Shown: one piece after another, positions 1 through 48,155 of the stretch
How positions within the stretch are numbered: the stretch's first letter is position 1
Layout of the letters: every line of letters starts with the position of its first letter
Source of the DNA: a bacterium
GTDB lineage: Bacteria > JADJOY01
Length of the DNA stretch: 48,155 nt
Direction: 5' to 3'
Assembly (NCBI GenBank): GCA_046331705.1
Contig: JAXLQJ010000055.1
Location: forward strand, 1 to 48,155
The notes under the pieces: generated by a model
What the model saw: only the letters and a program-made list of their open reading frames with translations
Databases searched by the model: none
What the model was told of the DNA's origin: nothing
Translations under genes and position numbers: made by a program

Positions 1-1
1 A

Positions 2-418
2 GGGCGGATGTTCGCGGACGAAGCGGAAGTGCTGGCCGGCAGCGGCAAATGCCTGACGGGCGTGTGCATGATGGGGCTCACCCTCGACGAGGTCGCCGAG
101 GTCGCGCGCCTGCACACGGCCGCTTCCGTCACCGTGCTGCGCGACCTCACACCGGCGCAGTTCGCGGAGCACGTGAGGCAGAGCAACGACCCCGCGCGTC
201 GCTACGCGGTCAACTTCACGCGCAAGGTGATCTTCGGCGCCGGCGGCGGCCACCACTCGCCGCTCGGGGGCTACCTCGAGCCGGAAGGCCTGGTCTTCGT
301 CCTCGACGTGAACCGTGATTTCGGGCCCTGGCTGATCGAGCGCGAGCGGCTCTACGCCGCGATGGACACGTTGGACGACACGAGCCAGCGCAAGCGCGGG
401 TTGCTGCTCGTCGAATGA
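2..418 (+). CDS. Phytochelatin synthase family protein (papain-like), 5' end outside window
   Basis: Motifs GLTLDE, VNFTRK, GGGHHSPLGGY (catalytic His), VLDVN (catalytic Asp), PWLIERERLYAAM, RGLLLV. The frame is open to the window edge and the catalytic Cys region is not visible. Confidence 0.8.
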   Translation, partial: GRMFADEAEVLAGSGKCLTGVCMMGLTLDEVAEVARLHTAASVTVLRDLTPAQFAEHVRQSNDPARRYAVNFTRKVIFGAGGGHHSPLGGYLEPEGLVFVLDVNRDFGPWLIERERLYAAMDTLDDTSQRKRGLLLVE

Positions 419-608
419 GCGCGGCGCGGGGCAGGGCTGCGCTCGCCGGCCGCGGGCCTGCCGAGGCAGGGGGACCGCGGTGGTGGTCCGCCGAACGGCG
501 CGGGGAGGGACTCGACGAGCTCTAGGCTCGCGGAGTCGAGGACGGTGGCGCCGATCGCGAGCGCCCACGCGAACCGCATCCAGCGCGCGGCTCGCGGGCG
601 CGTGTGCG

Positions 609-2408
609 TCATGGCCCGTCGACCGCGGGTGAACCGATCCGCGCGAGGTCGATCTCGACGAGCCCGCACGGGGACGTGAAATAGCCGCGTTGCGCCTGCG
701 GGTCGATGGCAACGCCGCGTGCCGGCCCGCCCGCCTCGAGAAGCCGCTGCGCGCCGGAGCCGAGGTCTCGCACCAGCACGTCGGCCTCGTGGAAGGACCC
801 GGCCATCACGATCTGGCGCTGGGGGTCGAGGGCGATCTCGCGCACGCCGAACGGCGCCGCCAGCTGGCGCACGAGCGCCAAGCTCGTGGAGTCGCGCACG
901 TCGATGCGCGAGAGCAGCGGCCGGCCCAAGTAGAGCAGCCCGCGACGCTCGTCGAGCGCCATGCCGCTCACCACGCGGCCCACGTCCGCGATGGGCTCGA
1001 GCGAGGTGCTCGTGGGCGTGAGCGCCCAGAGCGCGCGACCGAAGCGCGTGTTGCTGAACAGCACGCGCCCGGAGCGAGGCTCGAAGATCGATTGCCAGAA
1101 GAAGACCCGTGGCTGCCGCAGCACGCGCGCGGCACCGCTCGCCGCCTCCACGATCGCGAGGTTCTCGCGCCAGTCGGGAGTGACGACGATCGCGTCCTGC
1201 GGCGGCACGAAGGTGGCCACCGTCGCCGAATGAAAGCCGGGAATCGGGAATGCCCGGGTCGCGCGCGTCGCGAGATCGATCTCCCAGAGCGCCGGGCAAT
1301 CGGGCCGCTCGTCGGGAAGGCAGGCGTTGGTGACGTAGACGCGCTCGCGGCGCGGATCGTACGCGAGGCCGGTGAGCGCCGGATCGCGAGGAGGGTGCAG
1401 GGGCGCAGGCGGCGTGAGGAGGAGCGTTTCGACCGTGCCGCGCTCCAGGTCCACCAGCGCCAGACGCGGGTCCCAGGCCAGGCTCAAGACCGCGAGCTGG
1501 CGCTCGGGTATGACCAGCACGTCGTAGAACTTGACGAAGGCGAGGCCTTGCGCGGGCCCGAACACCCGCAACACCCCCGGTTGGCGCGCGACCTCGGCGC
1601 ACGCGATCGGCGCGCGCGGTCCGAAGTCGAGATCGTCGAACTCGCCGCGGTGCACGAAGAGCACGGGAACGAGCGCGGCCGTGCCGACCACCACTCGCGC
1701 CGCGGCGGCAGGAATGCCGCCCATCCGGTGCGCGCCAGTGGCGAGCCACGCGAGCAGCAAGAGGCTCCGCGCGGCGATCGGCCCGGGTTCGACGAGGGCG
1801 AGCGCGACCAGCAGCAAGCGGAGCGCTTCGGCGCCGAGCCAGACGATCGCGCAGCGCGCGATCCCATGGGGAAGTCTCCGCGTCGCGAGTCGCGAAGCGA
1901 TGCGGGCGAACGCGCTCGCGAGGCCGAGCGCGGCGATCGCCGCCACGGCCATCGCCGCGAGCACGCGCCCGGGAGTGTGGGCCAAGGCCATCGCGCCGAA
2001 CGCGAGGGCTGCGGCCAGCAGCAGCGCGAGCATCGCGAGCTCGCTAGAGTCGCGGAGGCGGAGCGCCGCGCCCGCGAGTGCGGGTCGAATGCCGTCGCGG
2101 GTGGCTCGCCGAGCGAAACGCACCAGGCCGACCGCGAACACCACGGCCCCGACCCCGGCTGCGAGGGATCCGACCCAGCTGGGGACCAGCACACCGTAGA
2201 ACCCCCAAGAGGCGAACGGTACGATCGCCCACGCCCACAGGTTCTCGCGCACGAGTGGCGGTGCGACGCCGAACGCAACCGCCGTCGCGGTCGCGAGCCA
2301 GAGCAGCGTGGCGCCGGCGCCAGCGAGCCACGCGACCTCGACGACGCGACGTGGAGTCGCCCGCGACGAGAGCCCGCGTGCGTTGCTCTTGGATGGGGCG
2401 ATCTGCAT
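609..2408 (-). CDS. Membrane protein with several N-terminal TM helices and a C-terminal beta-propeller-like domain
   Basis: Hydrophobic N-terminal half; C-terminal repeats GLAYDPRRERVYVT, GMALDERRGLLYLG, EIALDPQRQIV, GVAIDPQAQRGYFT. Start uncertain (2408 or 2471). Confidence 0.6.
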   Translation of the reverse strand: MQIAPSKSNARGLSSRATPRRVVEVAWLAGAGATLLWLATATAVAFGVAPPLVRENLWAWAIVPFASWGFYGVLVPSWVGSLAAGVGAVVFAVGLVRFARRATRDGIRPALAGAALRLRDSSELAMLALLLAAALAFGAMALAHTPGRVLAAMAVAAIAALGLASAFARIASRLATRRLPHGIARCAIVWLGAEALRLLLVALALVEPGPIAARSLLLLAWLATGAHRMGGIPAAAARVVVGTAALVPVLFVHRGEFDDLDFGPRAPIACAEVARQPGVLRVFGPAQGLAFVKFYDVLVIPERQLAVLSLAWDPRLALVDLERGTVETLLLTPPAPLHPPRDPALTGLAYDPRRERVYVTNACLPDERPDCPALWEIDLATRATRAFPIPGFHSATVATFVPPQDAIVVTPDWRENLAIVEAASGAARVLRQPRVFFWQSIFEPRSGRVLFSNTRFGRALWALTPTSTSLEPIADVGRVVSGMALDERRGLLYLGRPLLSRIDVRDSTSLALVRQLAAPFGVREIALDPQRQIVMAGSFHEADVLVRDLGSGAQRLLEAGGPARGVAIDPQAQRGYFTSPCGLVEIDLARIGSPAVDGP

Positions 2409-2635
2409 CCGATCGAGTCGAGGCGTGCCGTCGCGCCGCGTGCAGCGGAGAGGGTCGCGCGAGCCGCGCACGCTCTACGCCATGGATCGGCTGCGCGGCA
2501 ACGGTCCGGAGGGGCGCGGCGGGGCGCCGTCGGGTAGCAGGCCGAGGATGCTGGCGCCGCGCCGCCGCGCGGCGGCCTGCTACGCTTCGCGCCCGGCGGT
2601 GCGGGCACGCCGCGTCGCGAGTCGGAGGAACGGAC

Positions 2636-3037
2636 ATGGCGCTCGATACCGTGAGCCAGTGGCATGCGCTCGTCGCGAGGCGCGATCCGGATGCGCTCGA
2701 CGATCTGCTCGCCGACGACGTGGTCTTCCACTCCCCGATCGTGCACACGCCGCAGCGGGGCAAGGCGCTCACACGGCTCTATCTCACCGCCGCGTTCCAC
2801 GTGCTCGTGGAGAACGAGTTCCGCTACGTGCGCGAGGTGGTGGGCGAGCGGGACGCGGTCCTCGAGTTCACGGCCACCGTCGACGGCATCCACGTCAACG
2901 GCGTCGACATGATCCACTGGAACGCGGAAGGTCGCATCGACGACTTCAAGGTGATGCTCCGACCGCTCAAGGCCGTGAATCTCTTGCACTCGCTCATGCG
3001 CTCGATGCTCGATCAGCTGGCGGCGTCGAGCGCCTGA
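2636..3037 (+). CDS. SnoaL-like / NTF2-family protein
   Basis: GGAGG RBS before ATG 2636; LADDVVFHSP, VLEF, VNGVDMIHWN..GRIDDFKVMLRP typical of the family. Confidence 0.85.
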   Translation: MALDTVSQWHALVARRDPDALDDLLADDVVFHSPIVHTPQRGKALTRLYLTAAFHVLVENEFRYVREVVGERDAVLEFTATVDGIHVNGVDMIHWNAEGRIDDFKVMLRPLKAVNLLHSLMRSMLDQLAASSA

Positions 3038-3076
3038 GCGGCCGCGCGCCGGCGCGGGGGCGCGAAGTCCAGCGGC

Positions 3077-4009
3077 TCAGCGCTCCGCGGCGGCGGCGAG
3101 CGGCGAGCCCGAGGCGGGTGCGGGCTGCGTCGCGATCGCCCGCCACCGGAACGGCACCGTGAGCTGTCCCCGATAGTCCTCGGGGAAGGCCGGCATGCCG
3201 CCGATGCCGATCGCATCCGGTGCGCGGCGATCGGCGGGCCAGAACATCGTGCCGAAGAGCACGTCCCAGATCATCAGGTTCGAGCCGTAGTTGCTGTTGG
3301 CTTCCGTCACCACCGTCGAATGATGCCAGCGATGCACCTCCAGCACGCTGAACAGGTAGTTGAGCGGGCCGAGCCGGATGTCGATGTTGGCGTGCTGGAA
3401 GAGCCCGACCACCGCGTTGAAGAGCGCGAGCAGCGCGAACTGCTCGGGCGGTGCGCCCAGGAGAACCAGCGGCAACGCCGAGGGCACGTAGAGCAAGATC
3501 ACGCCGAGCGGGTTGTCGCGTGCGGCGTTGAGCCAGTAGAGGCGCGTGGGGCTGTGGTGCACCGAGTGCAGCCGCCAGCCGAGCTCGGTTTCATGGCCGA
3601 AGCGGTGCGCCCAATACGCGCCCAGCTCGGACAACGTGAACGCGAGCGCGCTCTGTGCGAGCAGGGACGCGTGATTCGGCCAGAGCGCCACGGCGAGCAC
3701 GCGCGTGATGGCGGCGGCGAACGGGGCGAGCACGGCGATCAGCGCCGCCTGGCAGAGCTGCGCGGTGACGATCGTCGAGAGTAGGTTGTGGAGGATGTCC
3801 ACGCCGACGTCGCCCCGCGCTCGATTCCAGTCGGGGTCGAAGGGAAGCCAGCGCTCGAGCGCCGCCACCAGCAGCACGCTCGCGAGCACCAGCGCGATCA
3901 CCACCGGCATCAGCGCCACGCCGCGCTCGATCGCGAGGAGCGCGAGCCCGTGGGTCGTCAGGAACGTGAGCGGGAACACCGTGACGGCGACGATCGGGCG
4001 GAGCTTCAC
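3077..4009 (-). CDS. Sterol desaturase / fatty acid hydroxylase family membrane protein
   Basis: His boxes YWAHRFGH, LHSVHHS, FQHAN, HRWHHS and NYG..IWD.LFGT. GTG start overlaps the regulator stop (GTGA) with an AGGAG RBS. Confidence 0.88.
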   Translation of the reverse strand: MKLRPIVAVTVFPLTFLTTHGLALLAIERGVALMPVVIALVLASVLLVAALERWLPFDPDWNRARGDVGVDILHNLLSTIVTAQLCQAALIAVLAPFAAAITRVLAVALWPNHASLLAQSALAFTLSELGAYWAHRFGHETELGWRLHSVHHSPTRLYWLNAARDNPLGVILLYVPSALPLVLLGAPPEQFALLALFNAVVGLFQHANIDIRLGPLNYLFSVLEVHRWHHSTVVTEANSNYGSNLMIWDVLFGTMFWPADRRAPDAIGIGGMPAFPEDYRGQLTVPFRWRAIATQPAPASGSPLAAAAER

Positions 4010-4836
4010 GTCGATCTCCTTCGCGCGGGTACGCGGCGCGCAGGCGGGCGCCGAGTGCGCGCACGGCGCGGCGCGGGCGGCGAGGTCCCGATGCCCAGGC
4101 GGGCGAGCAGGGCGCGGTCCTGCGCGCCGAAATGCTCCGCGACGATGCGCCGCGCCGCCGCCGCGTCGCCGCGTTCGAGGGCATCGCAGAGCGCGAGGTG
4201 GACGGACACGTAGTCGGGCCGGACCGGTAGGTCCGCGCCCAACGGGCGCACCGCCTCGACGTAGATGGCGGTGAGATCGTTGACCAGCCACACGTCCGCG
4301 ACTAGACCGGCCGCCTCCAGGATGGCGCGGGCCATCGCGAAGTCCGCCTGCGCGAAGCGCGCGGCGTCGTGCCGCTCGCGCCACGCTTGATCCACCGCCC
4401 TGCGCGCGGCAGCGAGATCGCCTGGGACGAGCCGCGTCGCCGCGCGCTCGAGTGCGTCGGCGGTGACGGCGCGCCGCAGCGCGAGCACGTCGCCGAGCAC
4501 CTCGGCGTGCCGCGGGAAGACGGGATTGGCGGCGCCGTGGTGGAGGAACGCGGGCAACACCGCGAGCGACCACTCGCGCCATGGCCTCACGACGGCGCCC
4601 GAGCCGCGGTGCACCGCGATCACGCCGCGAGCGGCGAGCCGAGCGAGGGCCGCGCGCAGCGTCACGCGGCTGGTGGCGAAGCGCGCGACCAGCTGCCGTT
4701 CGGCAGGAAGCCGTGCGCCGGGGCCGTGAACGCCGCCGACGATCTCGGCGAGCAGCGTCGCGGCGATCGTGCTGGCGAAGGCCGCTTCGCCGGGTTCGCC
4801 GACGGGGGGCGCCTCGAGAGATTGCGCGCGTGGCAT
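4006..4836 (-). CDS. GntR/FadR family transcriptional regulator
   Basis: N-terminal wHTH PGARLPAERQLVARFATSRVTLRAAL..L...G......GSG, followed by a helical FCD-like C-domain. Confidence 0.88.
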   Translation of the reverse strand: MPRAQSLEAPPVGEPGEAAFASTIAATLLAEIVGGVHGPGARLPAERQLVARFATSRVTLRAALARLAARGVIAVHRGSGAVVRPWREWSLAVLPAFLHHGAANPVFPRHAEVLGDVLALRRAVTADALERAATRLVPGDLAAARRAVDQAWRERHDAARFAQADFAMARAILEAAGLVADVWLVNDLTAIYVEAVRPLGADLPVRPDYVSVHLALCDALERGDAAAARRIVAEHFGAQDRALLARLGIGTSPPAPRRARTRRPPARRVPARRRST

Positions 4837-4864
4837 GTGGATAGTCCAATTGGACTATCCAATT
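4835..4864. promoter_or_regulatory. Double FadR-type operator immediately upstream of the regulator start
   Basis: Perfect 24-bp palindrome TGGATAGTCCAATTGGACTATCCA (4838-4861) overlapping the 17-bp dyad AATTGGA-CTA-TCCAATT (4848-4864). Resembles PdhR/LldR-type AATTGGTnnnACCAATT boxes. Confidence 0.8.
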
Positions 4865-5132
4865 CTGGTCGGCCTGCTGCTGCGAGTCAACCCGCGGCCA
4901 TCGACTTCGAGCGCATCGGGTGCATCGCCCGCTCACCCGCCGGGCAGCGTCCGTGGGCAGCGTCCGCGCGTCCGTGGGCGCGTCCGTGGGACTTCCGGGA
5001 CGGAGCGCGCGGGGCTACTCTGCGCCCTTCGTCGCCGCGCCGGCGAGGCCCGCCCGAGCCCGTGGGCGTCGTCCGCGGCGGCATCGCTTGCCGGTGCGCC
5101 GCGCGGGTCGTCGCGTGCCGGAGGAACCGTAC

Positions 5133-6158
5133 GTGCCCACCACCGCACCCGTCATCGAATGCCGCGGAGTCGGCAAGCACTACCGGACCCAGGTCCGCGG
5201 CGAGGGCGCGTTCGGCATCCTGCGCGGCTTCTTCGGCAGACGGGTGCGCGAGCACGTCGCGCTCACGAACATCGAGCTGGTGGTGGGGGCCGGCGAGCTG
5301 ATCGGGCTCATCGGGGCGAACGGTGCCGGCAAGACCACGCTCGTGAAATGCCTGACCGGCATCGTGCCGGTGAGCCAGGGGCGCTGCACGCTCTTCGGCC
5401 GCGATGCCTTCCACCTGACTCGCGCCGAGAAGCGGCGCCTCTCGCTGGTGATGGGGCAGCGCTCGCAGCTGTGGTGGGACATCCCCGCGATCGATTCCTT
5501 CCGGTTGCTGCGGGAGATCTATCAGGTCGACGCGCGGCGCTTCGACGAGCGCGTGCGGGAGCAGGCGGAGCGCCTGGGCGTCACGGATCGCCTGCAGGTC
5601 CAGCTCCGCCAGCTCTCGCTCGGCGAACGCATGAAGATGGAGATCATCGGCGCGTTCCTCCACGATCCGGACGTGGTCTTCCTCGACGAGCCCACGATCG
5701 GGCTCGACCTCTTGTCGCAGGAGGTCATCCGTTCGTTCTTGCGGGACGTGAACCGGGAGCGCGGCACCACCGTCATCCTCACCTCGCACGACATGGCCGA
5801 CATCGAGGAGACCTGCGATCGCCTGGTGATCCTGGAGGGTGGCCGCGTGCTCTTCGACGGGGATCTGGTCGATCTGCGTCGTCGCTTCGTCGGCAGGCGC
5901 GCGGTGGAGGTGCACCTCGAGCCGGGCTCGCGGCCGTGGTCGGTGGAGCTGGCTGGCGATCTCGCTCGCCACGGGGCATCGCTGGTGCGCGAAGCGCCGC
6001 GGGCGCTCACGTTCGAGGTCCCGGCGGAGAACTGCCAGCGATTCATCCAGCATCTCTTCGATCTCTTCCAGGTCCGCGATCTGGCCGTCGAGCGCCAGCC
6101 GCTCGAGAACCTGATCCGCGAGATCTTCCGCTCCGGCGAGCTCGAGCGGCAGCCATGA
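5133..6158 (+). CDS. ABC-2 type transporter ATP-binding protein
   Basis: Walker A GANGAGKTT, GQRSQLWWD, signature LSLGERMK, Walker B VFLDEPTIGLD, TSHD. GTG start with GGAGG RBS. Confidence 0.92.
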   Translation: MPTTAPVIECRGVGKHYRTQVRGEGAFGILRGFFGRRVREHVALTNIELVVGAGELIGLIGANGAGKTTLVKCLTGIVPVSQGRCTLFGRDAFHLTRAEKRRLSLVMGQRSQLWWDIPAIDSFRLLREIYQVDARRFDERVREQAERLGVTDRLQVQLRQLSLGERMKMEIIGAFLHDPDVVFLDEPTIGLDLLSQEVIRSFLRDVNRERGTTVILTSHDMADIEETCDRLVILEGGRVLFDGDLVDLRRRFVGRRAVEVHLEPGSRPWSVELAGDLARHGASLVREAPRALTFEVPAENCQRFIQHLFDLFQVRDLAVERQPLENLIREIFRSGELERQP

Positions 6159-6991
6159 ACGCGCGCGTCGCGCTGCGCGGAGCGCTGGGCGAGGAGCTCG
6201 GGCTCCTGCCGCACGTCGTCGCCTACGAGTGGCGCAAGGCGACGGCGTTCGCGTGGATTTCCGCAGGGCGAGATCCTGCGCGGCCTGCCGCGGCCCGGCG
6301 GTGATGGCGGTCGTCTACCTGGCGATGTTCGAAGCGCGGGTGCCGAGCAGGATCGCGGCCACGTACGTGGCGCTCGTGCACTTCCTGGTGTGGACGGCGG
6401 CGATCCAGAAATGTTTGCCCGACTGGCGGGCCTGGACCTCGCGGAGCCAGATCTTCGACAGCCGTGACCAGTATCCTGGTCATGCCGGTGAGCTACTTCA
6501 CGCTGCTGTGGGCCTTCCTCCAGTCGATCGCGGTGCAGCTCTTCACGACGCGCTCTTCTGGGCGGTGGGCGCGCTCCTCGCCGGCCTGGTGGCCGCGTCC
6601 CGCGAGCAGGCTGGCGCTGCTCAGGGGCGTCCCCGCTGCTCTCGATGGGCGCCGCCTGCTACCTGCTCACGTACTTCGTCCTGAACGCGCTGGCGGTCCT
6701 GGCGGACATGGTGTCCAGGTCCTGCTCAACATGTTCCAGTTCGTGGCGGGGTTCGTCTCGGGGCTGCTGGTGCCGGTGGCGCTCATGCCGGCGGCGGTGC
6801 GCGACCTGTTCGCGCTGCTCTTCCCGTACTGGACGATCAACGCGCCGGTCGAGCTCTTGTTGGGTCGACTCGGTCACGCCGATTTCCTGCGCGGGCTGGC
6901 GGTGATGACCGTCTCGCTCGCGGCGCTCGAGCTGCTCGCCGTCTTCACGTGGCGGCGCGGGCTCGGACGCTACGCGGGAGTCGGCACGTGA
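6155..6991 (+). pseudogene. ABC-2 family (DUF990-type) permease, multiply frameshifted
   Basis: ATGA overlap with the ATPase and GTGA overlap with the next permease. Permease-like segments are spread over all three frames (YEWRKATAF / VVYLAMF / LVMPVSYF / YLLTYFVLN / FVSGLLVPVALMP...WRRGLGRYAGVG). Confidence 0.7.
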
Positions 6992-7788
6992 ACGGCTCGG
7001 CGTTGCTCCAGCACCTGCGCATCGCGTGGCAATACGCGCGGATCGGCGTGATCCGGAAATCCCAGTTCCAGGTCGAGTTCTGGAGCCAGGTGATCATGGA
7101 CTGTTGCTGGTACGCCTCGCACGTGGCCGTGTTCGAGGTCCTCTACACGCACGTCGATTCCATCGCCGGTTGGGACCGCAACGCGTTTCGCGTCTTGCTC
7201 GCGTTCCTGTTCGTGTCCGACGCCTTCATGATGATCTGGCTCGGGCAGATGTGGCGGTTCTGGCGCGACCTCAAGGACGGCCGCCTCGACTCGTTCCGGG
7301 TTCGACCGGCCTCGACGCTCTTTCTCTACGGGTTCCAGCAGTTCTCGATCGAGGGCTGCGTCAACTTGATGGTGGCGGTCGGGTACCTGGCGTTCGCCGT
7401 GGCCCGCGCGCGCGCCGAGATCACGCTCGGCGTGGTGGCGGTCACGGTCGTGGCGATCGCGCTGTCGTGGTGGGTGCGCACCGTGATCGTGACGCTCTAC
7501 GGCATCGTGGATCTGTGGCTCTTGGGCTCGGGGGCGAGCCAGTTCCTGCACGAGCTCTTGCACGCCACCGCCGATCGTCCCGCCGACGTCTTCGGCGCCC
7601 GCATCCGCACGTTCCTGCTCTACGTGCTGCCGGTCGGCGCGCTGACGCAGGTCCCGGCGAGCATGGTGCTCGGCCATTACACGCTGGTGTCGGCGTGTGC
7701 GGCGAGCGCCTGGCTGATCGTCGTCGGGATCGCCGTCATCTCCGCCTGGAACGCGAGCTTTCGCCGCTACGAGTCCGCGATGGGCTGA
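6988..7788 (+). CDS. ABC-2 family (DUF990-type) transporter permease
   Basis: IAGW, GRLDSFRVRP, P.DVF, LP...PA, RRYES motifs; about 6 TM segments; GTG start coupled to the upstream gene. Confidence 0.85.
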   Translation: MNGSALLQHLRIAWQYARIGVIRKSQFQVEFWSQVIMDCCWYASHVAVFEVLYTHVDSIAGWDRNAFRVLLAFLFVSDAFMMIWLGQMWRFWRDLKDGRLDSFRVRPASTLFLYGFQQFSIEGCVNLMVAVGYLAFAVARARAEITLGVVAVTVVAIALSWWVRTVIVTLYGIVDLWLLGSGASQFLHELLHATADRPADVFGARIRTFLLYVLPVGALTQVPASMVLGHYTLVSACAASAWLIVVGIAVISAWNASFRRYESAMG

Positions 7789-7913
7789 CCGCTCGGGCGC
7801 GCCCGGACGCGCCGGCGCGCTCGCTCGGCGCGGGTCGCGACGCGCCGAGGGCTCGTCCCTCCCGTCGTGCCGCACTGGAACGAGCCTGAAGCGATCGCTC
7901 CCGGGCGGACGCC

Positions 7914-8786
7914 TCAATCGATGGCTTGGATGGTGCGGAACACGAGCTCGCCCAGCGCGCGCTGGCCGTCGTCGTTGGGGTGGATCGTGTCGTCGTTGAT
8001 GAGCTCGTCCGAGCCGCGACGGTACGGCGGGTAATCGCTCGGGCCGCCGTCGAAGATCGCCAAGGTCTCGATGAAGGGTGCTTCCACGCGTCCGGCTTCG
8101 ATGGCCAGGCGGTCCCAATACCCGTCCGGCTCCTGCATCTCGGCGTTGAAGTCGGCGGGAAAGCCCCAGATCGGCCTGCGCACGGGCTCGCGCGCCGGCG
8201 GCGGCACGATCACCACGAGCTGCGTTCGTCGTCCGTCGGCGTTGGGCCGCGAGCGCAGCCAGCCGAAGATGTCCGCGAGGTTCTGCTGATACTCGCTCGG
8301 CGACGCTTGGTCGGTGGGGATGCGACGGGTGTCGTTGTGGCCGAGCAGGAAGAACACGAGGTCGATGGTGGGGTAGGCGTCGAGGGCGCTGCGCTTCGAC
8401 CCGGCGGCGGCGTCGTCGAGCCAGAGCTCGCGGGTGGAAAGCCCGCCGGTGCCCTCGTTGTGGATCTCGACGTCGTCACGGCCCACCTCGCGGAGCCGCT
8501 CGGCGAGCACGTCGGGCCACGCGATGCTCGCCGATTCGCCCGCGGTGATCGAGTCGCCGATCGCCACCACGACCGCGCCGGGAATCAGCAGTCCGTCGCC
8601 GGGCGTGGGAACCGGTGTCGGTTCGGGGGTCGGCTCGGGAGTCGGAGTCGGCGTGGGGGTGGGGGTGGGCGTTGGCGTCGGTGTGGGGGCGACCGACGAC
8701 GAGCCACCGCCTCCGCAGCTGGCGGCGAGCCACAGCATCGCGGCCAGCGCGAATCGCCGCGCGCGACGCGGGGATGACGTGCTCAT
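7914..8786 (-). CDS. SGNH/GDSL hydrolase lipoprotein with Pro/Thr linker
   Basis: Lipobox LAASC, (PT)n linker, GDSIT, NEGTGG, LGHND, DTIHPN. Confidence 0.88.
   Translation of the reverse strand: MSTSSPRRARRFALAAMLWLAASCGGGGSSSVAPTPTPTPTPTPTPTPTPEPTPEPTPVPTPGDGLLIPGAVVVAIGDSITAGESASIAWPDVLAERLREVGRDDVEIHNEGTGGLSTRELWLDDAAAGSKRSALDAYPTIDLVFFLLGHNDTRRIPTDQASPSEYQQNLADIFGWLRSRPNADGRRTQLVVIVPPPAREPVRRPIWGFPADFNAEMQEPDGYWDRLAIEAGRVEAPFIETLAIFDGGPSDYPPYRRGSDELINDDTIHPNDDGQRALGELVFRTIQAID
8600..8690 (-). repeat. Low-complexity (Pro-Thr)n coding repeat
   Basis: Encodes PTPTPTPTPTPTPTPTPEPTPEPTPVPTP with varied codons. Confidence 0.85.
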
Positions 8787-8951
8787 GATCCCGGGCAAGT
8801 TGGCGCAACGCGCGCGAGCGGCCAACTCCGAGAGCGCGCCCCCGCTGCGCGCATCAGGCCGCGGTCTGGGTTGCCGCGAAGGCGAATGGCTGGCGATGGT
8901 TGTCGCCGCCGGCGGCCCGGGCGCACGGTCGGTCGCGGCGAGGTGGCGGCG

Positions 8952-9368
8952 ATGGGGATCGCGATCGTACGACTCGGCTCACCGCGCGCGCCGCACGAGG
9001 GCGTTCGGCTCGGCACCGTGCGCAGGCCGCCCCGCGGCGTGCCCAAGGCCGAGTACGCCACGCGCAACTACTACGATGTGTGGCTGCCGGCGCTGTCGCC
9101 GAGCGCGCCGCTGGTTGCGGTGGCGCTCGGCGCGCGCGATGCCCGGTCGTGGGCGAGATTCGAACGGGCATTTCGCGCCGAGATGCGCAAGCCGCACGCG
9201 GCCCAGCTGCTCGACCTGCTGGCGGCGCTGTCGCACACCACGGACCTCGCGCTCGGCTGTTATTGCGCGGACGAGCAGCGCTGCCATCGATCGATCCTGC
9301 GCGCGCTGCTCACGGCACGCGGTGCGCGCGTCGTGGACGCCCCGCTCGATCCGGTGAGCGCGCCCTGA
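8952..9368 (+). CDS. DUF488 family protein
   Basis: VRRPPRGVPK, YDVWLPALSPS, F...FRAEM, GCYCADEQRCHRS. Confidence 0.85.
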   Translation: MGIAIVRLGSPRAPHEGVRLGTVRRPPRGVPKAEYATRNYYDVWLPALSPSAPLVAVALGARDARSWARFERAFRAEMRKPHAAQLLDLLAALSHTTDLALGCYCADEQRCHRSILRALLTARGARVVDAPLDPVSAP

Positions 9369-11539
9369 AGCGAGCGGCTGCGGCTTCCGCGGGCCTCGCG
9401 GCGGTGCTCGCGGGCTGGTCGTGGGCGCTGGCGCGCCGCATGGCGGGGCCGATCGTCTTCCACGACGAGCTGGCGCCGATCGGTCTGGCGCGCTACCTCC
9501 GTCTGGGCGCGCCGATCCCGCACGTCGGCGTGCCGTTCTATCCGGCGTACGGCGGGCTCCTGGCGCTCGTGAGCCCGGACGTGCTGGACCCGGCGAGCGC
9601 CCACGCGGCGGCGCGCGCCGTGAACGCCTGCTTGTTGGCGGTGTCGTTCCTGGCGACGCTCGCGCTCGCGCGTCATCTCTTCGAGCGCGAGCCGTCGCGA
9701 ACGGAACGGCGGGTGGTTGCGCTGGCGGCTTGCCTGCACGCGCCGCTCCTGCTCGCCGGGCATCTCGCGCTGCCGGACAACGCGCTGGTGGCGGGCGGGG
9801 TGGTCGCGATGCTGCTGGTGGCGCGCGCGCTCGAACGGCCGAGCACCGCGCGCGTCGCCGCTGCTGGAGTCACCCTCGGCCTCTTGCCGCTGATCCACGT
9901 CCGTGCGCTGCCCGTGGTGATGGCGGGAGTCGTGGGATGGGGCTGGGGGGCGCTGCACGCCGAGGGCGCGGCGTCGGCGCGGCGCCGTTCGGGGGTCGTG
10001 TTCGCGAGCGCGCTGGTGGCCGGGCTCGTGATCGCGTGGCTCGGCGCCGCAGCGCTCGCGCGCGTGGCTCCGCCGCCGATCGCGATGCTGTCGCGTGCCC
10101 ACACCGTGGCGCGCGTGTCGAATCGCAGCTTCGGGGAGTTCGCGCCGCGCTTGCCCTTCGTGATCGCGGGACACGGGCTCTATCTGGGACTCTCGACCTT
10201 CGGGCTGGTGTGGATCGCGTTCGCGCTGGGAGTGCGCCGTGTGTGGCGTTCTGGTGTGGGCGCGGATGCGACCTGCCGCGCGCGTGGCGCCGTGGCGCTC
10301 GCGATCGTGCTGGCTTCCGCGGGCACCTGGGCGATGTCCGCGGTGTTCTTCAATACCGGAGTGCATCGGCCGGACCACGTGCTGAGCGGCCGCTACAACG
10401 AGGCCGCCCTCTTGCCGCTGCTCGCGCTCGGCGTGGCGGCCGTGCTCGAGCGCGCGCCGGTGCGCTCGGCGTGGGCGTGGGGGCGAACGGCGCTGGCGGC
10501 CGGGGTGGGCACCGCGGCTCTCGGCGCGCTCGCCACCCAGGTGGTGCGATTCGCGCCTTTCGATCACCCGTTCAACCCCGCCACCGTGCTCGCGCTCATT
10601 CCTTGGCTCGGGGCCGACGGTGTGCCGGACCTGTGGCGAATCACAGGCGTCGGCGGCGTGCTGGCCGCGGCGGGTGTCGCGCTCGCGCTGGCGCGACCGC
10701 GGATTTTCGTGGGAGCGTGGATCGCGTGCGCGCTGGTGCTCGAGGTGACGATCTCGAATCGCTACCTGGTGCCTGGCTCCCGCGACCGTGCCCGCCAGCG
10801 CGTGGTCGCGGATGCGCTCGCGCGGATCGCGGAGCTCGAGGGGCCGGTCGCCTGTGTGGCCATCGACTGCCCGAGCTGGTCGCTCTGGCACGCGCACCAC
10901 TACCAGTTCTTGCGCCCCCTGCAACGCTTCGAGCTCTTCGATTCGCGCAAACGGGAGCACGCGTGCTCGGATCTGATCGTGAGCGCCGATCGCAACCTCG
11001 CCGCCGCGTACCCAGGGGCGCGCGTGATCGCGCGGGAGCGCGGCGACGTGGAACGGCTCTGGGTCCTTCCGGGCGAGCAGCAGGCGCGCTTGGCGGCGGC
11101 GGGTTTCCTGGAGCCGCCCACCTGGGGGGCGATGCCCACGCCGGCGTTTCGTTCGGAGCTCGCGTGGCTCGTCGCGCCCCCAGGCCGGATCTCCGCGCGT
11201 GCGCCGCGCTCCCTCGCCGTGCTTCGTGTCACGCACCTTGGCGGGGATTCGCCCTGGCTCTCCGCCGCCGAGCTGGGTGACGTCGAGCTGGCGGTGCGCG
11301 TCGGGGTGCGCTGGTTCGACGCGTCGGGCGGCGGCCGGCCGGTGGCGGAGGCACACCTGGACTTGCCGCACGCGCTCTTGCCTGGCGAACGCGTCGACAT
11401 CACCGTGCCGCTTCCAGGGGATGGAGTTCGTCTGCCACCCGGTCGCTACCGGGTGGTCGTCGGCTTGCTGCAGGAGGGTGTTCGCTGGTTCCGCGACGTG
11501 CGCGACGGCGTGCTCGAGGCGGACCTCACCGCGGAGTGA
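9365..11539 (+). CDS. Polytopic membrane protein, probable GT-C fold glycosyltransferase-like, with C-terminal Ig-like domain
   Basis: DE motif after the first TM (FHDE), YPAY, about 12 TM helices, GRY motif; C-terminal VRVGVRW...LLPGE...PPGRYRVVVGLLQEGVRWF. Start uncertain (CTG 9365 overlapping the upstream stop, or ATG 9440). Confidence 0.55.
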   Translation: MKRAAAASAGLAAVLAGWSWALARRMAGPIVFHDELAPIGLARYLRLGAPIPHVGVPFYPAYGGLLALVSPDVLDPASAHAAARAVNACLLAVSFLATLALARHLFEREPSRTERRVVALAACLHAPLLLAGHLALPDNALVAGGVVAMLLVARALERPSTARVAAAGVTLGLLPLIHVRALPVVMAGVVGWGWGALHAEGAASARRRSGVVFASALVAGLVIAWLGAAALARVAPPPIAMLSRAHTVARVSNRSFGEFAPRLPFVIAGHGLYLGLSTFGLVWIAFALGVRRVWRSGVGADATCRARGAVALAIVLASAGTWAMSAVFFNTGVHRPDHVLSGRYNEAALLPLLALGVAAVLERAPVRSAWAWGRTALAAGVGTAALGALATQVVRFAPFDHPFNPATVLALIPWLGADGVPDLWRITGVGGVLAAAGVALALARPRIFVGAWIACALVLEVTISNRYLVPGSRDRARQRVVADALARIAELEGPVACVAIDCPSWSLWHAHHYQFLRPLQRFELFDSRKREHACSDLIVSADRNLAAAYPGARVIARERGDVERLWVLPGEQQARLAAAGFLEPPTWGAMPTPAFRSELAWLVAPPGRISARAPRSLAVLRVTHLGGDSPWLSAAELGDVELAVRVGVRWFDASGGGRPVAEAHLDLPHALLPGERVDITVPLPGDGVRLPPGRYRVVVGLLQEGVRWFRDVRDGVLEADLTAE

Positions 11540-11612
11540 GCGGCGGCCTCGCCCTCGTGGGCGTGAGGACCCCGTCGTCGGCGCGCCGAGCGACGCGACG
11601 AGTGCCTTTTCC

Positions 11613-11641
11613 TTGACGCCTGGGAGGGGCAGCTGCATTCT
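11613..11641 (+). promoter_or_regulatory. Putative sigma70 promoter of the TonB-dependent receptor
   Basis: TTGACG (11613-11618), 17-nt spacer, CATTCT (11636-11641). Confidence 0.4.
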
Positions 11642-11717
11642 CGCCGGCCGCCCAGGCGCGGAAACCGAAGCACGGCTGTTCGGGTCGCCCGCGGCGTGGC
11701 CGCGCGGAGGAGAAACG

Positions 11718-13871
11718 ATGACGGCGAAGACAGGACATGCGTGGTCGCAGCGTGCGCTCCTCGTGGCGCTCGCGTGGGCCCTGGCGGGGTCGACGGCGCT
11801 CGCGGCTTCGGATCCCGGCGCCGCCGCGGCGGACGCCCTGCCGCCCGAGGTGGTGGTCGTCACCGCCACCAAGCTGCCGGAGGAGCTGCAGCTGGTGCCC
11901 GTGACGGTTTCGGTGGTGAGCGGTGACGAGCTGCGCGCGCGGGGCGTCGTCGATCTGCGCACGGCGCTGTCGCTCACCGCGGGCGTCGACGTATCGCCGG
12001 GGAGCGACGCCGGTCCTGCGGGCTCGGTGCCCGCGCTCTGGGGTTTGCGCGAGTTCGACGCGTTCCTGCTGGTGGTGGACGGCGTTCCGTGGGGAGGCGC
12101 GTTCAACCCCGCGCTCGCGACGCTCGATCTCACCGACGTCGAGCGAATCGAGGTGCTGCGTGGCGCCGCGCCGGTGAGCTACGGCGCCACCAGCTTCGTC
12201 GGGGTGATCCACGTGATCCATCACGCCGCGGGAAAGACGCCCGGGCGATTGAGCGTCGCCGGTGGAGATCGCGACACGGCGGTGGCTTCGGCGAGCGCCA
12301 GCCTCCCCGCGCTGGGCGCGCTCGAGCATTCGCTGACCGTCAACGGCGAGACGCGTCGGTTCAGCCAGGACGACGCGCGCGTGCAGCGCATCCACGCGCT
12401 CTATCGCGCAGGCGCGGACCTGGGTATCGGCCACGCGCACCTGGACGTGGACGTGACCAGCCTGCGTCAGGACCCCGCGAGCCCCCACCCGCGCGAGGGC
12501 AGCGAGCTCACGCGTCGCTTTCCGCTCGACGCCAACGTGAACCCGGCGGACGCCGAGCAGGACCAAGACCGCATCCAGCTCAACGCCGGGCTCACCAAGG
12601 ACTTCGGAGGCGTGGCGTGGACCACGCTCTATTCGGTGGCCTACACCGACTTCCGGAACGTGCGTGGATTCTTGCGGGAGGACTTCGCCGACGATGGCGT
12701 GACCCCCAACGCCGACGGATTCGCGCAGGACGTGTACACGACCGACATGTACTTCGACTCGTTCCTGGGGTTCCATCCGCTCGAGACCCTGGGTGTCGCC
12801 GTGGGCGTCGACTGGCTCTACGGCGACGGGCTGCAAGCGAGCGAGAACTTCGAGTACGCCGTGCTGCCCGATGGCAGCAACCGGCCGCTCACGAGCTCGT
12901 TGCCCGTCGACGAGCGCACCCGGCTCACCGATCGCCGGCACTTCGCCGGTGTCTACTCGCAGGTGGATTGGAAGCCGTGGGAGCGTCTCGACGTGATCGG
13001 CGGGATTCGCCTCAATGCCACCTTCGAGAAGCGCGAGGGCGCGGTCACGCCGAGCGAGGAAGGCGGCGAGGAGGCCGAGTCGGGCAGCGACGATCGCGAC
13101 GAGCTGCGCGCCTCGGGGATGATCGGCGCCAGCTACGCGCTGTGGATGGACGGCAGCGATCGGTTCTCGGTGTTCGGCAACTACCGGAACACCTTCAAGC
13201 CGGCGGTGGTGGACTTCGGGCCGGAAGCGGAAGACAAGATTCTCGAGCCGGAAGAAGCGGAGAGCCTGGAGGGCGGGTTCCGCGGACGCATGCTCGACGG
13301 CCGCCTCGACTGGTCGGCGTCTTACTTCTACATGACGTTCCAGAACCTGGTGATCGCCGAGAACGTGGATGGGCTTCCCGGCAAGGCCAACGCGGGAGAG
13401 GAGCGCTTCCAGGGCGCCGAGCTCGAGGCCGAGCTCACGCTGATCGACGATCTGCGCTGCGTCGCCAACTACGCCTATCACAGCGCCAAGTTCACCGACT
13501 TCGCGCGGCTCCGCCCCGACGGCAGCACCCAGCAGCTCGCCGGGAACTACCTCGAGCTGTCGCCGAAGCACCTCGGCGGCGTCGGTCTCGTCTACGCGCC
13601 CGCCACGGGCATCCAGGGCTCGGTGGCGTGGCGCTACGTCGGCGATCGTTTCCTCAACAAGGGCAACACCTCGGTGGCGCCGCATTTCCACACGGTGGAC
13701 GCCGGCGTCGGTTATCGCGTCGCGATCCTCGAGAAGCCGGTGACCTTCCGCGTCGACGGCCAGAACCTCACCAATGCCCGTGATGCCGTCACCGAGAGCG
13801 AGCTGGGCGACGCCCAGTTCTACCGGATGTCGGGACGCTCGGTGCTCGGCAGCGTGGCGCTCGAGTTCTGA
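11718..13871 (+). CDS. TonB-dependent outer membrane receptor
   Basis: GGAGGAG RBS, signal peptide, TonB box EVVVVTATK, plug motif DVERIEVLRG..SYG...GVI, NL.N near the end, C-terminal Phe. Confidence 0.93.
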   Translation: MTAKTGHAWSQRALLVALAWALAGSTALAASDPGAAAADALPPEVVVVTATKLPEELQLVPVTVSVVSGDELRARGVVDLRTALSLTAGVDVSPGSDAGPAGSVPALWGLREFDAFLLVVDGVPWGGAFNPALATLDLTDVERIEVLRGAAPVSYGATSFVGVIHVIHHAAGKTPGRLSVAGGDRDTAVASASASLPALGALEHSLTVNGETRRFSQDDARVQRIHALYRAGADLGIGHAHLDVDVTSLRQDPASPHPREGSELTRRFPLDANVNPADAEQDQDRIQLNAGLTKDFGGVAWTTLYSVAYTDFRNVRGFLREDFADDGVTPNADGFAQDVYTTDMYFDSFLGFHPLETLGVAVGVDWLYGDGLQASENFEYAVLPDGSNRPLTSSLPVDERTRLTDRRHFAGVYSQVDWKPWERLDVIGGIRLNATFEKREGAVTPSEEGGEEAESGSDDRDELRASGMIGASYALWMDGSDRFSVFGNYRNTFKPAVVDFGPEAEDKILEPEEAESLEGGFRGRMLDGRLDWSASYFYMTFQNLVIAENVDGLPGKANAGEERFQGAELEAELTLIDDLRCVANYAYHSAKFTDFARLRPDGSTQQLAGNYLELSPKHLGGVGLVYAPATGIQGSVAWRYVGDRFLNKGNTSVAPHFHTVDAGVGYRVAILEKPVTFRVDGQNLTNARDAVTESELGDAQFYRMSGRSVLGSVALEF

Positions 13872-13985
13872 GCGCCACCGTCGGCGCGCCGCGCCCGCCC
13901 GAGCCGCCGGTCGCGAGCCGTTGCGCTCGGACGGCGGGCGTGTGGGTCCGGGCGGCCGTCGGAAACGCGCGCTTCCGAGGACCGC

Positions 13986-14762
13986 TCAGGTCTTGAGCCG
14001 GTAGCCGGTCTTGAACATCCAGCCCACCACGGCCAGGCACACGCCGAAGAAGGCGAGGGTCATGCCCAGGCTGATCGCGACGGTCACGTCCGAGGTCTCG
14101 TAGAAGCTCCAGCGAAAGCCGCTGATGAGGTAGACGACCGGGTTCGCCAGCGAGAGCGTGCGCCACACCGGCGGCAGGATGTCGATCGAGTAAAAGGCGC
14201 CGCCCAGGAACGTGAGCGGCGTGATCACCAGCAGCGGGATGATCTGGAGCTGCTCGAAGCTGTCCGCCCACAAGCCGATGATGAACCCGAACAAGCTGAA
14301 GGTGGTCGCGGTGAGCACCAGGAACGCGATCATCCAGAGCGGGTGCACCACGTGCACCGGCACGAAGAGCGCCGAGGTGGCGAGGATCACGAGGCCGAGC
14401 ACCACCGATTTCGTGGCCGCCGCGCCGACGTAAGCGAGCACCGCTTCCACCGGCGAGATCGGCGCGGATAGCAGCTCGTAGATGGTGCCCGTGAAGCGAG
14501 GCATGTAGATGCCGAACGACGCGTTCGAGAGGCTCTGCGACAGGATCGAGAGCATGATGAGCCCCGGCACGATGAAGGCCCCGTAGGGCACCCCGCCCAC
14601 CTGGCTCATGCGCGAGCCGATCGCCGAGCCGAACACCACGAAGTAGAGCGTGGTGCTGATCACCGGCGCCACCAGGCTCTGCATCAGCGTGCGCAATGCG
14701 CGCGCCATCTCGAAGCGGTAGATCGCCCACACACCGTAGCGATTGAACGTGGTCGGGTTCAT
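13986..14762 (-). CDS. yadH: ABC-2 transporter permease (YadH-like)
   Basis: [54 protein letters not shown]. Confidence 0.88.
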
Positions 14763-14769
14763 CGGGGGC

Positions 14770-15696
14770 TCACGGGCGATCGCTCACGAGGCTCACGAAG
14801 ATGTCCTCGAGCGAGCTCTGCCGGGTGTTCAGGTCCTTGAAGGCGATGCCCACGTCGCACAGCCGGCGCATGAACGCGGGCACCCCGGTCTGCTCGTCGT
14901 CGGCGTCGAAGGTGAGCTCGAGCTCGGTGCCGCCGTCCTTGAGCGCGAGCGGCCAAGGCGCGAGCTCGGTGGGAATCGCGCTCATCGGCTCCTGCAAGTG
15001 CACGGTGAGCTGCTTCTTTCCCAGCTTCTTCATGAGCCTGCGTTTCTCCTCGACCACCACGAGCATGCCCTTGTTGATGACGCCGATGCGGTCCGCCATC
15101 TCCTCGGCCTCGTCGATGTAGTGCGTGGTGAGGATGATGGTGACGCCGCTCTCGCGCAGGCGCCGCACCAGCTCCCACATGTCGCGGCGCAGCTCCACGT
15201 CCACACCCGCGGTGGGCTCGTCGAGGAACAGGATGCGCGGCTCGTGCGCGAGGGCCTTGGCGATGAGCACGCGCCGCTTCATGCCGCCCGATAGCGTGCG
15301 AATGCGATCGTCGCGCTTTTCCCAGAGCGAGAGCTCGCGCAGCACCTTCTCGACGTGCGCCGGGTTGGGCGGGTGCCCGAAGAGGCCGCGGCTGAAGGAG
15401 ACGGTGGCCCACACCGTCTCGAACATGTCGGTGCTCAGCTCTTGCGGCACCAGCCCGATCTTGGCGCGCGCCGCGCGGTAGTCGCGCACCACGTCGTGGC
15501 CGTCGGCGATCACCGTGCCGCCGCTCGGGGTGACGATCCCGCACACGATGCTGATGAGCGTGGTCTTCCCGGCTCCGTTCGGTCCGAGCAAGGCGAAGAT
15601 CTCGCCGCGGTGGATCTCGAGGTCGACGTCGCTGAGCGCCCGATGGCCGGATGCGTAGGTCTTGGAGAGCTTCGAGAGAGTCAGGATCGGAGACAT
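14770..15696 (-). CDS. yadG: ABC transporter ATP-binding protein (YadG-like)
   Basis: [49 protein letters not shown]. Confidence 0.9.
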
Positions 15697-15755
15697 CCCC
15701 GCAACCTATCGCAGCAGCGCGCGCGGCGGCTCGCGGGTGGTAGCGCTCGCGCCGC

Positions 15756-16628
15756 TCAGCCTCGGAGCGCCGCGGCCCAGGCCAGCGCGAGGGCGGCGAT
15801 GGCGCCGAGGCCGGCCATCCACTGCGCTCGACCGCGGCGTGCGCGACCCCGGGGATCCAGGCGAATCGCCGCGAGCCCGAGCCCGAAGCCGAGCACGCCG
15901 CCGCCGAAATGGGCGATCACGTCGGTGTCGCGGGAGAGTCCCGTGAACGCGAACAGCCCGAGCGCCGCGCCGACGCCGGGAGCCCAGCGCACGATGGCAT
16001 GGGCGGGACGTCGATGGACGGCGAGCGCCGCCACCAGCCCGAGCAGCGCGAACACCGCGCCGGACGCGCCGACCGCGGTGAAGTTGGCGGGATGGGCGAG
16101 GGCGCTCACGACGTTCGCCGCGGCCGCCGCCGCGAGCGCGATCGCCGCCGTGACGCCTGGGCCGACCCCGCGGATCGCGGTGGTCGCGAAGATCAGCAGG
16201 AACGCCGTGTTGCTGAGCAGGTGGAGCAGCCCCGAGTGGAGGGTGATGGCGGTCACGGCCCGATACCACTCGCCCTGTCGGAACGCGCTCCCCACCAGCG
16301 CGCCGCGGGCCTCCCAGCCCGGGACGTAAAGCTGCAGCACCATGCTCATCATGAGCAGCCAGGCCATGGCGAGGGCGCCGGCGACCGCGTGTGGCGCGTC
16401 GCCCTCGGCCGCGTCCGCGAGCGGTGCGGGCGGGCGAGGCGCGTCTTCGATGTCGAGCTCGACCACCGTGCGATGGGCTTGCGCCGCGTGCTCGCGCCGC
16501 ACCCACAGCACCACCTCGCTCGACTCCCGGTCGGCGGGCGTGAGCTCGAAGGGGATCCGCATCGCCTCGAGCGCGAACGTCCATCGCTCGAGGTCCCGCG
16601 GGTTCTCGGTTTGCGCGATGGGCACCAC
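15756..16628 (-). CDS. Rhomboid family intramembrane serine protease
   Basis: GEWYR, LH..LLHLLSN, GASG (catalytic Ser), AHFGG (catalytic His); small soluble N-terminal domain. Confidence 0.9.
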
Positions 16629-16716
16629 GGCGGCTCCGTCCTCGGAGCAGCCATTGTGCCCGATCGCGCGCGCCGTTTCCCCGTCGGACGCTCGCCGGTC
16701 CGCGGGGGCTGCGGCC

Positions 16717-16836
16717 TCACGTCCGAGTGCCAGCGTGGAAGATCCGCGTGTGCTCGCGAGGACGGATCACGTCGAGGGTGCCGAGGGTGACGAACGCGAC
16801 CTCGACCATCACCAGGTAACCGAGCAGCAGTGTCAT
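16717..16836 (-). CDS. Putative 39-aa small membrane protein
   Basis: GGAG 6 nt before ATG; MTLLLGYLVMVEVAFVTLGTLDVIRPREHTRIFHAGTRT, a hydrophobic stretch plus basic tail, with GC-rich third positions. Confidence 0.4.
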   Translation of the reverse strand: MTLLLGYLVMVEVAFVTLGTLDVIRPREHTRIFHAGTRT

Positions 16837-17124
16837 GGGAGTCTCCGAAAGGTGCCCGTCGGGCACCGTGGCTTGCGCTTTCACCTTCTGTTGCGTGACG
16901 AATCGGGGAACGTGGTTCCGCGCCACGAAGCTCTCGCGCGCACGCCGGGGGGCGGGTGGGTCGCAGGTCGGAGACGGCGATCGGCGCGAGAGCGAGCGGA
17001 TTCGGGGTGCGCCGGACCGGGGCTGCCGGCCCACGGAACGATGTTCCGCGCGTCGAGGAACCAGCGCGCTGCCCGCCGCGGCGGCGACCTCGACAGCGCC
17101 GTGGCGAGCGGAGACAATCGGGCC

Positions 17125-20100
17125 ATGCCGTCGCCGACACGCCCCTTTCTCGGCCGTGAGCGCGAGCTCGACACGCTCGCGCGCGCGCTCCACGAGTGCG
17201 CCGCCGGTTCCGGCTCGGTGTGGTTGGTGAGCGGCGAGCCGGGGATCGGCAAGAGCCGTCTCGCCGAGGAGCTGGCGCGCAGCGCCCAAGCCGCCGGCAT
17301 GGTGAGCCTGGACGGACGCTGTTGGGAGGCGGGTGGGGCGCCGGCGTTCTGGCCGTGGTTGCAGGCGCTGCGCGGCCTGGTGCGGCAGCTCGGGCAAGCG
17401 GCGGTGGACGCGGCGCTCGGCGCGCGAGCGGTGCACCTCCTGCCGTTGCTTCCCGAGCTCGCCGCCGCGCGGCCGGCACTCGGGTCGACCCCGGCGCTGG
17501 ATGCGGATCAGGCGCGCTTCCAGGTGCTGGAGGCGGTCACGACCTTGCTCGTCGAGGCATCGGCGCGCGGCGCGCCGATCCTGGTCGTGCTGGAGGACCT
17601 GCACGCCGCCGATCCGTCGTCGCTCTTGTTGCTCGAGTTCCTGGCGCGCGAGGTGGGGCGCGCACGGCTGGTGGTGCTCGGCACCTATCGCGAGTCGAGC
17701 TCGACGCCGCGGCGGCGCTCACGCTCGCGCGCGTGGCACGGCTCGCGCACCCGCTGCGGCTGACTCGCTTCGAGCCGGCGCAGACCGCGGCGCTGGTCGA
17801 ACGCGTCTGCGGCGGGCCCACGAGCCGCGACGTCGCTGACGCGGTCCACGCCGCCACCGACGGCAACCCGCTCTTCGTGGTCGAGATGGCGCGGCTCCTG
17901 GCGAGCGACCAGGCGATCGCGGCGGCGCTGCTCGGCCGCGGCGAGATTCCGGTGCCGCCGACCATTCGCGCCACGCTGCGCGACCGCATCGCGCGCCTCG
18001 ACGACTCCGCGCGAGCGATCCTCCAAGGCGCCGCGGTGGTGGGGCGCGACTTCACGGCCGCCGCCGTCGCGGAGCTGGTCGAACGCGCGGAGCGCGACGT
18101 GGTGGCGGCGCTTGCGGGAGCGGTGGACGCGGCGTTGGTGACGCGCAGCGCGCCCGAGCAGTACCGCTTCACCCACAACCTCACCCGCGAGGTCCTCCAC
18201 GACGAGCTCTCGGACGAGCGGCGCTGGGCGCTGCACGGGCGGCGCGCCGCGCTGCTCGAGGCGACCGGCGCTCTCCTCGACCCGGCGTGGTCGGAGATCG
18301 CCCACCATTGGCTGGGGGCGGGGCCGAGCGCGCGACGGATGGCGGTCGAGGCGCTGGCGCGGGCCGCGGAGCAAGCCACGGCGCGCATGGCGTTCGACGA
18401 CGCGGCGCTGGCGCTCTCGCGGGCGCTCGCCGCGGCGCAAGCGCTGGGAGCGGAGGAGCCGGCGCGCTGTGTCGAGCTACGGCTGGCGTTGGCGCGCGCC
18501 CGCAACCTCGCTGGCGACTCGATCGGCGCGAAGGAAGCGTGCTGGGCCGCCGTGGAGGCCGCGCGGCGCGGTCGCGACGGGGAGCTGCTGGCCCGGGCCG
18601 CGCTCGAATACGGCTCGGGCTACGTCTACGGCGCCGTCGATTCCAAGCTGGTGGCGCTGCTCGAGGAGGCGCTGGCGGCGTTGCCCGAGGAGGACGGGGC
18701 GTTGCGCGCGCGCCTCTCGGCGCGACTGGGAGCTGCGCTGCAGCCCGCCCCCGATCCATCGGTGTCGCTGGGGCTGGCGCGCGACGCCGTGGCGATGGCA
18801 CGCCGGGTGGGCGATCGGCGGGTGCTGCTCGCGACGTTGCGCGACGCCGGCTCGGCCTTCATGGACAGCGGGCCGCGCGCCGACCGGATCGCGCTCAGCC
18901 GCGAGCACGTCGAGCTGGCGGTCGCGCTCGACGAATCGGTCGACGCGTGGCGCGGCTCGATGCGACTGGTCTTCGATCACCTCGAGGGCAACGACGTCGC
19001 CGCCGCCGCGGACGCCATCGCCGCCGTGACGCGCCACGCCGAACGTCTGGTGCACCCCCACTATCGATGGCCGGCGATGGCGCTCGACGCGATGATGCTC
19101 GTACGCGAGGGGCGCTTCGCCGAAGCGGCCGCGGCGCACGCCGGGGCGTGCGCGCTGGCGCGGTCGGCGCGCGATCCCAACGCAGAGCGCTCGCTCGCGA
19201 TCCAGGAGCTCTGCTGGCTGCGCCTCGAGGGGCGGCGCGACGCCGAGCGCGCGGCCGCACGTGCCCTGGAAGGGCGCTTCGCGGGAGTCGCTTCCGGCGA
19301 GATCGTGGCGCGGCTCTGGCAGTACTGCGTCAGCGACCCGAACGCACCCGAGCCGTTCGACGTCGCGGACACCGTCGCCGCGAGCCTCGCGATCCACGAT
19401 ACCTGCCACCTCCAGTTCCTGGTCGAGATCGCCGAACGGCGCCGGGATCGTGCGTTGGCTCGAGCGATCACCACGGCGTTCACCTCGCGTCTCGGGTCGA
19501 ACGTGCGCTGGGGTCTCTTCGGCGTGATGGTGGAGGGACCGGTGAGCCACTGGCTCGCGCGCGCCGCGCTCGTGGAAGGTCGCGGTGACGACGCGCTCGC
19601 CGGGTTCGAGTCCGCGTTGAGCGAGGCGCGGGCGAGTGGGGCGCGGCCGTACGCGGCCTGGATCGCGCTGGATCTGGGCCGCGAGCTCGCAGGGCGCGCA
19701 TCGGTGACGGATCGGGAGCGCGGGAGGATGCTGGTCGCGGATGCGCTGCGAGAAGCCGTGAATCTCGAGATGCCGTCGCTGGCGGCCGGCGCGCGTGCTT
19801 GGCTCGCCGAGAGCCCCGGATCCGGGCGCGAGGCTCACGAGGAGCGCGCGGCGCCGCCGTCGCGACACTCGCCGTCGCCGCCGCGCTTTCGTCTCGAGCG
19901 CCAGGGCGAGCTTTGGACCGTCCTCCACCAGTCGCGGCAGTTTCACCTCGCCGACACCAAGGGGCTGCGCATCCTGGCGGCGCTGGTGGCGGCACCTGGG
20001 CGCGACTGGCACGTGCTCGATCTGATGGCGAGCGAGGGTGGCGCGCCTGTGGCGCAGCCCGACGTGGGCGAGATGCTGGACGGTCGCGCGCGCGCCGACT

Positions 20101-20399
20101 ACCGCGCGCGCATCGTCGCGTTGCGTGGCGAGATCGACGAGGCCGAGCGCTGGAACGATGGACCGCGCGCCGAGCGGGCACGTCTCGAGCTCGAGGCGAT
20201 CACCTCCGAGCTCGGCCGCGCGCTCGGGCCGCGCGGCCGCCTTCGTCGCCAGGGCTCCGACGCCGAACGAGCGCGCATCAACGTGCAACGGCGCGTGCGC
20301 GACGCGATCCGCCGCATCGGCGAAACGGACGCCGCGCTGGCGCGTCACCTCGAGCGCTCGGTGCGCACCGGCAGCGTGTGTCGCTACGATCCCGAATGA
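17125..20399 (+). CDS. STAND/AAA_16-type ATPase with helical-repeat region and C-terminal putative DNA-binding domain; single frameshift near 17693
   Basis: FLGRERE, Walker A GEPGIGKS, Walker B VVLEDLHAAD, GTYR in one frame; GNPLFV, FTH.L.RE, ERARINV...RTG..C.YDP in the other. One extra G at about 17693 joins them. Confidence 0.8.
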
Positions 20400-20490
20400 C
20401 GCACGCTCGGGTGCGGCGCGACGGCGGCCGCTGGCGTACGCGTGCGCGTTCTCGGACGTCCGAAGCGCCGCGCTGACCCGCGGCCCACCC

Positions 20491-20528
20491 ACGGAAACGG
20501 CCACCGAGGCAGGCAGCCTCGGTGGCCG
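20491..20528 (-). terminator. Intrinsic terminator hairpin after the large surface protein gene
   Basis: Perfect 13-bp stem CGGCCACCGAGGC/GCCTCGGTGGCCG (20498-20528), 5-nt loop, followed by TTT on the minus strand; lies between convergent genes. Confidence 0.65.
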
Positions 20529-20563
20529 AGCTCACGACGAAGCGGTCCCCGGACCGCGGGCGG

Positions 20564-23500
20564 TCACGCCGCCGGACGCGGCCGCGCGCGACGGCGCCAG
20601 CGCGGAACCAGCGTAGAGAGCGCGATCAACGCGCCCGAGGTCGCGCTGGGCGCTCCCATCGCGCCGCAGCCGGCGGCGAAGGTGGCGGTCACGCTGGTGG
20701 CAGCGTTCATGGTCACCTGGCAGGGCGCCGTGCCCGTGCACACGCCGCCGCTCCAGCCCGAGAACTTCTGACCCGACGCAGGCGTCGCGGTGAGCGTGAC
20801 GAGCGTGCCGGGGGCGAAGTTCGCTGCGCACGCGCTGCCGCAGTTGATCCCCGTGGGGCTGCTGGTCACGGTGCCGCTGCCGACCTTGGTGACGGTGAGC
20901 GTGTACGCCACGCCGTCGAACGTCGCGGTGACCGACTTCGCGGCGTCCATCGTCACCTGGCAGGAGTCGGTACCCGAGCAGCCGGCTCCGCTCCAGCCGG
21001 TGAAGGTCGAGCCCAGCGCCGGTGCGGCGGTGAGCGTCACCAGCGTGCCTGCGGTGTAGCTCGCCGTGCAGGTCGCGCCGCAATCGATGCCTGCGACGTC
21101 GCTCGTGACGGTTCCCGTGCCCGTGCCCAGGAGGGCCACCGAGAGCGAATACGTGGGCAGCGAGAAGACCGCGGTGACGCTGCGCGCGGCGGTCATCGGA
21201 AGCTGGCAGGTCCCCGTTCCCGTGCAGGGGCCGCTCCAGCCCGCGAAGGTCGAGTCGGGGCTCGCCGTGGCCGTCAGGGTCACGGTGGTGCCGTAGTCGT
21301 AGGTGGCCGAGCAGGTCTCGCCGCAATCGATCCCGGCGGGCGAGCTGCTCACGGTGCCGCTTCCGCTGCCGGCCTTGGTGACGGTGAGCGGGAACGATTG
21401 GAGCTGGAAGCTCGCGGTGACGGACTTCGCGGCGTCCATCGTCACTTGGCAGCTTCCAGTGCCCGAGCATGCGCCGCCCCAGCCGGCGAACACCGAGCCG
21501 AACGAGGCTGGCGCCGCGAGGGTCACCACGGTGCCGTAGCTGAAGCTCGCGGCGCAGGTGGCGCCGCAGCTGATGCCCAGCGGGCTCGACGTCACGGTGC
21601 CCGAGCCGGCGCCGAGCTTGGTGACGGACAGCGCCAGCGATTGAAGCGCGAAGTTGGCCGTCACGTTGCGTGCGGCGCTCATCGTCACCTGGCAGCTACC
21701 CGTGCCGCTGCAACCCGATCCGCTCCAGCCGGTGAACGTCGAGCCGACCGCTGGCGACGCGCTGAGGGTGACGACCGAGCCGTAGTCGTACGACGCGCCG
21801 CAGGTGGCGCCGCAGTCGATCCCCGCGGGGCTGCTGGTCACCGTGCCGGACCCCGCGCCGCTCTTCGACACGCTGAGCGCGAAGGTTTGCAGAGCGAAGG
21901 TCGCGGTGACGTTCTTCGCGGCATCCGCCGTGACGCTGCAGAAGCCGGTGCCCGAGCAGCCTTCACCGCTCCAGCCGACGAACGTCGAGCCCGCCGCGGG
22001 CGTCGCGGCCATGGCCACCACCGTGCCGTAGTCGTAGGTGCCGGTGCAGCTGGCGCCGCAGTTGATCCCCGCCGGGCTGCTGGTGACGGTGCCGGAGCCG
22101 TTGCCGGCCTTGGTGACCGTGACCGGGAACGTCTGCAGCGTGAAGATCGCCGACAGGTTGCGGTTGGTCGTCATCGGCAGCGAGCAGGTGCCGGTGCCGG
22201 TGCACGGGCCCGCCCAGCTCGTGAAGGTCGATCCCGCGCTCGCCGTCGCCGTCAGGTTGACCTGAGTGCCGTAATCCCACACGTAGACGCAGGTCGGGCC
22301 GCAGTCGATTCCCGCCGGGGAGCTCGAGACCGTGCCCGCGCCGGTGCCGACCTTGTTGACGGTGAGCTGCGCGCCCTGGAGCGTGAAGCTCGCCGAGACG
22401 CTCTTGGCGGCGTCCATCGTCACCTGGCACGTCCCGGTGCCGGAGCAACCGGCGCCGCTCCAGCCGTCGAACGTGGTGCCGGGAGCGGTGGCGGCGGTGA
22501 GCGTGACCACGTCGCCGGCGCTGAACGGCGCCGAGCACAGCGTCCCGCAGCTGATGCCGATCGGGCTGCTGGTCACGCTGCCGGTGCCGGTCCCGGTCGG
22601 CGTGACCGAGAGCGTGAACGATTGCAGTGTGAAGGTGGCCGTCACGCTGTGCGCGGTGGTGGCGGTGATCTGGCAGTTACCCGTGCCCGAGCAACCCGCG
22701 CCGCTCCAGCCGGTGAAGGTGGAGCCCACCTGCGGCGTCGCGGTGAGCGTCACCAGGGTCCCGCTGGTGAACGTCGACGAGCACGTGGCGCCACAGGAGA
22801 TTCCGGCCGGACTGCTGCTCACCGTGCCGAGCCCGTTGCCCGACTTGACCACCGAGATCGACGCCGACACGAAGGAGAACGTGGCGGTCACGCTTTGGGC
22901 GGAGGCCATCGTGACCTGGCAGGTGCCGGTGCCCGAGCAGCCCGCGCCGCTCCAGCCCGCAAACGTCGAGCCGGCGGAGGGCGAGGCCGTGAGCGTCACG
23001 ACCGTGCCCGACGCATAACCAGCCGAACAGGTCGATCCGCAGTTGATTCCCGCAGGTGAGCTGCTGACGGTTCCCGCGCCGGTGCCCGCCTTGGTCACGG
23101 TGAGCGCGAGGTTGGAGTCGTAGACGTAGGCCGAGCCCGAGTCGGCGGCGGCGACGTCGGCGAGAAGGGCGCCGATCGCCACACGGCCCGCTTCGACGTT
23201 GATGCCTGCGCCGAACGCAGCGCCCGCCGCGGCGTTTCCGGCGACGATCTTGTCGACGAGCGGCCAGCTCGCGCCGCCGCCCTGGTAGAGATAGACGGCG
23301 CCGGCGTCCGCGCCCGCCGTGTCCGCCTGGGGCGCGCCGATCGCCAGCTGGTTGCCGTTGAGCGAGACCCAGGTGCCGAAGTTGTCGCTGGCGGCGGCGT
23401 CGAAGGCGGTGATCTTGGCCTGCTGCGACCAGCTGGTGCCGCTGCGCGTGAAGACGTAGGCGGAGCCTCCATTGCTCACGGCGGTGTCGTCGCCGAACGC

Positions 23501-24364
23501 CCCGATCGCGGCGATGTTGCCGTACACGCTCACCGAGTTGCCGAAGCTGTCGTTGGCCGCTCCGTCGCTCGCCGTGAGCTTCGCTTGCTGCGACCAGCTG
23601 GTGCCGCTGCGCGTGAACACGTACGCGGCGCCGGCGTAGCTGCCCGCGCCGGTATTCTTGTAGGCGGCGCCGAGGACGATGGTGTCGCCGCTGATGGCCG
23701 ACGAGTAACCGAGCGTGTCGTTGCTCGCGCCGTCGCTGGCGGTGATCTTCGCTTGCTGCGTCCAGATGTAGCCGCTCGACCGCACGAACACGTACGCGGC
23801 GCCGGCGCTGGTGCCCTTGGCGTCTTCCTTCGGCGCACCGACCACGATGTAATCGCCGTCGAGCGCCACCGAGCCGCCGAAGAGATCGCCGCCGGCCCCG
23901 TCGCTGGCGCGCAGCTTCGCGACCTGGACCCAGGTCGCGCCGTTCCACTGAAACACGTACGCGGCGCCCGAGTCCGCGCCGAAGTCGTCGTCGTTGTAGG
24001 CGCCGACCACCAAGGTGTAGCCCTGGATCGCCACGGACACGCCGAAGTGGTCGCCGGCCGCGCCGTCGCTCGCCGTGAGCTTCTGGGCGAGTGTCCAGCT
24101 CGCGCCGTTTCGGGCGTAGAGGTAGGCGGATCCCGAGTCGGTGCCCTTGTCGTCGTCGCGAACCGCGCCCACCAGCAGCAAGTCGCCGCTCAGTGCCACC
24201 GATGCCCCGAAGCGGTCGTCGGCCGCGCCGTCGGCGGCGGTGATCGTCGATTGAGGCGTCAGCGTCGCGCCGGCACGCGGACTGCCCGCGAGCAGGAGCG
24301 TCAGGGTTGCGAAGGCGAGCGCGAGGACGCGCGTCGAACGCAGATTCCACCACTCCGTCGGCAT
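20564..24364 (-). CDS. Large secreted surface protein: 7 FG-GAP repeats + 10 InlB B-repeat-like (divergent) domains + C-terminal Cys/hydrophobic/basic tail
   Basis: AGGAG RBS, signal peptide, seven ASDG..D.FG.SV..G...VGA....GAAYVF blades, ten ~81-aa units G.GTV.SSP.GI.CG..C...GT.VTLTA....GS.F.GWSG..C.G...C.VTM..A.SVTATF, tail GCGAMG...WRRRAR. Confidence 0.88.
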   Translation of the reverse strand: MPTEWWNLRSTRVLALAFATLTLLLAGSPRAGATLTPQSTITAADGAADDRFGASVALSGDLLLVGAVRDDDKGTDSGSAYLYARNGASWTLAQKLTASDGAAGDHFGVSVAIQGYTLVVGAYNDDDFGADSGAAYVFQWNGATWVQVAKLRASDGAGGDLFGGSVALDGDYIVVGAPKEDAKGTSAGAAYVFVRSSGYIWTQQAKITASDGASNDTLGYSSAISGDTIVLGAAYKNTGAGSYAGAAYVFTRSGTSWSQQAKLTASDGAANDSFGNSVSVYGNIAAIGAFGDDTAVSNGGSAYVFTRSGTSWSQQAKITAFDAAASDNFGTWVSLNGNQLAIGAPQADTAGADAGAVYLYQGGGASWPLVDKIVAGNAAAGAAFGAGINVEAGRVAIGALLADVAAADSGSAYVYDSNLALTVTKAGTGAGTVSSSPAGINCGSTCSAGYASGTVVTLTASPSAGSTFAGWSGAGCSGTGTCQVTMASAQSVTATFSFVSASISVVKSGNGLGTVSSSPAGISCGATCSSTFTSGTLVTLTATPQVGSTFTGWSGAGCSGTGNCQITATTAHSVTATFTLQSFTLSVTPTGTGTGSVTSSPIGISCGTLCSAPFSAGDVVTLTAATAPGTTFDGWSGAGCSGTGTCQVTMDAAKSVSASFTLQGAQLTVNKVGTGAGTVSSSPAGIDCGPTCVYVWDYGTQVNLTATASAGSTFTSWAGPCTGTGTCSLPMTTNRNLSAIFTLQTFPVTVTKAGNGSGTVTSSPAGINCGASCTGTYDYGTVVAMAATPAAGSTFVGWSGEGCSGTGFCSVTADAAKNVTATFALQTFALSVSKSGAGSGTVTSSPAGIDCGATCGASYDYGSVVTLSASPAVGSTFTGWSGSGCSGTGSCQVTMSAARNVTANFALQSLALSVTKLGAGSGTVTSSPLGISCGATCAASFSYGTVVTLAAPASFGSVFAGWGGACSGTGSCQVTMDAAKSVTASFQLQSFPLTVTKAGSGSGTVSSSPAGIDCGETCSATYDYGTTVTLTATASPDSTFAGWSGPCTGTGTCQLPMTAARSVTAVFSLPTYSLSVALLGTGTGTVTSDVAGIDCGATCTASYTAGTLVTLTAAPALGSTFTGWSGAGCSGTDSCQVTMDAAKSVTATFDGVAYTLTVTKVGSGTVTSSPTGINCGSACAANFAPGTLVTLTATPASGQKFSGWSGGVCTGTAPCQVTMNAATSVTATFAAGCGAMGAPSATSGALIALSTLVPRWRRRARPRPAA
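20675..23110 (-). repeat. Ten tandem ~243-246 bp coding repeats (4-Cys beta-sandwich stalk units)
   Basis: Counted from the translation; each unit has C-x3-C and C-x5-C pairs. Boundaries approximate. Confidence 0.85.
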
Positions 24365-24433
24365 CAGGCGGACTCCTTTGACGGGCCCGAGATCCACGCG
24401 GCCCGTGCGATCAGCGATGTGGCAAGACGCACG

Positions 24434-24464
24434 ATCGTACCATCGAGCGGCGGCTCGGTTTCAA
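24434..24464 (-). promoter_or_regulatory. Possible extended -10 promoter for the surface protein gene
   Basis: Minus strand TTGAAA-N19-TACGAT with TGn directly before the -10 (TGgTACGAT). Confidence 0.3.
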
Positions 24465-24690
24465 GCACGCATTTCGGCGATCGGCGTGTGCGGCGCCGCC
24501 GCACGGCGTCACGCAACGACGCGGGTCGTCGCCGTGCGCCGAGCCTTGGTGCCGCTGCGTGCCGCTCCGCGCTCGCCGGCGCCGGAACCCACGCGAGGAC
24601 GGCACCCCGCTGGCTGCGATGCGCTCCGCGCGCGGCACACCGAAGCGGGATGCGGTGAGTCGTCCTCGCTTCGGTCGCGAGGACGAAGAC

Positions 24691-24736
24691 GAAAAACGAA
24701 AGCGGACGACGTCTCGCTCAGGCGGCCGTCATCCGC
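24691..24736 (-). terminator. Intrinsic terminator after the Fis-HTH protein gene
   Basis: Minus strand stem GCGGATGACG/CGTCGTCCGC followed by TTTCGTTTTT; a second perfect 10-bp hairpin follows at 24660-24686. Confidence 0.65.
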
Positions 24737-24787
24737 CAGCTGTCGCGGCTCTCGGACTCCGCGACACGATCACGCGCTCACGCTCGA

Positions 24788-25279
24788 TCAGCGTGCAGCG
24801 CGCTTCTTGCCGCCGGCGGATCCGGCCGGCTTCTTCTTCACCTCGCCGATGCCGAATGCCGTCAGGTACTTGTAAAAAGTCGGCGCGCTCACCTTCAGCA
24901 ATTTGCCGGCCGCGGCCCGGTTTCCACCGGTCTGGTCGAGCGCCTCCTGAATTTTCTCGGCCGTCAGGTTCGCCTTTCGGCCGCGCCCGCCGCGGCGCGC
25001 CTTGCGAGTGGACGGTGCTTCGGGAGCCGCCGCTGCTTCCTTCTTGGGCCGCCCGGGTCCGCGCTTCGGTGCTGCGGGCGCCTGCGTATGCGCGCCCAGG
25101 AGGGCCAAGAGCGGCTCGATGTGGCTCGACACCGTCTTCAGGGGCTCGGCGACGCGGGCGCTGATGGCGTGCCCGATCGAGCCACCGACGGAGGTCAGCA
25201 GCTCTCGCAGATCGGATTCGAGGCGGACCAGGTCGGTGCGAACCGCTTCCGCTTGCTTCGCGAGATCAGTCGTGGACAT
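24788..25279 (-). CDS. Basic DNA-binding protein: N-terminal helical/coiled-coil, AT-hook-like GRP motif, Fis-type HTH
   Basis: AAGGAG RBS; KRGPGRPKK and RRGGRGRK; IQEALDQTGGNRAAAGKLLKVSAPTFYKYL matches the Fis/HTH_8 pattern. Confidence 0.75.
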   Translation of the reverse strand: MSTTDLAKQAEAVRTDLVRLESDLRELLTSVGGSIGHAISARVAEPLKTVSSHIEPLLALLGAHTQAPAAPKRGPGRPKKEAAAAPEAPSTRKARRGGRGRKANLTAEKIQEALDQTGGNRAAAGKLLKVSAPTFYKYLTAFGIGEVKKKPAGSAGGKKRAAR

Positions 25280-25626
25280 GAAGGCTCCTTTTGGTTTCGT
25301 TCCAATGACAAACAATGTCGCTCGGATGGCAAGCAAATCTGCTCGTCGGCGGCATGTAAAGCATTCCGATCGTCAGCGACTCGTCGTTCGCACTCCGATG
25401 GCCTGGTCTATGAATCGAATGTCTAAGCGTTTGTTGGTTCCATTTGCGATGGTTTCTTCGGTCGGCCCGTCCGTCGGTTCGTTGGTGCGCGGCCGAACCT
25501 CCCGGGATGCGATCCGGCTCGCGCGCGCTCGGGCCTGCTCGGGTCCGCTCGAGACCGCTCGCGATCGGCTCGGCCGGCAGCGGTGGGCTCCCGCCTGCGC
25601 TCGCCGAGCGCGATACTGCTTGCGCC

Positions 25627-26319
25627 ATGTGTGGACGCATCAGCCTCGCGAGACCCGAGGACGCCATCGCCGCGGTCGAGGCGAGCTGGCTTGGTGCCGA
25701 TCCGCCCCGGCCGCGCTTCAGCGTCTTCCCGACCCAGACGTCGCTGATCGTGGTTTCGCACGACTCGGGACGCGTCGCGCAACCGGCCCGCTGGGGCCTC
25801 GTGCCGAGCTGGGCGAAGGACCCGTCGATCGGCTCCAAGATGATCAACGCCCGCTCGGAGACCGTGGCGGAGAAGCCGGCGTTCCGGAATCTGATCGGGC
25901 GACGGCGATGCGTCGTGCTCACCGACGGGTTCTTCGAGTGGGAGGATCGCGGTAGCCACAAGGTGCCGTTCTGCGTCCATGCGCCCGGGCGAGCACCGCT
26001 GCTCATGGCCGGGCTGTGGGACACGTGGCGGCCTCCGGAGCCCGCCACGCTCGTCGACTCGTTCGCGATCCTCACCTGCGAGCCGCGGCCGGATCTCACC
26101 TGGCTGCACGATCGGATGCCGGTGATCCTGCCGCGCGAATCCGCGCTGCGCTGGCTCGACACCGCCAACGTCGACAAGGCCGCGGCACTCGCGCTGGCGC
26201 GTCCGTACCCGGGCCAGCTCGAATGGCATGCGGTGTCCAAGCTGGTGAACTCGCCGCGCTACGACTCCCCCGAGGTGCTGCGGGCGGTCGAGGCGGACCC
26301 GCAGCAGCGCTTGCTCTGA
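25627..26319 (+). CDS. yedK: SOS response-associated peptidase (SRAP/HMCES family, abasic-site protection)
   Basis: N-terminal MCGR, RWGLVPSW, INARSET, RRC....GFFEW, HDRMPVIL, VS..VN. Confidence 0.93.
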   Translation: MCGRISLARPEDAIAAVEASWLGADPPRPRFSVFPTQTSLIVVSHDSGRVAQPARWGLVPSWAKDPSIGSKMINARSETVAEKPAFRNLIGRRRCVVLTDGFFEWEDRGSHKVPFCVHAPGRAPLLMAGLWDTWRPPEPATLVDSFAILTCEPRPDLTWLHDRMPVILPRESALRWLDTANVDKAAALALARPYPGQLEWHAVSKLVNSPRYDSPEVLRAVEADPQQRLL

Positions 26320-26525
26320 CCTCGGGCGCTGGCGGCGCCGGGGGGAGCACGTCCGGTGTCGTCTCGCCGGTGCGCACGCCCCAGTCGCTCGTCGCGCGCG
26401 TTCGTGTTTCGTGGCGTGACCTCCGTCACGGCGCGACGTTCCCCGCGGCGGTAAACACGAGGATTCTGCGGGCGGGTTGCGCCACCTCGCTCGCGTCTCG
26501 CGCTCCACCCTCGTGGAGGTCGACC

Positions 26526-28133
26526 ATGGTTCGCCTGGCACGTGCTCTCCGGCGGTTCTTCGCTCTTGCTCTCCCGCTCGCCGTCCTCCTCGGCGCCGCG
26601 GCGGGCGCTCACGCCCAAGTCTGGGAGGTCGGGAATCTGCGGCTGTTGCAGGATGGAGTGGCGGCGGGGGCCGCCTTCGGCACGGCCATCACCATCGGCG
26701 ACCTCAGCGGCGATGGCCGGCTCGACGTGGCCGTGGGTGCGCCCGAATGGTCGTTGCAGCAGGGCCAAGTGACGGTCTTCCGCGGCACGGCGCCGGGCCG
26801 TGCGCTGGAGACGTGGTGGTCGCTCAATCCCGGAGGCACGGGCGAGTTCGGCGCTGCGCTCGCCGCCGGCGATTTCGATGGAGACGGATTCGACGAGCTG
26901 GCGGTCGGCTCGCCCAACGCGACGGTGACCTACAACGGCGCCGACGTCGCGGCCGCGGGGGCCGTGACGGTGTGGAAGTACATCCCCACCTGCACGTGCT
27001 GGGATCTCGATGAGACGATCTCGCAGGCCGACACGACGAGCTTCGCCAGTCCCGAAGCAGGGGACGCCTTCGGCTCGGTTCTGGTCGCTGGCGATTTCAA
27101 CGGCGATGGACGGGACGATCTGGCCGTGGGCACGCCCGCCGAGGCCATCGGCGCGACCTCGGCTGCGGGCGTCGTGCAGGTGTTCTACGGCAGCGACTCG
27201 ATGCTGGCGAAGTCGGGTTCCCTCGGCATCCGCGCGGGAACGGGCGGCGTGTCCGGCACGGCTGGCTCCGGGGACCTCATGGGAATCGCGCTGGCGGTTG
27301 GTGACTTCGACGGCGACGCATTCCCGGATCTCGCGATCGGCGCGCCCGGCCGTGCCGTGGGCGGCATCAGCGCGGCGGGGCAGGTGCACATCCTGCGCGG
27401 CACCGCGGGTGGGCTCACGACGGTTGGGCAGCAGCTCGTCTCCGAATCGAGCTTGGGCGCGACGGTGGCCGCGCAGGATCGCTTCGGCGCCGCGCTCGCC
27501 GCGGGCAACTTCGACGAAGCCGGCCTGAGCTGCGTGATCGGCGACTGCTACGTGGACCTGGCGGTCGGCGTGCCCGGCAAGACCGTCCAATCGGTCTCCG
27601 CCGCCGGCGAGGTTCTGGTGCTCGACGGCGGCAGCGGCGGGATCCAGGCCACCGGATGGACCGCGCTCACTCAGAGCGGCAACGGCGGCGCTTTGGAGAC
27701 GAACGACCGCTTCGGGTCGGTGCTGGCCGCTGGCTTCCTCCACCGAGGTCCCGGCGGCTTCCTCGGCGGGACGGTGTCCGACCTCGCCGTGGGCGTGCCG
27801 TACGAGGACTTCGGCAGCGGGCTCACCAACAACGGCTACGTGCACCTCTTCTTCGGCGCGCTCGGTGGCATCAACACGGATCAACCCGTGCAAGCGTTCG
27901 GAGAATCCGCAGGGTTTCGCATCGCTCCCGCCGGTGACGACGACATCTGGTCGAGCGCGCTCGCGATCGCCGACATCGATGCCGATGGACAGGGCGATCT
28001 GGTGATCGCCGCACCGGGCAAGCGCATCAGCGGGCTCGCGGACGCGGGGGCGGTCGCGGTGCTCTACGGCGCGTTGTTCGCCGACGGGTTCGACAGCTCG
28101 AGCGTGAGCCATTGGGCCCAGCACGTGCCGTGA
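26526..28133 (+). CDS. Secreted FG-GAP (integrin-alpha-like) beta-propeller protein
   Basis: GGAGG RBS, signal peptide (AHA-Q), seven FG..L..GDFxGDG..DLAVG.P....AG.V repeats; ends LFADGFDSSSVSHWAQHVP. Confidence 0.88.
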   Translation: MVRLARALRRFFALALPLAVLLGAAAGAHAQVWEVGNLRLLQDGVAAGAAFGTAITIGDLSGDGRLDVAVGAPEWSLQQGQVTVFRGTAPGRALETWWSLNPGGTGEFGAALAAGDFDGDGFDELAVGSPNATVTYNGADVAAAGAVTVWKYIPTCTCWDLDETISQADTTSFASPEAGDAFGSVLVAGDFNGDGRDDLAVGTPAEAIGATSAAGVVQVFYGSDSMLAKSGSLGIRAGTGGVSGTAGSGDLMGIALAVGDFDGDAFPDLAIGAPGRAVGGISAAGQVHILRGTAGGLTTVGQQLVSESSLGATVAAQDRFGAALAAGNFDEAGLSCVIGDCYVDLAVGVPGKTVQSVSAAGEVLVLDGGSGGIQATGWTALTQSGNGGALETNDRFGSVLAAGFLHRGPGGFLGGTVSDLAVGVPYEDFGSGLTNNGYVHLFFGALGGINTDQPVQAFGESAGFRIAPAGDDDIWSSALAIADIDADGQGDLVIAAPGKRISGLADAGAVAVLYGALFADGFDSSSVSHWAQHVP

Positions 28134-28374
28134 GCGCGGGCGATCTCCGACGGGTCCAGCCAGCGTGCGCGGTGGTGAGGGTGAATCCGACCTCGTGACA
28201 CGAGTATGCTCGCGCGGCGCGCGCGGCCGGGCGATGGCGCCCGCGAGCGGTTCCGAGCGCAGCGTGCCGCTGGCGGCGTTGCGAGCCACGGAGATTCAGG
28301 CGAACCATGCGTCGTGGGTGCCCACACGACGAAGCCAGCATCGACCTTCGGGCGTGCGCTGAGGGAGCTCGAGA

Positions 28375-28836
28375 ATGCCTTCCATCGCCGGCTTGCGAGT
28401 CATTCGATCGTCGATTCACGGATACGGCGTGATCGCGACACGCGATTTTCGCGCCGATGAGGTGATCACCGAGGTCGACGGAATCCTGGTCGACACGGAG
28501 GAGCCGCTCGACGACCGCTATGTCGTGTGGCTGGTGGACGATTGGTACCTCGACATGCTCGATCAGACGCGCTGGATCAATCATTCCTGCGAGCCCAACG
28601 TGTGGGTCGACGGCGGCGTTCGCGAGGATGGCCAACCCTGGGCGCACGTGGTCGCGCTGCGCGACATCCGGGCCGGCGAGGAGCTCTCGTACGACTACGC
28701 GTTTCCGGCGCAATTCGCCGAGCGCTGTTTCTGTGGCGCATCGCAATGCCGCGGCTGGATCGTCGACCCCGACGAGCTCGAGCGAGCGAAGGCCGCCGCG
28801 GGAAACGGCTCGTCCGGGAACGTCGCAGGCTCCTAG
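28375..28836 (+). CDS. SET domain protein-lysine methyltransferase with post-SET Cys cluster
   Basis: SSIHGYGV, RWINHSCEPN, ALRDIRAGEELSYDY, CFCGASQCRG. Confidence 0.92.
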   Translation: MPSIAGLRVIRSSIHGYGVIATRDFRADEVITEVDGILVDTEEPLDDRYVVWLVDDWYLDMLDQTRWINHSCEPNVWVDGGVREDGQPWAHVVALRDIRAGEELSYDYAFPAQFAERCFCGASQCRGWIVDPDELERAKAAAGNGSSGNVAGS

Positions 28837-29047
28837 CCTCGCCGAAGGCGAGGTCGGCGAGCGCTCACGAGCCGGCTTGGGGGTGGGGCGACGGAGATGT
28901 CGCGCCCTTTCCCGGGCGGGGGTCTGTCGAGACCCCCGAGAAGACGTGGAGCGAGGAGCCTGGTGCGGTGCGAGGCGCCACGCGCAACCGGCTCCTCGCG
29001 TCGTGTGCGCGCCGTGCGCCGCGCGTTCACGGGCCGCGTGCGGGAGC

Positions 29048-29824
29048 TCACGGATCGAGCGCGGCGCTGCGCGCGTGCTCCCGTAGCGCGCGCCACCACC
29101 CGATCAGCCCGATCCACATCGCCAGCGTCCCGCCGAGACCGATCACGATGCCGTGCGTGAAGAAGCCGTCGGAGGGCACGAAGAAGTCGATGGCGATGCA
29201 CGTCCATCCCACCAGCGTGGCGGCGAGCGGCAGCACCATGAGCCAGAAGATCATGAAGGGCGTGCCGTGCTGTCGTGTGGCGCGAACGTGGATCCAGGCG
29301 CCGATCAGCCCGTAGACGGGGATCGCGATCGCCAGGTTGCGCAGGCCGAAGCCCTCGTACTGCCACGAGTAGGGAATCGCGAACGCGCACGGCAGCACCA
29401 AGGTCGCGAGCCAGAGCCCACGAGCGAACCGCACGATCCGCCCGTCGAGTGGCGGAGCGAGGCGTTCCGCCGTGCGGCTCACGCGGAAGCCGAGCCAGCC
29501 GGTGAAGACGATCGTCCACGAGAACGCGCTGAAGAGAAACAGCATGTTCTGGCGGAACGGCGGGCTGAGGCGGGGCGGCAGGATGCCGGTCGCGAACATC
29601 GTGAGATTGTGCATGTGGAGCCACATGATCTGGGCCTGACCCGAGGGAATCAGCGTCGCCAGGATCAGCGCGATGGAGCCCCTGCGCAGCCAGCGTCGCC
29701 ATCGCCCACCGACCTCGCTGTCGGCACCGGGCGTTGCGTGGGTAGGCCGTCGGGAAGCGGAGCCGGCGGGTGTGTCGCCCTGGGAAGCAGGCGCGGCGGG
29801 TGGAATCGGTGCGGTGGTCGTCAT
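29048..29824 (-). CDS. Hypothetical membrane protein (about 6 TM)
   Basis: Multiple hydrophobic segments and GC-rich third positions; no family recognised; start uncertain. Confidence 0.55.
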   Translation of the reverse strand: MTTTAPIPPAAPASQGDTPAGSASRRPTHATPGADSEVGGRWRRWLRRGSIALILATLIPSGQAQIMWLHMHNLTMFATGILPPRLSPPFRQNMLFLFSAFSWTIVFTGWLGFRVSRTAERLAPPLDGRIVRFARGLWLATLVLPCAFAIPYSWQYEGFGLRNLAIAIPVYGLIGAWIHVRATRQHGTPFMIFWLMVLPLAATLVGWTCIAIDFFVPSDGFFTHGIVIGLGGTLAMWIGLIGWWRALREHARSAALDP

Positions 29825-30117
29825 GGGTCCGCCGCTCGCGGGATGTGAATTCTCGCCAGGCCCGGAGGGGCGTTGCAGCATCCGTCATGTGCGCTCCGCA
29901 GGCGAGGCGCAGGTACGGTTCCGCCGTCGAGCGCAGCCGTGATTCGGGCCCGCGAGCAGGTTCGAGACGAAGCGGGAGTCTTGGTCGCGGTGACGCGTGG
30001 GCCCGGCCGCGGGCGAGCGCGCGGCTCTCGGTCGTCGCGCGCTCACGGCGATGCGTGCTATGCCCGCGCCGTGTGTCGGGCGCTCCCTCGCGGACGGCTC
30101 GGGAAAACGTGCTGACG

Positions 30118-31983
30118 ATGACGACGGGCAGCAACGCGATCGTGCAGGGGCGGGCGTCGCCGGCGACCCGTCGGTGCCCGCGCGCCGCGGGATGGCTGCT
30201 CGCCGCCTGGTTGATCGCGGCCTGGCCCGTCGCGGACTCGCGGGCACGCGCGGCCACTCGCCCCGTGCCGGCGTTCGGCGCGCCCGTGGTGAGCCCGTTC
30301 GGGTTGGGCGGGGTCGCACACCAGGCCGTGCCGGCGCTGGCGGACATCGACGGAGATGGCGATCTCGACGTGGTCGTTGGCCAGTTGGATGGCGCGCTGT
30401 CGTTCTTCCGCAACACGGGAACGGCGACGAGCCCGTCGTTCGCCGGGGCGGTGACGAATCCGTTCGGCCTCGCCGACGTGGGTGGCGGCTCCGCGGCGCC
30501 GCGGTTCGTGGACCTCGACGGCGACGGCGATCTCGATCTGCTGGCGGGCAGTCAGTCGGGACACGTCGTGCTCTTCCGCAACACCGGAACGCGGGTCGAT
30601 CCGGCGTTCGCCGCGGCTTCCGCCGATCCGTTCGGCCTCGGCGACGTCGGGACGTACGCCAGCCCCGCGTTCGCGGACGTCGATGGCGACGGGGATCTCG
30701 ACGCGTTCGTCGGCAAGGCGACCGGGAACACGATGTTCTTCGCGAACACCGGAACCGCGACGTCGCCGGCGTTCGCAGCAGCCGTCGCGAATCCGTTCGG
30801 GCTCGCCGACGTCGGCACGTACGCCGCGCCGAGCTTCGCGGACGTGGATGGCGACGGCGATCTGGATGCGCTGATCGGTGACGACGCCGGCGACGCGGCC
30901 TTCTTCACCAACGTGGGCACGGCGACCTCGCCGGCATTCAGTGGGCCGATCCACTACGCCTTCGGCATCGGCTACGCCGGCCCGGGCACGTCCGCGGCCT
31001 GGGGGGACATCGACGGCGACGGGGATCTCGATCTGGTGGTGGGGAACTACTTCGGCGCGACGTACCTCCTCGAGAACCAGCGGGCAGCCGAGCCCCCGGA
31101 GCTCTTCGCGCCACCTTCCGCGAATCCGTTCGGGCTCGTGGCCGCGGGCACGTTCAGCGCGCCGCGCTTCGCCGACATCGACGGCGACGGGGATCTCGAC
31201 GCGTTCATCGGTGCGGAGTCGGGGACGACCTATCTCCAGTCCAACTCGGGCTCGGCGACGAGCCCCACCTTCGCGGCGGCCACGCCGAATCCTCTTGGGC
31301 TGACCGACGTGGGCGCCCGGGCCGCGCCGGCCTTCGGCGATCTCGACGGCGACGGCGATCTCGACGCGCTCGTGGGCGACTCGACGGGCGCGCTCGATTT
31401 CTTCCCGAACGCGGGCACGTTGGTGGCGCCCGCATTCGCCACCTGGTCCACCAACCCCTTCGGCCTGACCAGCGTGGGAAGCTCGCCGAGCCCGGTCCTC
31501 GCCGACATCGACGGGGATGGCGACCTCGACGTCTTCGTCGGCGACACCGGCGGCAGCACGGTCTTCTTCCCGAACACCGGCACCGCGCGATCTCCGGCCT
31601 TCGCCGCGGCGGTGACGAACCCGTTCGGGCTCGCCGCCACCGAGAGCAACCCGGTGCCGAGCTTCGCCGACCTCGACGGCGACGGTGACCTGGACGCGTT
31701 CGTGGGCACGTCGTCCGGGAGTGTCGTGGTGTTCCGGAACACGGGCTCGCTCGAGAGCCCGGCGTTCGTCGCCGTGTCCGGCGACCCCTTGGGCACGGCG
31801 GGAACGAACCTCGACGCGGCGTCGCCGACGTTCGCGGACTTGGACGGGGACGGCGATCTCGACGCCCTGATCGGCAGCGCCGGGGGCAACACGTACTTCG
31901 TTCGGAATCTCACTCGCCAGCTGGTGTTCGAGGACGCCTTCGAGTCCGGTGACATCGGCGCCTGGACGAATTCCGTTCCCTAG
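30118..31983 (+). CDS. Secreted VCBS/FG-GAP-like repeat protein, 10 DxDGDGDLD repeats
   Basis: Signal-like N-terminus; ~53-aa repeats NPFGL.DVG..A.P.FADxDGDGDLD..VG...G...FF.NTG....PAF; ends VFEDAFESGDIGAWTNSVP. Confidence 0.85.
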   Translation: MTTGSNAIVQGRASPATRRCPRAAGWLLAAWLIAAWPVADSRARAATRPVPAFGAPVVSPFGLGGVAHQAVPALADIDGDGDLDVVVGQLDGALSFFRNTGTATSPSFAGAVTNPFGLADVGGGSAAPRFVDLDGDGDLDLLAGSQSGHVVLFRNTGTRVDPAFAAASADPFGLGDVGTYASPAFADVDGDGDLDAFVGKATGNTMFFANTGTATSPAFAAAVANPFGLADVGTYAAPSFADVDGDGDLDALIGDDAGDAAFFTNVGTATSPAFSGPIHYAFGIGYAGPGTSAAWGDIDGDGDLDLVVGNYFGATYLLENQRAAEPPELFAPPSANPFGLVAAGTFSAPRFADIDGDGDLDAFIGAESGTTYLQSNSGSATSPTFAAATPNPLGLTDVGARAAPAFGDLDGDGDLDALVGDSTGALDFFPNAGTLVAPAFATWSTNPFGLTSVGSSPSPVLADIDGDGDLDVFVGDTGGSTVFFPNTGTARSPAFAAAVTNPFGLAATESNPVPSFADLDGDGDLDAFVGTSSGSVVVFRNTGSLESPAFVAVSGDPLGTAGTNLDAASPTFADLDGDGDLDALIGSAGGNTYFVRNLTRQLVFEDAFESGDIGAWTNSVP

Positions 31984-32113
31984 TCCGCGCCGCGGGCCGG
32001 GATTCGGTCGGTGACGGTCTCGCGAGGCGCGCGATCCGCCGGGATCGCCCGCCGCATACGTAGTACAATCGTGTATCCGTGCGGAGTGCGCGGTCGTTGC
32101 GCGGGAGATCGTG

Positions 32114-33295
32114 ATGCCGATGATGCGCCGGCGATCGAACCAGCTCGGGGCGCGGCGGGCGCTCGCCGCTCGCCTTCCCGCGTGGCTGCTCGCCGGCTGG
32201 CTCGTGGCCGCGCCGATCGCCCGCAGCGCGCCCACGACAACAGCGCAGCGGATCCCGGCGCTCGCCGCGAAGGCCGGCAGCACGCTCGATGGGGCGGGTA
32301 GGGAGGCGCGACCCGCGTCGACTCGGGTCGAGATCGCCGGCGATGGTGATCTCGACCGTCGACCCGCATCGCCGCCGGCGATACCCGACGCCAGCGGTCG
32401 ATCCCCGTTCGAACCGATCTTTCAGCTGCCCTCGACCCACGCCTTCGGTCTCGGCGACGTCGGCGCCTACGCCGCGCCGGGATTCGTGGACGTGGACGGC
32501 GACGGCGACCTGGACGCGTTCGTCGGCAATTCCGCGGGCGAGATCCGCTTCTTCGAGAACACCGGGACGTCGAAGAGCGCGGCCTTCGCCTCGCCTTCGC
32601 TTCAGCCGTTTGGACTTCACGTGGTCACTTACGGCGCCGTGCCGCGCTTCGTGGACATCGACGGCGATGGCGATCTCGATGCGTTCGTGGGCTCGGGTTA
32701 CGGCGACGTCGTGTTCTTCGAGAACACCGGCAGCGCCTCCAGTCCCGCGTTCCTGGACGCCGGCTTCGGTGCGCTCGGCATCACGAACGTCGGGAATTAC
32801 GCGTGTCCCGCGCTCGGTGACCTCGACGGCGACGGTGATCTGGACTTGCTGGTGGGAGTCGAGGCCGGCGACACCTTCCTCCTCGCCAACACCGGCTCGG
32901 CGATCGCACCCGCCTTCGCGGCCGGATCGATCCATCCGTTCGGGTTGAGCAACGTCGGTAGCTTCGCGGCGCCCGCCCTCGTCGATCTCGATGGCGACGG
33001 CGATCTCGACGCGCTGCTCGGGGATGGCGACGGGGACGCGCTCTTCTTCGCCAACACCGGAACGGCCGCGAGCGCTGCATTCGCGTCTCCAGTCAGTGAG
33101 CCGTTCGGGCTCACGAACGTGGGCGGCTTCGGCGTAGCGGACTTCGCCGACATCGATGGCGACGGGGATCTCGACGCGTTCGTGGGGAATGCCGCGGGGC
33201 AGAGCGTCTTCTTCCAGAATCTCACGGCCCACCCCCTGTTCGACGACGACTTCGAGTCCGGCGGCACGTGGCACTGGACGGTCACCGTCCCATGA
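32114..33295 (+). CDS. Secreted VCBS/FG-GAP-like repeat protein, 5 repeats; paralog of the upstream gene
   Basis: Similar signal peptide (WLLAGWLVAAP vs WLLAAWLIAAWP) and same repeat consensus; ends LFDDDFESGGTWHWTVTVP. Start 32111-32123. Confidence 0.85.
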   Translation: MPMMRRRSNQLGARRALAARLPAWLLAGWLVAAPIARSAPTTTAQRIPALAAKAGSTLDGAGREARPASTRVEIAGDGDLDRRPASPPAIPDASGRSPFEPIFQLPSTHAFGLGDVGAYAAPGFVDVDGDGDLDAFVGNSAGEIRFFENTGTSKSAAFASPSLQPFGLHVVTYGAVPRFVDIDGDGDLDAFVGSGYGDVVFFENTGSASSPAFLDAGFGALGITNVGNYACPALGDLDGDGDLDLLVGVEAGDTFLLANTGSAIAPAFAAGSIHPFGLSNVGSFAAPALVDLDGDGDLDALLGDGDGDALFFANTGTAASAAFASPVSEPFGLTNVGGFGVADFADIDGDGDLDAFVGNAAGQSVFFQNLTAHPLFDDDFESGGTWHWTVTVP

Positions 33296-35019
33296 GAGGA
33301 CTCGCCGTGAACCCGCGACGACTTCGCGTTCTCACGCTTCTCGGTGCGGCGCTCGTCGCCGCGATCGGCGTGCGCGGCGCTCGCGCTCAGTCGCCCATCG
33401 CGGCGCGTGCGAGCGCCGCCTTCTCCACCCTGCGGATCGCGAAGGCGCCTCCCACCGAGTGCTTCAACGGCGTCGGCAAGCCCTATCCGCACTTCCTCTA
33501 CGACGCCCAGGGAAAGCCCGCTTGCGTGGATCCAGCAACGGGCCTTCCCAAGGGAAGCCTGAAGGTCAACGCCGGCTACGTGTGGGGGATGACGGAGACC
33601 GCGAATCGCTACCTGTGGTTCGGCACCGGCCCCAACGTGCAGTGCTTCGAGATGGGGTGGTACCTGGAGATCACCACACCGTTCCTGAGCTCGACCGAGG
33701 TGTGCGAGTTCGGTAGCTCGCAGCTCGCCAAGCAGCATCTCGTGCCCGCGGCGCTGGGCGACTGGCGCGCTCCCAACGCCTACGTCTACGACACCCAGAC
33801 CGGTTCCCTGACGCGCATCACGCCGCGCGAGCCGCTCGTCCAGCAGACCCTCGGCATGCGCTGGGGCGGCACCTCGCCGGACGAGAGCATCGTCTTCTTC
33901 GGCGGCCCCGATCTGAACACGCCTGCTCAAGGCATCGTGATACACGCGTTCGACGCCGCAACCTGGACGCCGCTCGGCTCGACCAAGATCACGGCGTGGG
34001 GAAACATCCGGAAGTCCGTCGTCCTGAATGGCGTTCTCTACGTCGGAGTGCAGGGCGTCGAGGCCGGTGGAGCGGTGCTGCGCTGGATCGGCGACCGCGC
34101 CCATCCGTTCGACTTCCAGGTGGTGGGGAGCTTCGACAGCGAGGTGGAGGAGCTCGTCGTCCATCAAGGACGGCTCTTCGCGGGGACCACGCCCAACGGC
34201 GCGCAAGGCGGCGCGCAAGGTGGCGTGTGGCGAAGCCCGACGATCCCGCCTGGGGGGCTCGCTCCGAACGATGCCAGCGCCTGGTCGCCGATCTTCAAGA
34301 TCGGCGACTACGAGCCCGATGCGGTGAACGCGCTCACCTATGGCGTGGGAGCGCTGGCGTCGTTCGACAACGCGCTGGTCTTCGGCACGATGTACTTCCC
34401 GTTCTCGGCGGCGCACGCGGAGATCAACGTCTACGGCCTCTCCGCGAGCGATGCCTCGGTGCTCCAGATCGAAGCCAAGACCCGCCGCCCGGTGACGGTC
34501 TTTCGCATCGACAACGCGACCTCGAGCCCGGTGGTGAAGCCGCTCTACGCGGAGTCGTCGGTGCAGGTGTACGTGCCCACCGATCCCCTTCATCCCAAGA
34601 ACGGCGGCAGCTGGGTCGCGAAGCCGACCAAGCTCGGGACACCGCTCTTCGGGCCCTCGGGATTCGGCAACACCTGGAACAACTACACCTGGAACATGAC
34701 CGTCCTGGGCAACGCGCTCTACATCGGCACGATGGACTGGAGCTACATCTACGCCGACACGTTGAATCTCTTCGGTACCTATCCGGTGGCGCTGCCTGGC
34801 GGGAACTCCTATGGCGCCGATCTGCTCAAGATGACGTCGGTCACGGCTCCCGGAACGCTGGTCAGCGTCGACGGCCTCGGCAACACGTACAACTACGGGA
34901 TCCGGACCTCGGCCGTCGCCGGGGGCCTGCTCTATCTGGGCACCGCGAACCCGACCAACCTCGCGACCAAGAGCAACAAGCCGATGGGCGGCTGGGAGCT
35001 GATCGTCGCGAGCCCCTAG
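33292..35019 (+). CDS. Hypothetical secreted protein, probably beta-propeller
   Basis: ATGA overlap with the upstream gene (alternative GTG 33307 with GAGGA); signal peptide ARA-Q; recurring blades LWFGT, LYVGV, LFAGT, LVFGT, LYIGT, LYLGT. Confidence 0.75.
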   Translation: MRGLAVNPRRLRVLTLLGAALVAAIGVRGARAQSPIAARASAAFSTLRIAKAPPTECFNGVGKPYPHFLYDAQGKPACVDPATGLPKGSLKVNAGYVWGMTETANRYLWFGTGPNVQCFEMGWYLEITTPFLSSTEVCEFGSSQLAKQHLVPAALGDWRAPNAYVYDTQTGSLTRITPREPLVQQTLGMRWGGTSPDESIVFFGGPDLNTPAQGIVIHAFDAATWTPLGSTKITAWGNIRKSVVLNGVLYVGVQGVEAGGAVLRWIGDRAHPFDFQVVGSFDSEVEELVVHQGRLFAGTTPNGAQGGAQGGVWRSPTIPPGGLAPNDASAWSPIFKIGDYEPDAVNALTYGVGALASFDNALVFGTMYFPFSAAHAEINVYGLSASDASVLQIEAKTRRPVTVFRIDNATSSPVVKPLYAESSVQVYVPTDPLHPKNGGSWVAKPTKLGTPLFGPSGFGNTWNNYTWNMTVLGNALYIGTMDWSYIYADTLNLFGTYPVALPGGNSYGADLLKMTSVTAPGTLVSVDGLGNTYNYGIRTSAVAGGLLYLGTANPTNLATKSNKPMGGWELIVASP

Positions 35020-35051
35020 CGCGGCGGGGTGGGCCTCGACGGAGAGACGCG

Positions 35052-36446
35052 ATGCGCGCCCGGCAGCTTTCCCGCACGCTGCTGTGGGGCGCGTGTGTGG
35101 GTGCGGCGATGCTGGTCGCGCCGCGGCGCGCTGCCGCGGCTGCCTGTGTGCCGATCAACGGCGGCTCGGCCGCCAGCAACTGGTACTGCGATCCCTTCCA
35201 AACGCCCTCGGACGTCGAAGTGGACGGTGACGAGCCGCTGGTCCCGAGCTACCCGGACGCGGCCAATCGCTACGCGGTCCTCGCGTACAAGTTCACCGAC
35301 AAGTCGAAGGTGCTGCGGCTACACGGCGCGTTCCGCGACGCACGTTTCGAGAACCTGAACGTCGAGCTGTTCAAGACCGCCTCGACGGGGCTCTACACGC
35401 GCGTCGCCAACATCGCGGTCAACGATCACGACACCCAGAACGAGAACCGCCGCGGCTGCAAACCGTCGATCGACGCCAACTGCGGCCCCGATCTGGTCGC
35501 GGCCTCGGGCTGCAACCCGGCGACCTCGTCCAATCCGCAAGCCTGCATCGGCAGCCCGTACGAGGTGGCGCTCGTGGATGCCGCCTCCGCCGCGGCGTGG
35601 AAGAGCTTGCACCCCGGCGAGACCATCAACGTGATCCCGCTCGCGGCGCCGCCGGCGACCGTCACCGTGGTACGCGTCGCGTGGCGACTGGCGAACGGCG
35701 GGACCGCCAAGGCTCCCACGGTGTCGTGGGAGAGCACCTCGGGCGTGGTCGTCTCCGGTCCCGTCGCTCCCGATCTGCAGAACGATTTCACCGAAGAAGA
35801 CGTGACGCTCGGCGCCACGCCGTGCGGCAGCAAAGGTTGCGTGACCGAGACCTATCACATCGATCCCGGGCCCGGTCAGCTCCACAACTTCGCCACCGAG
35901 TACCTGGGCTCGACGCTCGCGATGCTGAACGCGAGCACGGACGTCGTGGTCTACAAGTTCCGGTCGCCCGACTCCGCGATCGGTTATCCGAGCGCGTCGC
36001 TCGCCGGCACCGAGGACGTCCGCTACTGGTCCGCGTGCCTGGGGTACGCGACGACCACCACCATCACCTCGCCGGACCTGGGCTGCACTCGGGATCAGGA
36101 CGGCACCACGCCCGCCGACGGCTACGAGCGGGTGGTGATCGGTCCCGACGTCAACGTGTCCTGCCCGGGGCACGGCACGATCCGCCTCGCGGCCTGCGCG
36201 CAATCGCGCCAGCACCACTACGTCACCTGGGGAGCGCTCGGCACCGCGACGAATCGCGTGTTCATCTACCGCAACGTGCAGACGAGCCCGGCGTTCCCAG
36301 GGTCGGCGATCACCATTCCCGCCTGTGTGTCGTGGCCGTCGTCTTGTCCGTCGGCTGCGGGCTACATCGGCAGCTGGGCTCCGCGCGGCAAGCACTGCAC
36401 CCTCGACACCTACCTGAGCTCGCCCGCCTCGTGCGAGGCGTGGTGA
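35052..36446 (+). CDS. Hypothetical secreted Cys-rich protein
   Basis: GGAG RBS, signal peptide, many Cys, motifs YPDAANRY and DVRYWSAC; strong coding-type codon bias. Confidence 0.72.
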   Translation: MRARQLSRTLLWGACVGAAMLVAPRRAAAAACVPINGGSAASNWYCDPFQTPSDVEVDGDEPLVPSYPDAANRYAVLAYKFTDKSKVLRLHGAFRDARFENLNVELFKTASTGLYTRVANIAVNDHDTQNENRRGCKPSIDANCGPDLVAASGCNPATSSNPQACIGSPYEVALVDAASAAAWKSLHPGETINVIPLAAPPATVTVVRVAWRLANGGTAKAPTVSWESTSGVVVSGPVAPDLQNDFTEEDVTLGATPCGSKGCVTETYHIDPGPGQLHNFATEYLGSTLAMLNASTDVVVYKFRSPDSAIGYPSASLAGTEDVRYWSACLGYATTTTITSPDLGCTRDQDGTTPADGYERVVIGPDVNVSCPGHGTIRLAACAQSRQHHYVTWGALGTATNRVFIYRNVQTSPAFPGSAITIPACVSWPSSCPSAAGYIGSWAPRGKHCTLDTYLSSPASCEAW

Positions 36447-36491
36447 GCGCGACGCGCGTCCCGGCCCGAGCGGTCGGGATGCGCGACCGGA

Positions 36492-38963
36492 TCAGCGCGG
36501 CGCGGCGGGCACCTGGATCGGGGTCGGCGCGTCGCCGCGCTGGTGTTGCGCCCAAATCCGGCGGTACGCGTCCTCCAGGTGCCGGGCGAACCGCGCGAGA
36601 TCGAAGAGCGGTGTCTCGAGGAGCGCGTCGCCGAGCTTGGAGCGAACGCGCGCGAGCGCCGCACGATCGCACGCCAGGCCGACCGCGCGCTCGAGGTACT
36701 CGCCATCGCTCGCGCACACGGTCTCCGGCGTGCCGGCGACGCGGCACAGGCTCGCCCCCATGCGCGACAGATACGTGTTTCCCGGCTTGGTGACGACGGG
36801 CACGCCCGCGCGCAGCGCACCGATGGCCGTGGCGCCGGCGTTCCAGTGGAAGGTGTCCAGGAAGAGATCGGCGAGCGCGTAACGCGCCAGATACTCGGGC
36901 TCGGGAGCCAGGCCGGCGAACCGGATCCGTTCGGGGTCGACGCCCGCAGCGCGCGCCTCGCGACGGAGGTTCGTGCGCACCCCGCGCAGGCCGCGGTCGT
37001 AGAGCCAGAGCACGCTGTCCGGAACACGGTCGAGGATGCGCATCCAGAGCGCGAAGCACTCGGGACCGATCTTCACCGGATGGTTGAAGCAGCAATACAC
37101 GAAGGCCGCGCTGGGCAGCCCGACCGATTCGCGGGTGACCGGGCGCTCCGAGATCGCGAACGGCGAGCTCACCAGGAAGGCGTCCGGGAGGCGGACGACG
37201 GCCTCGTCGTAATGCCGCGCGAGCTCCTCCGGGAGCGCCACCTCGTCGGCGATCACGTACGGCATGAACGACGCACCCATCGTGTCGAGGTAGCCGAGCC
37301 AGTGGGCCTGCACGGGCGCCGGCCTGAGCGCGACGATCTCCGCACGCGTGTGCGACGAGTAGCCCCCCAGGTCCACGAGCACGTCGATCTCGTCGGCTTC
37401 GATTCGCCGGGCGGCCGCTTCCGGCGAGATCGCCGAGACGTCCACGAAGCGATCCATGCCGCGCTCGATCGCGCCGCGCGTCTCGTCTCGGACGTCCACC
37501 AGCGAGTAGCCGAAGACCTCGAGCTCGTCTCGATCGTGGTGACGGAAGAGCTCGCGGATCAGCCTTCCCACGACGTGGCCGCGGAAGTCGGGCGACAGGT
37601 AGCCCACCCGTAGACGCCCCCGCCGGTTTCGCCGCGCGACGCCACCGGGTGGCCGGCGCAGCTCGGCGACGCGCGTCTCGAGGTGCCCGCTCATGAGGCG
37701 CGCCGCTCGGCGATGAAGCTCCGGCGGTACCGCGAAGCCGTTCAGGTGGAACGGCGGCAGCGGCGACGCGCCGAGGGTCGCAGCGCCCAGGGTGTCGACG
37801 AGATCCGGCAGGGCGGCGACGTCCGCCTCGCGCCGGCCCCAATCGCACAGGTCGGCGCGGAGCCGCGTCAGCGCGAAGTGGATCGCCGTCAGCGAAGGGT
37901 CGAGCGCCAGAGCGTGCTCGAAGAGCGGCAGCGCGTCCTCGGGCTCGTCTTCCTGGCGAAGCTCGGCGAGCCCCAGGTGCGCGCGTGCGGAGCGGGGGTC
38001 GGCAGCGAGGGCGCGACGGTAGCACCGCTCGGCGTCGCTCACCCGGCGCTGCGCGTGGTGGAGGATCTGCCCCAGCGCGAGCAGCGCCGGCACGTGCCGC
38101 GGCGCGACGGCGAGGGCCTTGCGAAGCGAACCGATCGCCGCCGGGTGATCGGCGATCGTGTGCTGGCCGAGGGCCAGATCCATCCAGGCCTCGGCACTTC
38201 GAGGCGCCACCCGGGTGGCCTCCGTCAGGTAGCGCAGCGCCGCCTGGACGTGACCGTCGGCGAGCAGCAGCTTCCCCAGGGCGCCGAGCGCCAGCGTCAT
38301 GCCGGGCTTGCATCGCAGCGCCTCGGCATAGGCCGCCCGGGCGCTGGCGCGGTCGCCGCGTCGCTCGAAGAGAGCGCCGAGATTGTGGTGCGCCTCGGCG
38401 AGCCGCGGGTCGAGGTCGAGAACGCAGCGGAAGCAGCGCTCCGCTTCCTCGCCGTTGCCGACGATGGCGAGCACCTGCCCGAGGGCGTTCCATCCCGCGG
38501 CGTGCTGCGGATGGAGGCTCGTCGCGCGCCTCAGGTGCCCCTCGGCGCCGGCGAGATCCCCGCGCCGCTGGAAGAGCCGGCCCAGGTTGAAGTGGGCCGG
38601 CGCGAAATCGTCCGCGAGCCGCAGCGCGTCGCGAAACGAGCGCTCGGCGTCGTCGGCTCGTCCGGCCGCCAGCAAGAGCTTGCCGAGGGTGTTGTGAAAC
38701 GCGGGCTTCCTGGGATCGAGCGCGATCGCCCGCCGCACCAGCTCGATCCCCTGCGCGGGATCGCGAGCCGCCGCCAAGAGACGTCCGAGCATGTGCAGCG
38801 CGTCGCTGTGGGCCGGCGCGAGCTTCAGCGCTTCGCGATAGTGCCGAGCCGCCTCCTCGAGCCGGCCGGCGCGCTGGCACTGAAGGCCTCGCCCGTAGTG
38901 GGAAGCGGCGAGGTCGGGCTCGGTCATCGCGTGGGTCGCTGGCCGCGAGGCGGTGCGGCTCAC
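36492..38963 (-). CDS. TPR-containing GT41 (OGT/SPINDLY-like) protein glycosyltransferase
   Basis: About 9-10 TPRs, then LRVGYLSPDFRGHVVG, DEIDVLVDLGGYS, RPAPVQAHWLGY..TMG, FNHPVKI, WMRIL..VP.S.LWL, DLFLDTF, SRMGASL, PLFD. GTG start overlaps the upstream stop. Confidence 0.92.
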   Translation of the reverse strand: MSRTASRPATHAMTEPDLAASHYGRGLQCQRAGRLEEAARHYREALKLAPAHSDALHMLGRLLAAARDPAQGIELVRRAIALDPRKPAFHNTLGKLLLAAGRADDAERSFRDALRLADDFAPAHFNLGRLFQRRGDLAGAEGHLRRATSLHPQHAAGWNALGQVLAIVGNGEEAERCFRCVLDLDPRLAEAHHNLGALFERRGDRASARAAYAEALRCKPGMTLALGALGKLLLADGHVQAALRYLTEATRVAPRSAEAWMDLALGQHTIADHPAAIGSLRKALAVAPRHVPALLALGQILHHAQRRVSDAERCYRRALAADPRSARAHLGLAELRQEDEPEDALPLFEHALALDPSLTAIHFALTRLRADLCDWGRREADVAALPDLVDTLGAATLGASPLPPFHLNGFAVPPELHRRAARLMSGHLETRVAELRRPPGGVARRNRRGRLRVGYLSPDFRGHVVGRLIRELFRHHDRDELEVFGYSLVDVRDETRGAIERGMDRFVDVSAISPEAAARRIEADEIDVLVDLGGYSSHTRAEIVALRPAPVQAHWLGYLDTMGASFMPYVIADEVALPEELARHYDEAVVRLPDAFLVSSPFAISERPVTRESVGLPSAAFVYCCFNHPVKIGPECFALWMRILDRVPDSVLWLYDRGLRGVRTNLRREARAAGVDPERIRFAGLAPEPEYLARYALADLFLDTFHWNAGATAIGALRAGVPVVTKPGNTYLSRMGASLCRVAGTPETVCASDGEYLERAVGLACDRAALARVRSKLGDALLETPLFDLARFARHLEDAYRRIWAQHQRGDAPTPIQVPAAPR

Positions 38964-40105
38964 TCGCGGCGGCGGTCCGCGACCGTCGCCGCGCTCGGCG
39001 TGGCGTCCGCGTCGAGCCCCACGATTCGCTCCCGGCCCGAGCCATCCGCAGCCTCGATCGTGGCGAGGCGTTGGATCTCGTCGGTCTTGAAGCCCAGCGC
39101 TTGGGGGCGGCTCAAGCCCGCCAGGACCTGCACGTCGTAGAGCTCGATCACCACGCCGTGAAGCTCGAGCCAGTGGGCATGCGCGCCGGTGCGCAGGTCG
39201 ATCACCACCAGCCCGCAGCGCGCCTCGGTGTCCTTCGCGCGCAGCTTGTCGTCGAGCGCCAGCCCGCGGAAGTGCTTCTCGCGCCGCTGCTTCGAAAGCC
39301 CCACGATCGCGTAGTCACCGGCGAACGCGAGACCGCGGAGGTAGCCGGGGCAGAACGTGATGGGCTCGAACACGCCGCGGTCGCGGTTCACGTAGCCGAG
39401 CTCGCCGGTGCCCGAGCTCAGGACCCAGAGCCGTCCGTCGTGGACCCGTGGCGAGTGCGGCATCGAAAGGCCTTCGGCGACGATCTCGTTCGTCTTCACG
39501 TCGATCACCACACCGCCGTCCTGGCGCCGCTCCCGCCAGCCCTCGTACACGTCCGAACGACTCACGGCGGTCACGTAGCGCGGCTCGCCGTCCTCCATGG
39601 CGAGCCCGTTCAGGTGGCAGCGATCCTCGGCAGCCAGCGCCGATACGAAGGGCGGCTTCCAGATCGGCTTGAAGCCGTACCGGTCGCTGAGCGTGGCGAG
39701 GCAGCTCCACTGGGTGTTGACGAAGAGCACGCGCCCCTGGCGGTCGATCGCCACGTCGTGGGCGTCCACCGCGCCGGTCGTGTGCCCCACCTGCGGAACG
39801 AAGAGAGCGTCGTAGCCGCGGTAGCGCTCGCGCCCCTCGAGGACGTTCTCGAAGCGCCAGATCTGGTAGCGGGTGGCGAGGTGGAGGCGCTCGGCCGTCG
39901 CGGCGAGGCCCATGGCGCGATCGAAGTAGCGCTCGAAGACCGACAGACCCTTCGGCCCGACACCGATGAAGAAGATCCGGCAGGTCTGGCAGGTCGTGAA
40001 GGCCACGGAACAGCGTTGCGTCAGCAGCCACAACGGGAAGTCGCGGGAGCACGACACCTCGAGCGGCGTCGTCGTGGGCGACTCCGGTGATCGCGCGGCG
40101 CTCAT
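38960..40105 (-). CDS. TIGR03032 / DUF4915 family protein
   Basis: RAMGL, HTTG.VDAHD, FVNT..SCL, WKPPFVS.LAAEDRCHLNGLA, GLSMPHSPR, SGTG, PGYLRGL, VGLSK.R, ELYDV. Confidence 0.9.
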   Translation of the reverse strand: MSAARSPESPTTTPLEVSCSRDFPLWLLTQRCSVAFTTCQTCRIFFIGVGPKGLSVFERYFDRAMGLAATAERLHLATRYQIWRFENVLEGRERYRGYDALFVPQVGHTTGAVDAHDVAIDRQGRVLFVNTQWSCLATLSDRYGFKPIWKPPFVSALAAEDRCHLNGLAMEDGEPRYVTAVSRSDVYEGWRERRQDGGVVIDVKTNEIVAEGLSMPHSPRVHDGRLWVLSSGTGELGYVNRDRGVFEPITFCPGYLRGLAFAGDYAIVGLSKQRREKHFRGLALDDKLRAKDTEARCGLVVIDLRTGAHAHWLELHGVVIELYDVQVLAGLSRPQALGFKTDEIQRLATIEAADGSGRERIVGLDADATPSAATVADRRRE

Positions 40106-40240
40106 TCCCCTGGCCCTTCGGTCCAGTGTCGCACCCCCCATCGACGCGCGGCGACACGGACGCGCTCGCCCGGGGGCCGGGGTGCGATCCGGAGGCTGTC
40201 GCCGCCCGCCGGCGAGCACGCTGTCGCGTCACGTGTTGCG

Positions 40241-40271
40241 ATGCGTTCTGCAACGCGCTCGCATTCTGCGA
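40241..40271. promoter_or_regulatory. Two tandem dyads, candidate enhancer-binding protein sites
   Basis: ATGCG-TTC-TGCAA (40241-40253) and perfect TCGCA-TTC-TGCGA (40259-40271), 18 bp apart, about 120-150 bp upstream of the sigma54 -24 element. Confidence 0.5.
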
Positions 40272-40391
40272 CATCGGTCACCAACCCCGAGTCGGCCTCG
40301 AGGACGTGGGAGCCGCACCACGGAGTCGGTTTTCGCGCCTTTTCCGGTGGTTTGCGGGAAATCCGTGTTTCCGCGGGAGAGCTGCGTCCAT

Positions 40392-40407
40392 TGGCACGCC
40401 AATCGCT
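40392..40407 (+). promoter_or_regulatory. Sigma54 (-24/-12) promoter
   Basis: TGGCACG-CCAA-TCGCT with exact GG-N10-GC spacing (GG 40393-94, GC 40405-06), one mismatch to TGGCACGNNNNTTGCW, in an intergenic region. Confidence 0.72.
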
Positions 40408-40417
40408 AAGGCAGATC

Positions 40418-40595
40418 GGTGCGTGCTCCCCAAGGCCCCGTCACTTACCTGGGGAAAAATTCAACAAACAAACGGTTTCGCGAAGGGGGGCCTTGGGTTT
40501 GCGGGTGGTGTCTTGGGGGGCCGCCCTTCTTTCCCTGCCGAGTGGAAGTCCCAGAAGCACGAAGGCGAGTGGCTGAGCCACTCGCCTTTCGTGTC
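40418..40595 (+). ncRNA. Candidate sigma54-dependent small RNA (about 115 or 175 nt)
   Basis: 11-bp stem CCCAAGGCCCC (40429-39)/GGGGCCTTGGG (40487-97) enclosing an A/C-rich loop; hairpin plus TTCTTT ending about 40532; strong hairpin 40558-40593; no credible ORF. Confidence 0.5.
40558..40595 (+). terminator. Strong terminator-like hairpin
   Basis: AAGGCGAGTGGC-TGA-GCCACTCGCCTT perfect 12-bp stem (40562-40588), extendable with CACG/CGTG. Confidence 0.6.
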
Positions 40596-40857
40596 TCCGC
40601 TCGTCGATCCCACCGCGCTTCGGCCGCGCGTCTCCCCGCGGGGGAACGCCACGGACGCGTCTTGGATCTCGAGCGCCGCGGGCGCGCGACCCGGTGAGGG
40701 TGCTGCGTGCGAGGGCACCGGCTCGCGGAGCCCCTGGGCACTCCGGGGAGGCTGGGATGGGCCGACACCCGAGGCGCGCGCCCCAAACGGGCGAGCAGAC
40801 GTGTAGCAAACCCTGGGAGCCCGCTTCGCGGTGCGCTTCGTGCCGCCCATCGGGCTC

Positions 40858-41560
40858 ATGGTTCCGTCTCGTCGACCGCTGGATCCGATTGCGCCGGACG
40901 TGGGCGAGGCCGGCGACGCGAACGCCGCCTTGGCCGCGCACGTGCCCCGCGACGCCGAGTTCGAGGTCGTGGTGGCGGGCTCGTTGCGGGCGGCAAGGCG
41001 AGCCCGGGCGGACGGCAAGCTCGCGGTCGTCATCACGGACATCGGGTTGCCCGACGGCAGTGGCGTGGAGCTGGTGCGGGATCTGCGCGGGGGAGAGATC
41101 CGAGCTCCCGGTGGTGATCACGACGGGCGCGCCGTCGATGGACTCGGCGACGGCGGAGATTCGCTGGCGCGTCAGCGAGTACCTGGCGCGGCCGTTCATG
41201 CCGGCGGAGCTGGCACGCGTCGTGCGGGCCGCGGCGAATGCTGGCCGGCTCGCCCGGGCGCGCGACAAGCTTCTCGCGGCGCGCTTCGGCGGCAGCGAGC
41301 TGACGGCGCGCCTCGCAGCGACGGAGAGAGGGTTCGCGCGCGCGATGCCTCGCAGCCAGAGGTCGTATGCGCCGATCGTGCGCGCCGCCGACGGCGCCGT
41401 CTTCGGATTCGAAGTGCTGCTCGGGTGCGACGAGCCGACGCTGGCTCCTCGCGCCGGAGGCGCTCGAATTCGCTGGCCTGGCACGCACCGGAAGCTCGCT
41501 CCTCGCGACTTCCAGCGCGGTTCGGGACGCGTCGACGACGCCGCGCGGAGCATCGGTTAG
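40858..41560 (+). pseudogene. Degenerate response regulator receiver + truncated EAL domain gene
   Basis: VVITDIGLPDGSGVELV (receiver Asp) in one frame; LPVVITTG..SEYLARPF and YAPIVRAADGAVFGFEVLL (start of EAL) in another; shift near the G-run at about 41089-41100; most of the EAL domain is missing. Confidence 0.6.
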
Positions 41561-41596
41561 ACCGGGCGCTTCGTTCCGTCCAGCGCGGGAGAACCG

Positions 41597-42088
41597 ATGA
41601 TCTCCATCGACAAGAATCGCGTCCTGCAGGCCTTGCGGGCCCGGGTCGCCGACACGCTCGGCGACCTGGTTGCCTCCCAGCGAGCGGCCCAGGACGGCGC
41701 GACTCACGAGGAGACCCGCGCCGAGGATCCCAAGGACATGCGTTCCACCGAGGCGAGCTACCTCGCCCGCGGGCTCGCGCAGCGCGTCGAGGAGCTGCGG
41801 GGCGAAGCCGCGCGGCTCTCCGCGCTGTCGCTCAAGGCGTTCGGCCCCGAGGATCCCGTGGCGCTCTCGGCGTTGGCCGGGCTCGAGGATGCCGAGGGAC
41901 GGAAGTCGGTGATCTTCGTCGTCGCGGCCGGCGGCGGCGAGCCGCTCGAGGTCGACGGCGTCTCGATCCGTCCCGTGACTCCGGCGTCGCCGCTCGGCCG
42001 CGCGGTGACGGGATCGCACGCGGGTGAATCGATCGAGGTCGAGCTGCCGGGCGGCAAGCGAGAGATGACGATTCTCTGGGTGGCGTGA
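41597..42088 (+). CDS. GreA/GreB family transcription elongation factor-like protein
   Basis: N-terminal coiled coil ATHEETRAED..D.R..EASYLARG; C-terminal VTPASPLGRA..G...GE. Confidence 0.8.
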   Translation: MISIDKNRVLQALRARVADTLGDLVASQRAAQDGATHEETRAEDPKDMRSTEASYLARGLAQRVEELRGEAARLSALSLKAFGPEDPVALSALAGLEDAEGRKSVIFVVAAGGGEPLEVDGVSIRPVTPASPLGRAVTGSHAGESIEVELPGGKREMTILWVA

Positions 42089-42181
42089 CGAGGCCGCGCC
42101 GCGGCTTCGATCGCCCGGCAACGCGCCGCTCGGACGCGGGCCGGCGCGAGTGGCGCGCGTCTCGTCAGCGCCAAGCCGGGG

Positions 42182-43171
42182 TCACGAACCGCGCTGGCCG
42201 AGCCCGGAGGCCGTGTACACGGCGTCGATCGCCCGCATGTTCCCCAGCGAGCTGGCGAGCGACGGCTCCGCCGATCGCTCGCCCCGCACGGCCGCGACGA
42301 ATGCGCGGAGCTGGTGGGTGTAGGTCGCGTCACCGCCGATGCGCTCGGAGCGCGATCCGTCGGGGGTGACCACGCGCAGGCGGTGGAAGAGATGCGGCGC
42401 GACCGGATTGAAGACGCGCAGCTCGCCCCGCGAGCCGAGGACCCGGGCGCTGACGTCGAGAAGGGTGCGCGAGAAGAGCGCGCAGGTGACCCGCCCGGTC
42501 GCGCCGCCGGCGAAGCGCAGCTCGGCGCGCATCCACCGATCGACGCGCGCGGACGCGAGGCGCGCCTCGGCGGAGACGACCTCGGGCTCCGCGTCGGCGA
42601 GGAAGCGGACGACGTCGAGCGTGTAGCAGCCGGTGTCCATCGTCGCGCCGCCGGCGAGGTCGAGCCGATAGCGGATGTCACCCGGCAGCGGCAGGGGAAT
42701 GCACATCGCGGCTTCGACGTGCCGGATCTCGCCGAGCTCGCCGCTCGCGACGATCTCGCGCATTCGCGCGGCCAGCGGATGGTGGCGCCAGTGGAAGGCC
42801 TCGACGAGCACGCGCCCGGAGCGCGCAGCGGCGTCGACCATCGATGCGGCCTCGGCGGCGTTCGACGCGAGCGGCTTCTCGCAGAGCACGTGCTTGCCGG
42901 CCTCGAGCGCGCGGATCGTCCACGGCGCGTGCAGCGCGTTGGGCAGGGGCAGGTAGACGGCATCGACGTCCGGGTCGGCGAGCACCGCGGCGTACGACGC
43001 GTGGACTCGAGGGATGCCCTGGGCGCGCGCGAATCTCCGGGCACGGCCTTCGTCTCGCGCCGCGACGGCGACGACGGCGACACCGTCCACGAGGCGCGCC
43101 GGCCGAACCAGCGCCATGGGCGCGATGCGGGCTGCACCGAGAATGCCGAAACGCACGGGTCGGGCACTCAC
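42182..43171 (-). CDS. Gfo/Idh/MocA family oxidoreductase
   Basis: GILGAARIA, DAVYLPLPNALH, GKHVLCEKP, EAFHWRHHP, GGATMDTGCY. GTG start with GAGGTG RBS. Confidence 0.92.
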   Translation of the reverse strand: MSARPVRFGILGAARIAPMALVRPARLVDGVAVVAVAARDEGRARRFARAQGIPRVHASYAAVLADPDVDAVYLPLPNALHAPWTIRALEAGKHVLCEKPLASNAAEAASMVDAAARSGRVLVEAFHWRHHPLAARMREIVASGELGEIRHVEAAMCIPLPLPGDIRYRLDLAGGATMDTGCYTLDVVRFLADAEPEVVSAEARLASARVDRWMRAELRFAGGATGRVTCALFSRTLLDVSARVLGSRGELRVFNPVAPHLFHRLRVVTPDGSRSERIGGDATYTHQLRAFVAAVRGERSAEPSLASSLGNMRAIDAVYTASGLGQRGS

Positions 43172-43800
43172 GGTTCGGCTCACCTCGTGGGAGTCGCGCA
43201 TGGCGTTGGGGGTTGACCCGATGGGGGCCCGTCGAGGCGCCGCCGGTTTTCGCGGTCCCTCGATGGCGATGCCGCGTCGTCGCGAGCTCGTGCGGTACCG
43301 CTCGCCAGCACCGCCGACTCCTCCGCCGTCAACATACTCGCCGGGCGCCGCCCGGGTGCCGTTCGGCGGACCCGCCGCCGAGCGAATGCCAACGTCGCGG
43401 GGCGCCCTGGGGAGCGCTCGCGACCGAGTCTTTTCGTTGCGCGCTGTAAACCGGCGGTGCGTACCAATGGGTTCACCGTCGGGCAACGACCGTCAGGGTG
43501 TATCGTCGCGACAGTGGAAGTCTGCCGATGGCCTGCTGGATCTCGTCTTGCATGGGTGTCACTCGCCGCGGGATCGCTTCTGGATCCGTCCCCCCGCACC
43601 GCAGCGAAAGCCCTTGGATGCAGAGCAGCATCGCCGCGCCGCTGGGCTGAACCCGAGCTCGGCGCCTCGGTTTCGATCTCACGCCAGATCCCCTGGCGAC
43701 GAGAAGTTTCGGTTCTCGAGCATGGTCTCGCCCCACCTCTCAGGCTCGGTCTCGCATGCGGTGGCTCGCCCGCCCTTGGGAGCACCGAGCGGAGCACGAC

Positions 43801-46053
43801 ATGAAGCGTGACGCGCACAAGCGGACGATGTCCTCCCCGCTGCTCCTGGCTGTCGCGGCCCTGTTCACCATGGGCAATCACTGCGAGCAGCCCACCCTCA
43901 ACGTGATGAATCAGTACATCCGCCTGTCGGGGCCGAGTGGTTCCTCGGACCGACTCACGATCTCGGGGATCCTCTTCCAGGTCGGGCACTACAACATGAG
44001 CTTCCAGTCCTGTCCGCTCGCCGTGTGCTCGCCGCCGCAGGTGTATCCAGCGACGGGCTTCGCCACGAACGTCCTCGAGATCTACGACTCGCTCGGCGCC
44101 GTCCAGGCCCGTTTTCAGGCCTTCGACGCCGACGGCGACAAGCGCGCGGAGAAGATCCAGATGATCTTCCCCACGCTCGATGCTCCTTACTTCATCACCA
44201 ACTGCCCGACCTGTCCCACGGTCCACGATGGACACTACCTCGAGCAGGGCGGCGCCGAGGACATCGGGTTGCGGCTGGCGACCGATGGCGTCCTCACGGG
44301 TGACTTCCTGTTCTTCGCGCCGGGCGCCGCGCTTCCTTCGACCCGCTTCGTGATCAGCACCGGGAGCTGGGGCGCCAACGACACGTTCACCGCGACGGCC
44401 GTCGATGTGGCCAACGCGTCGCACGTGGCGACCCTGTCTGGCCAATTCCACTCACCCGACACGATGGACGTCGACTACACGATCGACGGCGTTCCGGGCA
44501 GCGCCTCGCTCACGGCGCGCGAGCCGATCGACTACGACGTCTACAAATGCTGGCAGGGCGCGGGAAGCTGCCCCGTCGTCCTCGGGCCGCCGACGTGCAC
44601 CATCACGGGCACCGCCGGCGACGACACCACGGTCACCTTCGACTTGATCGGCAGCGTTCCGTTCAAGGCCGCCGACGGCAATCTCGTGCCAGGCACGGCG
44701 CTCTTCGGTGAGCTCGACGGCGAGGGCAGCAACCGGGACGCCACGGGGCCGATCGACGACACCTTCACCGACGGCGGGGCGACCATCACCACGGTCGTGA
44801 ACGGCGTTGCGAGCGGCACCGTCGACTACGACGTCAGCGACTGGGTGGGCGCCGTGCAGAACTATGCCACCCGATTCCAGGTCTCGAACGCCACGAATAC
44901 CTCGAACGAGGTGAGGTGCGGAGCGGCGGTCTTCGGCCAGCACGAGAGTTTCGCCGTCGAGACCAGCGACGGCGGATCCCCGACGAGCGTGTCGGTGGAC
45001 GGCTCGACGATGGTGGCGGGTGCCATCGACGACGCGACGTTCGCCAGCAGGAACGGCGCGGCCTATGTCTTCACGGAGAGCGGCGGCACCTGGACGCAGT
45101 CGCAGAAGCTCTTCGCCAACGACCCGACGGAGCGCGCGAATTTCGGGCAGGCCGTGGGAATCGGCGGTGACACCCTGGTCGTCGGCGCACCGGGAGCGAG
45201 CGGCGGCGGCGCCGTGTATCTCTTCACGCGGTCCGGCGGAGCCTTCAGCCTCACGGGACGGATCTCCGTCGCGGGCGGTGATTCGAACGACCAGTTCGGC
45301 GAGACGGTGGACGTCGACGCATCCGGGTCCACGTTCATCGTGGGCGACTCCCAGAACGACGACCTCGGCAACTCCGCGGGCGCGGTCTACGTGTGGGAGC
45401 TCCTCCCTGGCGGCTGGGGGCAGACGGCCGTTCTCCACGCCAGCGATGGCTCGTCGTCGGACGACTTCGGCAGGGCCGCGGCGGTATCCGGATCCACGAT
45501 CGTGGTCGGAGCCTTCAACGACAGCCCGGGTGGCTCGGCATACGTCTTCGAGAAGGTCGGAGGCGTCTGGCAGCAGACGCAGAAGCTCACCGGCTCCGAC
45601 ACCAACTTCGCCGACAAGTTCGCGACCGCCCTCGACCTCGAGGGCGACACGCTCGTCGTCGGTGCGTGGGGTGCCGAGAACCCCGCGAACGGTCACAGCG
45701 AGATGGGGAAGGCGTACATCTTCGAACGGACCGGGAGCACCTTCGGCCAGACTCGGATCCTCCTGCCCGGCGACATCACGGACGGGAGCCAGTTTGGCCT
45801 CGAAGTGGCGGCGCTGCCGGATCGCGTCCTGGTGGGCGCACCCAGCCGGGTCGGACCGCCGGTCGCCTATCTCTACGGCCGCGACGGCGGCGGCTGGTCG
45901 TTCGAGACCAAGCTCTACGGCACCAACGCCACCGCGTGGCAGGGCTTCGCTCAAAGTCTCGAGCTCGACGGCACGTCGGCGTATTCCGTGGCGCACGTCG
46001 ACGACGGATTGCCGAGCGAGCACGGCGCCGTTTACGGCTTCGCTCTGCCCTGA
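43801..46053 (+). CDS. Secreted/lipoprotein with uncharacterised Cys-containing N-terminal domains and C-terminal FG-GAP propeller
   Basis: GGAG RBS; hydrophobic leader ending MGNHC; C-terminal repeats FG.AV..G.T.VVGA....GAVY.F...G.W.Q..KL. Confidence 0.8.
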   Translation: MKRDAHKRTMSSPLLLAVAALFTMGNHCEQPTLNVMNQYIRLSGPSGSSDRLTISGILFQVGHYNMSFQSCPLAVCSPPQVYPATGFATNVLEIYDSLGAVQARFQAFDADGDKRAEKIQMIFPTLDAPYFITNCPTCPTVHDGHYLEQGGAEDIGLRLATDGVLTGDFLFFAPGAALPSTRFVISTGSWGANDTFTATAVDVANASHVATLSGQFHSPDTMDVDYTIDGVPGSASLTAREPIDYDVYKCWQGAGSCPVVLGPPTCTITGTAGDDTTVTFDLIGSVPFKAADGNLVPGTALFGELDGEGSNRDATGPIDDTFTDGGATITTVVNGVASGTVDYDVSDWVGAVQNYATRFQVSNATNTSNEVRCGAAVFGQHESFAVETSDGGSPTSVSVDGSTMVAGAIDDATFASRNGAAYVFTESGGTWTQSQKLFANDPTERANFGQAVGIGGDTLVVGAPGASGGGAVYLFTRSGGAFSLTGRISVAGGDSNDQFGETVDVDASGSTFIVGDSQNDDLGNSAGAVYVWELLPGGWGQTAVLHASDGSSSDDFGRAAAVSGSTIVVGAFNDSPGGSAYVFEKVGGVWQQTQKLTGSDTNFADKFATALDLEGDTLVVGAWGAENPANGHSEMGKAYIFERTGSTFGQTRILLPGDITDGSQFGLEVAALPDRVLVGAPSRVGPPVAYLYGRDGGGWSFETKLYGTNATAWQGFAQSLELDGTSAYSVAHVDDGLPSEHGAVYGFALP

Positions 46054-46438
46054 GTGCATTCGCGGGCAGCGACGCGCGCGCGACCGGCGGCGGGGATGCC
46101 AACCCCGACGTCGGCGCGCCTGTGTCGCTGGCGGCAAGAGAGCTGCGCTTCGCTCTGCTCTGGCACGGCATCCGCCCGGTTCGGATGCGGCGGCGAAGCG
46201 AGCGCGTCGCCCCGGTCGTCGCCGATCCGGCCCTGGCATGATCCGGATGCACGCCGCGACTGCACCTGATTCACCCCGGCGGCCATCGGCATCGCGGTCT
46301 CCCGCGAGCGCGGCTGAAGCGATGCCAGGAACTGGCTGAAACGCGCCCTCGCGGCAGGTGCGGGTGAAGCTCGCCATCGTGGGCGCGGCCGGATCGCGCG
46401 CGGCGCTCCCCCAGATCCGCGGTTCGAGGGAGGACGAC

Positions 46439-47233
46439 ATGAGAGGGCTTCGCGGGAAGGTCGCGGTGATCACGGGCGCGGGCTCGGGAATCGGCGCGGC
46501 GACTGCGCGCCGTTTCGCCGACGAGGGGATGCGCCTCGTCCTCGCCGACCTCGACGAGGAGCGCCTACGTGCGGTGGCCAACGAGCTCGGCGGCAGCGCC
46601 GAGGTCGAGTCGCGGCGCTGCGACGTCGGTCAGATCGACGAGGTGGAGGCACTCATGCAAGCCGCGGTCGAGCGTTTCGGCCGGCTCGACGTCGCGGTCA
46701 ACAACGCCGGCATCGGCGGTTACGGGAAGACGCCCGATCTCGATCCCGCGGTCTGGCACCTCGTCATCCAGGTGGACCTGCACACCGTCTTCTATGGCTG
46801 CCGAGCCGCGATCGCGCGCATGCGTGCCTCAGGCGGGGGATCCATCGTCAACACTTCGTCGGTGTCGGGGCTCTTCGGTGACTTCGGGTTGGATGCCTAC
46901 AACGCGGCGAAGGGCGCCGTGTCGAACTACACGCGTGAGCTGGCGCTCGACCACGCGCGCGAGGGGATCCGCGTCAACGCCGTCTGTCCCGGTGCGATCG
47001 AGACCGCGCTCACGGCGCCGCTCATGAGTCAGCCCGAGGTGATGGAGCGCTACCGCGCGACGATCCCGCTCGGACGTGTTGGGCGTGCCGAGGAGGTGGC
47101 GGCGGTGGTGGCGTTCCTCGCGTCGGATGACGCGTCCTTCGTCACGGGCGTCAATCTGGTGGTCGACGGAGGCATGACCTGCCCGACCGGCCAGCCGATC
47201 CTGACCGAGGTCGTGGGGCAGGGGTGGGGCTGA
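46439..47233 (+). CDS. SDR family NAD(P)-dependent oxidoreductase
   Basis: TGAGSGIG, NNAG, YNAAK, IRVNAVCPG, VDGG; GGAGG RBS. Confidence 0.95.
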   Translation: MRGLRGKVAVITGAGSGIGAATARRFADEGMRLVLADLDEERLRAVANELGGSAEVESRRCDVGQIDEVEALMQAAVERFGRLDVAVNNAGIGGYGKTPDLDPAVWHLVIQVDLHTVFYGCRAAIARMRASGGGSIVNTSSVSGLFGDFGLDAYNAAKGAVSNYTRELALDHAREGIRVNAVCPGAIETALTAPLMSQPEVMERYRATIPLGRVGRAEEVAAVVAFLASDDASFVTGVNLVVDGGMTCPTGQPILTEVVGQGWG

Positions 47234-47465
47234 GTCGTCTCGTCGATCGCCGCACGCACGGACGGCTCGTCGCACCTGTCGCACCTGCGGCGCGGCTCGC
47301 TCGCCGCGAAACGCGCAAGCAGCTGGGTGTCCGCGAAGCAGCCGAGGGCGAGCCGCCGCGGCAGCAGCTCGCGTGCGACGCGTGGCATGGACTGTCGCTC
47401 GTGCGCTGGAGATGGGTGCGACCCAGGAGGCGCGGGCCCGCCGTCGGGTGCCGCTCGCACCCGAC

Positions 47466-48140
47466 TCAGAGGAACGTGAACGTCTGGCGAATGGCCTCGC
47501 GGCCGCCACGCTCGATGATCTCGCCGTGGCCCACGATGACGCGGTCGAAGTCGCGCGTGAGCAGCTCGTCGATGCTGGCCCGCGCCGCGGGATGGTCCTT
47601 GTAGGCCCAGCGCAGCAGCTTGCTCCAGCCGACCTGCCGATAGACGCCACCCAGCGCGAGCACGAGCCGTGTGAACGCGTGGTCGCAGTGGGTGAAGTTC
47701 TCGGTGACGTCGGAGCTGACGAGGGTGCGGCTCGGCTCGTGGACGAACACCGTCTCGCGGATGATGGAGCCGCGGATGGTGTAGCCGTCGAGGACGCCCT
47801 CCCAGTCGGGAATCTTGCCGTCGACGAGATCGGCGTCTATGCGCAAATCCTTGCGCTTGGCGCGCAGCGCCGCCGGTGCGTGGGTGCGAGCCGCGGGCCA
47901 ACGTGCCTGGGCTGCCCCTGCGTACACGTGGTGGAAGACGTTCGGGCACACGATGTGGCCCACCGGCCCGAGCGCATCGATGCGCGCGCCGAGCTCGGCA
48001 TCGATTCGGACCGGTGAGTGCAGCCAAAGCGTGCCGCTCGGTAGGCGCACGATCGTCATCCGCGCGCCGATGCGCATGCCGAAGTAGTGGTGCTGCGCCG
48101 CCACGCACCACAGTCCGCTCGCGAGCTGCTCGAGTGCCAT
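47466..48140 (-). CDS. DUF4336 family protein (metallo-beta-lactamase-like fold)
   Basis: RMTIVRL..G.LWLHSP, PN.FHH, ETVFVHEPSRTL..D, FDRVIVGHG. Confidence 0.85.
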   Translation of the reverse strand: MALEQLASGLWCVAAQHHYFGMRIGARMTIVRLPSGTLWLHSPVRIDAELGARIDALGPVGHIVCPNVFHHVYAGAAQARWPAARTHAPAALRAKRKDLRIDADLVDGKIPDWEGVLDGYTIRGSIIRETVFVHEPSRTLVSSDVTENFTHCDHAFTRLVLALGGVYRQVGWSKLLRWAYKDHPAARASIDELLTRDFDRVIVGHGEIIERGGREAIRQTFTFL

Positions 48141-48155
48141 CTTCCCCTCGGAAGC

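Follow-up and report, generated by a model that had tools for sequence, protein, structure and literature searches.

Among the small RNAs (sRNAs) that depend on sigma54 are Qrr, CrcZ, GlmY, and Pxr; they act where the cell takes decisions, among them those on quorum sensing, carbon choice, the building of the cell envelope, and development. The Qrr1-5 RNAs of Vibrio are paralogues under LuxO and sigma54; LuxO recognizes the site TTGCA-N3-TGCAA, and Hfq is needed. CrcZ carries the AAnAAnAA motif and is several times longer than the RNA that we describe here. In Pseudomonas, CrcZ titrates Hfq/Crc (PMC8657755). The Pxr sRNA of Myxococcus and Cystobacter is transcribed from a sigma54 promoter with an enhancer site, and in some species it occurs as tandem paralogues, each with its own promoter, in a host without Hfq; its gene is reported to stand invariably between nla19 (a bEBP gene) and a gene for NADH dehydrogenase (PMC5568312). 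The response regulator DVU0679 of Desulfovibrio vulgaris has the promoter of Dv_sRNA2 as its main target, and this RNA gene is placed directly downstream of the regulator gene (PMC3333781).

Here, we describe a comparable module, defined by comparative genomics alone, in a lineage of six species whose genomes each encode about 40 bEBPs and in which Hfq was not detected. The locus lies in a gap of the window (the whole stretch of DNA analyzed, 48,155 nt) that is bounded by a DUF4915 gene on the minus strand and by the onset of plus-strand coding signal at about 40831. The window has a GC content of 0.71, against 0.60-0.63 across 40200-40600, and the gap shows no codon-position GC periodicity. 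A sequence-only reading had proposed here an undescribed sigma54-dependent sRNA and not the leader of a downstream gene. This proposal is supported by the Rfam scans, the 11 copies of the element, the promoter with its enhancer, the presence of rpoN and bEBP genes, and the varied neighbors of the copies. Judging from these comparisons, we are highly confident that the element represents a real sigma54-dependent non-coding RNA gene family. The finding overturns no concept, and the function will be hard to establish without cultures, the organism being uncultured. It yields a candidate for a new RNA family model, a DNA motif (TCGCA-N3-TGCGA, 133 bp from the promoter) for fishing out the cognate activator, and a test case for sRNA action without a chaperone in GC-rich bacteria. 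The features of the locus are collected in Table 1.

Table 1 Features of the sRNA locus in the window; identities are mean pairwise values over the 11 copies.
Feature	Position	Strand	Remarks
DUF4915 gene	38960-40219	-	Pfam E = 1.2e-135
Upstream activating sequence (putative bEBP sites)	40223-40281	+	identity 0.78
Palindrome TCGCATTCTGCGA	40259-40271	+	inside the upstream activating sequence
Sigma54-type -24/-12 promoter TGGCACGccaaTCGCT	40392-40407	+	GG 40393-94, GC 40405-06
Inferred transcription start	40418	+	12 nt past the -12 C, canonical sigma54 spacing
P1 helix, 5′ strand GCGTGCTCCCCAAGGCCCCGTC	40421-40442	+	identity 0.96; includes the 11-nt arm 40429-40439
A-rich, mostly single-stranded stretch AAAAATTCAACAAACAAAC	40455-40473	+	identity 0.78
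Invariant apical segment AACGGTTTCGCGAAGGGGGGCCTTGGGTTTG	40471-40501	+	identity 0.98
P1 helix, 3′ strand GGTGGTGTCTTGGGGGGCCGC	40504-40524	+	identity 0.95
C/U-rich single-stranded tail/linker CCTTCTTTCC	40525-40534	+	identity 0.87
Second hairpin T2, CACGAAGGCGAGTGG-CTGA-GCCACTCGCCTTTCGTG	40558-40593	+	identity 0.83; in 11/11 copies

The earlier claim of a sigma54-type promoter sequence was borne out. The motif TGGCACGCCAATCGCT (40392-40407) is the sole match to TGGCAY-N5-TYGCW in the 48-kb window, where 0.14 matches are expected and at least one match appeared in 13 of 100 shuffles; taken alone, such a match would be weak evidence. The -24 GG and the -12 GC are spaced canonically for sigma54. 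The element departs once from the TGGCAC-N5-TTGCW consensus, with TCGC for TTGC, and this departure is common to all copies; TTGGCAY-N5-TCGC is invariant in 11 of 11. Sigma70-like sites were absent from 39800-41200. The canonical sigma54 spacing places the putative transcription start, and sequence conservation among the copies sets in at 40421, three bases past it, the preceding five columns having an identity of 0.40.

Aligning the 330 nt located 5′ of all 11 copies, we found a further conserved block. The mean pairwise identity is 0.25 on the 5′ side of this block, 0.78 across its roughly 60 nt, and 0.44 in the spacer that follows on the 3′ side. The consensus of its core in this alignment reads TGTYGCGAYGCGTTCTGCAACGCnnTCGCATTCTGCGACA, and the block also holds GTTGC-N10-GCAAC. 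The motif TCGCAwTCTGCGAC precedes TGGCA by 132-137 nt in every copy; the distance from palindrome to promoter is therefore kept although the spacer sequence between them is not conserved. Such an arrangement is expected of NtrC-family enhancer sites, which stand some 80-200 bp from the promoter and act by DNA looping. Because the distance is conserved and the spacer sequence is not, we read the block as a probable enhancer-binding-protein site. On this comparison, the conserved regulatory architecture is the strongest argument for sigma54 dependence.

The 8.2-Mb genome from which the window derives (G000) contains 25 strict sigma54-like promoter matches, and only two of them have the palindrome upstream, both at sRNA loci. 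The bare palindrome occurs seven times in this genome, which is about the number that we estimate from base composition; the palindrome alone is thus unusable for finding the activator. The genome carries rpoN (an open frame of 544 aa that matches PF04552 at 222 bits) and 49 matches to PF00158, about 44 of which are full-length bEBP AAA+ domains. In the relatives, the PF00158 matches number 18-43. None was found on the two contigs (C55 and C35) that harbor the copies of the source genome, and no bEBP gene adjoins any copy in the relatives, among the matches listed. One relative carries two complete units in succession on one contig (G003:C4), both having an enhancer and a promoter of their own.

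The search for paralogues that the sequence-only reading had suggested revealed a second copy in the source genome (C35:61075-61221, 83% identical) and 11 full-length copies in all. In a DNA search of 41 genomes, the element was present in the source genome and in all five other genomes of its family, and in none of the 35 genomes from other families. The order, the class, and the phylum of the source genome each comprise the same six species-level genomes examined. We built a covariance model (R1) from the 11 copies, which it scores at 171.8-205.3 bits, in six of the six genomes of the phylum and with one to three copies per genome. The next hit, at 47 bits, is a decayed third unit of the tandem array at G003:C4, and the hits below this score are terminator-like hairpins. 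The copies come in a long type (seven copies, with AAAAAUUCAACAAACA) and a short type (four copies, with AAAAYAAACAAYA), and both types are present in both genera.

Wider searches did not extend this distribution. A 19-nt word retrieved 12 stretches from 185,579 species genomes, eight of the phylum and four chance occurrences without a model match. An independent gapped pattern retrieved 55 stretches, namely eight known copies and 47 others, none of them real. In metagenome contigs, the 19-nt word retrieved 11 stretches, five of which matched the model over its full length; these add no diversity because their bit scores are identical to those of known copies. Scanning the whole window against Rfam 15, we obtained no match at the gathering thresholds, and at E ≤ 10 the surroundings of the locus gave three chance-level matches (14.5-15.9 bits, against thresholds of 45-71). 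Going by the Rfam scans, the RNA gene is very probably previously uncatalogued.

How does this RNA compare with the systems described above? Like Qrr, it occurs as several paralogues per genome, each with a sigma54 promoter and a shared 5-3-5 palindrome (here TCGCA-N3-TGCGA), and the RNA core is highly conserved. Unlike Qrr, it matches no Rfam model, belongs to a different phylum whose six genomes all gave no Hfq, and has no bEBP gene next to any copy, among the matches listed; a long rod is predicted where Qrr has four short stem-loops. With Pxr, as described in PMC5568312, the RNA shares a sigma54 promoter with an enhancer and tandem paralogues with their own promoters. It also shares a GC-rich, bEBP-rich host without Hfq and a multi-stem structure for which long and short forms are possible. 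Unlike Pxr, it stands in varying contexts with no bEBP neighbor among the matches listed; the distinction is one of location. Running R1 against 151 genomes of the phylum of a Polyangiaceae MAG, not all of which need carry pxr, we found no credible match. All hits scored at most 29.5 bits, and the top one, whose alignment was inspected, aligned on the terminator hairpin alone.

The likeness to the CbrB/sigma54-dependent CrcZ, CrcY, and CrcX lies in sigma54/bEBP-driven paralogous sRNAs with A-rich single-stranded motifs (PMC8657755). Unlike CrcZ, each RNA here has one A-rich stretch, an AAnAAnAA-like run is confined to the short-type copies, and Hfq was not found in the six genomes. Dv_sRNA2, from the former Deltaproteobacteria, offers the parallel of a dedicated response regulator whose main target is an sRNA promoter, which for our RNA is a proposal. 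As described (PMC3333781), Dv_sRNA2 adjoins its regulator gene and is not presented as a multi-copy family, unlike our RNA. By analogy, the RNA appears functionally closest to the LuxO-Qrr, Pxr, CbrB-CrcZ, and DVU0679-Dv_sRNA2 systems; we count it as a member of none of them because there is no Rfam match, the Pxr synteny is absent, and no Hfq was found.

The conservation within the RNA is mosaic, with RNA segments at 0.95-0.98 identity and loops and spacers at 0.44-0.61; the mean pairwise identity over the 11 copies is 0.61 in the first loop and 0.46 in the spacer before T2. The apical segment is the most conserved part. It holds the palindrome TTCGCGAA and the 3′ arm 40487-40497, and it is partly unpaired in ensemble folds. 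The adjoining A-rich stretch has a mean unpaired probability of about 0.5-0.9 across the 11 copies, and it keeps its composition, yet 2- and 3-nt indels occur among the copies.

The 191-nt stretch folds to -88.9 kcal/mol, against -75.5 ± 4.75 for shuffled sequences (z = -2.82), and none of 200 shuffles was as good. Folded one by one, the 11 copies all give a long rod, in which 40421-40442 pairs with 40504-40524 (P1) and closes an apical domain with the A-rich strand mostly unpaired. The sequence-only reading had centered on an 11-bp stem closing a 47-nt A-rich loop. This stem is there: CCCAAGGCCCC (40429-40439) pairs perfectly with GGGGCCTTGGG (40487-40497), the arms standing exactly 47 nt apart and the A-rich run GGGGAAAAATTCAACAAACAAAC lying inside the loop. 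As the dominant fold, however, it probably gives way to the rod, which shows compensatory changes. The rod is predicted to be more stable than the 11-bp stem and uses the same 5′ strand.

Covariation had been named as a check, and compensatory pairs were found in P1 and T2, with low power, since the 11 related sequences have an effective number of 1.07 and most helix positions are invariant. P1 is paired in 98.6% of the alignment cells and has one compensatory pair among 20 aligned pairs, a change from C-G to U-A in two copies. When P1 is extended in register, one further position is G-C in four copies, C-G in three, U-G in three, and unpaired in one. T2 is paired in 99.4% of the cells, with compensatory changes in three of its 16 pairs. 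The 11-bp stem is 100% pairable across the copies; of its 11 pairs, 10 are constant, and the sole change is one-sided. Since the covariation outside the 11-nt arm fits the rod alone, we take the long 5′-3′ rod as probably the main fold and the 11-bp stem as secondary. A third alternative pairing joins 40482-40492 with 40519-40529. The three pairings (40429-39/40487-97, 40425-39/40507-21, and 40482-92/40519-29) are mutually exclusive and all fully conserved, which may point to a folding pathway or to a switch.

At the 3′ end, two terminator-like hairpins had been reported. Both are present, but in the window copy neither passes the T-run rule of a simple terminator scan. The C/U tail has an unpaired probability of about 0.6-0.7 and lies directly 3′ of the helix that ends at 40524-40529; it is possibly the weak terminator tail of a form of about 115 nt. 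T2 is likely the 3′ end of a form of about 180 nt, and TTTTT directly follows this second hairpin in two relatives (G001 and G002).

We propose that 40223-40593 holds one of several copies of an sRNA gene that stands alone and whose product is an Hfq-independent trans-acting riboregulator, a reading to which we give a probability of roughly 0.55. The unit would consist of a bEBP site, about 133 bp of unconserved spacer, a sigma54 -24/-12 promoter, and the RNA, which would end either in the C/U tail (at about 40532) or after T2 (at about 40593). Besides RpoN, transcription would require a dedicated NtrC-family activator, one of about 44, presumably a single bEBP that binds the TCGCA-N3-TGCGA palindrome common to all copies. 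One signal would then co-induce all paralogues, in the way known from LuxO and Qrr. The RNA would fold mainly as the P1 rod, presenting the A-rich strand and the 31-nt invariant segment in the apical domain, and the 5′ strand of P1 could alternatively pair with the invariant segment to give the 11-bp stem. Held open by the A-rich strand, the partly unpaired apical segment would contact the partner, most likely mRNAs through base pairing. The trans mode and the apical segment as the contact surface are weakly suggested, and our preference for base pairing over protein binding is tentative, somewhat short of an even bet. A bolder version sees a LuxO-Qrr-like node of independent origin in an Hfq-less phylum, in which the three pairings form a conformational switch with riboswitch-like gating and no chaperone. 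They would choose between the short and the long form and set the exposure of the invariant G-rich apical segment. We consider this version doubtful.

For the proposed base pairing, we looked for targets in the source genome. The A-rich strand has no 10-nt Watson-Crick complement, and no 11-nt complement with GU pairs allowed, anywhere in the genome beyond the locus itself. The 12-mer Watson-Crick complements of nt 1-135 are scattered, and those inspected (on contigs C51 and C9) are antisense to a gene or lie at an unconserved site. When three RNA segments were matched to 8,875 putative translation-initiation windows, the duplex energies could not be told from those of reversed-sequence controls, and folding the whole RNA against these crude windows gave giant interior loops that were uninformative. 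The gene set behind the scan (4,647 ORFs) came from a crude ORF/GC3 caller that may miss real starts. The two best candidates, outliers at a GH114_assoc gene (C10:152641) and an arabinofuranosidase-like gene (C15:41377), were rejected; the complementary site is not conserved in the orthologues of either. These scans thus yielded no convincing mRNA target.

The same gene with the same regulation could instead produce an RNA that binds or sequesters a protein through its apical segment GGUUUCGCGAAGGGGGGCC, the A-rich strand, or both. Protein-binding sRNAs have precedents in principle in GlmY/RapZ, CrcZ/Hfq, and CsrB/CsrA. The apical 31 nt (identity 0.98), which include the palindrome, are conserved beyond structural need. 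The A-rich strand is conserved in composition and not in register, which suits a protein or spacer role over a fixed seed. The genome scans returned no target complementarity, and several gene copies would provide the dosage useful for titration. Against this stand the possible partners. Hfq (PF17209) was found in none of the six genomes, whose completeness is 74-100%, with one genome at 100%. The analogy with CrcZ drawn earlier fails on this point, and an Hfq-dependent mechanism of the CrcZ or Qrr type appears unlikely because Hfq was found in none of the six. We likewise rejected an Hfq sponge. CsrA is present, but the 11 copies have a single GGA in common (in CUGGGGAAAA); Csr/Rsm sponges carry many GGA motifs, and a CsrA sponge was rejected on this ground. 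A candidate partner gene is linked to no copy, among the matches listed. On balance, we judge protein binding rather unlikely as the mode of action.

The proposed stand-alone gene has also to be weighed against a sigma54-driven leader or attenuator acting in cis, in which the three exclusive pairings would switch read-through into the downstream gene. The full conservation of all three alternative helices would fit such a device, as would the two hairpins in a row before a same-strand ORF in the window, at G005:C53, and at G003:C4. A metatranscriptome contig (40492-40689) extends past T2, at a low depth at which it may be DNA. The genes around the copies speak against it. The copy in the window adjoins the DUF4915 gene, that at G003:C4 lies by a PKD-domain protein and an aminotransferase, and that of G004 neighbors a metallo-beta-lactamase. 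The position beside the DUF4915 gene is thus incidental, the other copies sitting elsewhere. Two long-type copies are followed by ORFs that are unrelated to each other. Both short-type copies tested have a MaoC dehydratase upstream and, downstream, a convergent gene for a CitMHS transporter or an HD hydrolase; a third copy looks convergent too, by ORF and GC3 only. The tandem copies at G003:C4, with their separate enhancers and promoters, also disfavor a leader. Because the downstream genes differ between copies or are convergent, we favor a stand-alone RNA gene and regard the cis-acting leader as very unlikely.

Could the conserved unit be a duplicated DNA module, a regulatory cassette or a small repeat, that specifies no functional RNA and owes its conservation to recent spread? 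There are several copies per genome, some in tandem and one decayed, and the long-type copies lie in non-syntenic places. However, the conservation mosaic tracks the RNA helices with compensatory changes and is not uniform as in recent repeats, and neither terminal inverted repeats nor conserved ends were found past the enhancer and T2. In addition, the short-type copy keeps its MaoC neighbor in both genera and thus predates the genus split. We consider a mere DNA module highly improbable. A small protein can practically be dismissed: a mechanical GTG ORF spans 40419-40697, but the copies are separated by 1-, 2-, and 3-nt indels, the 1- and 2-nt ones shifting the frame while the downstream nucleotides stay conserved, no start codon stands at the one candidate position in 4 of the 11 copies, and there is no codon-position GC signal, so a conserved ORF is excluded by the frame-breaking indels and missing start codons, as the earlier reading had held.

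We compared contigs of four metatranscriptome runs with the locus. Three of the four runs gave contigs, at depths of 2.5-3.3, and run X6 gave none. The contigs, which cannot show start, end, or strand and so speak neither for nor against a discrete transcript, cover 40205-40444, 40438-40535, 40467-40530, and 40492-40689; they lie off the predicted ends and may be DNA carry-over. One of them crosses the promoter, and one has the short-type sequence of a relative.

Upstream of the predicted sigma54-driven small RNA (sRNA) gene, aligning its copies, we noticed a short T-rich box about 50-60 nt before the -24 element, that is, between the enhancer and the promoter. The box reads GATTTCC in most copies and CCTTTTCC in the window copy. 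It is a candidate for a bending or IHF-type site, or for a site of a second regulator.

The terminator scan passed a single site, and this one falls within the sRNA itself. It reads GGTTTC-GCGAAGG-GGGGCC, followed by TTGGGTTTGC, and lies in the apical segment, which is invariant except for G003_C4b, a copy from a relative in the same phylum (G003), where the G-run is one G shorter. Given this position in the invariant segment, the site could form a small hairpin at the apex (P3) or act as an early stop; we saw no covariation there.

Positions of the features. Coordinates are those of the window unless another genome or locus is named.
Feature	Position	Remark
T-rich box	40338-40345, and the equivalent position in other copies	conserved in the alignment of upstream regions
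Terminator-scan site	40474-40492	within the sRNA
sRNA core matched by an X1 contig	40467-40530	run X1, record 1
Coding signal downstream of the sRNA	40831-41560, plus strand	frame 1, shifting to frame 2 near 41030-41050
ORF with GreA/GreB C-terminal match	41597-42088	next ORF after the coding signal
Tandem sRNA units in G003	G003:C4 (L006 1533-2362), and G003:C4:166900-167021	two complete units, then a decayed third
Start of GH114_assoc-domain gene	G000:C10:152641, minus strand	in the genome of the window

The sRNA core was also matched by a 113-nt contig from the metatranscriptome run X1, which extends on both sides of the match into short-type-like sequence. The RNA library of X1 therefore includes a copy of the gene that is either of the short type or from a relative. 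The contig has low depth and may come from DNA.

In G003, the two complete units stand about 440 nt apart, each with a separate enhancer and promoter. The third unit, which follows them, scored 47 bits against the covariance model built from the 11 full copies; all that it retains is a remnant of the rod, the long 5'-3' helix, and an intact second hairpin (T2).

Downstream of the window copy, the first part of the coding signal is a fragment, DIGLPDGSGVEL, that resembles a receiver domain (PF00072, E = 1.4e-4, a match that does not pass the cutoff). This fragment, together with the switch of frame, points to a response-regulator gene that is degenerate or has been frameshifted, or else to an error in the assembly.

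Sigma54 activators are very abundant in the genome of the window (49 PF00158 matches across its 8.2 Mb), and the three other relatives of at least 86% completeness carry 36-43 such matches. Searching six genomes of the phylum, we found no Hfq. With many sigma54 activators and without Hfq, the genome of the window resembles myxobacteria in regulatory style; however, its nearest RpoN proteins outside the phylum, from Desulfacinum and Polyangiaceae MAGs, are just 48-54% identical.

A Shine-Dalgarno-like G-rich run, GGGGGGAAY, lies 2 nt before the ATG of the GH114_assoc gene and is conserved in five aligned genomes. It is similar to the G6 runs within the sRNA, and was observed at this one gene and its orthologues.
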